A stretch of 64,000 nucleotides of DNA from an uncultured Actinomycetota bacterium (lineage in GTDB: Bacteria; Actinomycetota; Actinomycetes; Actinomycetales; Kineosporiaceae): assembly GCA_963755755.1 (NCBI GenBank), contig CAVWLJ010000009.1, positions 176,358-240,357 on the forward strand. The letters run 5' to 3'. The position numbers were made by a program, and so were the translations under genes. Position 1 is the first letter of the stretch, and each line of letters starts with the position of its first letter. The notes beneath the pieces were generated by a model that saw nothing but the letters and a program-made list of their open reading frames with translations, was not told the origin of the DNA and searched no databases. This document shows, one piece after another, positions 1 to 64,000 of this stretch.

Positions 1-1148
1 CAGGGACGCGGCCAGCGCGGCACGCAGGGACGCCGGGGTCGCGGGGTCGGCGAGGGCCTGGCTCACCGGCCACACCGTGTAGGGACCGATCTGGCAGTAG
101 GTCGCGGTGATCGTCACCTTGTCGGCCACCCAACGGCGGCTGCGACGGACGACGTGCACGCTGACGATGGCGCCGTCCTGCGTCTGCGGTTTCAGGCCGG
201 CGGCGGGGGACTGGTTCGACAGCAGGTTGCCCATGCCGAAGACGACGTACTTGGAACCGATCCGCTCGACCGGCTGCTGGACGTGCACGTGGTCGCCGAG
301 GATGAGGTCGACGTACGGCGACGCCAGCAGCGCTCTGGCCTGCGCGAGCTGGGTGGAGGTGGGCGCGGACCGGTACTCCTGCCCCCAGTGCAGGGACACC
401 ACGACGAAGGTGGCGCCGGAGGCCCGGGCGCGGCGGGCGTCCGCGAGGATCCGGGACACCGAGGTGATGTTCACCGACCACGGGGCGGCGGACGGCACCG
501 CGGATCCCGTTGGTGCCGTACGTGTAGGACAGCTGCGCGACGACCGCCCCCTTGACGACGGTGGAGCTCGATCCGCTGGGCCTCGTCCGCCGAGCGTGCG
601 GTGCCCGCGTGTGCCAGGTGGTTCGCGTCGAGCGCACGGAGCGTGTCCCGGACGCCGGAGACGCCCCGGTCGACGGAGTGGTTCGAGGCGGTCGAGCAGC
701 CGTCGTAGCCGGCCCAGGCGACCGCGTCGGCGAGCTCGTGCGGGGTGTTGAAGACCGGGTATCCGCTGATGTTCCGGTCGTTCGCGGAGAGCGGCGTCTC
801 GATGTGGCAGATCGCCAGGTCCGCCCCGGCGATGATCGGGCCGCACCTTGGTGAGCATCGACCGGAAGTCGTAGCGCCGGCCGCCGCCCTGGGCGAGGGC
901 GCGGTTCGCGACGGGCTTGTGGATCAGCAGGTCACCCGTCGCGACGAGGGTGAACGCGTCCGGGGAGTCCGCCTGCGCCGCGCCGGCCGGGCGAGGGCGC
1001 GGACGACGGGGACGCCGACGCGGAGGCCGAGAGGCGTGACGGACGAGGTGGCGGCGACGGGGTGGCCCGTGGACGTCGTCGAGCACGCCGCGAGCGCGAC
1101 GGCGGCGAGGGCGACGACTGCCGGGGCGCGACCCCGTCGGCGGTTCAC
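1..1148 (-). CDS. CapA-family (PGA_cap) metallophosphatase-like lipoprotein; 3' end runs off the window; frame broken several times in this sequence
   Basis: Reverse-strand translation from GTG 1148 gives the signal/lipobox RRRGRAPAVVALAAVALAAC. It then gives FTLVATGDLLIHKPV, ICHIETPLS, CSTASNHSVD and ATFVVVSLHWGQEY (about nt 370-410). The pieces lie in successive frames. Confidence 0.6.
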
Positions 1149-1213
1149 GGCAGCAGGATGCCCGAGACGTCGCCGCGGTTGACAGCGGGAGCGCCGGGAC
1201 CCGCCGGAGTCCG

Positions 1214-2380
1214 TCAGCCCACCCACTGCCCTTGGGTGAAGGCGACCACCCCGGCCGCCGCCAGCGGGACGGCGAGCGTGAGATACGCGGCGTGCACCCA
1301 GCGGTACCGCGCCGCGGCCACCGCCAGGAGGATCCACAGCGGCCACCACACCAGCGTGGCCGCGCGCGACGGACGCGTAGAACGAGGACGTCGCCAGCGC
1401 GGCCACCTGCCCGCCGACGTAGACCGCCTCGCCCCAGTCGCGCCGCACGAGGAGCACGACGGTGAGGGCGGCGCCGACGGCGAGCGCCACGATCTCGACG
1501 CCGAAGGACCAGGCGAACGCCGACGGCTGGGCCGGATCACCCGCCGCGTGCCAGGTGGTGAGGAACGACGTCCAGGGCAGCTCGAGGTGCCGGCCGAAGG
1601 CGTCGGCCTCGACGTGCTGCCAGGCGAGCCAGTCGCCGGTGATCGCATGCAGGTAGACGGAGAACGCGGCGATCCCGGCCCAGGGCAGCAACAGCGCGGG
1701 CAGGGTGCGCCACCGCCGGCCCTCGGCGTCAGTGAACCACTGCACGACGAGGGCGACGCCGAGGAACGCGCCCGTGATCCGGACCGTGCCGGCCAGGCCG
1801 GCGAGGGTTCCCGCGAGCAGCCAGCGCCGTTGCCGCGCCGCGAGCCACGAGCCCACCGCCAGGGCGAGGAACAGCGTCTCGGAGTACCCGGCGAACAGGA
1901 ACACGGCGAACGGGGAGACGACCAGGTAGAGCACCGCTCGCGACCCGACGGCGTCCCCGTGGTCCCGGGCCGCGAGCCGCGCCATCGCGGTGACGGCGAA
2001 CCCTCCCGCGACCAGCGAGACCAGCAGACCGGCGGCCGCCCAGTTCGCCGTGACGAGGTGGGCCAGCCGCAGCGCGATCGGCTCGCCGGGGAAGAACGCG
2101 GCGGTGCCGGTGTCCGGGTAGTAGCGCGGATAGCCCTGGTAGCCGAACTCGCCGATCTTGGCGAAGACGACGACGTCCCAGCGGTACCAGAGGTCGAGGA
2201 AGCCCGGGACGCGGCCGGCCGTCGTGCGGCGCCAGGGTCCAGGCCGAGGCGACGGTCAGCACGACGACGGCGACCCGGCTCAGCAGCCAGATCGCGAGCG
2301 GCTCCCAGCGCGGCGGCCCGCGAACGACTCCCCGGCGCCCTCCTCCTCGGGGACCTCCGGCACGACCACCGTCGACGCTC
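1214..2380 (-). CDS. Polytopic membrane glycosyl/mannosyltransferase-like protein (PIG-V/GT-C-like); two frame breaks (~2220, ~1360); start approximate
   Basis: Hydrophobic segments span three frames: [28 protein letters not shown]; [22 protein letters not shown]...[22 protein letters not shown]; [20 protein letters not shown]...stop at 1214. Confidence 0.45.
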
Positions 2381-2617
2381 CCGACACCAGCGCTCCCTCT
2401 CGTCGACGGCAGGCCCGCGGGCCCATCCTCGCGGATGCGCGCGGTTCGCCGCGCCCGTCGGTGTTCCTGCCCGTGTCGCGGCGCGAACCGCCTCGGACGC
2501 TCCGGGCGACGCGCTAATGTCGAGGAGACCTGCGCGCGCCCCCCGCATCCGAACGCCGGCGCCCGACCAGCGGGAACGACCGGCCGCATCCGGCGCCGTG
2601 TGAGGAGAGCCCCTGAC

Positions 2618-5600
2618 GTGCACCTGAAGACCCTGACCATGCGAGGCTTCAAGTCGTTCGCGTCCGCGACGACACTGCGCCTGGAGCCCGGCATCACGTG
2701 CGTGGTCGGGCCGAACGGGTCGGGGAAGTCCAACGTCGTCGACGCGCTCAGCTGGGTGATGGGCGAGCAGGGCGCCAAGAGCCTGCGCGGCGGCAAGATG
2801 GAGGACGTCATCTTCGCCGGCACCGCCGGCCGCCCGCCGCTCGGTCGCGCCGAGGTCAGCCTCACCATCGACAACACCGACGGCGCCCTGCCGATCGACT
2901 ACGCCGAGGTGACGATCTCGCGGACCATGTTCCGCTCCGGCGGCTCGGACTACGCGATCAACGGCAGCCCCTGCCGCCTGCTCGACATCCAGGAGCTGCT
3001 CTCCGACTCCGGCATCGGCCGTGAGATGCACGTCATCGTCGGGCAGGGCCAGCTGGACGCCGTCCTGCACGCGAGCCCGGAGGAGCGCCGGGCGTTCATC
3101 GAGGAGGCCGCCGGCGTCCTCAAGCACCGCAAGCGCAAGGAGAAGGCGCTCCGCAAGCTCGACGCGATGCAGGCGAACCTGACCCGGCTCTCCGACCTCA
3201 CCGCCGAGATCCGGCGCCAGCTGAAGCCCCTGGGCCGCCAGGCCGAGGTCGCCCGGCGCGCCCAGGTCGTGCAGGCGGACCTGCGCGACGCCAAGGCCAC
3301 GGCTGCTCGCCGACGACCTCGTGCAGCTCGTCACGACCCTCGACAAGGAGGTCGCCGACGAGGCCGCGCTGCGCGCCCGGCGCGCCGAGGTGGAGGAGCA
3401 GCTCGCCACCGCCCGGCACCGGCTGGCGGAGCTGGAGGACGCCGCCGCGGCCGCCTCACCTCAGCACGCGCGCGCCCAGGAGACCTGGTACCGGCTCTCC
3501 AGCCTGCGCGAACGCGTCCGCGGCACGGCGTCCCTCGCCGCCGACCGCCGCCGTCTGCTCGCGGACATGATCGAGCGAGGGCCGGAACGCCCGAGCGGCC
3601 GCGATCCGGAGGAGCTCGCCGCCCAGGCGCGCGCCGTCCGGGAGCAGGAGGCCGCCCTGGCCGAGGCGGTGGCCACGGCACGCGAGACGCTCGCGGACGC
3701 CGTCGACGCGCGGCACGAGGCCGAGCAGGCCGAGGGCGAGGAGGAGCGGCGGATCAGTGCCCTGCTCCGCGCCGCCGCCGACCGCCGCGAGGGCCTTGCC
3801 CGGCTCGCCGGCCAGGTGGCGGCCCGCAGGAGCCGGGTCGAGGCCGGCCAGGAACAGGTCGACCGGCTGCACGGCCAGATCGCAGACGCCGACCAGCGCG
3901 CCGCCGCCGCTCAGGGCGAGCTGGCCGCGCTCGAGGCGGACGTCGCGGGCGACGAGCCCGCCGGCGAGGACCTCGGCGCCGAGCACGAGGCCGCCGCGGC
4001 GGATTTGGCCGACCGGGACGCCGACCTCGCGGACGCCGTCGCCGAGGAGCGCGCCGCCGAGCAGGAGCGGGCCACGTGGACGGCGCGCCGTGAGGCGCTC
4101 GAGCTCGGCCTCAAGCGCAAGGACGGCGCGGGCGCATTGCTCGCCGCGGGGGACCGGCTGCCGGGGCTGCTCGGCTCGGTGGCCGCGCTGCTCGCGGTCG
4201 AGCCCGGCTACGAGAACGCGCTCGCCGCCGCGCTCGGCCTCGCCGCGGACGCCGTGGCCGTCGAGACGCCGGCGGCCGCCCTCGACGCGCTGCGGCTGCT
4301 CAAGACCGAGGACGCCGGTCAGGCCGGGGCGCTCGTCGCCGGATCACCGTCCTCGACGCTGCTCGCCGATCCGGCCGGCCCGCCGCCGGCGCCCGGGGCA
4401 CGCTGGGCGCGGGCGCTCGTGCAGGTGCCGGCCGCGCTCGGCGCCACGCTGGACCGCCTGCTCGACGGTGTCGCCGTCGTCCCGGACCTCGACGCGGCCG
4501 CCGACCTCGTCGCCACCCAGCCGGTCCTGACGGCGGTCACGCTCGAGGGAGACGTCGTCGGCGCGGGGCTCGTCCGCGGCGGATCGGCGTCCGCGCCGTC
4601 CCTGCTGGAGGTCCAGGCCGCCGTCGACGAGGCCGCCGACCAGATCGCCGCGGCCGACCGCCGGGTCGAGAAGGCGCTGGCGGCGCTGGCCTCCACCCGG
4701 GAGCGGCGCAGCGCCGCGGAGGGCAGGCTCTCCGCGGTCGCCGAGCGCCGCCAGGCCGCGGAGGTGCGGCGCAGCTCCGTCGCCGTCCAGCTCGGCCAGC
4801 TCGACTCGACCGCCCGCGCGGCGATCGCCGAGGTCGAGCGGCTGCGGTCCGGCCTGGGCGCCGCCGAGGAGGCGCTCGACACGGACCGGATCGCCCTCGA
4901 GGAGCTCGCCGAGCGGCTGGACCTGGCCCAGGAGCAGGACGCCGACGGCGACGAGCCCTCGACGCAGGAGCGCGACCGGCTCGCCGCGGCGTCCACCGCC
5001 GCACGCGCCGCGGAGATGGAGGCGCGGCTCGCGCTGCGCACAGCGGAGGAACGCGCCCGGGCCCTGGCCGGTCGCGCCGAGCAGCTCGAGCGCGCCGCCG
5101 AGACCGAGCGCCAGGAGCGGGCCCGCGCCGTGGCGCGCGAGGAGCGCCGCAAGCGGCAGATCGAGGCCGCGAAGGCGGTGCTCGGCCGGCGCCCAGTACA
5201 CCCTCGCCGTGCTCGAGGCCGCCCTGCAGGAGGCCGAGGAGGCACGGGCCGCGGCGGACGCCGAGCGCGTCGAGCGCGAGCGCGAACTCGCCACCGTCCG
5301 CCGCCGGGTGCAGGAGCTGGTCGAGGAGCAGGCCCGGCTCACCGACGTCGTCCACCGCGACGAGGTGGCCCGGGCCGAGCAGCGGATGCGGATCGACGCG
5401 TTGCGCAGCCGCAGCGTCGAGGAGCTCGGCATCGACCCCGAGGCGCTGGTCGACGAGTACGGTCCGGACCAGCCGGTGCCCCCGTCGCCGCCCCTGCCGG
5501 GCGAGGCCGACGACCACGGGCCCGAGCCGCAGGTGGCCGTGCCGTTCGTCCGGGCGCAGCAGGAGAAGCGGCTGCGCGCGGCCGAGCGGGCGTTGCAGCT

Positions 5601-6210
5601 GCTCGGCACGGTCAACCCGCTGGCGCTCGAGGAGTTCGCCGCGCTCGAGGAGCGGCACCGGTTCCTCACCACGCAGCTGGAGGACCTCAAGGCGTCGCGG
5701 CGCGACCTGCTGGACATCGTCAAGGAGGTCGACGAGCGCGTCGAGCAGGTCTTCACCGAGGCGTTCCACGACACGGCACGCGAGTTCGAGAAGGTCTTCG
5801 AGCGGCTCTTCCCGGGTGGCGAGGGGCGGCTCGTGCTCACCGACCCGTCCGACATGCTGGCGACCGGGCTGGACGTCGAGGCGCGGCCGCCCGGCAAGAA
5901 GGTCAAGCGGTTGTCGCTGCTGTCGGGCGGGGAGCGGTCCCTCACCGCGGTGGCGCTGCTGGTGGCGATCTTCAAGGCGCGCCCGAGCCCGTTCTACGTG
6001 ATGGACGAGGTCGAGGCCGCCCTCGACGACACCAACCTGGGCCGGCTGATCACGCTGTTCGAGGAGCTGCGCGAGACGAGCCAGCTGATCGTCATCACGC
6101 ACCAGAAGCGGACCATGGAGGTCGCCGACGCCCTCTACGGCGTGACGATGCGCGGCGACGGCGTCACCACGGTCATCTCCCAGCGGATCCGGGAGGACCA
6201 GCCCGCCTGA
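2618..6210 (+). CDS. smc: Chromosome segregation protein SMC (two +1 frame breaks, ~3299 and ~5190)
   Basis: GTG 2618 gives [15 protein letters not shown]. Walker A is GPNGSGKSN. Long Ala/Glu/Arg coiled coils follow. The C-terminus has LSGGERSL and [12 protein letters not shown]. The gene is read across ORFs 2435.., 3321.. and 5209..6210. Confidence 0.95.
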
Positions 6211-6310
6211 CCTCGCCGCTGACCGCCGCCGACCGGCGCGGACACGTGCGGACAGGGACTCACAGGTCCGACGACTTGCTCATGACAGCTGCTCTTGTCA
6301 GGGTTGAGGC

Positions 6311-6481
6311 ATGTTGTGGGTGATTGTGACCTTCGTCGTCCTTCTTGCCGTCTCTGTTCTGATCATCGCCGCCGTCGCCGTCCCGCGCCTGCGCCAGGAG
6401 GGGTACCAGCTGATCCCGGCGCGCGGCGAGGAGGCCCTGCGCGAGGCGAGGGCACGGCTGACCAACACCTCCCGGCGCTGA
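6311..6481 (+). CDS. Small hypothetical single-pass membrane protein (56 aa, below the ORF-track cutoff)
   Basis: ATG 6311 gives MLWVIVTFVVLLAVSVLIIAAVAVPRLRQEGYQLIPARGEEALREARARLTNTSRR, with TGA ending at 6481. One clear TM helix is followed by a basic tail. No homology call is possible. Confidence 0.3.
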   Translation: MLWVIVTFVVLLAVSVLIIAAVAVPRLRQEGYQLIPARGEEALREARARLTNTSRR

Positions 6482-6518
6482 CGCCCGGGGACGCCGGCAC
6501 CGGGCTCCGACCGGCGGC

Positions 6519-8964
6519 TCAGCGGGTGCCGGCGCGGGCGCGGAGCATCCGCCGCACCTCGTCGGCCCGCTCCCGGACGGTCTGGCGCACGACGGGGGAG
6601 GTCCCGGCCCCCGCCTCGACGACCCGGTCGACCTCGGGCGCTCCGGCGCCGACCACCGGGAAGAGCGCCGACGCCAGGACCATGGCGCGGATCATGCCCC
6701 CGCGGTCGAAGCCCGGCAGCAGCGCCGCGTACCGCTCGGCGTAGGGCGCGAGGAGCCGCTCCTGATCGGGCCGCCAGAAGGCGCTCGCCACCTCCCGGAA
6801 GGCGCCCAGCGGCACCGTCGGGTCCTCGGTCAGCCGCGTCCACACGGCCTCCTTCGCCGCGCCGTCGGCCACGGCGGCGCGGACGGCGAGCGCGCGGGCT
6901 CCGGCGTCCGGGTCCGGGTCCTCCGCGCGCAGCGCCTCGACCTCGGCGTCCACCGCGGCACCGAGCTCGGCCCGGCGGATCAGGGTGCGCCACCGCAGGT
7001 CGACGTCCGCGTCGCCGCCGGCCGCGAGCCTCGCGAGCTCGTCGGCGTCCGCGGCGGTGCGGGCGAGGGCGCGCAGGGCCACGCGCCGGCGCCCCGGGTC
7101 CGCGGCGAGCTCCCGGCAGGTCTGCGCGATCTCCGCCTGCAGCGCCTGCCGCGTGCCCGACGGCGCCCACAGCTCCGCCACCTGCCCGGCCAGCCGGAGG
7201 TAGGGCTCCAGCACGGTCTCCGCGGTCTCCGCGCGCAGGACGCCGAGGAGGCTGCGGACCATCTCCTCGGGGCCCGCGTCGCCGGCGACCAGCATGTCCC
7301 AGGCGGTCGCGACGGCGACGCCGCGCGAGATCGCGGAGGGCAGTTGACCCGCCTGCGCCAGCAGCCGGTCGCGGCTCGCGGGCTCCGGCCGGACGACGGC
7401 AAAGGTCAGGTCCTCGTCGTTGACGAGCAGGATCTCGGCGTCGGCAGGGAGCGGTACCGGCGTCCGCGGCCCGTCGACCGCGACCTCGACGAGGGCCTCG
7501 CGCCGCAGGCCGTTCCCCTCGGACCGGTACGCGCCGACCGCCAGGGTGTGCGGCCGCGGCGGGCCGCCTTGCGGTCCACGGGCCACCAGCACGAGGCCGT
7601 CGCCGTCGCGCTCCAACGTCAGGCGGTCGGTGCCGGCCGTCTCCAGCCAGCCCGCCCGCCAGGCGGCCAGATCTCGGCCAGCGGTCGCGGCCAGGGTGCC
7701 GACGAGGTCCTCCAGGCTGGCGTTCCCCCAGGCGTAGCGGCGGAAGTAGGCGGTCATGCCGGCCTCGAACACCGGTTCGCCGAGGTGGACCATGAGCTGG
7801 CGCAGCACCGACGCGCCCTTGGGATAGGTGATGGCGTCGAAGATCGAGGCAGCCTGCGCGACGTCCGCGATCGGCTGGCGGATGGGGTGCGACGTCGGCC
7901 CCTGGTCGGCGAGGTACGCCTCGAGCTTCTCCCCGGCGAGGTGGCCCGCCCAGGCCTGCGGTGTAGGCGGTGGCCCGGGTCGCGGCCCAGTTGCAGGCGA
8001 GCTCGGCGAAGGCCTCGTTGAGCCAGAGGTCGTCCCACCAGCGCATCGTGACGATGTTGCCGAACCACATGTGGGCCATCTCGTGCAGCAGGATCTTGGC
8101 GAACAGCTCGCGCTCGGCCCCGGTCGGCTCCGACCGCCGCAGCAGTGCGTCCGACCAGGTCACGCATCCGTAGTTCTCCATCGCGCCGCCGAACTCCGGC
8201 ACGAACACCTGGTCGTAGCGCCGCTGCGGGAACGGCATCCCGAACACCTCGCCGAAGAACTCCAGGCCCTGCGCCGTGACCCTGAAGATCTCGTCGGCGT
8301 CCCGGTCGAGGACGTGGGCCAGCGAGCGACGGGCGTACAGCCGCAGGTCGTGCCCGCCGGCCTCGCGCCTGCGCTCGTGGAAGGGCCCGGCGTTGACGAC
8401 GGTGTTGTAGGTCGACAGCGGCGGCGTCGGCGGGAAGGTCCAGCGGCGGCTCCCGCCCAGGTCCTCGACGCCCGCGTCGCAGGTGTTGCTCGTGACGGTC
8501 CACGCGGCCGGCGCGGTGACCGTGAAGGCGTGCACTGCCTTGAGGTCGGGCTGGTCGAAGCAGGCCCAGACGAAGCGTGCCTCGTCCGGTTCGAACGACG
8601 TCCACAGGTAGACCTCGCCGTCGGCCGGGTCCACGGCGCGATGGACGCCGGGGCCGCTGCTGGTCTCCGCCTGCTCGGTCTCGACCCGCAGGGTGTGCCG
8701 GCCGCCCAGCCCCGCGAGCCGGATCCGCCCCTGCGCTGCGGCCGGCAGCGGCTCGCCGTCCAGCGTGGCGGAGAGCACGTCGGCGGCGCAGTCGACGAAG
8801 GTCTCGGCGTCCGTCCCGCGGCAGGTGAAGGTGACGGTCGAGACGCAGCGGACGCCGGGGCCGTCGGGCAGCGCGGTCAGGTCGACCTCGATGTCGTAAC
8901 GCTCGACCTCGAGCAGTGCGGCGCGCTCCTCGGCCTCGACCTGGGTGAGACTGGCGACCTGCAT
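6519..8964 (-). CDS. pepN: Aminopeptidase N (M1 family); one +1 frame break at ~7959
   Basis: MQVASLTQVEAEERAALLEVERYDIEVDL starts at 8964, preceded by GAGGAGGA. GGAMENYG, HEMAHMWFGN and WLNEAFA are present. The C-terminal half is ORF 6519..7808. Confidence 0.9.
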
Positions 8965-9089
8965 CGGTCCTCCTCGACCGGACGGGCGAGGACGACCCCC
9001 CGCGGAGTCGATCCTGTCACGGGCGTCCCGACGGGGAGCGGGGCCGGCGGCCCTCAGGCGGAGGCGGGCTCCGGGGTGGCGTCCGTCGG

Positions 9090-9915
9090 TCACCGAACGG
9101 CGGCGCGGAGGCCGCGACTCGGCCCGCATGACGCGCGCGAGATGGGCGTCGAAGGCGCCGCCCAACTCGTTCGCGGCCGGGCCGGGCCAGCGGTGGATCG
9201 GCATGCTGGCGCCCTGCGCCTGCTGGAGCGCGGAACGCTCGGGGATCGTCGGCGTGAGGACGAGCGGGCCGAACATGTCCGCGAGCTCGGTCACCCGGTA
9301 GCGGTGCTCGGGGGAGCGGTCGCGGTAGCGGTTGACCACGACCCCGAGGGGCTGCAACTCGGGTGCGATGGCGCGGCGGAGGTCGTCGATGGCGCGCAGG
9401 GCGCGGTCGGCCGCGGTGACGGAGAACAGCGCCGGCTCGGTGACCACCATGGCGCGGTTGCTGGCCACGAGCCCGGATCGGGTGAGGCCGCCGAACGACG
9501 GCGGGCAGTCGATGATGACGAGCCGGTAGTCGTCGCTCGTCCGGAGCGCCTGACCGAGGCGGGAGAGGGCGCGCTCCGTGGACCGGCGCCCGTCGTAGGC
9601 CGCGCTCTCGGCGGAGCCGGGGATGACGTCGAGCCGCTGGCCCTCCTGCACCCACCCGCTGGGGGTGACGGCGGCGTCGAACGTCTTGCGCCGGGGATTG
9701 CCGAGCAGCGTCGCGACGTCGACCTCCGCATCACCGGCGACGTCCAGGGCCAACGTGGCGTCGGCCTGCGGATCGAGGTCCACGACGAGCGTGGGCACCC
9801 CCTTGGCGAGAGCGGAGGAGGCCAGTCCGAGGGTGATGGAGGTCTTGCCGACCCCACCCTTCAAGCTGCACACGCTCACCACGATCACGCCCCCGACGCT
9901 ACCCGTTCGCGCCAT
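9090..9915 (-). CDS. ParA/MinD-family P-loop ATPase (orphan, no parB seen); 3' end uncertain
   Basis: SVCSLKGGVGKTSITLGLA (deviant Walker A), VVDLDPQADAT and LVIIDCPPSFG are present. In the given sequence the frame runs without a stop into pepN. The stop at 9090 lies in the next frame and is the end expected if a +1 error lies near 9100-9290. Confidence 0.7.
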
Positions 9916-10032
9916 GACCACGAGCCACGACCGGCCGAACGGTGAGGTGCCCCACTCGGCGCTCGCCGCGGCGGCCTCGCCCGGACGGCGAGCGACGGGC
10001 ACCGGTGGTAGATTCGGCTCAGCTGCAGACCT

Positions 10033-10163
10033 CGCACGGGAGAGCCCGTGCCGGCCGGAATCGGCCGACGTCGGGCGCCGAAGGGGCAATTCTCCCCGGA
10101 ACCTCTCAGGCGCCAGGACCGTGCGAGCGAGGCGACTCTGGAGAGCGAGGCTGCTCGACAGAG
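10033..10163 (+). promoter_or_regulatory. Glycine riboswitch: one complete aptamer (10033-10125) plus a short ghost-aptamer-like hairpin (10136-10163), 5' of gcvP
   Basis: The aptamer reads CGCACGGGAGAGCCCGUG...GGCGCCGAAGGGGCAAUUCUCCCCGGAACCUCUCAGGCGCCAGGACCGUGCG. It carries the conserved GGAGAG, CGCCGAAGGGGCAA and CUCAGGC..AGGAC blocks, closed by a CGCACGG/CCGUGCG P1. It is followed by CUCUGGAGAGCGAGGCUGCUCGACAGAG. Confidence 0.8.
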
Positions 10164-10227
10164 GGGGAGGCGACCGGCGGCCGCCGACGGATCAGCGGCC
10201 GCGAGCACGAGCCCCGGTGGAGCCTCC

Positions 10228-13168
<2,941 letters not shown>

Positions 13169-13180
13169 CCGCGCTTCTCA

Positions 13181-13271
13181 CCTGCGCTGATCATGCACCT
13201 CGCGGCGCCGATCGGCCGTGGACGGGCGCCGCGACGTGCATGATCGCCGCGAAGTGCATGATCAGCGCAGG
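13181..13271. repeat. GATC-rich palindromic intergenic element (diverged family member) between convergent gcvP and the GH13 gene
   Basis: CCTGCGCTGATCATGCAC (13181-13198) is the exact reverse complement of GTGCATGATCAGCGCAGG (13254-13271). An inner 10-bp stem is TCGCGGCGCC/GGCGCCGCGA. An extra GTGCATGATCGCCGCGAA unit is present. There are 4 GATC sites. Confidence 0.7.
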
Positions 13272-13279
13272 GTTGTGGG

Positions 13280-15014
13280 TCAGCGGCGGAGGACGAGGGC
13301 GTCCCAAGGGGCGGGTCGCCAGCGGCCGTCGGCGTCCGGAGGAACGGGCCGCTCCGACGAGCCCGAGGCCAGCAGCACCTCGGCGTCCGACCATCCGGCG
13401 GGCACGGCGACGTCGGCGTCCGACGACGAGAGGTTGGCCAGCACGAGGAGTTCGACGCCCTGGTGCGACCGGGTGAACGCGTAGACGTGCTCGTCCTCGG
13501 GCAGCAGCATCGTGAAGTCGCCGAGCGCGACGGCGGGCACCGTGTGCCGGAGCTCGATCAGCCGGCGGTAGTGGGTGAACACCGATTCCGGGTCCTTGCG
13601 CTGGGCCTGCGCATTCACGACGGCGTGATCGGGGTTGACGCCGATCCACGGCGTCACGTCCGGCGCGCAGAAGCCGGCGTGGTCGCCGGCGTCCCACTGC
13701 ATCGGCGTGCGGGCGTTGTCGCGTGACGCGCGCCGCAGGCCGGCGAGCACCTGTGCCGGGTCCTCGCCCAGGCCGACCGCCGTCCGGTAGTGGTTGAGCG
13801 ACTCGACGTCCCGGAACTCCTCGATCGAGGTGAACGGGAAGTTCGCCATCCCGAGTTCCTCGCCCTGGTAGACGTACGGCGTCCCGCGGTGCAGGTGCAG
13901 CACGGTGCCGAGCGCCTTCGCGGACGCGTCCCGGAACTGCGGCCGGTCGTCGCCGAAGCGCGAGACCACCCGCGGCTGGTCGTGGTTGTTCCAGTAGAGG
14001 CTGTTCCAGCCGACGTCCGCGAGGCCGGTCTGCCAGCGGGACATGATCGCCTTGAGCGCCGGGAGGTGCAGCGGCCGGACGTCCCACTTCGTCGGTCCGT
14101 GGTCGACGTTGACGTGCTCGAACTGGAACACCATGTCGACCTCGCGCCGGGCCGGGTCCGTGAAGCGCCGGGCCTCGTCGACCGTGACGCCCGGCATCTC
14201 ACCAACCGTGAGGAAGACCTGATCGCGACCGCCGAACACCTCGCGGTGCATCTCCGCGAGGAACTCGTGGATCCGGGGCCCGTCGATGTAGGCGGCCGAA
14301 CCGTCGGCGAGCCCGTCCGGCGTCCCGCCGGTGGCGGTGAGCGTCCGGCCGTCAGGCAGCGCGGGGTCCTTGGAGATGAAGTTGATGACGTCCATCCGGA
14401 AGCCGTCGACGCCGCGGTCGAGCCACCAGCGCATCATCGCGTAGACCTCGGCCCTGACCTCGGGGTTCTCCCAGTTCAGGTCGGGCTGCCCGACGGCGAA
14501 GATGTGCAGGTAGTACTCGCCGGTCGTCTCGTCGAGCGTCCAGGCGGGGCCGGAGAAGAACGATCGCCAGTTCGTCGGCTCCGCGCCCGGCCGCCCCGCC
14601 TCGAAGCCGGCGCGCGGCGGCCGCCACCAGTACCAGTCGCGCTTCGGGTCGTCCCTCGACGAGCGGGACGCGACGAACCACGGGTGCGCCGACGAGGTGT
14701 GGTTGACGACGAGGTCGAGCACGAGCCTCATGCCGCGCTCGTGCAGTCCGTCGATCAGCGCGTCGAGGTCGGCGAGCGAGCCGAAGAGCGGGTCGACGTC
14801 GGTGTAGTCGCTGATGTCGTACCCGTTGTCCTCCTGCGGCGAGGGGTAGACCGGCGAGATCCAGACGACGTCCACCCCGAGCTCGGCGAGGTGGTCGAGG
14901 TGCTCGAGGACGCCGCGCAGGTCCCCGACCCCGTCGCCGCTCGGCATCGGCGAAGCTGCGCGGGTAGATCTGGTAGACGACGGCGTTGCGCCACCACACG
15001 TCCTGGTCGGTCAC
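13280..15014 (-). CDS. GH13 alpha-glucosidase / oligo-1,6-glucosidase-like enzyme; one +1 frame break at ~14945
   Basis: GTG 15014 gives VTDQDVWWRNAVVYQIYPRSFAD. GDGVGDLRGVLEHLDHLAELGVDVVWISPVY, LDLVVNHTS, GFRMDVINF, EMPG and FQFEH follow. Confidence 0.85.
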
Positions 15015-15085
15015 GGCCGCGACTCTAGGGCTCTCCCGGCGGCCGGCCACCCCGAGATCGCCGCCGGCGCCCTCCTCACCCGTGC

Positions 15086-18000
15086 TCAGGCGGAGGCCTG
15101 CCGCACCGTCGACCCCCACCGGGTCTTGACGACCTCGAGCCGGGCCGGGATGCGGTCGCGCAGGTCGGGCACGTGGCTGACGAGCCCGACGACCCGGCCG
15201 CCGCTGCGCAGCGCGTCGAGCGTGTCCATGACCTCCTGGAGGGTCTCCTCGTCGAGGGAGCCGAAGCCCTCGTCGACGAACAGCGTCTCGACCCGGGCGC
15301 CGCCGGCCTCCGCTGTCACGACATCGGCGAGGCCCAGGGCAAGTGCCAGGGAGGTGTAGAACGACTCACCGCCCGAGAGGCTGGCCGTGTCGCGGCGCCG
15401 GCCGGTCCAGCCGTCCACGACGCGCAGGGCGAGGCCGGAACGCCCGCGTCCGCGCTCGGTCTCGTCGCAGTGCTCCAGGCTGTAGCGCCCGCCCGACATC
15501 ACCTGGAGGCGCTCGCTGGCGGCGGCGGCGACCTGCTCGAGCCGGGCGGCCAGGACGTAGGAGGAGAGGCTCATCCGCAAGGCGTTGTCGCCGCCGGTCC
15601 CGTCCAGGCAGCGGGAGAGATCGGCGTGCAGCCGGTAGCGGCGGCGGAGCGGCTCGGTCGCCTCGAGGTGGCGGCGCAGCTCCACGTCGAGGGTGTCGAG
15701 CGCGTCCGCCGCGGTGCGGCAGCGGTCGAGCCCGGTGGCGGCCGCCTCGTCGTCGCCCTGGGCCAGTTCGAGCGCCGCGGCCGTCACCGAGGGTTCGGCG
15801 AGCGGCGCGGACGCGGCGGCCACGAGGTCGGGCGCCGCGAGCTCCGCCTCGACGACCCCGAGCTGCTGGTCGTACGTCCGGCGGTCCTCCTCGAGCCGGT
15901 CGACGACCGGTGCGGGGAGCACGGCGGCGACCGCGGCCTCCAGGTCGCCGAAACCCGCCTCGGTCGCGGCCCGGCGGGCGGCGTCCGTGACCTCGGCGAG
16001 GTGCTGGGTCGCCGCCCGCAGTTCGCGTCGGGCAGCGAGCAGTGCTTCGGCGGCGTGCGCGCGACGGCGCACCACGGCCTCCCGGGCGGCGGGGCTGGCA
16101 TGGCCGGCGGCCGCCTCCTCGACCCGGTGGCGGACGGACGCGCGCCGCTCGTCGAGCCGGGCGAACTCCGCGGCCGCGGCGTCCCGATCCGCCCGGAGGA
16201 CCTCCAGACTGCGGTCCGCGGCCTCGATGGCGTCGTCGGTCCGCCGCAGCGCGGCCTGCAGGCGAGCGGCGCGCTCGGCCGCGGCCTCGGCGCCGCGCAG
16301 CTCCTCGGAGGCCGCGTCGACGGCGCCTCGGGCGGCCTCGGGTGAGAGGCCCCCGGCGGCGGCGACCGCCGCGCTCCTCCGCTCCTGCGTGCGCGCCAGC
16401 TCCGCCTCCGCCTCCGCGAGGGAGTGCTGAGCCGCGACCAGGGCCGCCTCGGCCGCCCGCTCGGCGGACGCGTCCGGGGCGCCGGGAGCGGGCGACGCGG
16501 GTGCCGGGTGCTCCTCGGCCCCACAGACGGGGCAGGCCCCGCCGGGCAGGAGGCCGGCGGCGAGCTCGGCCGCCATGCCGGCCAGCCGGCGTTCGCGGAC
16601 GTCGAGATGGTGCTGGCGGGCGTCGTCGCGGCGCTGCCGCAGATCGGACCGTCGCTCCGAGAGCGTGGCCAGCTCGTCGCTCAGGCGGGCGGCCTCGGCG
16701 GCGGAGCGAGCCGTCACCTGAGCCCGTTCCAGCGTTGCCCGGGCGGCCTCGACCCCGGCGGCGTCCGGAACGGACGCGACAGCCTCCGCCCGCAGCCGGA
16801 ACCGCCGCGTCTCGTGCGCCTCGCGGTCCGCGGAGGCCGCGTCGAGGGCGGCCTCGGCCGACGCGAGAGCCTTCCTGGCCGCCGCGGCCGACCGTTCGAG
16901 CCCCGCCGCGTCGGCCGCCTCCTGGCGCACCGCCGCCAGCCGGCCGAGCAGCTCGCGGTCCTCGCCCGCGCGGTTCTGGAGGGCCTCGTCGTCGAGCTCC
17001 TCCAGCCCGGGGGCACCCTCCGCACCCGCGCCGCATCGGGCGAGGGCGACGACGGCGGCGTCGACGCCCTGCAGGGCGTCCGCGGAGCGGGCGCGTGCCT
17101 GCGCGAGCGGTCCGGTCCAGGGCCGGACGCCGGCGGCCCGGCGGGCAGCGGCGATCCGGGTGACGCGCTCGGCCTGCTCGGTCGCCCGTTCCCGCAGGGA
17201 CGCCTCCCGGGCGTGAAGCTCAGAATGCCGCGCCTGCAGGGCGGCGAGGTCGAGGGTCGCCCGGTGCTCGGCCGCGGCGTGCTGGGCGCGTTCCTGCGCG
17301 GCGACGCGGGCCTGCCTCGCGGATTCGAGGGCGGCGGCGACGTGCGACCGGAGCGCCGCGATCCGCTCCTCGGGAGCAGGCCCGGGCTCCGGCGCCGGTT
17401 CCGGCTCGGGATCAGGCCCCTGTCGCGGGGGCGCCCCGACCATCCCGGCCGCCTGCTCGGCGCGGGCCAGCAACTGTCCGCTCCGCACCTCGGCCGCTTC
17501 GACCGACTGGCGGTGCCCGGCCTGCGTCTCCCGCAGCCATTGCTGCACGGCGGCGAACCGATCGGTGCCGAAGAGCCGCTCCAGCAGCACGCGGCGTTCC
17601 TCGGCGCCGGCCCGCAGGAAGGCCGCGAACTCGCCCTGGGGGAGCAGCACGAGCTTGGTGAACTGGTCGATCCCGAGCCCCAGGACCGTGTCGAGCAGGT
17701 CGGCGGCCTCGTCGATGCGGCCCGTCACCGGGTTCCACTCGCCCCCGACCAGTTCGCGCACGAGCACCCGCGCCTGCTCGGTCGTCGTACCCGCTCCGCG
17801 CTTCTTCGGGCGCTCCCACGCCGGCGACCGCGTCACCTCCCACCGCCGTCCAGAGGCGGTGAACTCGCAGACGACCTCCGGAGCCACCCCGGCGGCCGCG
17901 TGGTCGCTGCGCAGGCGCGCGCCCTGCCGGGCGCCCGGCACCACGCCGTACAGGGCGAAGCACACGGCGTCGAGGATGCTGGTCTTGCCCGCGCCCGTGG

Positions 18001-18106
18001 GGCCGTGCAGCAGGAACAGGCCGCCCGCGGCGAGGGCGTCGACGTCGACCTCGACGGTTTCCGCGAACGGCCCGAACGCGGTGATCGCCAACCGGTGCAC
18101 CCTCAC
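15086..18106 (-). CDS. sbcC: DNA double-strand-break repair ATPase SbcC (Rad50-like)
   Basis: GTG 18106 overlaps the sbcD stop (GTGA). GPTGAGKTS is present, with very long Ala/Glu/Arg coiled coils. The zinc hook is GGACPVCGAEEH. LSGGESF and LFVDEGFGSLD are present. Confidence 0.9.
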   Translation of the reverse strand: MRVHRLAITAFGPFAETVEVDVDALAAGGLFLLHGPTGAGKTSILDAVCFALYGVVPGARQGARLRSDHAAAGVAPEVVCEFTASGRRWEVTRSPAWERPKKRGAGTTTEQARVLVRELVGGEWNPVTGRIDEAADLLDTVLGLGIDQFTKLVLLPQGEFAAFLRAGAEERRVLLERLFGTDRFAAVQQWLRETQAGHRQSVEAAEVRSGQLLARAEQAAGMVGAPPRQGPDPEPEPAPEPGPAPEERIAALRSHVAAALESARQARVAAQERAQHAAAEHRATLDLAALQARHSELHAREASLRERATEQAERVTRIAAARRAAGVRPWTGPLAQARARSADALQGVDAAVVALARCGAGAEGAPGLEELDDEALQNRAGEDRELLGRLAAVRQEAADAAGLERSAAAARKALASAEAALDAASADREAHETRRFRLRAEAVASVPDAAGVEAARATLERAQVTARSAAEAARLSDELATLSERRSDLRQRRDDARQHHLDVRERRLAGMAAELAAGLLPGGACPVCGAEEHPAPASPAPGAPDASAERAAEAALVAAQHSLAEAEAELARTQERRSAAVAAAGGLSPEAARGAVDAASEELRGAEAAAERAARLQAALRRTDDAIEAADRSLEVLRADRDAAAAEFARLDERRASVRHRVEEAAAGHASPAAREAVVRRRAHAAEALLAARRELRAATQHLAEVTDAARRAATEAGFGDLEAAVAAVLPAPVVDRLEEDRRTYDQQLGVVEAELAAPDLVAAASAPLAEPSVTAAALELAQGDDEAAATGLDRCRTAADALDTLDVELRRHLEATEPLRRRYRLHADLSRCLDGTGGDNALRMSLSSYVLAARLEQVAAAASERLQVMSGGRYSLEHCDETERGRGRSGLALRVVDGWTGRRRDTASLSGGESFYTSLALALGLADVVTAEAGGARVETLFVDEGFGSLDEETLQEVMDTLDALRSGGRVVGLVSHVPDLRDRIPARLEVVKTRWGSTVRQASA

Positions 18107-19343
18107 CCGGCGGCCCGCTCGTCGTCGGCCGGCGCCTGCCCGGGCTCGGCGCTCGCGAGCAGCCGGCGTCCGGCGCGCAGCGGGGCGACCCCCGACTCCC
18201 GGGCGAGCGCCACCCGGGCGCCCTCGACGGCGCCGCGCAGCACCTCGCGCTCGTCGTCGTCCGGCGCGCGGTGCCGGACGTGCTCGACGAACCCGCAGCA
18301 CAGCTCGAGGTCGCCGAGCCCGGCCGTCCGCCGGGTGTAGGCACCGGCCCCCGCCGCGCCCCCGGGCTCGAAGCGCAGCTCCAGGGTGTGCGGGAAGCGC
18401 ACGCGCAGCCGGGCCATGGCGTCGGCGGGCCGTTCGTCGTCCGTCAGGGTCACCTGACACCAGGCGGCCTGCGGCGCTCTCGAGCGCCGGGTCGGCGAGC
18501 AGCTCCTCGAGTCGCCCGCGCAGGACGGCCAGCCGGCGGGGGACCGGCGCGTCGACGGCGTCCACCCGTGCCAGGCCCGCGCGACCGAGCTCCACCAGCC
18601 AGGAGCCCTTCACGTGCCCGTGCTCGGAGAACGAGTACGCGAGCGGCGAGCCGGAGTACCGCACGGCGTCCGCGAGTCGCTGGCGGCCGTGCAGGTGGCC
18701 CAGGGCCACGTAGTCGACGCCTTCGAAGAGGGCGGCCGGCACGCCGCCGATCCCGCCGACGCTGATGTCGCGCTCGCTGTCGCTGCTCAGGCCGCCCACG
18801 ACGAAGGCGTGGGCCGCGAGCACGGAGCGGGTCCCCGGCGCGCGGCCGGCCAGGTCCGTGCGGACGGCGTCCGCCGCGGCGGTGAGGACCGCCTCGTGGC
18901 CGGCCCCGGGAGCCTGCCCGAGCGCCGTCGCGACGAGGGCCGGCTCGAGATAGGGGAGGGGATAGATCGCGACCGGCCCGTGCCGGTCCTCGAGGAGCAC
19001 CGGGTCGGCGCAGCGCGCCGGGGTCGGTCCGGACGTGCACGCGTGACCGCTCCAGCAGCCGGGCGGCGAACCCGAGCCGGCGGGGGGAGTCGTGGTTGCC
19101 GCTGGTGAGGACGACGACCGCGCCGGTGCCGGCCAGCCGCGCCAGGGCGTCGTCGAGCAGGGCGACGACGTCGACGCCGGGCAGCGCCCGGTCGTACACG
19201 TCGCCCGCCACGACCACGACGTCCACCTTCTCCGCCCGGACGACCTCCACGAGGTGGTCCAGCACGGCCGCCTGCTCCGACAGCAGGTTCACCCGGTGGA
19301 ACGACCGCCCCAGGTGCCAGTCGGAGGTGTGGAGGAGCCGCAC
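18103..19343 (-). CDS. sbcD: Exonuclease SbcD (Mre11-like); two +1 frame breaks (~19020, ~18470)
   Basis: MRLLHTSDWHLG, VVVAGDVYD, TSGNHD and ALGHLHG are present. The C-terminal MTLTDDERPADAMARLRVRFPHTLEL lies in a third frame. Confidence 0.9.
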
Positions 19344-19487
19344 GTCGCCGACTCTAGGAAGTCGCGGCGGTCAGGTGGGGGCGACGCGCGGAGGCTGTGG
19401 ACAGTGGGACCGGTCACGGCGCGTCGTCCACAGGTCGTGCTCCGGGTCTGATCAGCGGGCGAAACAGGTCTGGCCCCCACGCCTCCG

Positions 19488-20990
19488 GTGTGCTTTCGTC
19501 ATGAGATGGGCGATGAGATCACCGCCAGTCATTACACGCGCGAGGAACGGCAGCGCTACCGCGAGAAGGTCCAGCTGTGCCTGGACGTCTTCGAGCGCAT
19601 GCTCACGTCGGCCACGTTCGAGAGCGACAGCGACGACCCGCTGACCGGGCTCGAGGTCGAGCTCAACCTGGTCGGGGCCGACCGGCAGCCATTCCTGGGC
19701 AACATGTCGGTCCTGGAGGAGATCGCCGATCCGGCCTTCCAGACCGAGCTGGGTGCCTACAACATCGAGATGAACGTCCCGCCCCGCTCGCTCTCCGGCG
19801 ACGCGGCGCTCGGCCTCGAGGACGACCTGCGCGTCTCGCTCAACGCCGCGGACGAGAAGGCCCGGCGGCGTGGCGCCGAGATCATGATGGTCGGCATCCT
19901 GCCCACGCTCATGCCGGACCATCTCGCCCGGCCCGACTGGATGAGCCCGTCGGCCCGGTACACCGCGCTCAACGACATGGTGTTCGCCGCGCGCGGCGAG
20001 GACGTGCACCTCGACATCCACGGCCCGGAACGGCTCAGCCTCTACGCCTCCACCCTGGCGCCGGAGTCGGCGTGCACCAGCGTGCAGCTCCACCTCCAGG
20101 TCGCCCCGACGAATTTCGCCCAGCACTGGAACGCCGCCCAGGTGCTGGCCGGTCCGCAGGTGGCGCTCGGTGCCAACTCGCCGTTCTTCTTCGGGCGCGA
20201 GCTCTGGCGGGAGACCCGGATCGAGCTCTTCGCGCAGTCGACGGACACGAGGCCGCAGGAGCTGAAGAACCAGGGCGTCCGCCCGCGGGTCTGGTTCGGC
20301 GAACGGTGGATCACGTCCATCTTCGACCTGTTCGAGGAGAACGTCCGCTACTTCCCGGCGCTGCTGCCGGAGATCAGCGAGGAGGACCCGGTCGCGGAGC
20401 TCGAGGCCGGGCGCCCGCCGCGGCTGCAGGAGCTCCGGCTGCACAACGGCACGATCTACCGCTGGAACCGTCCGATCTACGACAACGTGGGCGGCGTCCC
20501 GCACGTGCGCGTGGAGAACCGGGTGCTGCCGGCGGGTCCGACGGTGGTCGACGTGCTCGCCAACGGTGCCTTCTACTACGGAGCGCTGCGCGTGCTCGCC
20601 GAGGACGAGCGCCCGGTGTGGTCGAAGATGACCTTCCCCACAGCGGAGGAGAACTTCCGCGAGGGCGCCCGGCTCGGGCTGGACGCCGGGGTCTACTGGC
20701 CCGGGCTCGGCCAGGCCACGATCGACGAGCTGGTGCTGCGGCGGCTGCTCCCGCTCGCGTACGAGGGGCTGGACCGGTGGGGGGTCGACCCGGCCGTGCG
20801 CGACCGCTACCTCGGCGTCATCGAGCAGCGCGCGAAGACCGGCCGCAACGGCGCCGCCTGGCAGGTGGACACGGTGCACGCGCTGGAGGCGAAGGGCATG
20901 TCGCGGCTCGAGGCGCTCACCCGCATGGTCGACCTCTACCTCGAGGGCATGCACGCGAACGAACCCGTCCACACCTGGCCGGTGCCCTGA
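19488..20990 (+). CDS. Glutamate-cysteine-ligase family 2 (GCS2/carboxylate-amine ligase-like) protein; alternative start ATG 19506
   Basis: The protein is 500 aa. TGLEVELNLV, ELGAYNIEMN and CTSVQLHLQV resemble GCS2-type ligases. The call is family-level only. Confidence 0.6.
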   Translation: MCFRHEMGDEITASHYTREERQRYREKVQLCLDVFERMLTSATFESDSDDPLTGLEVELNLVGADRQPFLGNMSVLEEIADPAFQTELGAYNIEMNVPPRSLSGDAALGLEDDLRVSLNAADEKARRRGAEIMMVGILPTLMPDHLARPDWMSPSARYTALNDMVFAARGEDVHLDIHGPERLSLYASTLAPESACTSVQLHLQVAPTNFAQHWNAAQVLAGPQVALGANSPFFFGRELWRETRIELFAQSTDTRPQELKNQGVRPRVWFGERWITSIFDLFEENVRYFPALLPEISEEDPVAELEAGRPPRLQELRLHNGTIYRWNRPIYDNVGGVPHVRVENRVLPAGPTVVDVLANGAFYYGALRVLAEDERPVWSKMTFPTAEENFREGARLGLDAGVYWPGLGQATIDELVLRRLLPLAYEGLDRWGVDPAVRDRYLGVIEQRAKTGRNGAAWQVDTVHALEAKGMSRLEALTRMVDLYLEGMHANEPVHTWPVP

Positions 20991-21116
20991 GGGCGGCTCC
21001 CGCCTCCGGGTGACACACCGGCAGGACGCTGCCGCCGGCCGGGATCGCGGCCGACACTGGGGGCAGGAGCTCCGGACGCCGACCGCTCGGCGCCGGCCCG
21101 CGAGGAAGGACGGCGG

Positions 21117-21770
21117 ATGGTCGCGGTCGCGCCCGGCGATCGGCTGATCCTGCGCACGGACGACGGGTACGTCGCCCTGCGGGCGCTGCACGCCGCCGAG
21201 CTGGTCGGGCCCTGGCGGGTGCGCGTGCTGGCGCTCGTGGGCCGGGCCCGGACGTCCTGCGGCACGCTCGAGCTCGTGCCGGACGCCGGCGGTCTCGTCC
21301 GCCTCCCGGCGCGGATCGGCCTCGTCGACGACGCGCTGGTCCTGCAGGCCGGCCATGCGGGGGCGCCCACCGGCGCGCTGCGGTCCGAGGCGGGCGAGCA
21401 GCGGCGGGACGACGTCCGCGGCGAGCTGCACCTGCCGGTACGCGTCGCCGCCCTGGACGCGCGCGGCGAGGGCGTGCTGCACGGGCAGGTGCTCAGCGGG
21501 CACACCCTCGACGTCTCCGCCGGCGGCGCCCGGCTGGACCTGCCCGGCCTGGCGGAGTCCCTGCCGGCGGGGTGCCGGCTCTACCTGGAGAGCGAGCTGC
21601 CCGACGGGGAGCTGGCACCCGCCGTCGTCGCCGTCGTCCGGCACCGGACCGGCGAGACGGTGCGGGTCCGGTTCCTCGACCTCGCCCCGCTGGACCGGGA
21701 GCGGCTGGTCCGGCTCGTCTTCGAGGCCGAGCGCCGGCTGCTCGCCGAACGCCGCTCCCGCCTCACCTGA
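21117..21770 (+). CDS. PilZ-domain protein (putative c-di-GMP receptor) with an uncharacterised N-terminal domain
   Basis: The C-terminal domain carries QRRDDVR (RRxxxR) and DVSAGG (DxSxxG) at canonical spacing. Confidence 0.65.
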   Translation: MVAVAPGDRLILRTDDGYVALRALHAAELVGPWRVRVLALVGRARTSCGTLELVPDAGGLVRLPARIGLVDDALVLQAGHAGAPTGALRSEAGEQRRDDVRGELHLPVRVAALDARGEGVLHGQVLSGHTLDVSAGGARLDLPGLAESLPAGCRLYLESELPDGELAPAVVAVVRHRTGETVRVRFLDLAPLDRERLVRLVFEAERRLLAERRSRLT

Positions 21771-21877
21771 CCGCGCCCCATCGGCGGGCAGCGGCCGCGT
21801 GGTGACAGGGGAGCGGGGCGGGTGCGATCCTTCGGCTCGGCGTCCGGCCCGGGGCGCCCGGCTGGAAGGAGAGCATC

Positions 21878-23251
21878 ATGCCCGAGGCGCCCACGAAAGT
21901 GCTGCTCGACGAGTCCCGCATGCCGACGCAGTGGTACAACCTCGTGCCGGACCTCCCGAGCCCGCCACCCCCGCCGCTGCACCCCGGCACGCTGCAGCCC
22001 GTCGGCCCCGACGACCTGGCGCCGCTCTTCCCGATGGACCTCATCCTCCAGGAGGTCACCGGCGAGCGGTTCGTGGACATCCCGGGCGAGGTCCTCGACG
22101 TCTACCGGCTGTGGCGGCCCTCGCCGCTGTACCGGGCGCGCCGGCTGGAGAAGGCGCTCGGCACTCCGGCGAAGATCTACTACAAGTACGAGGGCGTGTC
22201 GCCGGCCGGCTCGCACAAGCCGAACACGGCCGTCCCGCAGGCGTTCTACAACGCCAAGGACGGCATCCGGAAGCTCACGACCGAGACCGGCGCGGGGCAG
22301 TGGGGGACGGCGCTGGCGTTCGCCGGGGCGCTGTTCGACGTCGACGTCGAGGTGTGGCAGGTCGGCGCCTCCTACGACCAGAAGCCGTACCGCCGGCTCA
22401 TGATGGAGACGTTCGGCGCGAAGATCCACCGCTCGCCGTCGGAGCTCACCCAGGCGGGCCGCGCCATCCTGGCCCAGGACCCGCAGCACCCCGGCTCGCT
22501 CGGCATCGCGATCAGCGAGGCGGTCGAGGTCGCGGCGGGCGACCCGGGCATCCGCTACGCGCTCGGCAGCGTGCTCAACCACGTCCTGCTCCACCAGACG
22601 ATCATCGGCGAGGAGACGCTCCTCCAGTTCGAGCAGATCGGTGAGACCCCGGACGTCATCGTCGGCTGCACCGGTGGCGGCTCGAACTTCGGCGGACTGG
22701 CGTTCCCGTTCCTCCGCGAGAAGCTCGCCGGGCGGATCGACCCCACCATCCGCGCCGTCGAGCCCGCGTCCTGCCCGTCGCTGACCCGCGGGGTGTACGC
22801 CTACGACTTCGGCGACACGGCAGGCATGACGCCGCTGCTCAAGATGCACACCCTCGGCCACGGCTTCGTGCCCGACCCGATCCACGCCGGCGGACTGCGC
22901 TACCACGGCATGTCGCCGCTGCTGTCGCACGTCTACGAACTCGGGCTCATCGAGGCCATGGCGCTGCCGCAGACCGAGTGCTTCCGCGCCGCCGTGCAGT
23001 TCGCGCGGACCGAGGGCATCGTGCCGGCGCCGGAGCCGACGCACGCCATCGCCGCCTGCATCCGGGAGGCGATGGCCGCGAAGGAGTCGGGGCAGGAGAC
23101 CGTCATCCTCACGGCGTTGTGCGGTCACGGCCACTTCGACCTCGCCGCCTACGACGCGTTCCTCTCCGGGCGCATGACGGACGAGGACGTGACCGACGAA
23201 CGGTTCGCGCAGGCCCTGGAGGATCTGCCCCGGGTGCCCGCCGACGCCTGA
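21878..23251 (+). CDS. TrpB-like PLP-dependent enzyme (tryptophan synthase beta, TrpB2 class)
   Basis: [31 protein letters not shown] (PLP Lys), TETGAGQWG and [11 protein letters not shown] are present. The RBS GGAAGGAGAG lies 4 nt upstream. Confidence 0.85.
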
Positions 23252-23279
23252 CGCCGGGCGGCCCGGGCGGCCCGGGCGT

Positions 23280-23308
23280 CGCCGCCGCGCTGCCCGGGCG
23301 CGGCGGCG
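23280..23308 (+). terminator. GC-rich hairpin downstream of the TrpB2 gene (possible U-tract-less terminator)
   Basis: CGCCGCCGCGC-tgcccgg-GCGCGGCGGCG is a perfect 11-bp stem. No T-tract follows. Confidence 0.35.
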
Positions 23309-23391
23309 GCTACCGTGACCTCACCCGGTCTCGGCCCTGGGGAGCGCAAGGTCGCGCGTCCCCGGCCCGTCCTCGCCCCGCAGGAGCGTCC

Positions 23392-26300
23392 TTGTTCTCC
23401 ACGATCCTCGTCGCCAACCGCGGAGAGATCGCCGTCCGGGCGTTCCGCGCGGCCTACGAGCTCGGCATCCGTACGGTGGCCGTCTTCCCCTGGGAGGACC
23501 GCAACGCCGTGCACCGGACCAAGGCCGACGAGGCCTACCTCATCGGCGAGCGCGGTCACCCGGTGCGCGCGTACCTGGACGTCTCGGAGATCGTCCGGGT
23601 CGCGCTCGAATCGGGCGCGGACGCCGTCTACCCCGGCTACGGCTTCCTGTCCGAGAACCCCGAGCTCGCCTCCGCCTGCGAGGCGAACGGCATCACGTTC
23701 GTCGGGCCCCCGCCGCGGGTGCTCGCGATGGCCGGCAACAAGGTCCGTGCGGTCGCCGCGGCGCGGGAGGCCGGCGTCCCGGCGCTCCGGTCGTCGGCGC
23801 CCTCGGCGGACGTCGACGAGCTGGTCGCCGCCGCGCAGGAGATCGGCTTCCCCGTCTTCGCGAAGGCCGTCGCCGGGGGCGGGGGCCGCGGCATGCGCCG
23901 GGTCGAGGACGCCGGTCAGCTGCGGCCCGCCCTGGAGATCGCCATGCGCGAGGCCGAGGGCGCGTTCGGCGATCCCACCCTCTTCCTCGAGCAGGCCGTG
24001 CTGCGGCCGCGGCACATCGAGGTGCAGGTGCTCGCGGACGCCACCGGCGAGACCGTGCACCTCTTCGAGCGCGACTGCTCGGTGCAGCGGAGGCACCAGA
24101 AGGTGGTCGAGATCGCCCCCGCCCCGGCCCTCGACCCCGCGGTCCGGGACGCGCTGTGCCGGGACGCCGTGGCCTTCGCCCGGCAGGTGGGCTACGTGAA
24201 CGCCGGCACCGTCGAGTTCCTGCTCGACACCGCCGGCGAGAACGCCGGCAGGCACGTCTTCATCGAGATGAACCCCCGGATCCAGGTCGAGCACACGGTG
24301 ACCGAGGAGGTCACCGACGTCGACCTCGTCCAGTCCCAGATCCGGATCGCCGCCGGCGAGACGCTCCGCGACCTCGGCCTCACCCAGGACCGGATCCACC
24401 TCCACGGCGCCGCGCTCCAGTGCCGGATCACCACGGAGGACCCGGCGAACGGCTTCCGGCCCGACACCGGCGTCATCAACACCTACCGCTCGCCCGGCGG
24501 CGCCGGCATCCGGCTGGACGGCGGCACCGCGCACGCCGGTGCCTCCATCAGCCCGCACTTCGACTCGATGCTGGTCAAGCTCATCGCGCGGGGCGCGGAC
24601 TTCCCGACCGCCGTCCGGCGGGCCCGGCGCGCGCTCGCGGAGTTCCGGGTCCGCGGCGTCAGCACGAACATCCCGTTCCTGCAGGCCGTGCTCGCCGAAC
24701 CCGACTTCCTGGCCGGCGGCGTCGCGACCTCGTTCATCGACGAGCGGCCGCACCTGCTGCAGCGCCGCCAGGGCGGCGACCGCGGCACCAAGCTGCTCAG
24801 CTGGCTCGCGGACGCCACGGTGAACCGCCCCCACGGCGAGGCGAGGGTCACGGTCTCGCCCCAGACCAAGCTGCCGCACGTGGGCCGGCACGAGGGGGAG
24901 GGGCTGACGGGCTGGCGGTCGGTGCTCCGCGACCGGGGGCCGGAGGGCTTCGCCCGGGCCCTGCGGGAAGCGGGCCCCGTCGCGATCACGGACACCACGT
25001 TCCGGGACGCCCACCAGTCCCTGCTCGCGACCCGGGTGCGCACCCGTGACCTGGTCGCGGCGGCGCCGGCCGTGGCCCGCGCGACGCCGGGCCTGCTCAG
25101 CGTCGAGTGCTGGGGCGGCGCCACCTACGACGTCGCGCTGCGGTTCCTCGGCGAGGATCCCTGGGAGCGGCTCGCCGCCCTCCGTGAGGCCATGCCCGCG
25201 CTGTGCCTGCAGATGCTGCTGCGTGGCCGGAACACCGTCGGGTACACGCCCTACCCGACCGCCGTCACGGACGCCTTCGTCGAGGAGGCCGCCGCCACCG
25301 GCATCGACATCTTCCGGATCTTCGACGCGCTCAACGACGTCGAGCAGATGCGCCCGGCGATCGAGGCGGTCCGCCGCACGGGCTCGGCGGTCGCCGAGGT
25401 CGCCCTCTGCTACACCGCCGACCTCGTCGACCCGGCGGAGCGGCTCTACACCCTCGACTACTACCTCCGGCTCGCCGAGCAGATCGTCGACGCGGGCGCG
25501 CACGTCATCGCGATCAAGGACATGGCCGGCCTGCTGCGCCCCGAAGCCGCGCGCCGGCTCGTCACCGCGCTACGGGAGCGCTTCGACCTGCCCGTCCACC
25601 TGCACACCCACGACACAGCAGGCGGCCAGCTGGCCACCCTGGTCGCCGCGATCGACGCCGGTGTCGACGCGGTGGACGCCGCCTCGGCGTCCATGGCCGG
25701 CACGACGAGTCAGCCGCCGATGTCGGCGCTCATCGCGGCGCTCGCGCACACCGCGCGCGACCCGGGCTTCGACCTGCGTGCGGTGATGGACCTCGAGCCC
25801 TACTGGGAGGCCGTGCGCCGGGTCTACGCGCCGTTCGAATCCGGCCTGCCGTCGCCGACGGGCCGGGTGTACGACCACGAGATCCCGGGCGGGCAGCTGT
25901 CCAACCTGCGGCAGCAGGCGATCGCGCTGGGCCTGGGGGAGAAGTTCGAGCAGATCGAGGCCATGTACGCGGCCGCCGACCGGATCCTCGGCCGGCTCGT
26001 CAAGGTCACGCCGTCCTCGAAGGTCGTCGGGGACCTCGCCCTGCACCTGGTCGCCGTGGGGGCGGACCCCGCGGAGTTCGCCGAGCACCCGGAGCGCTTC
26101 GACATCCCGGACTCCGTCATCGGCTTCCTCGCCGGCGAGCTGGGCGACCCGCCCGGCGGCTGGCCGGAGCCCTTCCGGACCCGGGCGCTGGAGGGGCGCC
26201 AGCAGCCGCAGCGGCAGGTCGACCTCACGCCGGACGACGAGGCGGCGCTGGCCACGGATCGTCGCGCCACCCTCAACCGGCTGCTCTTCCCGGGCCCGGC

Positions 26301-26787
26301 CCGCGAGTTCGCCGCCGTCCGTGAGACCTACGGGGACGTGTCGGTGCTCGACACCGTGGACTACCTCTACGGGTTGCGGCACGGCGAGGAGCACGTCGTC
26401 GAGCTGGAGCGAGGCGTCCGCCTCCTCGTCGGCCTCGAGGCGATCGGGGACGTCGACGACCGCGGCATGCGCACCGTGATGTGCACCCTCAACGGCCAGC
26501 TGCGTCCGATCCAGGTGCGCGACCGCTCGGTGACGGTGCAGGTCAAGGCCGCGGAGAAGGCCGACCCGACCGTGCCGGGGCACGTCGCGGCACCGTTCGC
26601 GGGCGTGGTCTCGCTGACCGTCGCCGAGGGCGACGAGGTCGAGCCGGGGCAGACGGTGGCGACGATCGAAGCCATGAAGATGGAGGCCTCGATCACCACC
26701 ACCAAGGCGGGTGTGGTTCAGCGCGTGGCGATCGGGCCCGTGCAGCAGGTGGAGGGCGGCGACCTCGTCCTGGTCGTCGCGGGGTGA
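23392..26787 (+). CDS. pyc: Pyruvate carboxylase
   Basis: A TTG start at 23392 lies 5 nt after CAGGAG. LFSTILVANRGEIAVRAFRAAYELG is present, followed by biotin carboxylase, carboxyltransferase and BCCP domains. The biotin motif is IEAMKMEASI. The protein is 1131 aa. Confidence 0.95.
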   Translation: MFSTILVANRGEIAVRAFRAAYELGIRTVAVFPWEDRNAVHRTKADEAYLIGERGHPVRAYLDVSEIVRVALESGADAVYPGYGFLSENPELASACEANGITFVGPPPRVLAMAGNKVRAVAAAREAGVPALRSSAPSADVDELVAAAQEIGFPVFAKAVAGGGGRGMRRVEDAGQLRPALEIAMREAEGAFGDPTLFLEQAVLRPRHIEVQVLADATGETVHLFERDCSVQRRHQKVVEIAPAPALDPAVRDALCRDAVAFARQVGYVNAGTVEFLLDTAGENAGRHVFIEMNPRIQVEHTVTEEVTDVDLVQSQIRIAAGETLRDLGLTQDRIHLHGAALQCRITTEDPANGFRPDTGVINTYRSPGGAGIRLDGGTAHAGASISPHFDSMLVKLIARGADFPTAVRRARRALAEFRVRGVSTNIPFLQAVLAEPDFLAGGVATSFIDERPHLLQRRQGGDRGTKLLSWLADATVNRPHGEARVTVSPQTKLPHVGRHEGEGLTGWRSVLRDRGPEGFARALREAGPVAITDTTFRDAHQSLLATRVRTRDLVAAAPAVARATPGLLSVECWGGATYDVALRFLGEDPWERLAALREAMPALCLQMLLRGRNTVGYTPYPTAVTDAFVEEAAATGIDIFRIFDALNDVEQMRPAIEAVRRTGSAVAEVALCYTADLVDPAERLYTLDYYLRLAEQIVDAGAHVIAIKDMAGLLRPEAARRLVTALRERFDLPVHLHTHDTAGGQLATLVAAIDAGVDAVDAASASMAGTTSQPPMSALIAALAHTARDPGFDLRAVMDLEPYWEAVRRVYAPFESGLPSPTGRVYDHEIPGGQLSNLRQQAIALGLGEKFEQIEAMYAAADRILGRLVKVTPSSKVVGDLALHLVAVGADPAEFAEHPERFDIPDSVIGFLAGELGDPPGGWPEPFRTRALEGRQQPQRQVDLTPDDEAALATDRRATLNRLLFPGPAREFAAVRETYGDVSVLDTVDYLYGLRHGEEHVVELERGVRLLVGLEAIGDVDDRGMRTVMCTLNGQLRPIQVRDRSVTVQVKAAEKADPTVPGHVAAPFAGVVSLTVAEGDEVEPGQTVATIEAMKMEASITTTKAGVVQRVAIGPVQQVEGGDLVLVVAG

Positions 26788-26796
26788 GCCGGACGC

Positions 26797-28524
26797 TCAG
26801 GGCGTGATCTGTCCGGGCACGACCGGCCGGTGCGCGATCGCGTCGAAGAGCACCGTCTCCAGCGTCTGCGGCGTGTCCGCGCGGTAGGCCCGGCCGCCGG
26901 CCGCCTGCGACATCGCCGTCAGCGCCTTCATGTCGGCGTCCGGACCGATCCCGATGGCGATGAGGAGGACCACCTGCCCCGGTGTCGCGGCGGCGTCCGC
27001 CTTGGCCAGGCGCTGGAACCTCCTGAGCGAGATGCCGGGCGTGTAGTCGTTGGAGCCGTCGGTGAACAGCACGACCGCGTTGTTGGCCTGCGGGTCGAAG
27101 CTCTTACGGGCGGATCTGAGGGCGTCGAGGGCGGTCTCGTAGAGCCCGGTGCCCCCGCTCGAGAGCCGCCGGGGGAGCGAGACCAGCGCGGCGTTCACGA
27201 CGTCCCGGTGCGTGACGTCCTTGCCGGCGGCGCTGATGCTGTCCACGTTGCTCAGTGCCGCGGTCTTCGCCAGCACCTGGTAGGGCTGTCCTCCGGGCTG
27301 GCGCCCGGCGAAGCTCCACAGCCCGATCGCGGAGCGGTCGGGGAGCAGCTTGCCCGCTGCGATCGCGCCCAGGACGGCGAGCTGGATCCGGGTCAGCCCA
27401 CCGGCGACCGGCAGCCGCATCGACAACGAGGTGTCCAGGGCCACGAGCAGCCGGGACGGCAACGCCAAGGTCCGGATCAGGGACACGAACGTGGCGGCCG
27501 ACCTGGCGGCCTGCTCGGCGGCCGACCGCTGCGCGTCGCTCGTCGGCGTGACCTCGGGAGCCGGCGGACCGAAACCCGCAGCCGCGGCGACCTGCCGTGC
27601 GGCCGGCGCCGTGAGCGCGCCGATGACGACGTCCGTGGCCGCGTGGACGACGGGGTCGTCATTGGAGCGGTTGACCCTCAGGACCGGGAAGTCGAGTGCG
27701 GCGGGCGTACCCGACGGAGCGACCGCGACCAGCCCCTTCGGCTCGTCCCGGTTGGCGTTCCGCACGGTCTGCTCGTCCGTGAGCAGGACGGCGGGCGCCT
27801 TCGCGCCGCTCTTGCGCGCCATGTCGATCGCGCCGGGCATGTCCGGAGCAGTGATCCTGGACGCCGCGAGCACGGTCGCGGCGATCTGCTGCTCCGTGCG
27901 CGTCCCCGGGCCCAGGGCGCGGCCGAGCGACAGCAGCCCGAGGAGCGAGGGGGCGTCGCTCGCCATCCCGGGAGCGGCGTCCGTGGTGCCCGGCGCGACG
28001 ATGGCGTGCGTCGTCGTGTCCAGCGCCTGCGCCCAGGAGACGGTCTTCGGCCAGTGCAGCTTCGCCAGGCTTGCCGGGCTCGTCGCCACGACGACCGGGG
28101 AGGTGCCCATGCTGCCGACGACCTCCGTCGACCAGCCGGCGGCCTGCCCGGGCCAGAGCGAGGAGTCGGGGATCCAGATCTGCGGCAGCTGGGCCGTGGC
28201 CGTGGAGGCGGAGTTCTCGACGGTCGTCACCGGCGGCTGGACCTGCAGATCGACGCGCAGGCACGAGCCGTCCTCGAGGGCGCGGCCGTCGAGCGGGGCG
28301 ACCAGGCGCCTGACGACGTCCGACATCTGCGGCGCGGCCACCACGGACACCGGGGTGGTCGGGCAGCTGGCCTCGGGGGAGGACCAGGGCATGATCCGGC
28401 CCGCCGCGTCGACGACTCCGGAGCGCGCCGTCAGGAGCCCGGCGACGACGAGCACCACCACCACGAGGGCGACGACGGCACCCGCGGAGCGACGACGACG
28501 GTGACCCGGCGACTGTGGGGGCAC
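26797..28524 (-). CDS. Secreted/anchored substrate-binding plus von Willebrand factor A domain protein
   Basis: There is an N-terminal TM/signal (AVVALVVVVLVVAGLL). The MIDAS motif is LVALDTSLSM with GGTGLY and VLFTDGSND. Confidence 0.75.
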   Translation of the reverse strand: MPPQSPGHRRRRSAGAVVALVVVVLVVAGLLTARSGVVDAAGRIMPWSSPEASCPTTPVSVVAAPQMSDVVRRLVAPLDGRALEDGSCLRVDLQVQPPVTTVENSASTATAQLPQIWIPDSSLWPGQAAGWSTEVVGSMGTSPVVVATSPASLAKLHWPKTVSWAQALDTTTHAIVAPGTTDAAPGMASDAPSLLGLLSLGRALGPGTRTEQQIAATVLAASRITAPDMPGAIDMARKSGAKAPAVLLTDEQTVRNANRDEPKGLVAVAPSGTPAALDFPVLRVNRSNDDPVVHAATDVVIGALTAPAARQVAAAAGFGPPAPEVTPTSDAQRSAAEQAARSAATFVSLIRTLALPSRLLVALDTSLSMRLPVAGGLTRIQLAVLGAIAAGKLLPDRSAIGLWSFAGRQPGGQPYQVLAKTAALSNVDSISAAGKDVTHRDVVNAALVSLPRRLSSGGTGLYETALDALRSARKSFDPQANNAVVLFTDGSNDYTPGISLRRFQRLAKADAAATPGQVVLLIAIGIGPDADMKALTAMSQAAGGRAYRADTPQTLETVLFDAIAHRPVVPGQITP

Positions 28525-28673
28525 GGTTCCTCACTAAAGGTGACTGACAGTAACTGCTGCCGCAATGCGAGGCCCACAGTAACCCTCCGTCCTGGTCAGA
28601 TCGAGACGCAGGCTGTACGCCATTCCGCCCCGTGCGGGGTGTTCGCGATCAGGAAGCCTGCTACTACTCTCTG

Positions 28674-29099
28674 TCACCACGACAGGCCGACGACGACAGC
28701 GCCGACGACGACCTGCGCGAGCGCCAGGACGACGCGCGCGGTGTCCCATGCCAGGAGCCGCCGATGCGCCCGGACGTCGAACCTGTCGTCGAGCACGCGG
28801 TGCTGGGGGACGGCGCCGAGCGCGGTGACGAGCAGGAGCGCCGCGAACAGGGCGAGGGCGACGACGCCGGGGCCGCGGGGACCCGAGGCGAGGACGAGCA
28901 CCGAGGTCACCGCGAGCGCGCCGAAGAGGACGCCGACGACCGGCGTCACCGCGCGCTGGTGGGCGCGCTCGTACGGCGGGAACGCCTGCGACGGGACCCG
29001 CGCGAACTGGGGATAGACGACGAACCGGATCGTCAGCTGGAAGCCGGCGTAGGCGCCGGCGGAGACCGCGTAGGCGAGCGTGGCGGCGTGCCCGCTCAC
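28674..29099 (-). CDS. Small polytopic membrane protein (DUF1772-like)
   Basis: The protein is 141 aa with four hydrophobic helices. It overlaps the upstream TPR gene stop by 4 nt. Confidence 0.4.
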   Translation of the reverse strand: MSGHAATLAYAVSAGAYAGFQLTIRFVVYPQFARVPSQAFPPYERAHQRAVTPVVGVLFGALAVTSVLVLASGPRGPGVVALALFAALLLVTALGAVPQHRVLDDRFDVRAHRRLLAWDTARVVLALAQVVVGAVVVGLSW

Positions 29100-29467
29100 G
29101 CGCTGCGCGGCTCCGAGACGCTCGCCTCGGCGCGGGCCAGGGCCTGCGCGTACCAGGGCTCGCCGTCCAGGGCGGTGGCGAGGCGGAGGTGCATCAGCGC
29201 CTCGCGGTGCCGCGACCGCCGCTGCAGCGTCCGGCCCAGGCCGGCGTGCGCGTAGTGGTGCGTGGGGTCGAGTTCGACCACCCGGCGGAAGAGCGCCTCC
29301 GCCTGCTCCAGGCGGGCGCAGTCGAAGTTGGCGCGGGCGGCCAGCACGAGGACGGCGACGGTGTCGGGCTCGGCCTCGACGAGCGGCTCCACGACCGTCA
29401 GCGCGGCGTGCGGGTTCCGGCTCGCGAGCAGACGTTCCGCCTGCCGGTAACGCTCCACGGCGTCCAT
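29096..29467 (-). CDS. Small TPR-repeat protein
   Basis: ATG 29467 gives MDAVERYRQAERLLASRNPHAAL...ARANFDCARLEQAEALFRRVVELDPTHHYAHAGLGRTL, which is TPR-like helical repeats. Confidence 0.5.
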   Translation of the reverse strand: MDAVERYRQAERLLASRNPHAALTVVEPLVEAEPDTVAVLVLAARANFDCARLEQAEALFRRVVELDPTHHYAHAGLGRTLQRRSRHREALMHLRLATALDGEPWYAQALARAEASVSEPRSA

Positions 29468-29673
29468 GTGCACCCCTCGCCTCCGTGACGACGATCCTCC
29501 GCCCGGCTCCGTCCCCGGCACCGGAACGGTGTCAACAGGCGCCGTCGCGCGACTGTTCCCGCGACACGCGCCACTCCGAGCGTGCCTCGGCCGCCGCCGC
29601 TTCGCCAGCCCTCGCACGGGTGGCGCGCCGGGTCCGGCACGATCGCGCGGACCGGGCGTGGCATCGTTCACGC

Positions 29674-30039
29674 GTGCACTCCGGTCTCGTCGCCGCCGTC
29701 GTGACGGTGGCCCTCCTGGCGTCCGTCTGCGGGGGAGTCGTCGCCGCCCGGGACCGGCCACCGGGGCGGGTCACCCTGGCGGTCGCCGGCGTCGGCGCCG
29801 TCCTCACGCTCGCCCAGTCGGTGCTGGCGGCGATCGACCTCGTCCGGGGGAGCAGGCCGCCGGAGACGGCCACCTACATCGGCTACCTCATCGGGATCGT
29901 GGTGGTGCTGCCGCTCGCGGTCGCGTGGTCGCTCGCGGAGCGGACCCGGTGGAGCGGGGTGGTCGTCGCCGTCGGCGGGTTCACGGTCGCGATCATGACG
30001 GCCCGGCTCGTCCTGCTGTCGAGGGGGACCGGTGCCTGA
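29674..30039 (+). CDS. Hypothetical integral membrane protein
   Basis: The start is GTG 29674. The protein is 121 aa with 3-4 hydrophobic helices. It overlaps the next gene by 8 nt. Confidence 0.4.
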   Translation: MHSGLVAAVVTVALLASVCGGVVAARDRPPGRVTLAVAGVGAVLTLAQSVLAAIDLVRGSRPPETATYIGYLIGIVVVLPLAVAWSLAERTRWSGVVVAVGGFTVAIMTARLVLLSRGTGA

Positions 30040-30451
30040 GGAGCCCGGCACCGCGACGGAACCTCGGGCGACGGCGAGCGGGCCCGGCCGGGTGCTCGTC
30101 GCCGTCTACGCCGTGTTCGCGCTCGCCGCGACGTCCCGAGCCGCCGTGCAGATCGCCACGGACTTCTCCGAGGCACCGCTGGCATATCTGCTCTCCGCCT
30201 TCTCGGCGGTCGTGTACGTGGTGGCCACGATCGCGCTGGCGCGCCGAGGGAGCGGCGCGCGCAGGCTCGCCCTCGTCGCGATCACGATCGAGCTCGTGGG
30301 CGTCCTGGCGATCGGGACGGCGAGCATCCTGGCGCCCGAGGACTTCCCGAAGGCGACCGTCTGGTCCGGTTACGGCTCGGGCTACGGATTCGTGCCGCTG
30401 GTGCTGCCGCTGGTCGGCCTGTGGTGGCTGCGCCGGACGAGCCGCGGCTGA
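30032..30451 (+). CDS. Hypothetical integral membrane protein
   Basis: The protein is 139 aa with four hydrophobic helices (VLVAVYAVFALAA, YLLSAFSAVVYVVATIAL, LALVAITIELVGVLAIG, FVPLVLPLVGLWWL). Confidence 0.45.
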   Translation: MPEEPGTATEPRATASGPGRVLVAVYAVFALAATSRAAVQIATDFSEAPLAYLLSAFSAVVYVVATIALARRGSGARRLALVAITIELVGVLAIGTASILAPEDFPKATVWSGYGSGYGFVPLVLPLVGLWWLRRTSRG

Positions 30452-30612
30452 CCCAGGGGAGGGTCCGTGCAGGGGTCCCTCCTCTCCTCGGAATGACATA
30501 ATGTGCATTATCGGCGTTAGGTCGGAAGCGGTGCGCGTGCCGCCCCCGATCTCCGTCGAACGCATGATCGACCTCCGGACGGCACCCCTCCGAGAGCGCT
30601 CCCATCCGTAGG

Positions 30613-30987
30613 GTGCAGCCCGTGAGGAGGGGCGGAGGCAGCGGGCGGCGGAACGCCGCACGAGGCGCCGCGGCCGTCGAGTACGCGCTCCTGATCGCCG
30701 CCATCGTCGGCATCGTGGTCGCCGCCGTGGCCGGTCTCGGGTTGATCGCCGGGAACGGGCCGAGCAGCCTCTGCTTGGTTGCCCAGGCACACGGGATCGC
30801 CTGCGAAGACTCGTCGGGATCGTCGCAACCGGCGCCCACGCAGCCGCCCACGGCGACACCCAGGCCGACGCCCACGCCCCCGCCGACCTGTCCGACTCCC
30901 GATCCGGACCCCAGTCCGACGCCGACGCCGACGCCGTCCGACTCCCCCGAACCGTCCGGCTCGCCCTGCCCGACGCCGCCCGCCTGA
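30613..30987 (+). CDS. Flp/Fap-family type IVb pilin-like protein with a long Pro/Thr-rich, Cys-containing C-terminal extension
   Basis: The leader RRNAARG is followed by AAAVEYALLIAAIVGIVVAAVAGLG, matching the G/xxxxEY Flp prepilin motif plus a hydrophobic helix. A ~70-aa tail follows: QPAPTQPPTATPRPTPTPPPTCPTPDPDPSPTPTPTPSDSPEPSGSPCPTPPA. Confidence 0.55.
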   Translation: MQPVRRGGGSGRRNAARGAAAVEYALLIAAIVGIVVAAVAGLGLIAGNGPSSLCLVAQAHGIACEDSSGSSQPAPTQPPTATPRPTPTPPPTCPTPDPDPSPTPTPTPSDSPEPSGSPCPTPPA

Positions 30988-31008
30988 CGCACGCCGCCGG
31001 TTCGGCGG

Positions 31009-31950
31009 TCAGGCCGAGGCGAGGATCCGGTCGACGACCTGCTGGGCCTGGTCGGCGGGGATCGCGAACCCGACGCCGATGCTCCCCGAGTCCTGGCTGC
31101 TGAGGCTGGCACTCGCGGTCGTGATGCCCACGACCTCGCCGTCCGCGTTCACCAGCGCTCCCCCGGAGCTGCCCGGGTTGATCGCGGCGTCCGTCTGGAT
31201 GGCGCCCTTGAGCGTCTCGGTCGCCTCGCCGTCACCGCCGACGGTGATGGTCCGGCCCAGGGCGCTGACGATGCCCGAGGTGACCGTGTCCGACAGCCCC
31301 AGCGGGTTGCCGACGGCGAGCACCTCGTCACCCACCTTCACCGAACCGCTCGACCCGAGGGTCGCCGCGGTCAGGCCGCTCACGCCGGTCACCTTGATCA
31401 CGGCGAGGTCGGCGCTCGCGTTCGTACCGACGACCGTGGCGGACGCCGTCCGGCCGTCGCTGAACTCGACGGTGATCGTGGCTCCGCTGCCCAGGGCGGA
31501 GACGACGTGGTTGTTCGTGAGGACGAGCCCGTCGGACCGGATCACGACTCCCGAGCCCTCGACCTCACCACCCTGCCCCTGGACGTCGAGGGAGACGACG
31601 CTCGGAGCGACCTTGGCGACGACCGCCGAGAGGGACGACGCGGCCGACGAGCTCGACGCCGAGGCCGTAGTGGTGGACGACGCGGACGTCGATGCTGCCG
31701 TCGTGGTGGCCGTTGTCGCGGGCTGCTCGAAGCTGGTGACCGCGAGCGCACCCGCCGTCCCGGAGCCCGTGGCGATGCCGAGCGCCAGCAGCCCCGCGGC
31801 GAAGCGCCGTGACCACGGGTGCCGGCTGCCTCCCGAGCGCTCCTCGGGAGCCGCGAAGGACGGCGGGACCGCCCCTCCCCCGCTCCCGGTCGCCTCGGGA
31901 AGGACCTCCTGATCCGTCTCCTGTGGACGCTCGGTGAGTTCGATGCTCAT
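31009..31950 (-). CDS. Trypsin-like serine protease, HtrA/S1C family, no PDZ domain
   Basis: ATG 31950 lies 5 nt after GGAGG (an upstream GTG at 31980 is also open). There is a TM anchor and a Ser/Thr/Ala linker. The catalytic triad contexts are LTNNHVV, ADLAVIKV and GSSGGAL. Confidence 0.8.
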   Translation of the reverse strand: MSIELTERPQETDQEVLPEATGSGGGAVPPSFAAPEERSGGSRHPWSRRFAAGLLALGIATGSGTAGALAVTSFEQPATTATTTAASTSASSTTTASASSSSAASSLSAVVAKVAPSVVSLDVQGQGGEVEGSGVVIRSDGLVLTNNHVVSALGSGATITVEFSDGRTASATVVGTNASADLAVIKVTGVSGLTAATLGSSGSVKVGDEVLAVGNPLGLSDTVTSGIVSALGRTITVGGDGEATETLKGAIQTDAAINPGSSGGALVNADGEVVGITTASASLSSQDSGSIGVGFAIPADQAQQVVDRILASA

Positions 31951-32098
31951 GGCCGCCTCCGATGTCGTTCGTGCTGACACCGGAAACAGTGCGTTCCGGA
32001 CCTATCCCATGTGTGAGCGGGAGCTGGACGCCGGCTGTGAGCCGAAGCCGTTCAGATCCGGCCCGGCGGGTGCTCGGGCCCAGGGTCCTTCGGCCCGC

Positions 32099-34598
<2,500 letters not shown>

Positions 34599-34660
34599 GA
34601 TGTCCTCGTCTCTTCGGGTCTCGGGGGCGTCCTCGTCGTCGCCGGTCGTCGTCCGGACAG

Positions 34661-34687
34661 CAAAAGACCCCTCACGCAGGAGGGGTC
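34661..34687 (-). terminator. Intrinsic terminator/attenuator hairpin in the leuS leader
   Basis: The minus-strand RNA reads GACCCCUC-CUGCGU-GAGGGGUC-UUUUG: a perfect 8-bp stem, a 6-nt loop and a U-tract. It lies 62 nt upstream of the leuS GTG. Confidence 0.6.
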
Positions 34688-34731
34688 GCCGCGCTGTCTC
34701 CGTCCACCCCGCGGAGGGGGCGGACGTGCCG

Positions 34732-34776
34732 TCAGCGCGGCCGGCGAAGAAGGAGGATCTGCCGCACGGCTCTCAT
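34732..34776 (-). CDS. Candidate 14-codon leucine leader peptide ([14 protein letters not shown])
   Basis: AGGAG, then 4 nt, then ATG AGA GCC GTG CGG CAG ATC CTC CTT CTT CGC CGG CCG CGC TGA. There are three consecutive Leu codons, and two are CTT, which looks rare elsewhere in the window. The ORF lies directly upstream of the terminator and leuS. Confidence 0.55.
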
Positions 34777-34844
34777 CTTACTCCTGCGTGAGATCGCGGC
34801 GTGCGCGGTATTGCTCGGAGTCGGTGACCTGTGACGATGTGCGG

Positions 34845-35898
34845 ATGCAGGCGGCCGGTACCCACGACCACGGGCACGACCACGCGCACGAGCACGACGA
34901 GGCACACGAGCACGGTCACCAGCACGGTCACGAGCACGGTCAGAACCGACGGGTTGCTCGCCCGGCTGCTGCACGTGGTGCGCCCGCACAGCCACGACCC
35001 CTCCCAGTCCACCGACGAGGCGCTCGAGGCGAGCGAGGAGGGCAAGCGGGCCGTCCTCGTGAGCCTGGCGGTGCTGGGCGTCACGGCCCTGGTCCAGGCG
35101 GCCGTCGTCCTCCTCTCCGGCTCGGTCGCGCTGCTCGCCGACACCGTGCACAACCTCTCCGACGCGCTGACCGCCGTGCCGCTCTGGATCGCCTTCACCC
35201 TGGCCCGCCGTCCGGCGTCGCGGCGGTTCACCTACGGCCTGGGCCGGGTCGAGGACCTCGCCGGCCTCGTCGTCGTCCTCATGATCGCGATCTCCGCGGT
35301 CGTCGCGGCCTGGGAGAGCATCCGCAAGATCAGCGACCCCTCCCCCGTGAGCCACCTCTGGGTCGTCGTGGCAGCCGGCGTCGTCGGCTTCCTCGGCAAC
35401 GAGATCGTGGCGGTCTACCGGACCAGGGTCGGCACCCGGATCGGCTCCGCCGCGCTCGTCGCCGACGGCAAGCACGCCCAGGCGGACGGCATCACGTCCC
35501 TCGGCGTCGTCGTCGGTGCCGTCGGGGTCGCCCTCGGGTTCCCCGTGGCCGACCCGCTGATCGGCCTGCTCATCACCGTCGCGATCCTCGTCATCCTCTG
35601 GGGCGCGGTGCGCGACGTCGGGCGCCGCCTGCTCGACGGCGTCGACCCGGACCTCGTCACGCGCGCGGAGACGGTGCTCGGCGACGTCCCCGGCGTCCTC
35701 GACGTCCACGAGGTACGGGTCCGGTGGATCGGCCACCGGATGCGTGCCGACGCCGTCCTCGCCGTGGACCCCCACCTCGGTGTCGCCCAGGGGCACGACA
35801 TCGCGACGGCGGCGGGGCGCACCATGAAGGCCGCGCTCCCCCAGCTCGACGCCGTCATCGTGCACATCGAGCCGCTGGGCGTCGGCCCGCACCACTGA
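34845..35898 (+). CDS. Cation diffusion facilitator (CDF) metal efflux transporter with a His-rich N-terminus; one +1 frame break at ~34940
   Basis: ATG 34845 gives MQAAGTHDHGHDHAHEHDEAHEHGHQHGHEHG. CDF TM motifs follow: SVALLADTVHNLSDA and ADGKHAQADG. Confidence 0.85.
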
Positions 35899-35916
35899 CG
35901 CCTCTCACCGGGGCAC

Positions 35917-37269
35917 GTGACGGCGCTCACCCTGACGGCTCCTCAAGTCCGAGCGCCTGCGGCCGTAGTGCTTACCGTGGGTGCTCGCGCGGGTGATCCG
36001 CGGCGGCGGGGCCGTCGCGCGCTGCTCGTCGTCGCGCTGGCCGTGGTGGCCGTCGTCGCCTGCCCCGATGCGCCCGGGGTCGCGGCCTCGACCCCCGCGA
36101 AACCGTCCTCCTCGCCGGCCGGCAACGGCGGTTCCGCCGGCTCCGGCGGTGCCGAGCAGCAGCCGTCCGCGGCGACGCTCGCCGCCCAGGCCCGCGCGCA
36201 GGCGCTGCACCTGAAGCTGCTGGAGCAGCAGGGCGACGCGGACGCCGCCCGCTCCGCCCTCGACCGCGCCTCGCAGGCGGCCGCCGCGGCGCTCGAGAGC
36301 TACCGCGCCGCCGTCGTCGAGCAGCAGCAGGCGCAGCTCGACTCCGCCCAGGCCCAGGCGGCGCTCGCAGCAGGCCCAGCAGGACGTCGACGACCAGCGC
36401 TCGGCGCTCGGCCGCTGGGCGTTCGAGGCCTACGTCTCCGGCGGCCCGCTGCAGCACTCACCCGCGCTGCTCACGCTGCTCAGCGAGGGCACGACCGACG
36501 ACATCGCCACCGCACAGGCGGTGGTCAAGTCCGTGGGCGACGGGCAGGCCCGCGCGCTGGAGGCGCTGGAGGGCGCCCAGCAGCGCCAGCAGGCCGCGCT
36601 CGCCGCCGCGAACGCCGCACAGCAGACGGCGGACGCCGACGCCGCCCTCGCGACGGAGGCGAAGGCAGCCGCCGACGCTGCCGTCGCGGAGCACCGAGGC
36701 GCCCTGCAGCAGGCGGAGCAGGCGGTGAGCACGACCCGGAAGGCGACGGCCGGGGCCGACGGCGAGGCGGCGCTGCTGGCCGCCGCCGATGCGTACGCCG
36801 GCGGAGCCGGCGGAGCCGGCGGCAACGGGGTCACCGGCCCGGTCGGCAGCTGCACCGGAGGCGACGTCTCCGCCTTCCCCAACGGCCGCATCCCGCTGTC
36901 ACTGCTGTGCCCCGTCTGGGGCGCGCCGGGCGCGTACCTGCGGGCGGACGCCGAGTACGCCTTCGACCGGCTGAGCCACGCCTACGCCAAGGCGTTCGGC
37001 ACGCCGATCTGCGTCACCGACGCCTACCGCTCCTACCCCGACCAGGTGCGGGTCGCGGCCGAGCGGCCCGGCTTCGCGGCCAAGCCCGGGACGAGCAACC
37101 ACGGCTGGGGCACGGCCGACGGACCTGTGCGGCGGCATCGAGTCGTTCGGCACCGCGACCCACCGGTGGATGCTCGAGAACGCGCCGCTGTTCGGCTGGT
37201 TCCACCCGTCCTGGGCCGAGCCGACCGGCTCGCTGCCCGGAGCCCTGGCACTGGGAGTTCGGCGGCTGA
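35917..37269 (+). CDS. Secreted M15-family (VanY/D-Ala-D-Ala carboxypeptidase-like) peptidase with a long coiled-coil N-terminal region; three +1 frame breaks (~36369, ~37120, ~37245)
   Basis: There is a signal-like RRRGRRALLVVALAVVAVVA and an Ala/Gln-rich coiled coil. ICVTDAYRSYPDQ, PGTSNHGWGTA.DL and EPWHWEFGG are present. Confidence 0.7.
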   Translation: MTALTLTAPQVRAPAAVVLTVGARAGDPRRRGRRALLVVALAVVAVVACPDAPGVAASTPAKPSSSPAGNGGSAGSGGAEQQPSAATLAAQARAQALHLKLLEQQGDADAARSALDRASQAAAAALESYRAAVVEQQQAQLDSAQAQAALAAGPAGRRRPALGARPLGVRGLRLRRPAAALTRAAHAAQRGHDRRHRHRTGGGQVRGRRAGPRAGGAGGRPAAPAGRARRRERRTADGGRRRRPRDGGEGSRRRCRRGAPRRPAAGGAGGEHDPEGDGRGRRRGGAAGRRRCVRRRSRRSRRQRGHRPGRQLHRRRRLRLPQRPHPAVTAVPRLGRAGRVPAGGRRVRLRPAEPRLRQGVRHADLRHRRLPLLPRPGAGRGRAARLRGQARDEQPRLGHGRRTCAAASSRSAPRPTGGCSRTRRCSAGSTRPGPSRPARCPEPWHWEFGG

Positions 37270-37325
37270 CCGCCGTGCCCGCCGCCGGTGCTGCCCGTTG
37301 CCCCGTGGTACCCGATGATGTCCGC

Positions 37326-38126
37326 GTGCCCAGCCCCGCGCCGCCGCTGCACCCCTACCTGCAGGTGGCACGTCCGTTCGTGCTGGCGCACCGCGGTCTC
37401 GCGACCCGCGCGCCGGAGAACTCGATGCCGGCCTTCGCGGCGGCGGTGGAGGTGGGCGTCACACACCTGGAGACGGACGTCCATGCCACGGCGGACGGCG
37501 AGCTCGTGGTCTTCCACGACGACACCCTCGACCGGCTCACGGACCTGCGCGGGCCCGTCTCGGGCGTCTCGTGGGCGGTGCTGCGACGGGCGCGCCTGGG
37601 CGGCGCCGAACCGATCCCCCGGCTCGCCGACGTCCTCGACGCGTGGCCCGACGTCCGGGTCAACGTCGACCTCAAGTCCGCCGGCGCCGTCCGGCCCTTC
37701 GTGGACGTCGTCCGCCGTCACCAGGCGCTCGAGCGGGTGTGCGTCGCCTCCTTCAGCGACCATCGCCGCCGGGAGGCGGTGCGCGGTCTGGCGGAGGCCG
37801 GCCCCGTGGCCTCGAGCCTCGGGCTGCGCGGGAGCGCCGCCGTCGTGACGCTGGCGGCGGCCGGCGCGCCGGCACCGGTCCTTCGACGGGCCCTGCAGGG
37901 AGCCGTCGCCCTGCAGTTGCCCGACGCGACCCGACCCCGCCGGCTCGTCACGCGCCGGCTGGTGGCCGCCGTCCACGCCGCGGGCGCGCAGGTGCACGTC
38001 TGGACGGTGGACGACCCACGGCGGATGCGGGAGCTGATCGAGCTGGGTGTGGACGCCGTCGTCACCAACCGCGCCGACCTCGCCCTCGCGGTGGTCGCCC
38101 GACCGCAGGAGGGCCTGCAGCCGTGA
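37326..38126 (+). CDS. Glycerophosphodiester phosphodiesterase family protein
   Basis: FVLAHRGLATRAPENSMPAF, HLETDVH, VVFHDDTLDR and VWTVDD are present. Confidence 0.8.
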   Translation: MPSPAPPLHPYLQVARPFVLAHRGLATRAPENSMPAFAAAVEVGVTHLETDVHATADGELVVFHDDTLDRLTDLRGPVSGVSWAVLRRARLGGAEPIPRLADVLDAWPDVRVNVDLKSAGAVRPFVDVVRRHQALERVCVASFSDHRRREAVRGLAEAGPVASSLGLRGSAAVVTLAAAGAPAPVLRRALQGAVALQLPDATRPRRLVTRRLVAAVHAAGAQVHVWTVDDPRRMRELIELGVDAVVTNRADLALAVVARPQEGLQP

Positions 38127-39506
38127 CGGAGTCCGCCGCCGGGGTCCTCGACGAGCCGGTCGCCCGGCGCCGGGAGCAGCGCAGCTGGTACGTCTACGAC
38201 TGGGCCAACTCCGCCTACGTGACGACGACGCTGACCGTGCTCTTCGGGCCGTACCTGACGAGCGTCGCCAAGCAGGCCGCCTGCCCCGGCATCGCCTCGG
38301 ACGGCGTCTGCCGCACGAACCTCTCGGTGCTCGGCGTTCCCGTCAGCCCCGGCTCCCTCGCGCTCTACACCGTCACCGTCACGACGCTGATCTCCGCGCT
38401 GATCCTGCCCGTCGTCGGCGCGCTGATCGACCGCGTCGGCCGCAAGCGGAGGTTCCTGGCCGGGTTCGCCTGGGCCGGCGCTCTCGCCGCGTCGGCGATG
38501 TGGTTCGTCACGGGGAACGACTGGGTGCTCGGGGTGCTGCTGGAGATCGTCGCCAGCCTGGCCCTCGGGTGCTCGCTCGTCGTCTACGACGCGATCCTCA
38601 TCGACATCGCCGGCCCGGACGAGCGGGACGCGGTCTCGAGCCGCGGGTGGGCGGTCGGCTACCTGGGCGGCGGGCTGCTGCTCGCGCTCAACCTCGTCCT
38701 GGTCCAGGGTCATGCGGCGTTCGGCCTGAGCCAGGGCAGCGCGGTCCGGCTGAGCCTGCTCTCCGCCGGCGATCTGGTGGGCCGGGTTCACCGTCGTCCC
38801 CTACCTGGGGCTGCGGGACAGGCCGCCCGGGGACGTCGTGCCCGAGCCGGGCCGCGGGTTCCTCGCGGCCGCCTTCGGGCAGCTCGCGGCCACCCTGCGG
38901 GACCTGCGCGGGTACCCGCAGACGCTGCGGTTCCTCGTCGCGTACCTGTTCTTCAACGACGGCATCCAGACCGTCATCTACGCGGCCAGCATCTTCGCCG
39001 CCGAGCAGCTCGGGCTGGAGCAGGGGCAGCTCATCACGTCGATCCTGCTGGTCCAGTTCGTCGCCTTCGGCGGGGCGCTGCTCTTCGGCCGGATCGCCGC
39101 GCGCACGGGAGCCCATCGCGCGATCCTCGCCGGCCTCGTCCTGTGGGTCGGGGTCGTCGCGGTCGGGTTCGTGCTGCCGGCGCACCGGTTCGGGCTGTTC
39201 CTCGCGCTGGCCGTGCTCATCGGCGTCGTGCTCGGCGGCACCCAGGCGTTGTCGCGCTCGCTCTACAGCCAGCTGGTCCCCCGCGGCCGCGAGGCCGAGT
39301 ACTTCAGCCTCTACCAGTCCGCCGAGCGCGGCACGAGCTGGTCGGGCACCCTGCTCTTCGGCCTGGTGTTCCAGCTCACGCACACCTACCGGGCGGCGAT
39401 CGTCGCGCTGGTGGTGTTCTTCGTGCTCGGCGGCGTCCTGCTCGCCCGCGTCGACGTGCGGCGCGGCATCGTCGAGGCCGGCAACCAGGTGCCCGCGGTG
39501 GTGTGA
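38123..39506 (+). CDS. MFS transporter (UMF1/Atg22-like family); one +1 frame break at ~38771
   Basis: GTG 38123 overlaps the GDPD stop. SWYVYDWANSAYVTT, ALIDRVGRKR and YLFFNDGIQT are present, with about 12 TM helices across two frames. Confidence 0.75.
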
Positions 39507-39559
39507 CACCCGTTCGGGCGCTACCCGTCCGCCGGACGGGCGGAAGGTCGTACGCACCC

Positions 39560-39585
39560 GGAACATTTCCCGAAGTGCTCCCGTT
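39560..39585 (+). promoter_or_regulatory. Candidate ECF sigma (SigR/SigH/SigE-type) promoter upstream of rbpA
   Basis: GGAAC-N18-cGTT matches the GGAA(T/C)-N18-GTT consensus. It lies 94 nt upstream of the rbpA ATG. Confidence 0.45.
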
Positions 39586-39678
39586 ACTTAGGAGTAACCG
39601 GGGGCACCTGCCTACCGACCTCACCGTGGGCACGATCCGCCCGCCGACACCCGCGACCGACGTCCGGAGGGGAACTGT

Positions 39679-40029
39679 ATGAGCGACCGGAGCATGCGGG
39701 GCACCCGGCTTGGTGCCCAGAGCCTCGAGAGCGACAGCGGCGTCCAGCCGGCAGCCCGTCAGGACGTCGTCTACCACTGCCCCAACGGCCACACGGTCGT
39801 CGTCCCGCTCTCCGTCGAGGCGGAGGTGCCGTCGCTCTGGGAGTGCCGGTGCGGCTCCATGGCTCTTCGCGAGAACCACGAGCGGCCCGACGAGAAGCCC
39901 GTCAAGCCCGCCCGCACCCACTGGGACATGCTCATGGAGCGGCGGACGACGGCTGAGCTCGAGGAGCTCCTGCAGGAGCGGCTCGAGCTGCTGCGCAGCG
40001 GCCGACTGAACGGCCGCCGCAGCGCCTGA
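39679..40029 (+). CDS. rbpA: RNA polymerase-binding protein RbpA
   Basis: MSDRSMRGTRLGAQSLESD..., ARTHWDMLMERRTTAELEELLQERLELLRSGRL is closely similar to mycobacterial and Streptomyces RbpA. Confidence 0.95.
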   Translation: MSDRSMRGTRLGAQSLESDSGVQPAARQDVVYHCPNGHTVVVPLSVEAEVPSLWECRCGSMALRENHERPDEKPVKPARTHWDMLMERRTTAELEELLQERLELLRSGRLNGRRSA

Positions 40030-40161
40030 CCTGTTCCACCCTCGGACCCGGGTGCCGCCTCCCCCGTCGGCATCCGATGCGACGCCCGTCCCCCGGGCGT
40101 CGAGAGGCCCCGTGCCACCCCCCCGGGCGCGGGGCCTCACCTTTGTCCGAGCACTCCTGGC

Positions 40162-40729
40162 TCACCCTGGCCGCCGCTGCTGCGGGTCCTCCGCCGGACC
40201 CAACGGCAGCGGCGGCTTCGTCGTCCCCGGATCGTCCTCGACCCACGACGTGACGGTGACGCCGTCGACGGTCTCGCCGCGCACGGTGACGCGCCGGGCG
40301 GCGACCTCGAAGCGGCGCCGCAGCCGGTGGGCGAGCCGTCGCGCGACGAACCCGCGGACCTGGGGCAGGAGCAGCAGCAACCCGAGGACGTCCGTGACGA
40401 GACCGGGGAACACCAGGAGGAGCCCGGCGACGACCTTGAGCCCGGCCTCCCCGGCGTCCCGGCCGACCGCACCGGTGGTTCCCGGAGCTGCCCCCGGGCG
40501 CGACGCGCCCCAGCTCGCGCAGGGCACCGGAGCCGGCCCAGCGGAGCACCCAGAGACCGCCGAGACAGCCGAGCAGGATCAGGCCGACGGTGGCGTCCGC
40601 GCCGATGCGCCGCGCGAGCAGCACCGCGACGGCGATCTCGACGATCGGGACCGCGAGCACGACGACCGCCGCGGTCGTCAGCGCGCGCCGCACGGGTGAA
40701 GCGACGGTCCGGGCCCGTTCCGGAGTCAC
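40162..40729 (-). CDS. fxsA: FxsA-family membrane protein; one +1 frame break at ~40495
   Basis: The start is GTG 40729. VVVLAVPIVEIAVAVLLARRIGA is present, then KVVAGLLLVFPGLVTDVLGLLLLLPQVRGFVARRL. Confidence 0.75.
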
Positions 40730-42478
40730 GGCGCGCCGCCCGTCGCCGCGGGCTCGGCGTCGCCCGTCGGCATGGCCTCGGCCGGCTCGGTCGGCTCGGC
40801 CGGCTCGGCGGGCGGCTGTTGCGCCCGGTTCGGCCGGCCTCCCCCGGCGCCGCCGGCTCCTGACCAGGGCCACGCCGGCGAGCGCGAGGCCGATCAGCGA
40901 CAACGCGATCTCGGGCAGCACCCCGACCCGGGTGGCGACGGTGAAGCCGGTCCGCAACGGGAGCGAGGCGTCGAGAACGGCGGGCGTGAAGAGCCGGGAG
41001 CCGGTGACCACGCTGCCGTCCGGCTCGATGAGGCCGCTGACGCCGACGGTCGAGACGTGGACGACGGCGCGGCCGGCCTCGACCGCGCGCAGCCGGGACA
41101 TCGCGATCTGCTGGGAGCTCTCGTCGGTGTAGCCGAAGGTGGCGTTGTTGGTCTGCACGACCAGCAGGTCGGCGCCGCCGGTGACCACGTCGCGCAGGAT
41201 GTCGTCGTAGGCGACCTCGAAGCAGATGACGTCGCCGATCCTGGCCGGCCCGAGCTGCAGGACGCCGACCTTGTCGCCGGCCGCGAAGTCCTTGGAGACG
41301 AGGTCGACCTTGTCGCTGAAGATCCGGAAGAACGACCGGTAGGGGATGTACTCGGCGAACGGCACCGGGTGCCGCTTGACGTAGCGCTGCCCCGGGCCGG
41401 GCGCTGCGGACCCGCTCGGACCCCACACGATCGCGGCGTTGGAGACGTGGTCGCCCGGTCCGTCGAGCACGGCGCCGACGAGCAGCGGCACGCCGAGGGC
41501 GTCGGTCGCCTGGTCGATCTCGCCGAACGCGTCCGGGTTGCGCAGCGGGTCGATGTCGCTGGAGTTCTCCGGCCAGACGACGAGGTCCGGGGCCTGGGCA
41601 CGACCGGCGCGGACGGCGTCCGCCAGGGCGAGGGTGGCGCGCACGTGGTTGTCGAGGACGGCGCGGCGCTGGGCGTTGAACTCCAGACCGGCGGTCGGGA
41701 CGTTCCCCTGGACGGCGGCGACACGGACGTCGCGAGACGTGCCGCCGGAACCGATGTTGCCGAGCCGGAGCGCCAGCGGCCCCCCGGCGACGAGCGCGAC
41801 GCCGATGGCGGCGGCGAGCCCGGCCCTGGCGGCCCGCCGGGATCCGGTGCCCCGCCGGAGGAGCTCGGCCACGGCGACGGCCAGGCAGGCGCCCGCGGCC
41901 GCCACGACTGCGGTGACGAGGGGGGCGCCCCCGAGCGCGGCCCACCCCAGGGTCGGCGCGTCGGACTGGGAGAACGCCAGCCGGCCCCAGGGGAAGCCGC
42001 CGAACGGGAGCCGGGCGCGCAGCGCCTCGCCGAGGACCCAGAGGCCGGCGACGGTCAGGACGGTTCCCGCCCGCCCGCCGGGTGCGCGCCACGCCCACGG
42101 CAGGGCCGCCCCGACGAGGGCGACGAAGCAGGCCTGGGAGGCGGCGAGCGCCAGCCACGGGAGCGCCCCGACGTAGACGCCGGACCAGTGCAGCAGCGGC
42201 ACGAAGTACGCCAGCCCGGTCACCAGACCGAGCAGCGCCCCCCAGCGCGCGGAGGCCCCGCGGACCGCGAGCGCCAGGCCGGCCACGCCGGGGGCCGCGA
42301 GGACCCACCAGCCGGGGGCGGGGAACGCGAGGTCGAGGGCGACACCGCTCAGCAGCGCGAGCGCGAGGGCGGCGGTGCGAGGCAGGGGGCCGTCCCGGTC
42401 GTCCACTGCAGCAGCGTAGACGCCGCGGCGCGGGGATTCGAGGTCGGCCCGCCTCGGTGGGCTCGACCGGGCCCGCAC
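40726..42478 (-). CDS. lnt: Apolipoprotein N-acyltransferase; inferred +1 frame break in the C-terminal tail (~40835)
   Basis: There are multiple N-terminal TM helices and a nitrilase-like domain with VVWPENS, KRHPVPFAEYIP and ICFEVAY. In the given frame there is no stop before fxsA. The adjacent frame gives QQPPAEPAEPTEPAEAMPTGDAEPAATGGAP-TGA, overlapping the fxsA GTG. Confidence 0.85.
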
Positions 42479-42821
42479 GACTCTTCGGTCCGGCCGTGAC
42501 CTCGCCGGCTACGAGGCCACCGTCGTTGTCTACTGAGCGTGCAGGCCCGGTCCTTGCCCACCGATGGTCGTCGGTTCGGGGTCTGACCTCCCCTGCCGCG
42601 ACGACCGTCCTGGAGGGGTGGACGGCCACTCCGCAACCTAGTCACCGCACCGGCGGTGTCAAGGACTCCCCGACCAGCGGGTATGGGAATCACCGCAGGT
42701 CATCGAGGTTGTGTTCGGCCGCCCCTCCGAACGAGGGATTCAGGGATTCGTCGGCGTGTCGCTCGGCGTGTCGCGTTTACCTGCCCGAAGGGGTGCCGTG
42801 GCCGCGCATTCATCGACCCGG

Positions 42822-43221
42822 TCACCCCGGGACGACGACGGTGCCCCGTGCCGTGGTCGCGACGAGCGGAGGGTCGAGCACCTCGGCGGCGCTCGCCGAA
42901 CGGTCCGGCCGGCCCCGGCACACGACGGTCGCGGCGAACTCGAGCTCCCGGCTGCGGCGGCCCGACGCGGACGACGGTGGCCGTGATCTCCAGCACGTCC
43001 CCGGCCCGGACCGGGGCGAGGAACTGGACGTCGGCGTAGGAGGCGAACAACCCCTCGTCACCGTCCGTCCGGATGCACAGCTCCGTCGCCACGTCACCGA
43101 AGCAGGCGAGGCTGTAGGCGCCGTCGACGAGGTTCCCCGCGTAGTGCGCGTGGCTGTACGGCACGTACCGGCGGTGCGTCACCGAGAGGCCGAGCCGGGG
43201 GTCCTGCGTCGCGTCGCTCAT
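42822..43221 (-). CDS. kal: 3-aminobutyryl-CoA ammonia-lyase-like hotdog-fold protein; one +1 frame break at ~42960
   Basis: [55 protein letters not shown] is present. The protein is about 133 aa. It shares 1 nt with the kamE stop (TGATG). Confidence 0.65.
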
Positions 43222-43982
43222 CAGCCCGCCTTCCGCTGGGAGGCACCCTCGGGGACGAGCGCGTGCACGAGATAGGAGGCGACCTCTCCCGGGGTCGTCC
43301 CGCGGCCGAAGATGCGGTCGACGCCGAGGTCGGCGGTGGCGGACTCGTCGAACCTCGGACCGCCGACCACGAGCAGCGGACGCCGGTGCGCGGGGAGCGC
43401 CTCCCGGAACGCGGCGGACATCTCCTGCGTGTTGTGCACGTGAGCGTCGCGCTGGGTCACGACCTGGGAGACGAGGACGGCGTCCGCCCGCTCGTCGATG
43501 GCGCGCTGGACGAGCTCCGGGACGGCGACCTGGGCACCGAGGTTCACGACCTTGATCTCGCGGTAGTACTCCAGGCCCTTCTCCCCCGCGAACCCTTTGA
43601 TGTTGAGGATCGCGTCGATCCCGACGGTGTGCGCGTCCGTCCCGATGCAGGCGCCGACGACGACGAGCTTGCGCCGCAGCCGGCTCTTGATCGCCGCATT
43701 GACCTCCTTCGGCGACAGCAGCGGGTACTCCCGCTCGACGACCTGCACCTTGTCGAGCTCCACGAGGTGCCGGACGGAGCCGTAGACGACGAAGAAGGTG
43801 AAGTCGGGGCCCATCGCCTTGGCGTGCACGACGAGGGCGGGGTCCAGGCCCATCTTCTGGGCGAGCTGGACGGCGGCGCCCTCGGCCCGCTTGTCGTGCG
43901 GCAGCGGCAGCGTGAAGGACACCTGGACCATGCCGTCGCCGGTCGCGTCCCCGTACGGACGGACCACCTGCCGGTCGCTCAT
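43221..43982 (-). CDS. kamE: Lysine 5,6-aminomutase beta subunit (B12-binding)
   Basis: The protein is 253 aa. The B12-binding DxHxxG motif reads [15 protein letters not shown]. There is an ATGA overlap with kamD. Confidence 0.85.
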
Positions 43983-45574
43983 CGGGTGGCTCCGCTCTCG
44001 AGGAGGTCGACGGCGGGGTTGGCGTAGTCGTCCGCCTTGCGAGCGACCCCGTCGAGGCCCTTCCCGGCGTCCGCCGGTCGGCGCATCAGACCGAAGGTGC
44101 CGTCGGCGATCGCTTCCAGCAGGGTGTCGTCGACGATCCGGTCGAGCAGGTCGACGGCCTCGGCGAGCACGTGCCTCGCGCGCGTGGCGATGAAGCCGTC
44201 CGCGGGCGGGTGGAAGTCCTCCGCCAGCCCGGCGCAGGCGTTGATCACGTAGCGGACGTTCTGCAGCGCGAGGTCGCGATCGGACAGCCACGGTGTGACC
44301 ACGGCCTCGGTCATCATCCCGACGAGCAGGATGCTCTGACCGGTCAGGACGCCGGCGAGGTTGAAGAACCCGTCGAGCAGGTAGCCCCGGAAGACGTCGC
44401 CGGTCATGTGCTTGGTCGGCGGCATCCACTTCAGCGGCGCGTCCGGGAAGAGCGTCCGGGCGAGCAGCGCGTGCGCCAGCTCCAGCCGGAACGAGTCGGG
44501 GATCTCGGGGTTGATCTCGAAGGCATGGCCGAGGCCGAGCAGCCGGTCGGGCAGGCCGGCCTCGTGCGCGAACGCCTCGTTCAGCAGCTGGCTGACGGTG
44601 ACGGTGTGCGCGGCCTCGACCGCGTCCGCGGTCGTGAGGTAGTTGTCCTCGCCGGTGTTGATGATGATCCCGGCGCGCGCGTGCACCTGACGGCTGAAGC
44701 GCTGGTCGACGAAGGTGCGGATCGGGTTGATGTCCCGGAAGAGGATCCCGTACATCGAGTCGTTGAGCATCATGTCGAGCCGCTCGAGCCCGGCCAGGGC
44801 GGCGATCTCCGGCATGCACAGACCGCTGGCGTAGTTGGTCAGCCGGATGTACCGGCCGAGCTCGGCGCCGACCTCGTCCAGGGCGGCCCGCATGAGGCGG
44901 AAGTTCTCCTGCGTCGCGTAGGTGCCGGCGTAGCCCTCACGGGTGGCGCCCTCCGGGACGTAGTCGAGCAGGCTCTGCCCGGTGGACCGGATGACGGCGA
45001 TGACGTCGGCCCCGGCGCGCGCGGCGGCCTGGGCCTGCGGGATGTCCTCGTAGATGTCGCCGGTGGCCACGATGAGGTAGATCCAGGGTCGCTGCTGCGG
45101 GTCGCCCAGCTTCTTCACGAGGCGCTCGCGCGTGCGCCGCGCCGCGTCCACCCGGCGCAGGCCGGCGGCCACCGCGCCCCGGGCGGCGCTCCTCGGCGTC
45201 CGCGCCGCCCTGCCCTGCGGGACGCGGAAGGTGACCGATCCGACGGCCGCCTTCTGCGCCAGGGTGAGCAGGTCCGAGGCCTCCTCGCGGATCAGGGCGT
45301 CCCAGACCGGCAGGCACACGCCGTGCTCCAGCCCGACCTGCGCCCGGACGGCGTCGACGAGGTGGTTGACCCAGGGCACGCGGTCGGCGTCGGCGCCGGA
45401 GAGCCCCGCCAGCCGGAGCGTGGCGCGCTCCACCGACACCGTCGTGTGCGTGCGGGCCAGGGTGACGACGGGCTCCGCCGCGCGGACGGCGAGACGGCGC
45501 GCCCGGTCGACCAGAGCGGGATCCAGTTCGAGGCCGCCAGGGCGGGCGGCGCCCTCTCGAATCTCTGCGGTCAT
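43979..45574 (-). CDS. kamD: Lysine 5,6-aminomutase alpha subunit
   Basis: ATG 45574 lies after GGAGGG. The protein is 531 aa. [45 protein letters not shown] and [12 protein letters not shown] are present. Confidence 0.85.
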
Positions 45575-45757
45575 CGACGCCCTCCGGGAAGACTTTCGGT
45601 CGTCAGGGCGAGCCTTCGAAGTTTCTGCGGCCGCCACTGCCTCAGCGGTCACGATCTCACGAACCGGACGGGAGCGTCGAGCCTGCCGACGCGTCCTCCC
45701 CGGGCCGTCGCCCCGACGGTCTGCGGCTAGTCTTCCCTGGCGCAGAGGGGAGGGCCG

Positions 45758-46448
45758 GTGGGATACACGCTCGCCCGGTTGATCGCCGGCTTCGTCTTCC
45801 GCGTCGTGTGGCGGCCGCGCGTCCGTGGGCGTCGAGAACGTGCCGCCCACCGGTGCCGTGATCATCGCGAGCAACCACCTGAGCTTCATCGACAGCGTCG
45901 TCATCCCGCTCGCCGTGCCGCGGCGGGTGCGCTTCCTGGCCAAGGCGGAGTACTTCGAGGGCCGGGGCCTGCGCGGGCGCGGGACCGCGCTCTTCTTCCA
46001 CCTCATCGACGCGGTGCCCGTCCGCCGCACGGGCAACCGCGACTCCATGCGCTCGCTCGAGCTGGCACTGGACGTGCTGCAGGAGGGCAGCGCCTTCGGG
46101 ATCTACCCCGAGGGCACGCGGTCGCGCGACGGCCGGCTCTACCGCGGCCGCACCGGCGTGGGCTGGCTCGCCCTCACCTCCGGAGCGCCCGTCGTCCCGG
46201 TGGCGGTCACCGGGACCGACAAGGTGCAGCCGGTCGGGTCCAGCGGGCTGCGGGTCCATCCCGTCACGGTCCGTTTCGGGACGCCGGTGCAGCCGTCGGC
46301 GTACGCGGGCCTGCCTGCCGGCCGCGCCCGGCGGGAGATCACCGACGAGGTGATGGACCGGATCGCCGCGATGTCACCGCAGCAGCGCGCCGACGGCTAC
46401 AACGAGCCGCCCGGCGGTGCCGACGAGGTCGACGCCAACACCGTCTGA
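45758..46448 (+). CDS. plsC: 1-acyl-sn-glycerol-3-phosphate acyltransferase (PlsC family); one +1 frame break at ~45823
   Basis: IIASNHLSFIDS (HX4D), YPEGTRSRDG and PVVPVAV are present. Confidence 0.8.
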
Positions 46449-46707
46449 CCCCGATCCCGCTGCCGGCCCGCGCCCGACGGGAGCGGGGACACGACCGGGA
46501 CGAATCGGCTGCTCTGCCGACCATCCCTGTCCCCCGCCGGATCCCCGCTCGCCACGAGATGCGCGGACGGGGTGCGAGATCCGGTGGCTGTCCCGGGTCC
46601 TCCCCGATGAGTGGCGCAGCAAGGCCCCGGCGACGGGGGTCGCCGAGGCCTTGAATCCTGCTGCCACTCGCCGGTCTCGAACGATCAGCGAGATGGTGAT
46701 CGGTAGA

Positions 46708-47187
46708 TCAGCCGCGGCCGCCGGTCACGTCGGCGTCGACGGACCCGCGCCACGCGCCGGTCTCGTCGCCGCCGCGGCTCTCGATGAACTCCTTGAAGCG
46801 CTTCGCGTCGGCCTTGACCCGGTGGTCGTCCACGCCCACCGCGGCGCCGGCCTTCTCGACCAGGCCGGAGGGCTCCCAGTCGATCTGGATCATCACGCGG
46901 GTCTGGTCGTCGCTGAGCCGGTGGAACGTGACCACGCCGGCCTGCTTGGTGTCCCCGCCGACCGTCGTCCACGCGATCCGCTCGTCGGGGTTCTGCTCGG
47001 TGATCTCGGTGTCGAACTCGCGCGTGACGCCGCCGACCTTCGTCACCCAGTGGTTGCGGGTGTCGTCGATCTGGGTGATCGACTCGACGCCGTCCATGAA
47101 GTGGGGGAACGACTCGAACTGCGTCCACTGGTTGTAGGCGGTGCGCACGGGCACGTTGACGTCGACCGATTCCTGAACCTGAGCCAT
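46708..47187 (-). CDS. SRPBCC (cyclase/dehydrase START-like) family protein
   Basis: The protein is 159 aa. VNVPVRTAYNQWTQFESFPHFMDGV...HWVTKVGGVTREFDTEI is present. Confidence 0.7.
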   Translation of the reverse strand: MAQVQESVDVNVPVRTAYNQWTQFESFPHFMDGVESITQIDDTRNHWVTKVGGVTREFDTEITEQNPDERIAWTTVGGDTKQAGVVTFHRLSDDQTRVMIQIDWEPSGLVEKAGAAVGVDDHRVKADAKRFKEFIESRGGDETGAWRGSVDADVTGGRG

Positions 47188-47304
47188 GAGGCGGTGCTCC
47201 CTGAGGTACGAGTACGTGTTCGTCGGACAGCACTCGACGTACCCGCACCGATGATCGCTACACCGGGTTGCACCACCTATGACGCGATTGGGATCGGTTC
47301 CCCG

Positions 47305-47694
47305 TCAGGAGGCGGTGTCGGCTGTCGCGGAGCCCGCCGAAGCCTGCGCCGGAACCTGCCCGCTGCCCTCGGCTGCCTCTTCCTCCGCCAGCTCCTCGAC
47401 CACCGCGATCGCGATGCCGAGCGCCTCGGTGATCTTGCGGGCGGCGGAGAGCACGCGAGGCGCACCCGTGATCGGCGCGACCGCGACGAGGACGTCCTGG
47501 ATGTCCGCGACCGTGAGGCCCGACTCCAGGGCGGGCCCGACGTGCATGAGGTACGACGCCGGCGGGGCGTCGACGGCGACCAGGGCCGCGACACGCACCA
47601 GGATGAGCGTCGCGGGGTCGAGCTCGGACCGGGCGATCGAGACGGCGTTGATGTCGGCCAGCGTCTCGAGGACCGGGGCTTCTCCAATGGCCAT
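47305..47694 (-). CDS. Carboxymuconolactone decarboxylase (AhpD-like) family protein
   Basis: ATG 47694 gives MAIGEAPVLETLADINAVSIARSELDPATLILVRVAALVAV...VADIQDVLVAVAPITGAPR. Confidence 0.6.
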   Translation of the reverse strand: MAIGEAPVLETLADINAVSIARSELDPATLILVRVAALVAVDAPPASYLMHVGPALESGLTVADIQDVLVAVAPITGAPRVLSAARKITEALGIAIAVVEELAEEEAAEGSGQVPAQASAGSATADTAS

Positions 47695-47803
47695 GGGAGC
47701 TTCCCATCCCTTTCCGGGTTGTGGTGAACGGGAGATATCGGTCTCCGCAGACTCGCAAAGGCGGGACCGTGCCGTCCTCATCCACCTGGGATGACCCGGG
47801 CGA

Positions 47804-49420
47804 TCAGGCGGGGGCGTCGTGCACGATCCGCCCGCGGACGACGGTACGCAGGCAGCGCGGAACCTCCACGCCGGGCGCGAGGTCGGGCAGCCCCGGCGTC
47901 CCCGACCGCGGGTCGGTGCTCCAGGCCTGGATGCGGTCGTCGGGTGCCTGGACGACGAGGTCGCCGGCCGACCACACCGCCAGGGTCGCCGGAGCCCCGA
48001 CGGCGAGCACGCCCTCGCCGTACCGCCTCGCTGCCCGCCACGCGCCGCGGGTGTGCGCGGCGAAGGCGGCCTTGGCGCTGATCCGCTGCTCGGGATCGGT
48101 GTGGAAGGCCGCCGCCCGCACGCCCTCCCACGGCGCGAACGGGGTGACGGGGCTGTCGGAGCCGAGAGCGAGCGGGACGCCGGCGGCGGCGAGCGCGGCG
48201 AACGGGTTCATCCGGGCGGCCCGGTCGGCGCCGAGCCGCGCGGCATACATCCCGTCGCGCCCGCCCCAGGCGGCGTCGAACGCCGGCTGCACGCTCGCGG
48301 TGAGCCCGAGGTCGGCCAGGCGGGCGACGGCGCCCGCGTCCGCGGTCTCGACGTGCTCCAGCCGGTGCCCGGCGGCGCGCACGGCGGCGATGCCCGCGCG
48401 CTCGGCCGCGCGCCGGAACCCCTCGAGGACGGCGTCCAGCCCCGCGTCGCCGATGACGTGGAACCCGGCCTGCAGACCGGCGGCGGTGCACGCGACGACG
48501 TGGTCGCGGATCTGCTCCACGGTCAGGTAGACGTGCCCCCGGGTGTCCGCATCCGCGTACGGCTCGCGGAAGGCGGCGGTCCGCGAACCCACCGCGCCGT
48601 CCGCGTTGAGGTCCCCCGCCAGTCCCGCGACGGCGACGCCCAGCCCGGCGACGACCTCCTTCGCCTCCGCCTCGTCCGCCACCAGCCGGCCGCGGTACGG
48701 GACGACCTCAGGCAGCGGCTCCTCGGCGTCCGGAGCGGAGAGGGCGACGAGAGCCGCGAGATCCTCCTCTGGCGCGATGTGCGGGGCGGACATCTCGTGC
48801 ACGCACCCGATCCCGGCGGCGGCGGCGGCGCGGAGCGCGGCCCGCTGGGCGTCGGCGCGGGCCGCCGGGGACAACGCGGCACGGGTCGCCGAGCGGGCGG
48901 CGTGGTGCGCGTCACGCTCGACCCGGCCGTCGTCCGTCCAGCCGGTGTGGGAGCGCACGTCGGCGGCCGCGGCCAGCGCGCCGGAGACGATCGCGGAGTG
49001 GGAGTCCACCCGGGCCAGGTACACGACCCCGCCCGCGGACGCCCGGTCGAGCTCGGCACCGGTCGGGGGCCGGCCCTCGGCCAGGTTCCGCTCGTCCCAG
49101 CCGTGGCCGAGGATCGGCCGGCCCCGCCCGCTGCGAGCGGCGGCCTCGACGGCCTGGAGGATCTGCGTCACCGAGCGCGCGGAGCGCAGGTCGAGGCCGC
49201 CCAGCGCGAGCCCGGTCTCGGTGACGTGGACGTGCGCGTCGACGAACGCCGGCGTGACCAGGGCACCCCGCAGCTCGACGACCTCGTCGGCCGCCGAGGC
49301 GTGCACCCCGGCCGCCTCGTCGGAGCCCAGCCAGGCGATGGTGTCCCCGTCGGTGAGCAGGGCGGTCGCGAACGGTTCGCTGGTGCTGTAGATCGCACCG
49401 CCGCGGTACAGCGTCCTCAT
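47804..49420 (-). CDS. Metal-dependent amidohydrolase (YtcJ-like); alternative start 49429
   Basis: MRTLYRGGAIYS, PAFVDAHVHV (HxH), FHVIGD and ALGSDSPV are present. It lies 23-32 nt downstream of kdd on the same strand. Confidence 0.8.
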   Translation of the reverse strand: MRTLYRGGAIYSTSEPFATALLTDGDTIAWLGSDEAAGVHASAADEVVELRGALVTPAFVDAHVHVTETGLALGGLDLRSARSVTQILQAVEAAARSGRGRPILGHGWDERNLAEGRPPTGAELDRASAGGVVYLARVDSHSAIVSGALAAAADVRSHTGWTDDGRVERDAHHAARSATRAALSPAARADAQRAALRAAAAAGIGCVHEMSAPHIAPEEDLAALVALSAPDAEEPLPEVVPYRGRLVADEAEAKEVVAGLGVAVAGLAGDLNADGAVGSRTAAFREPYADADTRGHVYLTVEQIRDHVVACTAAGLQAGFHVIGDAGLDAVLEGFRRAAERAGIAAVRAAGHRLEHVETADAGAVARLADLGLTASVQPAFDAAWGGRDGMYAARLGADRAARMNPFAALAAAGVPLALGSDSPVTPFAPWEGVRAAAFHTDPEQRISAKAAFAAHTRGAWRAARRYGEGVLAVGAPATLAVWSAGDLVVQAPDDRIQAWSTDPRSGTPGLPDLAPGVEVPRCLRTVVRGRIVHDAPA

Positions 49421-49452
49421 GCCCTCCATTCTCGGCCGCCCCGCCCGCGGCC

Positions 49453-50517
49453 CTACCGCAGCCCCAGCCGGGTCTCGAACAGCCGCCGGACGCCGGGGGC
49501 GCCGCGCAGGACGTCGAGGGCGTAGTCGGCGTGACCGGCCGCGTAGCCGTTGCCGATGAGCAGGGTGACGTCCGCGGCGAGCCCTTCGGCGCCGAGGGCC
49601 GCGGCGGGGAACGACGTGGCCATGGAGAAGAAGATCACGGTGCCGAGCTGCGCCGTGGCGAGCACGGCGCCGTGCTCGCAGCCGGGGACGTCGACGCAGA
49701 CGACGGTGACGTCGGCGGGACCCCCGGCCGCCGCGACGGCGTCCGCCAGGGCGACGGGGTCCCTGGCGTCGGCCAGCACGACGGCGTCGGCGAGCGCCGC
49801 GTCGTCGAGTGCGACGCGTTCGCCCTCGACGGGCACGACGGCGACGGTTCGTGCGGCACCGGCGCGCCCGGCGGCCGCGAGCGCCAGGCTGCCGCTCTTG
49901 CCGGCGCCCCCGATCACCGCGACGACCGGGGGCCGTCCCTCCCCCACATACCGGGCGACCACGCGGGCGGTCAGCGCCGGGGCGCCGCAGACGTCCATGA
50001 CCGCCAGGGCGAGCTCGGCCGGCAGGTCGGCCGGCAGTCGGGCGGCGACAGACCGGCCGAAGAGGACGGCGTGGCCCTCGCAGGGCACCTGCTCGCCGCG
50101 CCCGTCCCAGCCGGCGAGGTCGTCGGTGATCGCGAGCGGGGTCAGGGTGAGGGACACCAGCGTCGCCACCCGGTCGCCGGGCCGCAGGCCGAGCGGGCTC
50201 GCCGGGCCGACCTCGTCGACCGTGCCGACGAGCATGCCGCCGGACCCCGTCACCGGGTTGTGCATCTTGCCCCGGGTCCGGACGATCTCGAGCACCTCGG
50301 CGCGGACGGCGTCCCCGTCGCCCCCGTGCTTCTCGGAGAGCTGCCGGAAGCTGGCCGCGTCCAGGTTCAGCCGCTCGACCCGGATGCGGACCTCGTCCGG
50401 GGCGATCCGGGGGTCGGGGTCCAGCCGCCAGGCGGCCTGCGGCAGCACGCCGAGAGGTTCGAGCACGCGGTGCAGGCCGACCGGGGACGAGGTGGTCCGA
50501 GCGGGGGCGGAAGTCAT
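49453..50517 (-). CDS. kdd: L-erythro-3,5-diaminohexanoate dehydrogenase
   Basis: The protein is 354 aa. GLHRVLEPLGVLPQAAWRLD, LNLDAASFRQL, RGKMHNPVTGSGGMLVGTV and VIGGAGKSG are present. Confidence 0.7.
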   Translation of the reverse strand: MTSAPARTTSSPVGLHRVLEPLGVLPQAAWRLDPDPRIAPDEVRIRVERLNLDAASFRQLSEKHGGDGDAVRAEVLEIVRTRGKMHNPVTGSGGMLVGTVDEVGPASPLGLRPGDRVATLVSLTLTPLAITDDLAGWDGRGEQVPCEGHAVLFGRSVAARLPADLPAELALAVMDVCGAPALTARVVARYVGEGRPPVVAVIGGAGKSGSLALAAAGRAGAARTVAVVPVEGERVALDDAALADAVVLADARDPVALADAVAAAGGPADVTVVCVDVPGCEHGAVLATAQLGTVIFFSMATSFPAAALGAEGLAADVTLLIGNGYAAGHADYALDVLRGAPGVRRLFETRLGLR

Positions 50518-50601
50518 GGTCACGAGGGTAGGGCCACAAATCCTCCTGTGGCAGTCTCGGCAAGCGAAAGAATCTCCCGTACATTGGCGATCGTGACCGA
50601 G

Positions 50602-52068
50602 ATGCTGACGCGCCCGACCGACGCCCGCGAGGATCGCCAGCCGTACCGGTACCGCCGGGTGGAGCTCGTCGAGCCCGACTGGCGCCGGCTGCCGGGCTGG
50701 CGGGAGGTCACCCCCGAGCAGTGGCGCAGCGCCCAGTGGCAGCGCGCGCACTGCGTCAAGACGATCGGGCAGCTGCGGGCGGTGATGGGCGACCTGCTCG
50801 AGGACTCCTTCTACGCCGACCTCGAGCGCGACCAGCTCGAACGGGCGACCATGTCGATGCTCCTGCCACCGCAGATGCTCAACACGATCGTCCCGGCGAC
50901 CCTCGCCCGGATGCCCGGCTCCGGTGCCCCGTTCACCGCCGCCTTCCTCGCGGACCCGGTGCGCCGCTACATGCTCCCGGTCTTCTCCGACCGCCGCAGC
51001 GACTGGCCGAGCCACCCCTTCGCCACCCGGGACTCGCTCCACGAGCACGACATGTGGGTCGCCGAGGGCCTGACCCACCGGTACCCGACGAAGGTGCTCG
51101 CCGAGCTGCTGCCGACCTGCCCGCAGTACTGCGGGCACTGCACGCGCATGGACCTGGTCGGGAACTCGACCCCCGTCGTCCCGAAGCTGAAGTTCGACCT
51201 CAAGCCGGTCGACCGGCTCGACCGGATGATCGACTACCTGCGCCGCTCCCCCGAGGTCCGCGACGTCGTCGTCTCGGGCGGCGACGTGGCGAACATGCCG
51301 TGGAAGAACCTCGAGGCGTTCCTCGTGCGGCTGCTGGAGATCGACAACATCCGCGACGTCCGGCTCGCGACGAAGGCGCTCATGGGCCTGCCGCAGCACT
51401 GGCTCCAGCCGGACGTCGTCGAGGGCGTCGGGCGGGTCGCGCGGACGGCGCGCAGCCGTGGCGTCAACCTCGCGATCCACACCCACGTCAACGCGGCGCA
51501 GTCGGTCACGCCCCTCGTCGCCGAGGCCACGATGGCGATGCTGGAGGCGGGCGTCCGCGACGTCCGCAACCAGGGCGTGCTCATGCGCGGCGTGAACGCC
51601 GACGTGAACGCGCTCCTCGACCTCTGCTTCGGCCTGCAGGACGGCGCGATGATCACGCCGTACTACTTCTACATGTGCGACATGATCCCCTTCAGCGAGC
51701 ACTGGCGCGTCTCGCTCGCCCACGCCCAGGAGCTGCAGCACGGGATCATGGGCTACCTGCCCGGCTTCGCGACGCCGCGGATCGTGTGCGACGTGCCGTT
51801 CGTCGGCAAGCGCTGGGTGCACCAGGCCGACGCCTACGACCGGGTCCACGGCATCAGCGCATGGACGAAGAACTACCGGACGTCGATCGAGCTCGACGAC
51901 CCGGAGGCGCTGACCCGGACCTATCCCTACTACGACCCGATCGACACCCTCCCCGAGGAGGGCCGGGCGTGGTGGCGGGAGAACACCGAGCTCGAGCGGC
52001 TGCACTCGACGGCCTCGGCACAGGCGGCGGCCAGCCGCGCCGCGAGCTCCCGCCAGCTCGCCGACTGA
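50602..52068 (+). CDS. kamA: Lysine 2,3-aminomutase (radical SAM); alternative start GTG 50593
   Basis: The CxxxCxxC motif reads CPQYCGHCTR. VVVSGGD, THVNA and YYFYMCD are present. Confidence 0.9.
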   Translation: MLTRPTDAREDRQPYRYRRVELVEPDWRRLPGWREVTPEQWRSAQWQRAHCVKTIGQLRAVMGDLLEDSFYADLERDQLERATMSMLLPPQMLNTIVPATLARMPGSGAPFTAAFLADPVRRYMLPVFSDRRSDWPSHPFATRDSLHEHDMWVAEGLTHRYPTKVLAELLPTCPQYCGHCTRMDLVGNSTPVVPKLKFDLKPVDRLDRMIDYLRRSPEVRDVVVSGGDVANMPWKNLEAFLVRLLEIDNIRDVRLATKALMGLPQHWLQPDVVEGVGRVARTARSRGVNLAIHTHVNAAQSVTPLVAEATMAMLEAGVRDVRNQGVLMRGVNADVNALLDLCFGLQDGAMITPYYFYMCDMIPFSEHWRVSLAHAQELQHGIMGYLPGFATPRIVCDVPFVGKRWVHQADAYDRVHGISAWTKNYRTSIELDDPEALTRTYPYYDPIDTLPEEGRAWWRENTELERLHSTASAQAAASRAASSRQLAD

Positions 52069-52081
52069 GCCCTCCCGGGCG

Positions 52082-52528
52082 TCAGTCCGCGACGTCGACC
52101 TTCGCGACGACCTTCTCCGGCCGCACCCGGACGACCATCTCACCGGGGACGCCGTTGCGGCGGCCGTACTCCTCGGCGCGGTCGGCGCCCATGTAGCGGC
52201 CACCGAGCCGGGCGGCCCAGCGGGCGAGTTCCTCCGGGTCCTCGCCCACGGTCGCGCGTCCGCTGATCGTCACGAAGGAGAACGGCGGCTCGTCGTCGTC
52301 GACGCTGAGGCACACCCGGCCGTCCCGCAGGATCGACTTGCCCTTGATCGTGTCGCGGTTCGTCGTGAACACGACGACGTCGGTGCCGTCGGGGTCGGTG
52401 TCGAGGTCGATCCAGACCGGCGCCGCATGCGGCGACCCGTCGCGCCGCGTCACCGCCAGGACGGCGGGTCGCGGTGTCGCGCGGACGAACTCCTGCCACC
52501 AGCCGGGCGGCGCCTCGGTGTATCCCAC
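52082..52528 (-). CDS. PPOX-class (pyridoxamine 5'-phosphate oxidase-like), probably F420-dependent, oxidoreductase
   Basis: The protein is 148 aa. VLAVTRRDGSPHAAPVWIDLD...VVFTT...GKSILRDGRVCLSVDDD is a split-barrel family pattern. Confidence 0.7.
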   Translation of the reverse strand: MGYTEAPPGWWQEFVRATPRPAVLAVTRRDGSPHAAPVWIDLDTDPDGTDVVVFTTNRDTIKGKSILRDGRVCLSVDDDEPPFSFVTISGRATVGEDPEELARWAARLGGRYMGADRAEEYGRRNGVPGEMVVRVRPEKVVAKVDVAD

Positions 52529-52582
52529 GACTCGCAGCCTAGGGCGCGGTGGGCCCGGACCAGGTGCTCGTCAGCTGCTGGG

Positions 52583-53023
52583 TCAGGTCGGCAGCGGCCG
52601 GGCCTCGTACGGCGTCGAGAGGACGATGGTCGTGCGGGTCGACACGCTGGCGACGGCGCGGATCCGGGCGAGCAGTCCCTCGAGAGCTCCGGGCGTGGAC
52701 ACCCGCGCCTTCAGGATGTAGTTCTCGCTGCCCGCCACCGAGTGGCAGGCCTCGATCTCGGGCAGATCCGCGAAGCGCTCGGGCAGGTCGTCCGGCGCGG
52801 CGGGGTCGAGCGGCGTCACCGACACGAACGCGGTCAGGGGCAGTCCGACGGCCTCGAAGTCGACGACCGCGGTGTAGCCCTTGATCACTCCACGCTGCTC
52901 CAGGCGGCGGACCCTCTGGTGCACGGCCGAGGTGGACAGGCCAGTCGCCTTGCCGAGATCGGTGTAGCTCATCCGGCCGTCGGCCAGCAGCAATCGCAGG
53001 ATGGCGCGATCGATGTCCTCCAC
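52583..53023 (-). CDS. Lrp/AsnC-family transcriptional regulator
   Basis: GTG 53023 gives VEDIDRAILRLLLADGRMSYTDLGKATGLSTSAVHQRVRRLEQRGVIKGY, followed by a RAM/ACT-like C-terminal domain. Confidence 0.85.
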   Translation of the reverse strand: MEDIDRAILRLLLADGRMSYTDLGKATGLSTSAVHQRVRRLEQRGVIKGYTAVVDFEAVGLPLTAFVSVTPLDPAAPDDLPERFADLPEIEACHSVAGSENYILKARVSTPGALEGLLARIRAVASVSTRTTIVLSTPYEARPLPT

Positions 53024-53063
53024 CGGCGAAGGGTACAACCGGATCTGCTGGCAGGATCGTCGC

Positions 53064-53999
53064 GTGACGGACCGGCTCATGCTGCTCGACTCCGCGTCCC
53101 TGTACTTCCGGGCGTTCTTCGGCGTGCCCGAGTCGGTGAAGGCTCCGGACGGCACTCCGGTCAACGCCGTCCGCGGCTTCCTCGACATGGTCGCGACGCT
53201 GGTCACGCAGCGGCGGCCGGACCGGCTGGTCGCCTGCTGGGACGAGGACTGGCGCCCGGCGTTCCGGGTCGCGGCGCTGCCGTCGTACAAGGCGCACCGG
53301 CTGGCGGATCCGGCGCGCGGCACCGAGGAGACACCGGCCGCGCTCGAGCCGCAGGTCCCGATCATCATCGACGTGCTCGCGGCCTTCGGGATCGCCCGGG
53401 TGGGCGGCCCCGGCCTGGAGGCGGACGACGTGGCCGGCACCCTCGCCACCCGGGCCGTCGCGTCCGGGCCCGGGGACGTCGACATCGTCACCGGGGATCG
53501 CGACCTCTTCCAGCTCGTCGACGACGCCGCCGGCGTCCGCGTGCTCTACACCGGCCGCGGCGTGCGCAACCTCGAGACCGTCGACGAGGCCCGGCTGCGG
53601 GAGAAGTACGACGTGCCGAACGGCCCGGGCTACGCCGACCTCGCCGTCCTGCGCGGCGACCCGAGCGACGGCCTCCCCGGCGTCCCCGGGGTGGGCGAGA
53701 AGACGGCGGCGGCCCTCCTCAACCGCTACGGCAGCCTCGAGGCGCTGCTCGAGGCCCTGGACGCCGGGGCCGCCGACCTGCGCTCCGGGCCCGGCCGCAA
53801 GCTGCTCGCGGCCCGGGAGTACCTCACCGCGGCACCCGTCGTCGTCCGGGTCGTGCGCGACGCCCCCCTCGCGGAGGTCGACGACCGGGTGCCGGCGACG
53901 CCTGCCGACCACGACGCGCTCGTCGCGCTCGCGGACCGCTGGGGCATCTCCTCCAGCATCGCCCGCCTCGTCGAGGCGATCTCGTCCACGCGTCCCTGA
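53064..53999 (+). CDS. 5'-3' exonuclease (FEN/Pol I N-terminal domain-like)
   Basis: LMLLDSASLYFRAFF, GLEADDV, IVTGDRDLFQL and GLPGVPGVGEKTAAALL are present. Confidence 0.85.
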   Translation: MTDRLMLLDSASLYFRAFFGVPESVKAPDGTPVNAVRGFLDMVATLVTQRRPDRLVACWDEDWRPAFRVAALPSYKAHRLADPARGTEETPAALEPQVPIIIDVLAAFGIARVGGPGLEADDVAGTLATRAVASGPGDVDIVTGDRDLFQLVDDAAGVRVLYTGRGVRNLETVDEARLREKYDVPNGPGYADLAVLRGDPSDGLPGVPGVGEKTAAALLNRYGSLEALLEALDAGAADLRSGPGRKLLAAREYLTAAPVVVRVVRDAPLAEVDDRVPATPADHDALVALADRWGISSSIARLVEAISSTRP

Positions 54000-54018
54000 C
54001 CCCTCCCCCACCCCTTTT

Positions 54019-54088
54019 CGCTGATCATGCAATCCGCGTTGATCTGTGGTCGGGCGGTTACAGATCAACGCGGATTGCATGATCAGCG
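54019..54088. repeat. GATC-rich palindromic intergenic element (perfect 29-bp arms) between the convergent exonuclease and helY genes
   Basis: CGCTGATCATGCAATCCGCGTTGATCTGT (54019-54047), a 12-nt loop, then ACAGATCAACGCGGATTGCATGATCAGCG (54060-54088). There are 4 GATC sites. GC is much lower than the surroundings. Confidence 0.85.
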
Positions 54089-54154
54089 CGGAAGGTGAGG
54101 GTCGCGCGGAGGGTCAGCGCGGCAGGGGCGGGGTGGGGGTGGCACGGGGCGGGG

Positions 54155-56972
54155 TCAGACCACCGAGGAGTAGGCGACGACGCCGCGACGGACGCCGTCG
54201 ATCGCGTCCTTCGCCGCCCGGCGCAGCGCGGTGCCGCCGTCCGCCTCGGCCGCGGCGAGCTCGATCTGCCCGAGCAGGTCGATCACCTGCTTGCACCAGC
54301 GGACGAAGTCGCCGGCGGCGAGGTCGGCGTCCGAGAGCACCGACTCCAGCCGCGCGCCGCCCGCCCACCGGTGCACGGCCCAGGCGAGGCCGAGGTCGGG
54401 TTCCGGCGTGACGTCGAGCCCGTGGTCGTGCTCGGCGTCCTCGAGCTGCGACCACAGCCGCACCGTCTCCTCCAGGGCGCGGCGGGCGGCACCGGGAGGC
54501 AGGCGCGGGCTGAGGCCGGTGTCGTCGCGCCGTGACTCGTAGACGATGGCGCTGGCGCACGCGGCGAGCGCCGGGCCGTCGAGGCCGGTCCAGACGCCCT
54601 CGCGCAGGCACTCCGCGACCAGCAGGTCGGCCTCGGTGTAGATGCGCTTGAGGCGCCGGCCCTCGAGGGTCACGGTGTCGCCGGCGAGGTAGCCGCGCTC
54701 GGTGAGCAGGTCGCAGACCCGGTCGAACACCCGCGCGATCGTGTTGGTCCGCCCCTCGATCCGGCGGGTGAGCTGCTCGGTCTCGCGCTGCAGCCGCCAC
54801 CAGCGCTGGGCCCACCGGGCGTGCTCCTCGCGCTCCGCGCAGCCGTGGCAGGGGTGGGCCCGCAGCCGGCGGCGCAGGTCGGCGAGCTCCTCGTCGTCCG
54901 CCGCGAGCGAGCGGCCGCGGTGCGGGCGCAGGTCGTCGTCCAGCGCCGCCCCCAGCGCGTTCCGCAGGGTGGAGGCGAGGTCGCGCCGCGACCCGGGGTT
55001 GCGCGAGTTGAACGACTTCGGCACGGCGACCCGGGTCAACGGCTCCAGCGGCCCGGGCACCTCCTGCAGGGAGAGCCGGTGGATCTGCCGGTCGACGGTC
55101 AGCACGGTCGGGCGCGGCCCGTCGGCGCCTCCCGGCGTCCCCGGGTCGACGACGACCGCCCAGCCCGCCCGGCGCCCGGCCTGGACGCGCACGACGTCCC
55201 CGCGCCGCAGCTTCTCCAGCGAGGCGAGCGCCGCGGCCCGGTGGTCGCGGTTGGACCTGCGGGAGAGCTCCGCCTCGCGATCGGCGATCCGCCGGCGCAG
55301 CGCCGCGTACTCGGAGAAGTCGCCGAGGTGGCACCGCATCGCCTCGGCGTAGCCGGCCAGCGCCTCCTCCTGGCGGCGCGCCTGCCGCGCCAGGCCGACC
55401 ACCGCCCGGTCGGCCTGGAACTGCGCGAACGACGTCTCGAGGATCTCCCGGGCCCGGGCGCGGCCGACCTGGTCGACGAGGTTGACGGCCATGTTGTACG
55501 TCGGGCGGAAGCTGGAGCGCAGCGGGTAGGTGCGGGTCGACGCCAGCCCGGCGACCGACTCCGGGTCGAGACCCGGCTGCCAGAGGACGACGGCGTGCCC
55601 CTCGACGTCGATCCCGCGCCGGCCGGCGCGGCCGGTGAGCTGGGTGTACTCGCCGGGCGTGATGTCCGCGTGCGTCTCCCCGTTCCACTTCACGAGCTTC
55701 TCGAGCACCACCGACCGCGCGGGCATGTTGACCCCGAGCGCGAGGGTCTCGGTCGCGAACACGGCCTTGACCAGGCCGCGGGAGAAGAGCTCCTCGACGA
55801 CCTCCTTGAACGTCGGCAGCAGCCCGGCGTGGTGCGCGGCGAGGCCCCGCTCGAGGCCCTCCGCCCACTCCCAGTAGCCCAGGACGCCGAGGTCCTCGTC
55901 CGGGATGTCCGCGCACCGGACGTCGATGACGCGCCGGATCTCGTCCCGCTCCTCCGGCGTCGTCAGCCGGACGCCCCAGTGCAGGCACTGCTGGACGGCG
56001 GCGTCGCAGCCGGCCCGGCTGAAGATGAAGGTGATGGCGGGCAGCAGCCCGGCCCGGTCGAGCTGTCCGATGACGTCGGCGCGGCTCGGGGTCGACCGGC
56101 CGGGCAGGCCGCGTGGCGGCCGGCGTCCCTTGCCCCGGCTCGACGCGGACCAGCCGGCTCTCGTCCCGGGCGAGCCGGAGCAGTTCGGGGTTGACCCGGG
56201 CGGGCCCGGGCACGGGGTGGCCGTCGGCCGCGGTGATGGTCGGGACGTCGTCGGCGAACAGGTCGTACATCCGCTGGCCCACCATGACGTGCTGCCAGAG
56301 CGGCACGGGCCGGTGCTCGCTGACCACCACCTCCGTGTCGCCCCGGACGGTGTCGAGCCAGTCGCCGAACTCCTCGGCGTTGCTCACCGTGGCCGAGAGC
56401 GAGACGACGAGGACGTCGTCCGGGAGGTGGATGATCACCTCTTCCCAGACGGCGCCCCGGAACCGGTCGGCCAGGTAGTGGACCTCGTCCATGACGACGT
56501 AGCCGAGGCCGCCGAGCGTCGGGGAGTCCGCGTAGAGCATGTTGCGCAGGACCTCGGTCGTCATCACGACGATCGGCGCCTCGCCGTTGATCGTGTTGTC
56601 GCCGGTCAGGAGCCCGACGGCCTCCGCCCCGTACCGCCGGACCAGATCGCTGTACTTCTGGTTCGACAGCGCCTTGATCGGCGTGGTGTAGAACGCCTTG
56701 CGGCCGGTCTGCATCGCCAGGTGCACGGCGAACTCACCGACGACGGTCTTGCCGGACCCCGTCGGCGCGGCCACGAGCACGCCCCGGCCGTCGGCGAGCG
56801 CCTCGCAGGCCCGGAGCTGGAACTCGTCCAGCTCGAAGGGGTACTGCCGGCGGAAGGTGCCGAGCGGGCCGTTCTCGGCCCGGGCCCGGGCGGCGGCTCG
56901 CGCGTAGCGCTCAGCAGGCGACGGGGATGCCGGCGCTGGGTCCGCCGCACGGCCGCCGGCGGTGGACGTCAT
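54155..56972 (-). CDS. helY: Ski2-like DEAD/DEAH-box helicase HelY; one +1 frame break at ~56110
   Basis: VAAPTGSGKT, VVMDEVHYL and SLSATVSN are present. TETLALGVNMPARSVV and GRAGRRGID lie in ORF 54155..55762. Confidence 0.9.
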
Positions 56973-57007
56973 GGCTCAACGCTAACCGGTGCCCCTGGAT
57001 GCGACAG

Positions 57008-57912
57008 TCAGGCCAGCAGAGTCAGCGCGCCCGGGACTGCCTCGCAGGTCAGCGGCAGGGCGTCCGAAGCGCTCGCCGTCGGCGTAGCCGACGATGCCCT
57101 TCTGCTCGGGCAGCGCGTCGATCCGCACCCGAGCGGCGCGGTGGATCCGGACGCCGGGATGGTCCACGTGCCGGCCCGCGAAGACGCGGGGGAAGATCCG
57201 CACGAACTCGAGGCGCGAGATCGGCCCCGCCACCACGACGTCGAGGAGCCCGTCGTCGACCCGGGCGTCCGGGCTGATCCGCATGCCCCCGCCGTACGCC
57301 GGGGCGTTCGCGATCGCGACGAGCATGGCGCGGGGTCCGCACCTCGCGGCCGTCGAGGTCCAGCACGTAGTGGCGCTCCCGGAAGACGGGCAGCTCGCGG
57401 GCGACCGCGAGGGTGTACTTCGCCTGCCCGCGCGGCCACCGCCAGCCGTTGGCGCGCTCGTTGACGACGGCGTCGAACCCCGCCGCCAGGACGCCGGCGA
57501 ACCACCGCGTGCTGCCGTCGCCCAGCTCGCAGCGCACCGCGTCGACCTTCCGTTGCCGCCCCGCGGCGGCGCGGAGCACGGCCGAGGCGGCTTCGGCCGG
57601 GTCGAAGGGCAGGCCGAGCTCACGGGCGATGTCGTTGCCCGTCCCGGCGGGAACGACGCCGAGCGGAGTTCCCGTGCCCGCCACGGCGTTCACGGCCAGG
57701 TTGACGGTGCCGTCGCCGCCGAACGCGACGACGCCGTCCACGCCGGCGAGGACCGCGTCCGCCAGCCTCGCCGCGGTGCTCGCGGCGTCCGGCCCCGTGA
57801 CGTCGACGACGTCGGCGCCGTCCCTGAGGGCGAGGAGCGCGGCCGCGCTCCTGCGCACACCACGGCCGCCCCGAGAGGCGGGATTGAGCACGATCGCGAG
57901 CCGCGGCCTCAC
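57008..57912 (-). CDS. Diacylglycerol/lipid kinase (YegS/DAGK catalytic domain family); two +1 frame breaks (~57340, ~57062)
   Basis: VVAFGGDGTVN and VVPAGTGNDIAREL are present. The C-terminal AMLVAIANAPAYGGGMRISPDARVDDGLLDVV lies in a second frame, and the tail ALPLTCEAVPGALTLLA in a third. Confidence 0.8.
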
Positions 57913-57919
57913 CGCGGCG

Positions 57920-58813
57920 TCACGAGTGCGTCGGCCGGTCGCCGGCCCCGGCGTCCACCTCGTCGTCGTAGGGGTCGTACCCGGCGTCGCCGTCCAGCGG
58001 GGACGCCTCGTCGTCGGAGAGGTCGCCGAAGCCCGCCGCCGCCGCTCGCTTGGCGCGGCGCCGATCGTTCAGGAAGGCGATCCCGACGGCGATCATGTAG
58101 AGCCCCACCATGGGGAATGCCAGCGCCAGCATCGAACCGGCGTCCGGGGTGGGCGAGGCGATCGCGGCGAAGAGGAAGCAGAAGAACACCGCGACCCGCC
58201 AGGCCTTGGCCAGGGTGGCGGCGCGGACCACGCCGGCCATGTTGAGCCCGACGAGCAGCAGCGGGATGACGAAGGCGATGCCGAACGCCAGCATGATCTG
58301 CAGCACGAAGGTGAAGTAGTCGCTGGCGTTGATGATGTTCGAGGTGCCCTTGGGCGTGAAGTCCGTCAGGAACCGCACGGCGTTCGGCAGCACGAGCCAC
58401 GCCAGGCCGATGCCGACCAGGAACAGCGGCACCGCGGCGGCGACGAAGGCCATCGAGTACCGCTTCTCGCGCTTGGTGAGCCCGGGCACGATGAAGGCCC
58501 AGAGCTGGTAGAGCCAGACGGGGCTCGAGACGACGAGCCCGATGTAGATCGACATCCTCAGCCGGAGGTTGAAGGACGTCGCGACCTGCTCGAAGTTGAG
58601 CGTGACGAGGTCGCCGTGCCGCTGCGCCGCGAGCTCGATGATCGGCCGCTGCAGCGCGTCGTAGACCGGCGGGTAGAGGAACCAGCCCACGACGCCGCCG
58701 ATCAGGACCGCGAGACCGGCCTTGAGCAGACGCTGGCGGAGTTCACGCAGGTGTTCGCGGAGGGGCATGCGCCCCTCGGGATCCCTGGGGCGCCGCCGCA
58801 GCGGAGCGGCCAT
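57920..58813 (-). CDS. tatC: Twin-arginine translocase subunit TatC
   Basis: MPLREHLRELRQRLLK is present, with six TM helices, FIVPGLTKREK and FAAIASPTPD. Confidence 0.95.
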   Translation of the reverse strand: MAAPLRRRPRDPEGRMPLREHLRELRQRLLKAGLAVLIGGVVGWFLYPPVYDALQRPIIELAAQRHGDLVTLNFEQVATSFNLRLRMSIYIGLVVSSPVWLYQLWAFIVPGLTKREKRYSMAFVAAAVPLFLVGIGLAWLVLPNAVRFLTDFTPKGTSNIINASDYFTFVLQIMLAFGIAFVIPLLLVGLNMAGVVRAATLAKAWRVAVFFCFLFAAIASPTPDAGSMLALAFPMVGLYMIAVGIAFLNDRRRAKRAAAAGFGDLSDDEASPLDGDAGYDPYDDEVDAGAGDRPTHS

Positions 58814-58831
58814 GGCGAGTGCGGGGACGGG

Positions 58832-59104
58832 TCAGACGTCGCGGCGCGGCTCGCCGGGCGTGCCCGCGCGCTGCTGCTCGTCGTCCACCACGCGACCCTC
58901 GTACGGACCCTCGATGGGTTCCGTCGGCCGCTTCACGGGCCGGGGAGCATCGTCGTCCTGCATCTGCTTCATCTCGGACTTGAAGATCCGCAGAGACCGG
59001 CCGAGGCCACGCGCCGCGTCAGGAAGGCGTCGCCCGCCGAAGAGCAGCAGGACGATGATCACCAGGATGACGATATGCCAGCCGTCGAACAGATTGCGGA
59101 ACAT
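58832..59104 (-). CDS. tatA: Twin-arginine translocase subunit TatA/E
   Basis: [46 protein letters not shown] is present. Confidence 0.9.
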
Positions 59105-59174
59105 GGATATGTCCTCTCCCGGGGGTCGGTCAGCGCCATCGTACGTCCTGTCACCGTCGTCGGGGTCGACGGCC

Positions 59175-59405
59175 TCACGGCGTCCTTCGGGTGGACGACG
59201 GGCGATGGTCCGGGATCGGAGGGGCGATGTCGGTCTCCGGGGTGGGTCGCGCCTCGGCGGCGGCGGTGAGCCGGTCGGCCGCGTCACCGATCTCGGCGAG
59301 CAGCCTGCGGCCCTGCCGGTAGACCCGCACGGCCACCAGTGCGACGACGGCGAGGGCGATCAGGAGGAGCAGCAGCCCGATGAGCAGCACCAGCCACCAC
59401 GACAC
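59175..59405 (-). CDS. Small hypothetical single-pass membrane protein
   Basis: GTG 59405 gives [46 protein letters not shown]... Confidence 0.35.
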
Positions 59406-59460
59406 GGGGAGCAGGCTACCCGGGGTCGACGCCGGTCGGGCCGTCAGGGAGCGGTGCTGG

Positions 59461-59835
59461 TCAGGACCGGTGCTGCGGGACGCCGAGGTCGTCGCCGGCG
59501 ACGTGCCGGCCGTGCCGGGGTGCGGCGGCGGCCGCGACGAGGTCGGCCCGGTCGAGCCAGAGCGCGAAGTCGAGCACGTCGTCGTAGCCGAGGGCGGGGC
59601 CGTCGTGGCGCTCCAGCGCCTCGGCGGGCACGGCCCACGGTTCGGCGACGACACCGCCGGAGATGAGCAGGGCGACGACGTCGCGGCCCGCGGGCTTGCG
59701 GACCTCCTCCAGGCACGAGGCGCACGAGAAGGCGTAGTACGACCACGTCCTGACCGAGCAGACGACGAGTCGGACCTGGTGTGCGGTGAGTTCGACGTCA
59801 CCGCACGTGGGGCAGGACGCCTTGATGGTCGTCAT
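59461..59835 (-). CDS. Conserved hypothetical protein with a 4-Cys zinc-ribbon-like motif
   Basis: MTTIKASCPTCGDVELTAHQVRLVVC...YYAFSCASCLEEV has CxxC...CxxC. GC3 is coding-like. Confidence 0.5.
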   Translation of the reverse strand: MTTIKASCPTCGDVELTAHQVRLVVCSVRTWSYYAFSCASCLEEVRKPAGRDVVALLISGGVVAEPWAVPAEALERHDGPALGYDDVLDFALWLDRADLVAAAAAPRHGRHVAGDDLGVPQHRS

Positions 59836-60009
59836 GGTCCGGGCACCTCCCGCGCGCCTGATCTCGTTCGAGGCGAACCGGTCGACGAGGTTCTGCTTAC
59901 CCCGATCGATCGGTCGCTACCAGCGAGCACATGAGCACTGTCCGTAACTCGCCTCTGCATCTTGACACCCACGGAGTAGGTGTGCGGGCAGGACACGAAG
60001 ACCCGGGGG

Positions 60010-60984
60010 TCAGCCGTTCGGGGAGGCTTCGGGGTAGGCCGCCAGGGCGGCGGAGGCGCGCACGCGGACCTGTTCTGCCAGGTCAGGCGGGGTCACGACG
60101 CGGAGTGCCCCGCCGAGGCGCAGGGCCATCCGGGGCACCCAGTCGGGCGAGGCGGCCCGCAGCGTGACGCGCAGCCGTCCGTCGCCCAGGTCGGCGACGT
60201 TCTCCACCGGGTAGTACGTCGCCACCCAGTGCGCCTCCGGCTCGACGTCGACGGTGACGACGACGTCCTCCGGCGACGGGGTGAAGAGACGCTCGTCGGC
60301 GTCCCGGCTCACGGCGTCCCGCGGCGGGGTGCCGTCGACGTCGAGCACGGCGATCCCGACGATGCGGTCCAGCCGGAACAGCCGGACCGCTTCCGACCGG
60401 TGGCACCAGCCCTCGAGGTACCAGCGGTCCCCCACGTTGAGCACGCGCATGGGGTCCACGTCGCGCTCCGTCGTCTCGTCCCGGCTCGGCACGAGGTACC
60501 GCAGGTGCAGGCGCCGGCGGTGCTGGAGGGCTTCGCGGGCGGCGGCGAGGACGTTCTCCTGCGCGCCGCGGGCGAGCGTGGCCGAGACGGCGGACGCCGC
60601 CACCGCCGCGTCTCCGGCGGCCGCGGAGAGCTTGGTCAGCGCCGACTCCAGCGCCGACCGCTCGTGCAGCCCCGGCACCTGGGCGAGCGTCCGGAGCCCC
60701 GCGAGCAGGGCGACGGCCTCGTCGACGGAGAGGCGCAGCGGCCGGGCGATCGGGTCGGCGTTGCCCAGGTAGACCTGGCCGGACTCCCAGTCGGCCTCGA
60801 TGAGGTCGTCCGGCATGTGGCCGGGGGTGCCGCACACGAAGAGCAGCTCGAGGTCACGGACGAGCTGGGTCTCGCTGATCCCGAAGTGCCGCGCCGCCTC
60901 GTCCAGGCCGACGCCCTGGCGGTTCAGCAGCCACGGGACCATCGCCAGCAGCCGGGAGAGCCGCTCGGCGGAGGCCGCGGTCAC
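60010..60984 (-). CDS. pafC: HTH + WYL-domain transcriptional regulator PafC
   Basis: GTG 60984 overlaps the pafB stop (GTGA). ERLSRLLAMVPWLLNRQGVGLDEAARHFGISETQLVRDL and RVLNVGDRWYLEGWCH are present. Confidence 0.8.
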   Translation of the reverse strand: MTAASAERLSRLLAMVPWLLNRQGVGLDEAARHFGISETQLVRDLELLFVCGTPGHMPDDLIEADWESGQVYLGNADPIARPLRLSVDEAVALLAGLRTLAQVPGLHERSALESALTKLSAAAGDAAVAASAVSATLARGAQENVLAAAREALQHRRRLHLRYLVPSRDETTERDVDPMRVLNVGDRWYLEGWCHRSEAVRLFRLDRIVGIAVLDVDGTPPRDAVSRDADERLFTPSPEDVVVTVDVEPEAHWVATYYPVENVADLGDGRLRVTLRAASPDWVPRMALRLGGALRVVTPPDLAEQVRVRASAALAAYPEASPNG

Positions 60985-61982
60985 GAACCCACCCGCTCCC
61001 CCGCCTCGTAGCTCGCCGCCGACAGCGCCGCGGAGAGCACGCGCACGACCGCCGCGCGGACGTCGGCGGGCTCGAGCGCGACGACGTCCGGACCGTAGCC
61101 GGCGATCTCGTGGGCGAGGTCGGTGACGTCGCGGACGGTAACGCGTACGGCGTCCCAGCCCGGCTCGTCGGAGGGAGCCGCGGAGAGGGCCCGCTGGCGC
61201 AGGAGCACGGCGCGACCGGCGCGCACCCGCAGCTCGGCCACGCGCTCGTCGCGGACCTCGGGCGCGAACGCCACCAGCTCCACGTCGGCGTCGGCGTCCT
61301 GCGGGACGTCGTACGAGCCGTCGGGGCCGATGCGCCGGATGCCGCCCTCGATCCGGGAGAGCCGGAACGAGCGGCGCGCCTGCCGGTCCCGGTCGAAGCC
61401 GACGACGTACCAGTACCGGCCGCGGCTGGTCAGCACCCAAGGCTCCAGGTGCCGGCTGGTCGTCGCCCCCTCCCGCGAGCGGTAGGTGAAGGTGACGGGC
61501 GCACGGTCGCGGGTGGCGGCGTAGAGCGGCTCGAACGCGGGCTCGGCGGCGCGCACCTTCGGCTCGACGCCGACGAGGGACTCGTCGTCGGTGTCCACGC
61601 CGAGCGCCTTGAGCTTGACCAGCGCCCGGGCAGCCGGCCCGGCCAGGCTGGCCTGCTGCCAGACGCGGCTGGCGAGGCCGAGGACGGCGAGCTCCTCGGC
61701 GCTGAACTCGACGTCGGGCAGGGCGTAGGCGGTGCGGTCGATCCGGTAGCCCGTCTCGTCCTCGAACCAGGAGCTGTGGCTGCCGGTCACCAGCGGGACG
61801 CCGAGTTCGCGCAGGTCCTCCTTGTCGCGCTCGAACATCCGGTCGAACGCCTCGGTGGTCGCGCACTCGGCGTACTGCGGCACGGCGGAACGGATCTGCT
61901 CCTTCGTCAGCCAGGACCTCGTGGAGAGCAGGCAGATGACGAGATTGAGCAGCCGTTCGGTACGGTGCGCGGGCGCGGCCAT
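60981..61982 (-). CDS. pafB: HTH + WYL-domain transcriptional regulator PafB
   Basis: ATG 61982 gives MAAPAHRTERLLNLVICLLSTRSWLTKEQIRSAV. RGRYWYVVGFDRDRQARRSFRLSRI is present. Confidence 0.8.
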   Translation of the reverse strand: MAAPAHRTERLLNLVICLLSTRSWLTKEQIRSAVPQYAECATTEAFDRMFERDKEDLRELGVPLVTGSHSSWFEDETGYRIDRTAYALPDVEFSAEELAVLGLASRVWQQASLAGPAARALVKLKALGVDTDDESLVGVEPKVRAAEPAFEPLYAATRDRAPVTFTYRSREGATTSRHLEPWVLTSRGRYWYVVGFDRDRQARRSFRLSRIEGGIRRIGPDGSYDVPQDADADVELVAFAPEVRDERVAELRVRAGRAVLLRQRALSAAPSDEPGWDAVRVTVRDVTDLAHEIAGYGPDVVALEPADVRAAVVRVLSAALSAASYEAGERVGS

Positions 61983-62145
61983 CGCCCAGCACGCTACCCG
62001 AGCGGTGAACCGCCGCGTGCGCGCCTGGCCCTGGGACCGCTCAGCCGCCACCGCCGAGTCGAATCCACCGCGCGGGCCCCGGCCCTGGGACCGCTCAGCA
62101 CGCTTTCGAGGCTCACGTGACCGCCACGCTCCACGGGAGGACGAC

Positions 62146-63254
62146 ATGATCCAGTGGCGCGAGGCGCGCGTCATCGCGGGTGCGGGGGTCGTGGGCCGGC
62201 GCGGTCGAGCTCGAGGTCGACGTCGCGGGGACGCCCGGATCCCCGGGCGGCTCCTGCCGCGCGCTCGCGTACCCGGCGCTGGTCGGCGAGCCGCGGGTCG
62301 GCGAGCTCGTCCTGCTCAACACGACGGCCCTGGAGGCGGGGCTCGGCACCGGCGGGTACGCCTTCGTCGTCGCGATCCCCCGACCGGCTCCCCGTCGATC
62401 CGCCGCTCGGGCCGGGGCACCTCGTCAAGGCCCGGTACACGCCGCAGCAGGTGATGGTCCTCGGCGTGGACGAGCAGGACTCGCCGCACCACGAACTGCT
62501 GCGGGACGCCGACGACCTGTCCGGGCTGCCCGTCGTGGTCGCCGACCTGCACTCGTCCCTGCCGGCCGTGCTGGCCGGCGTCCGGTCGGTGCGGCCGGAC
62601 GCGCGCGTCGCCTATCTCATGACGGACGGCGGGGCGCTGCCGGCCTGGTTCTCCCGGACCGTGGCGGGGCTGCGGGACGCCGGATGGCTGGCCGCCTGCA
62701 TCACCGTGGGGCAGGCCTTCGGCGGTGACCTGGAAGCGGTGACGGTGCACTCGGGGCTGCTGGCGGCCCGGCTCGTCGTCGGGGCGGACGTCGCGGTCGT
62801 GGCCCAGGGCCCGGGCAACCTCGGCACCGGCACCCGGTGGGGGTTCTCGGGCGTGACGGCGGGCGAGGCGGTGAACGCGGCGGGCGTGCTGCGCGGGCAG
62901 CCGGTCGCGGCGCTGCGGGTGTCGGCCGCGGACGCGCGGGAGCGGCACCGCGGTCTCTCCCACCACAGCCGGACCGCGCTGGGGCGTGTGGCGCTCGTGC
63001 CGGCCGACGTCGCGGTGCTCGAGCCGATCGACGAGTTCTGGGAGTCGGTGCGTGCCGCGGCGGCCGAGCTGTGCGCGCAGGGCGGCCTGCACCGGCTGGT
63101 CGAGGTGCCGGCCGACGGGCTGCGCGAGGCGCTGTCGGCGTCACCGGTCCGGCTGTCGACGATGGGCCGGGGGCTGGAGGCCGACGAGCCGGCGTTCCTC
63201 GCCGCCGCGGCTGCCGGCCGCCACGCCGCCGACCTGCTCCCATCGCCGCGCTGA
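62146..63254 (+). CDS. DUF3866-family protein; two +1 frame breaks (~62180, ~62385)
   Basis: MIQWREARV / GAVELEVDV...RALAYPALVGEPRVGELVLLNTTALEAGLGTGGYAFVVA / GHLVKARYTPQQVMVLGVDEQDSPHH...VVVADLHSSLPAV is read across three frames. Confidence 0.65.
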
Positions 63255-63356
63255 TCACCCAACTCGCGCTGATCGCCCAACCTCGCGCGGATCATGCAAT
63301 CCGCGTCTGATCGTGGCCGGCCGGCTACAGATCAACGCGGATTGCATGATCAGCGC
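63248..63356. repeat. GATC-rich palindromic intergenic element with a triplicated half-unit, between convergent DUF3866 and FKBP genes
   Basis: The right arm ACAGATCAACGCGGATTGCATGATCAGCGC (63327-63356) contains the full 29-nt right arm of the 54060-54088 copy with no mismatch. The left arm GCGCGGATCATGCAATCCGCGTCTGATCGTGG is imperfect. It is preceded by GCGCTGATCACCCAACTC and GCGCTGATCGCCCAACCTC. There are 6 GATC sites. Confidence 0.8.
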
Positions 63357-63392
63357 ATGGGAAAGAGAGGGCGCCCGAGGAGGGTGGAGGGT

Positions 63393-63842
63393 CTAGCGGG
63401 CGTCGACGAGGTCGACGACGAAGATCAGGGTCTCCCCCGGCCTGATGGCGCCGCCCGCGCCGCGGTCGCCGTAGCCGAGCCGCGGCGGGATGACGATGCG
63501 CCGGCGTCCGCCGACCTTCATGCCCTGGATCCCCTGGTCCCACCCGGCGATCACCTGGCCGGCGCCGAGCCGGAAGTCCAGGGGCTGGCCGCGGTTCCAG
63601 GAGGCGTCGAACTCCTCCCCCGTCGAGTACGCGACACCCACGTAGTGCGTCCTGACCGTCATGCCGGCCTTCGCCTCCGTGCCGTCGCCGACGACCTCGT
63701 CGACCACCTGCAGGTCCTGGGGCGGCGGGCCGTCGGGGAAGTCGATCTCGGGGCGCTGCCGCTGGGTCTCGGCCATCGTGTCCTCCTGCTCGTCGGTGTC
63801 CGGTCGGTGTCTGGTCTGGGTCGGAATCGCGTCGGTGGTCAT
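63393..63842 (-). CDS. FKBP-type peptidyl-prolyl cis-trans isomerase (alternative start ATG 63776)
   Basis: VRTHYVGVAYSTGEEFDASWNRGQPLDFRLGAGQVIAGWDQGIQGMKVGGRRRIVIPP..GYG is present. Confidence 0.85.
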   Translation of the reverse strand: MTTDAIPTQTRHRPDTDEQEDTMAETQRQRPEIDFPDGPPPQDLQVVDEVVGDGTEAKAGMTVRTHYVGVAYSTGEEFDASWNRGQPLDFRLGAGQVIAGWDQGIQGMKVGGRRRIVIPPRLGYGDRGAGGAIRPGETLIFVVDLVDAR

Positions 63843-63892
63843 GGTGGTCGCGATCCCGGCGCCTCGCCCGGTCAGCGGGCAGGGGGCCGGGG

Positions 63893-64000
63893 TCAGCCGG
63901 CGTCGAGGATGTCGACGACGAAGACGAGGGTGTCGGTGCCGCGGACGCCGAAGCTGTCGTTGCCGGCGGCGCCGTAGCCGTCGTCGGGCGGCACCACGAG
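63893..64000 (-). CDS. Second FKBP-type PPIase, C-terminal fragment (5' part outside the window)
   Basis: The reverse strand gives ...LVVPPDDGYGAAGNDSFGVRGTDTLVFVVDILDAG-stop (TGA complement at 63893-63895). Confidence 0.7.
   Translation of the reverse strand, partial: LVVPPDDGYGAAGNDSFGVRGTDTLVFVVDILDAG

Follow-up and report, generated by a model that had tools for sequence, protein, structure and literature searches.

A probable member of the actinobacterial leuS leader family in an uncultured Actinomycetota bacterium, predicted to couple leucine decoding to an intrinsic terminator

In front of the leucyl-tRNA synthetase gene leuS of an uncultured Actinomycetota bacterium, located within a stretch of 64 kb that was analysed as a whole and is here termed the window, we have characterized a short leader, which very probably belongs to a family of actinobacterial leuS leaders known as leuL2 in Streptomyces lividans. 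This leader most likely performs leucine-sensing attenuation, tuning leuS to the supply of charged leucine tRNA, a reading to which we assign a probability of about 0.7. As suggested in the original prediction, a leucine leader peptide combined with a terminator would control leuS, and conservation, covariation, codon bias and the match to a published Streptomyces leader all point strongly in this direction. Due to this match, the type has to be regarded as already known: attenuators of leuS and trpS were predicted for Streptomyces in 2005 by Seliverstov et al. (PMC1262725), who cite the gamma-proteobacterial pheST as a similar case, and the view that such control would be unusual on a tRNA-synthetase gene had to be abandoned for Actinobacteria. 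The window element is newly added to this type, whose regulation is itself predicted. The features of the locus, with its two hairpins referred to as P1 and T, are as follows:

34831-35898, plus strand: gene of a CDF cation-efflux transporter, the divergent neighbour (Pfam PF01545, PF16916).
34774-34785, minus strand: AGGAG (34785-34781) and ATG (34776-34774), probably promoter DNA and not a Shine-Dalgarno (SD) sequence with start codon.
34775-34780, minus strand: probable -10 box TAAGAT, 7 nt before GTG and with GGAG ahead of the box (by homology).
34732-34767, minus strand: putative leaderless leader ORF, GTG to TGA, 11 codons and stop (by homology with the closest relatives).
34747-34755, minus strand: putative regulatory Leu codons CUC CUU CUU, in DNA CTC CTT CTT (by codon counts).
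34733-34741, minus strand: 5' arm of the basal stem of P1 (GCCGCGCUG), holding the UGA stop (predicted MFE fold, compensatory changes).
34701-34726, minus strand: apical 10-bp hairpin of P1 (CGUCCGCCCC-cuccgc-GGGGUGGACG), lineage-specific.
34688-34696, minus strand: 3' arm of the basal stem of P1 (CAGCGCGGC), with a 0-nt linker to the terminator (predicted fold, compensatory changes).
34661-34687, minus strand: intrinsic terminator T with an 8-bp stem (GACCCCUC/GAGGGGUC), the loop CUGCGU and UUUUG (terminator scan, covariation).
34599-34660, minus strand: spacer between terminator and leuS with the leuS RBS GAGGA at 34607-34603 (kept in the relatives L180, L114 and L085).
32052-34598, minus strand: leuS, leucine--tRNA ligase of 848 aa with a GTG start (Pfam, TIGR00396, N-terminus kept in relatives).

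The leader immediately precedes leuS on the same strand, without intervening gene or promoter, as in the 15 genome relatives and the metagenomic members described below. The identity of LeuS is evident from its score of 883 bits for NCBIfam TIGR00396 (cut-off 548), in agreement with Pfam. All parts named in the original prediction, namely AGGAG, the ORF starting at ATG, CTC CTT CTT, the 10-bp hairpin, the terminator and the distance of 62 nt between its end and the leuS GTG at 34598, are present where it had placed them. A minus-strand ORF of 387 aa that has its stop codon in common with the leader was rejected as shadow ORF, since it has no Pfam match and runs antisense to the CDF gene; with the upstream gene thus being divergent, the region constitutes a true 5' leader. 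The spacer 34599-34660 offers no room for a promoter and contains no promoter match. A scan of the locus for E. coli-type promoters was equally empty, which is expected, since the promoters are actinobacterial.

In 15 genomes spread over several lineages of Actinobacteria, leuS is immediately preceded by the same layout in the same orientation. Carriers of the element include Kineococcus, Pseudarthrobacter and Arthrobacter agilis. The layout consists of a short ORF containing Leu codons, a gap of 5 nt, the GC-rich P1, 0-1 nt, and a terminator hairpin followed by a U-tract. A covariance model built from 14 relatives, with the window left out, returned a single match in the 64 kb (34649-34768, minus strand, 64.9 bits, E 4.9e-16). 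In metagenomic data, 115 out of 120 pattern matches are members, in a sample whose search pattern fixed the stem sequences and whose members are phylogenetically non-independent; the other five are an unrelated low-GC repeat-like element. A LeuS homolog is encoded downstream of the members wherever the contig is long enough and, in the 15 genomes as well as in the metagenomic members, the element was seen only in front of leuS. Both LeuS lineages that follow the leader pass TIGR00396. Searches of Rfam, including the T-box, gave no match between 33000 and 37000 at E-values up to 10, and no known element upstream of leuS in relatives lacking the leader. The only Rfam match in the whole window at gathering threshold is a glycine riboswitch located elsewhere.

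Although the frame of the leader ORF is as originally proposed, its start is most likely different. The longer version of the ORF begins with ATG 34776, located 4 nt behind AGGAG and in the same frame as GTG 34767, and ends with TGA at 34734-34732. This ATG arises from the final two bases of the -10 box and a following G, and no TANNNT is located 5-8 nt before it. In the relatives such a box defines a leaderless start: TANNNT lies 6 nt ahead of the ORF in 15/15 genome relatives and 6-7 nt ahead of it in metagenomic members, rendering the ORF leaderless by its -10 box in all of the approximately 130 relatives, and in every family member the start codon set in this way is in frame with the Leu codons. 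The window's closest relatives (L180, L114 and L085) lack the ATG, and their ORF starts at a GTG aligned with 34767 of the window, giving the peptides MRQNLLLRRPR (L180, L114) and MRRNLLLRQPR (L085). The same alignment places AGGAG-TAAGAT of the window at the promoter position occupied by GGAG-TACGCT or GGAG-TATTGT in these three relatives, and both covariance models start aligning at GTG and not at ATG. The homology thus indicates that the window ORF most likely begins at the leaderless GTG 34767, 9 nt downstream of the ATG, and that the assigned SD sequence and ATG overlap with the -10 box and are probably unused. If called from ATG, the ORF would probably be mis-annotated.

The three Leu codons carry a pronounced bias. 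CUC and CUU are all read by tRNA-Leu(GAG) according to standard wobble rules. CTT had been described as rare, which the counts bear out: among the 977 Leu codons of those long window ORFs that are GC-rich at third positions, CTT occurs 12 times (1.2%), and it is absent from the 67 Leu codons of leuS. Across the family, 43.4% of the Leu codons in leaders but only 1.5% of those in the neighbouring leuS genes are CTT (odds ratio 50), corresponding to an about 30-fold enrichment of the rare CUU in the leader ORFs. At Leu positions 2-3 of the family leaders, CUY and CUG occur at a ratio of 196:1, and position 1 varies synonymously between CTG, CTC, TTG and CTT. The run comprises just one or two Leu codons in some members (L027, L045, L048, L119). 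The synonymous variation, together with the in-frame start defined by the -10 box, is a coding signal of the leader ORF.

Both hairpins are conserved as structures. In the window, T reads GACCCCTC-ctgcgt-GAGGGGTC in DNA (34687-34666), followed by TTTTG (34665-34661), and it is the sole terminator-like site in the 1 kb scanned, with shuffled sequence yielding 0.0 +/- 0.2 such sites. The fold of the 192-nt leader has a z-score of -2.26. In the family, positions of P1 and T are 93.5% paired, compared to 42-55% in slid controls, and as anticipated for a check of the leuS upstream regions of relatives, the short Leu ORF is conserved and compensatory changes are found in both stems, with five pairs altered on both sides and a covariation score that was reached by 0/500 shuffles. 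The presence of G.U pairs in the stems favours an RNA structure over a DNA palindrome. The geometry is similarly constrained: the last Leu codon is separated from P1 by 5 nt in every member, P1 and T adjoin without any linker in 69 of 97 unique leaders and are 1 nt apart in 27, and T consists of a 7-8 bp stem, usually with 5-7 U within the next 8 nt. The 10-bp hairpin that had been singled out in the window is indeed present, but it is only the apical, lineage-specific part of the larger conserved P1; L180, L114 and L085 have a hairpin of unrelated sequence at this position, and most other members have a short loop instead.

No conserved antiterminator was detected across the family, neither by constrained folding nor in a mutual-information scan, and the designation as 'classical' attenuator is thus not retained. 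P1 and T share no nucleotides. When 16 members were folded under constraints representing four ribosome states, T always formed, with equilibrium probabilities of 0.75-1.0 without ribosome, with a stalled and with a terminating ribosome, whereas P1 stayed intact with the ribosome stalled at Leu and was abolished with the ribosome at the stop codon. When the A site holds the last Leu codon, about 12 nt separate the start of the P-site codon from the base of P1, and at least 8 bp of this hairpin remain. The mutual-information scan, which covered the ORF, the ends of the P1 loop, the linker, the loop of T and 60 nt of tail in about 100 unique leaders, revealed only one additional terminator base pair, the outer pair of T, which covaries and is 99% paired, and no alternative pairing. 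Three further candidate interactions were considered. The predicted window fold pairs the Leu codons with the leuS RBS (-14.7 kcal/mol, z -1.66), but this pairing is not conserved (mean z -0.09 in the family, p <0.05 in only 4.7% of members) and was rejected. Wobble pairing of CUYCUY with the 3' arm GAGGGG of the terminator is unsupported, being much weaker than T and broken by a CUG at Leu position 2 in L034, L038, L002 and L094. Finally, only about half of the members could extend P1 into T by forming an A:U pair.

From these features we envision the following mechanism. Transcription would start at GTG 34767 or 1 nt before, from the -10 box TAAGAT, and a ribosome would load on the leaderless 5' end and translate 11 codons, with codons 5-7 (CUC-CUU-CUU) all depending on tRNA-Leu(GAG) and two of them being the rare wobble codon. 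P1 would fold 5 nt past the last Leu codon, with the 8-bp T directly behind it and leuS, without promoter of its own, 62 nt further on. If Leu-tRNA is plentiful, the ribosome would enter the 5' arm of P1, where UGA is located, and unzip the hairpin, T would form freely and most transcripts would stop near 34662. If Leu-tRNA is scarce, the ribosome would wait at CUU with its leading edge against the intact P1; T could then not be completed, because there would be no free RNA between ribosome, P1, T and polymerase, and the latter would read through into leuS. P1 would perhaps also serve as a pause hairpin that synchronises ribosome and polymerase.

That the leader is a ribosome-mediated transcription attenuator of leuS, sensing charged tRNA-Leu, appears rather probable. 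Its presumed direction, from starvation to read-through, is taken by analogy from other tRNA-synthetase leaders, since T-boxes and attenuators such as pheST are generally understood to derepress on starvation. The steric coupling of the ribosome stall to the terminator, taken on its own, is an inferred step that we propose tentatively. Intrinsic terminators are almost fully repressed by a ribosome stopped a few nucleotides upstream and regain full efficiency beyond about 30 nt (PMC4824070), which provides a partial precedent only, as the ribosome there covers nucleotides of the terminator itself, whereas here it would act via an intervening folded hairpin. Somewhat more doubtful is the generalization that the family may represent a widespread attenuator type without antiterminator helix, with P1 as rigid adaptor and ON as default and starvation state. 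In such an arrangement, P1 would block T sterically while held between a ribosome 5 nt upstream and T 0-1 nt downstream, and decoding of the CUY codons would unzip P1, free 20-50 nt of slack and permit termination. We did not find a leucine-response experiment for any leuS leader in the literature, and the replacement of putative regulatory codons in the ilvB leader of S. coelicolor had no effect (noted in PMC1262725), which illustrates that predicted actinobacterial leaders do not always function as assumed.

Several alternatives were considered. One of them is a classical three-hairpin attenuator as originally proposed, in which the apical hairpin would supply the antiterminator by pairing of GGGGU (34710-34706) with ACCCC or of CCCCUC (34719-34714) with GAGGGG. 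Both complementarities exist in the window, and a ribosome at UGA lowers the predicted terminator probability from 1.0 to 0.75. This sole predicted effect, however, comes with a ribosome that is not stalled and thus has the wrong sign, and the pairings of 5-6 bp would compete with a terminator of 8 GC-rich base pairs. They are absent in relatives and were rejected as family mechanism because the sequence of the apical hairpin is not conserved, being unrelated in the three closest relatives and missing in most members while the rest of the leader is kept, which leaves this explanation highly improbable. With no antiterminator present, the RNA by itself does not reveal the sign of regulation, and the polarity might be reversed, with P1 and T forming a two-hairpin terminator whose efficiency decreases when a ribosome melts P1, so that leuS would be on during fast decoding, at sufficient leucine and translation capacity, and off with stalled ribosomes. 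The two hairpins, abutting at 0-1 nt, would stack into one long helix, and a published study claims that clusters of adjacent hairpins promote intrinsic termination (PMC8355165). We still regard reversed polarity as unlikely, as T alone has standard terminator features with 7-8 GC-rich base pairs and 5-7 U, rare Leu codons would permanently depress an essential gene, and the textbook behaviour of T-box and pheST-type leaders is the opposite.

Two further explanations were weighed. The leader might be no leucine sensor at all, with T as constitutive leaky terminator and the leaderless ORF serving ribosome loading or re-initiation for leuS, protection of the 5' end, or production of a trans-acting small RNA or peptide. 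Re-initiation of ribosomes at leader genes has been put forward for bacteria (PMC4833913), rnTrpL and peTrpL, which derive from an attenuator, reportedly act in trans in Sinorhizobium (PMC7298713, PMC7968998), and the members retaining just one Leu codon would be compatible with such a role. It is rather improbable in view of the run of Leu codons and the extreme bias towards CUU/CUY, both kept across lineages, the fixed spacing between Leu codons and P1 and the restriction of the element to leuS; leader stop and leuS start are 60-250 nt and two stable hairpins apart, and a pairing of the Leu region with the leuS RBS is not conserved. Alternatively, a trans-acting factor such as LeuS, NusA or NusG could read the stems, GCCGCGC/GCGCGGC in P1 and CCCCUC/GAGGGG in T, and set termination, with the ORF modulating access. 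The stem sequences are unusually invariant over distant lineages for simple hairpins, and no RNA-only coupling was found, as would suit this proposal, but where stems vary the changes are compensatory, the loops are not conserved and nothing similar to tRNA-Leu identity elements was noticed, making it quite improbable.

If leucine-sensing attenuation applies, the element points to a way in which many Actinomycetota would adjust the level of an essential synthetase to the charging state of a single tRNA-Leu isoacceptor. Benzoxaborole antibiotics target LeuRS, and a derepressing leader could therefore influence susceptibility. With more than 130 instances found here, the element is absent from Rfam 15. 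With a length of about 100 nt, the family provides a compact natural system that combines a leaderless ORF with two abutting hairpins and no antiterminator, and it could be used to study how the position of a ribosome is relayed to an intrinsic terminator.

The closest known counterpart is the Streptomyces leuS leader, which is also located directly upstream of leuS and contains an ORF of 9-14 codons with three Leu, behind which a hairpin and a U stretch are located. In S. lividans TK24 it was annotated from RNA-seq as leuL2 (SLIV_24828, position 5,555,105, MRAVRLLLSEPR-stop; PMC8079986). The ORF is leaderless in Streptomyces, as predicted from the -10 box for all relatives studied here, and the peptides share the pattern M-R-x-x-R-LLL-x-x-P-R-stop, which in the window reads MR(AVR)QILLLRRPR-stop. 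The commonest family peptide is MRAVRLLLT-stop, with MRPVRLLLS-stop also found, and members preceding the long form of LeuS end with ...LLLAEPR-stop or ...LLLAGPR-stop, where the terminal PR-stop is what the 5' arm of P1 (CCGCGCUGA) encodes. Compared to leuL2, the window leader has two extra residues before LLL, an enlarged apical stem of P1 and a fortuitous upstream in-frame ATG, and homology of the RNA stems to those of leuL2 is suggested by the peptide. For 15 other Actinomycetota, homology was established at the RNA level with the covariance model that leaves out the window. The 2005 prediction (PMC1262725) speaks of an antiterminator hairpin, whereas none is conserved in the family described here.

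The leader resembles the enterobacterial trp, leu and pheST attenuators in its short ORF rich in cognate codons, its use of rare or isoacceptor-specific codons and its intrinsic terminator ahead of the regulated gene, which for pheST also encodes an aminoacyl-tRNA synthetase. In these enterobacterial systems, helices 1:2, 2:3 and 3:4 overlap and the stalled ribosome melts helix 1:2. The helices of the window, in contrast, do not overlap and have no 2:3 alternative, the predicted stall would spare P1 and the mRNA would be leaderless; of the classical features, cognate codons and terminator are thus present, while antiterminator and disruption of a 1:2 helix are absent. The leaderless polycysteine uORFs of mycobacteria, which act as attenuators at cysteine genes, are similar in that a leaderless ORF as first cistron senses the supply of one amino acid by a run of its codons, but no canonical terminator is reported for them (bioRxiv 10.1101/834739), whereas the leuS family conserves one and shows no conserved pairing of the Leu codons with the leuS RBS. 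T-box leaders, known from synthetase genes of Firmicutes and found on ileS in Actinobacteria (PMC1262725), play a comparable role by coupling synthetase expression to tRNA charging via a 5' leader with a terminator or an SD-sequestering helix, but they bind uncharged tRNA directly and without translation, and the window shows no T-box match in Rfam. The closest precedent for the proposed coupling is provided by attenuation of the pyrBI type and by the repression of terminators through ribosome proximity, where the position of the ribosome and not an antiterminator prevents termination (PMC4824070). In these cases the ORF reaches or enters the terminator, whereas the window ORF ends at least 30 nt upstream of it, and proximity would exist only as long as P1 is folded.

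On the minus strand of the window, an 848-residue ORF starting with GTG is identified as leuS by Pfam and by NCBIfam TIGR00396 (883 bits versus a cut-off of 548). Upstream of it, the original prediction had placed a Shine-Dalgarno sequence with an ATG start, a short ORF with consecutive leucine codons, a 10-bp hairpin and an intrinsic terminator, whose final TTTTG is separated from the leuS start by 62 nt, and all of these are present when the strand is read. The 10-bp hairpin constitutes the apical part of a longer hairpin (P1) with a 9-bp basal stem, which is directly followed by the terminator hairpin (T):

34785-34781, minus strand: AGGAG, 4 nt before ATG 34776 (sequence reading)
34776-34732, minus strand: leader ORF as originally proposed, from ATG 34776 to the stop at 34734-34732 (sequence reading)
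34755-34747, minus strand: leucine codons CTC CTT CTT (sequence reading)
34741-34733 with 34696-34688, minus strand: basal stem of P1, 9 bp (predicted fold)
34726-34701, minus strand: 10-bp hairpin, apical portion of P1 (sequence reading)
34687-34666, minus strand: terminator hairpin GACCCCTC-ctgcgt-GAGGGGTC, then TTTTG (sequence reading)
34831-35898, plus strand: CDF cation-efflux gene (Pfam PF01545 and PF16916)

In a terminator scan, T is the sole terminator-like site within 1 kb, with shuffles giving 0.0. Of 200 shuffled versions of the 192-nt leader, 195 fold less well than the native sequence (z –2.26). The presumed rarity of CTT is borne out by its 12 occurrences among 977 leucine codons (1.2%) in the likely genes of the window and 0 among 67 in its leuS. 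A 387-residue minus-strand ORF ending at the stop codon of the leader lacks a Pfam match and runs antisense to the CDF gene; leuS and the transporter are thus divergent, which makes the sequence ahead of leuS a genuine 5' leader. In the CDF gene, an ATG-started, histidine-rich frame (MQAAGTHDHGHDHAHEHDEAHEHGHQHGHEHGQ, 34845-34945, plus strand), based on a CACGAG/12-nt tandem repeat (34863-34942), differs from the frame of the transporter body supported by Pfam, which reads TSTVTSTVTSTV at this position; this conflict could reflect an apparent frameshift, a misassembly or a true start further downstream. Among curated RNA families, the window contains just a glycine riboswitch aptamer (RF00504, 10027-10131, plus strand, 60.8 bits versus a gathering score of 32); the leuS leader element itself is missing from Rfam 15, and no tRNA genes were found in the window.

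In a sample of 80 leuS loci from species-representative genomes, a short upstream ORF encoding Leu-Leu-Leu is found in nine high-GC actinobacterial loci, each time with the same pair of hairpins and a U-tract downstream. The covariance model derived from these leaders identified 16 members in the 80 loci and the window, all located immediately before leuS and in its orientation, with one copy only in the 64-kb window. A second model, from which the window was left out and whose structure is RNAalifold's own consensus, has a single match in the window, which is the described element (34649-34768, 64.9 bits, E 4.9e-16). Members include Kineococcus, Trebonia, a Frankiaceae MAG, Pseudarthrobacter, Arthrobacter agilis, Zhihengliuella, Microlunatus, Nonomuraea and a Streptosporangiaceae MAG. 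The leader is absent upstream of leuS in the compared loci L001 (83% LeuS identity) and L005 and in Nanopelagicales, Leifsonia, Microbacterium, Nocardia and Propionibacteriaceae loci, and its distribution among Actinomycetota is thus patchy even between close LeuS relatives. In the ~330 nt upstream of leuS in L001, L003, L005, L007, L023, L026, L036 and L046, all of them close LeuS relatives lacking the leader, no other known RNA element was detected.

A metagenome scan with a pattern fixing only the stem cores returned at least 120 loci. Among the matches listed, 115 of 120 display the full architecture, with a LeuS homologue downstream wherever the contig reaches. The other five (L127, L140, L173, L196 and L200) contain an unrelated low-GC element lacking U-tract, leucine ORF and leuS, which is near-identical on the five contigs (GACCTCCCCG-GCCGCGCCGAC-about 30 nt-GATCGGCGCGGCC-CCCCTCCTCGAAGGAGGGG) and resembles a dispersed repeat from another phylum, matched by chance. 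Among the listed matches, the leader precedes two divergent LeuS lineages of ~850 and ~930-990 residues, both above the TIGR00396 cut-off and only 35-41% identical to each other (e.g. L099, L109, L162 and L188 versus L180 and L089), so that it either predates these lineages or has moved between them.

Throughout the family, a TANNNT box is located 6 nt (sometimes 7) ahead of the ATG or GTG of an ORF of 8-14 codons including Leu-Leu-Leu, whose last leucine codon is exactly 5 nt from the first G of P1 (GCCGCGCYGAC...GUYRGCGCGGC). After a linker of 0-1 nt follows T (NN-CCCCUC...GAGGGG-NN), with 5-7 U within the next 8 nt. In 99 unique metagenomic leaders from the matches listed, the stop codon is a TAG directly before P1 in 45 and a TGA inside its 5' arm in 54, and due to the latter many peptides, including that of the window and the published Streptomyces one, end in PR. 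In P1 and T, 93.5% of cells are paired compared to 42-55% with slid partners, G.U pairs occur, five pairs have changed on both sides, and the covariation score is attained by none of 500 shuffles, all of which speaks for both helices. The outermost pair of T covaries in the larger set and is paired in 99% of cases. In L027 (2391-2500), L113 and L177, the terminator 3' arm GAGGGG is only ~8-16 nt before the leuS start, where the predicted hairpin would also sequester the Shine-Dalgarno sequence.

The comparison revises the start of the leader. Both covariance models and MAFFT align the start codons of relatives with the in-frame GTG 34767 of the window and not with ATG 34776. Among the matches listed, the closest relatives L180 (LeuS 93% identical), L114 and L085 start at a GTG, from which MRQNLLLRRPR or MRRNLLLRQPR is encoded; GGAG-TACGCT or GGAG-TATTGT lies 6-7 nt ahead of it, and an ATG is lacking. 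AGGAG-TAAGAT of the window aligns with this promoter and its ATG arises from the 'AT' of the –10 box and a following G, so that the leader is most likely a leaderless 11-codon ORF starting at GTG 34767, to which we assign a probability of roughly three in four from the alignments, and the proposed Shine-Dalgarno sequence and start codon probably lie outside the transcript altogether. The apical hairpin is of unrelated sequence in relatives of the window's clade and a plain loop in most other members; the alternative pairings originally suggested (CCCCUC/GAGGGG and GGGGU/ACCCC) depend on this variable insert and thus do not hold for the family.

Evidence for leucine sensing comes from the codons of the 99 unique metagenomic leaders among the listed matches, whose sequences are not independent, which makes p-values only indicative. 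CTG predominates at leucine position 1, and the next two positions contain 196 CUY versus 1 CUG. CTT makes up 43.4% of leader leucine codons compared to 1.5% in adjacent leuS genes on the same contigs (odds ratio ~50), where CTG accounts for 82%. According to standard wobble rules, tRNA-Leu(GAG) reads both CUC and CUU, and leader peptides are known to use rare or isoacceptor-specific codons. Translation of the ORF is supported by synonymous variation at position 1 (CTG, CTC, TTG, CTT) and by a start, set by the –10 box, that is invariably in frame with the leucine codons.

P1 and T share no nucleotides. When 16 members were folded under constraints representing no ribosome or a ribosome with its A site at the last leucine codon, at the one before it or at the stop, the terminator was predicted to form in all four states (p 0.75-1.0). 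A ribosome stalled at leucine leaves at least 8 bp of P1, which is abolished with the ribosome at the stop. A mutual-information scan of the leaders found no further covarying pairing. On these predicted folds the classical picture fails and an antiterminator is absent, which poses a real mechanistic question. Two other pairings involve the leucine codons. In the window, UCCUC-C-UUCUUCG (34757-34745, minus strand) can pair with CGAAGAG-AC-GAGGA of the leuS ribosome binding site (34616-34603, minus strand; predicted –14.7 kcal/mol, z –1.66); with a family mean z of –0.09 and no conservation even in the closest relatives, this is probably fortuitous. The conserved G-CUY-CUY also mimics the terminator 5' arm R-CCCCUC and could pair with GAGGGG via G.U wobbles, nearly perfectly in L029 (GCUCCUC/GAGGAGC), either as by-product of codon choice or as functional feature.

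As the best, though tentative and still rather doubtful, explanation, a stalled ribosome and folded P1 might sterically keep the terminator from completing. The conserved spacings are 5 nt between leucine codons and P1 and 0-1 nt between P1 and T. Given the former, a ribosome with the last leucine codon in its A site has the foot of P1 ~12 nt away from the P-site codon (counted from its first nucleotide), which, from ribosome helicase and footprint data, we take to be the mouth of the mRNA channel. A ribosome waiting at CUU would leave P1 folded, with no free RNA between ribosome, P1, terminator and polymerase at an effective distance of a few nt, whereas decoding of the leucine codons would unzip P1 and free 20-50 nt, allowing the terminator to act. 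A terminator placed a few nt behind a stop codon was almost fully repressed in E. coli, full efficiency being reached only beyond ~30 nt (PMC4824070). P1 might also act as pause hairpin, for which the N-U-G at the start of most T loops, ~10-11 nt past P1, provides a weak indication. If steric coupling was correct, the untranslated state would be ON, as fits an essential gene without promoter of its own. Regulation of opposite polarity or a trans-acting factor that sets termination are less likely alternatives.

The original interpretation holds in its substance but errs in several details, among them the view that attenuation of a tRNA-synthetase gene is unusual. For S. avermitilis and S. coelicolor, Seliverstov et al. 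2005 had already predicted 'classical attenuators' ahead of leuS, drawing an analogy with pheST (PMC1262725), and in S. lividans, RNA-seq led Droste et al. 2021 to annotate leuL2 upstream of this gene (PMC8079986). In the literature we found no experiment on the leucine responsiveness of any leuS leader. The leader of the window belongs to this already known, predicted kind, and what is new is how broad the family is, the revised start codon, the extreme bias towards CUY and CUU and the lack of an antiterminator. The family resembles the Streptomyces leuS leader in position, peptide, leaderless layout and terminator, the features on which it was matched, with leuL2-like peptides such as MRAVRLLLT* and, before the long LeuS form, ...VRLLLAGPR* and ...LLLAEPR*.
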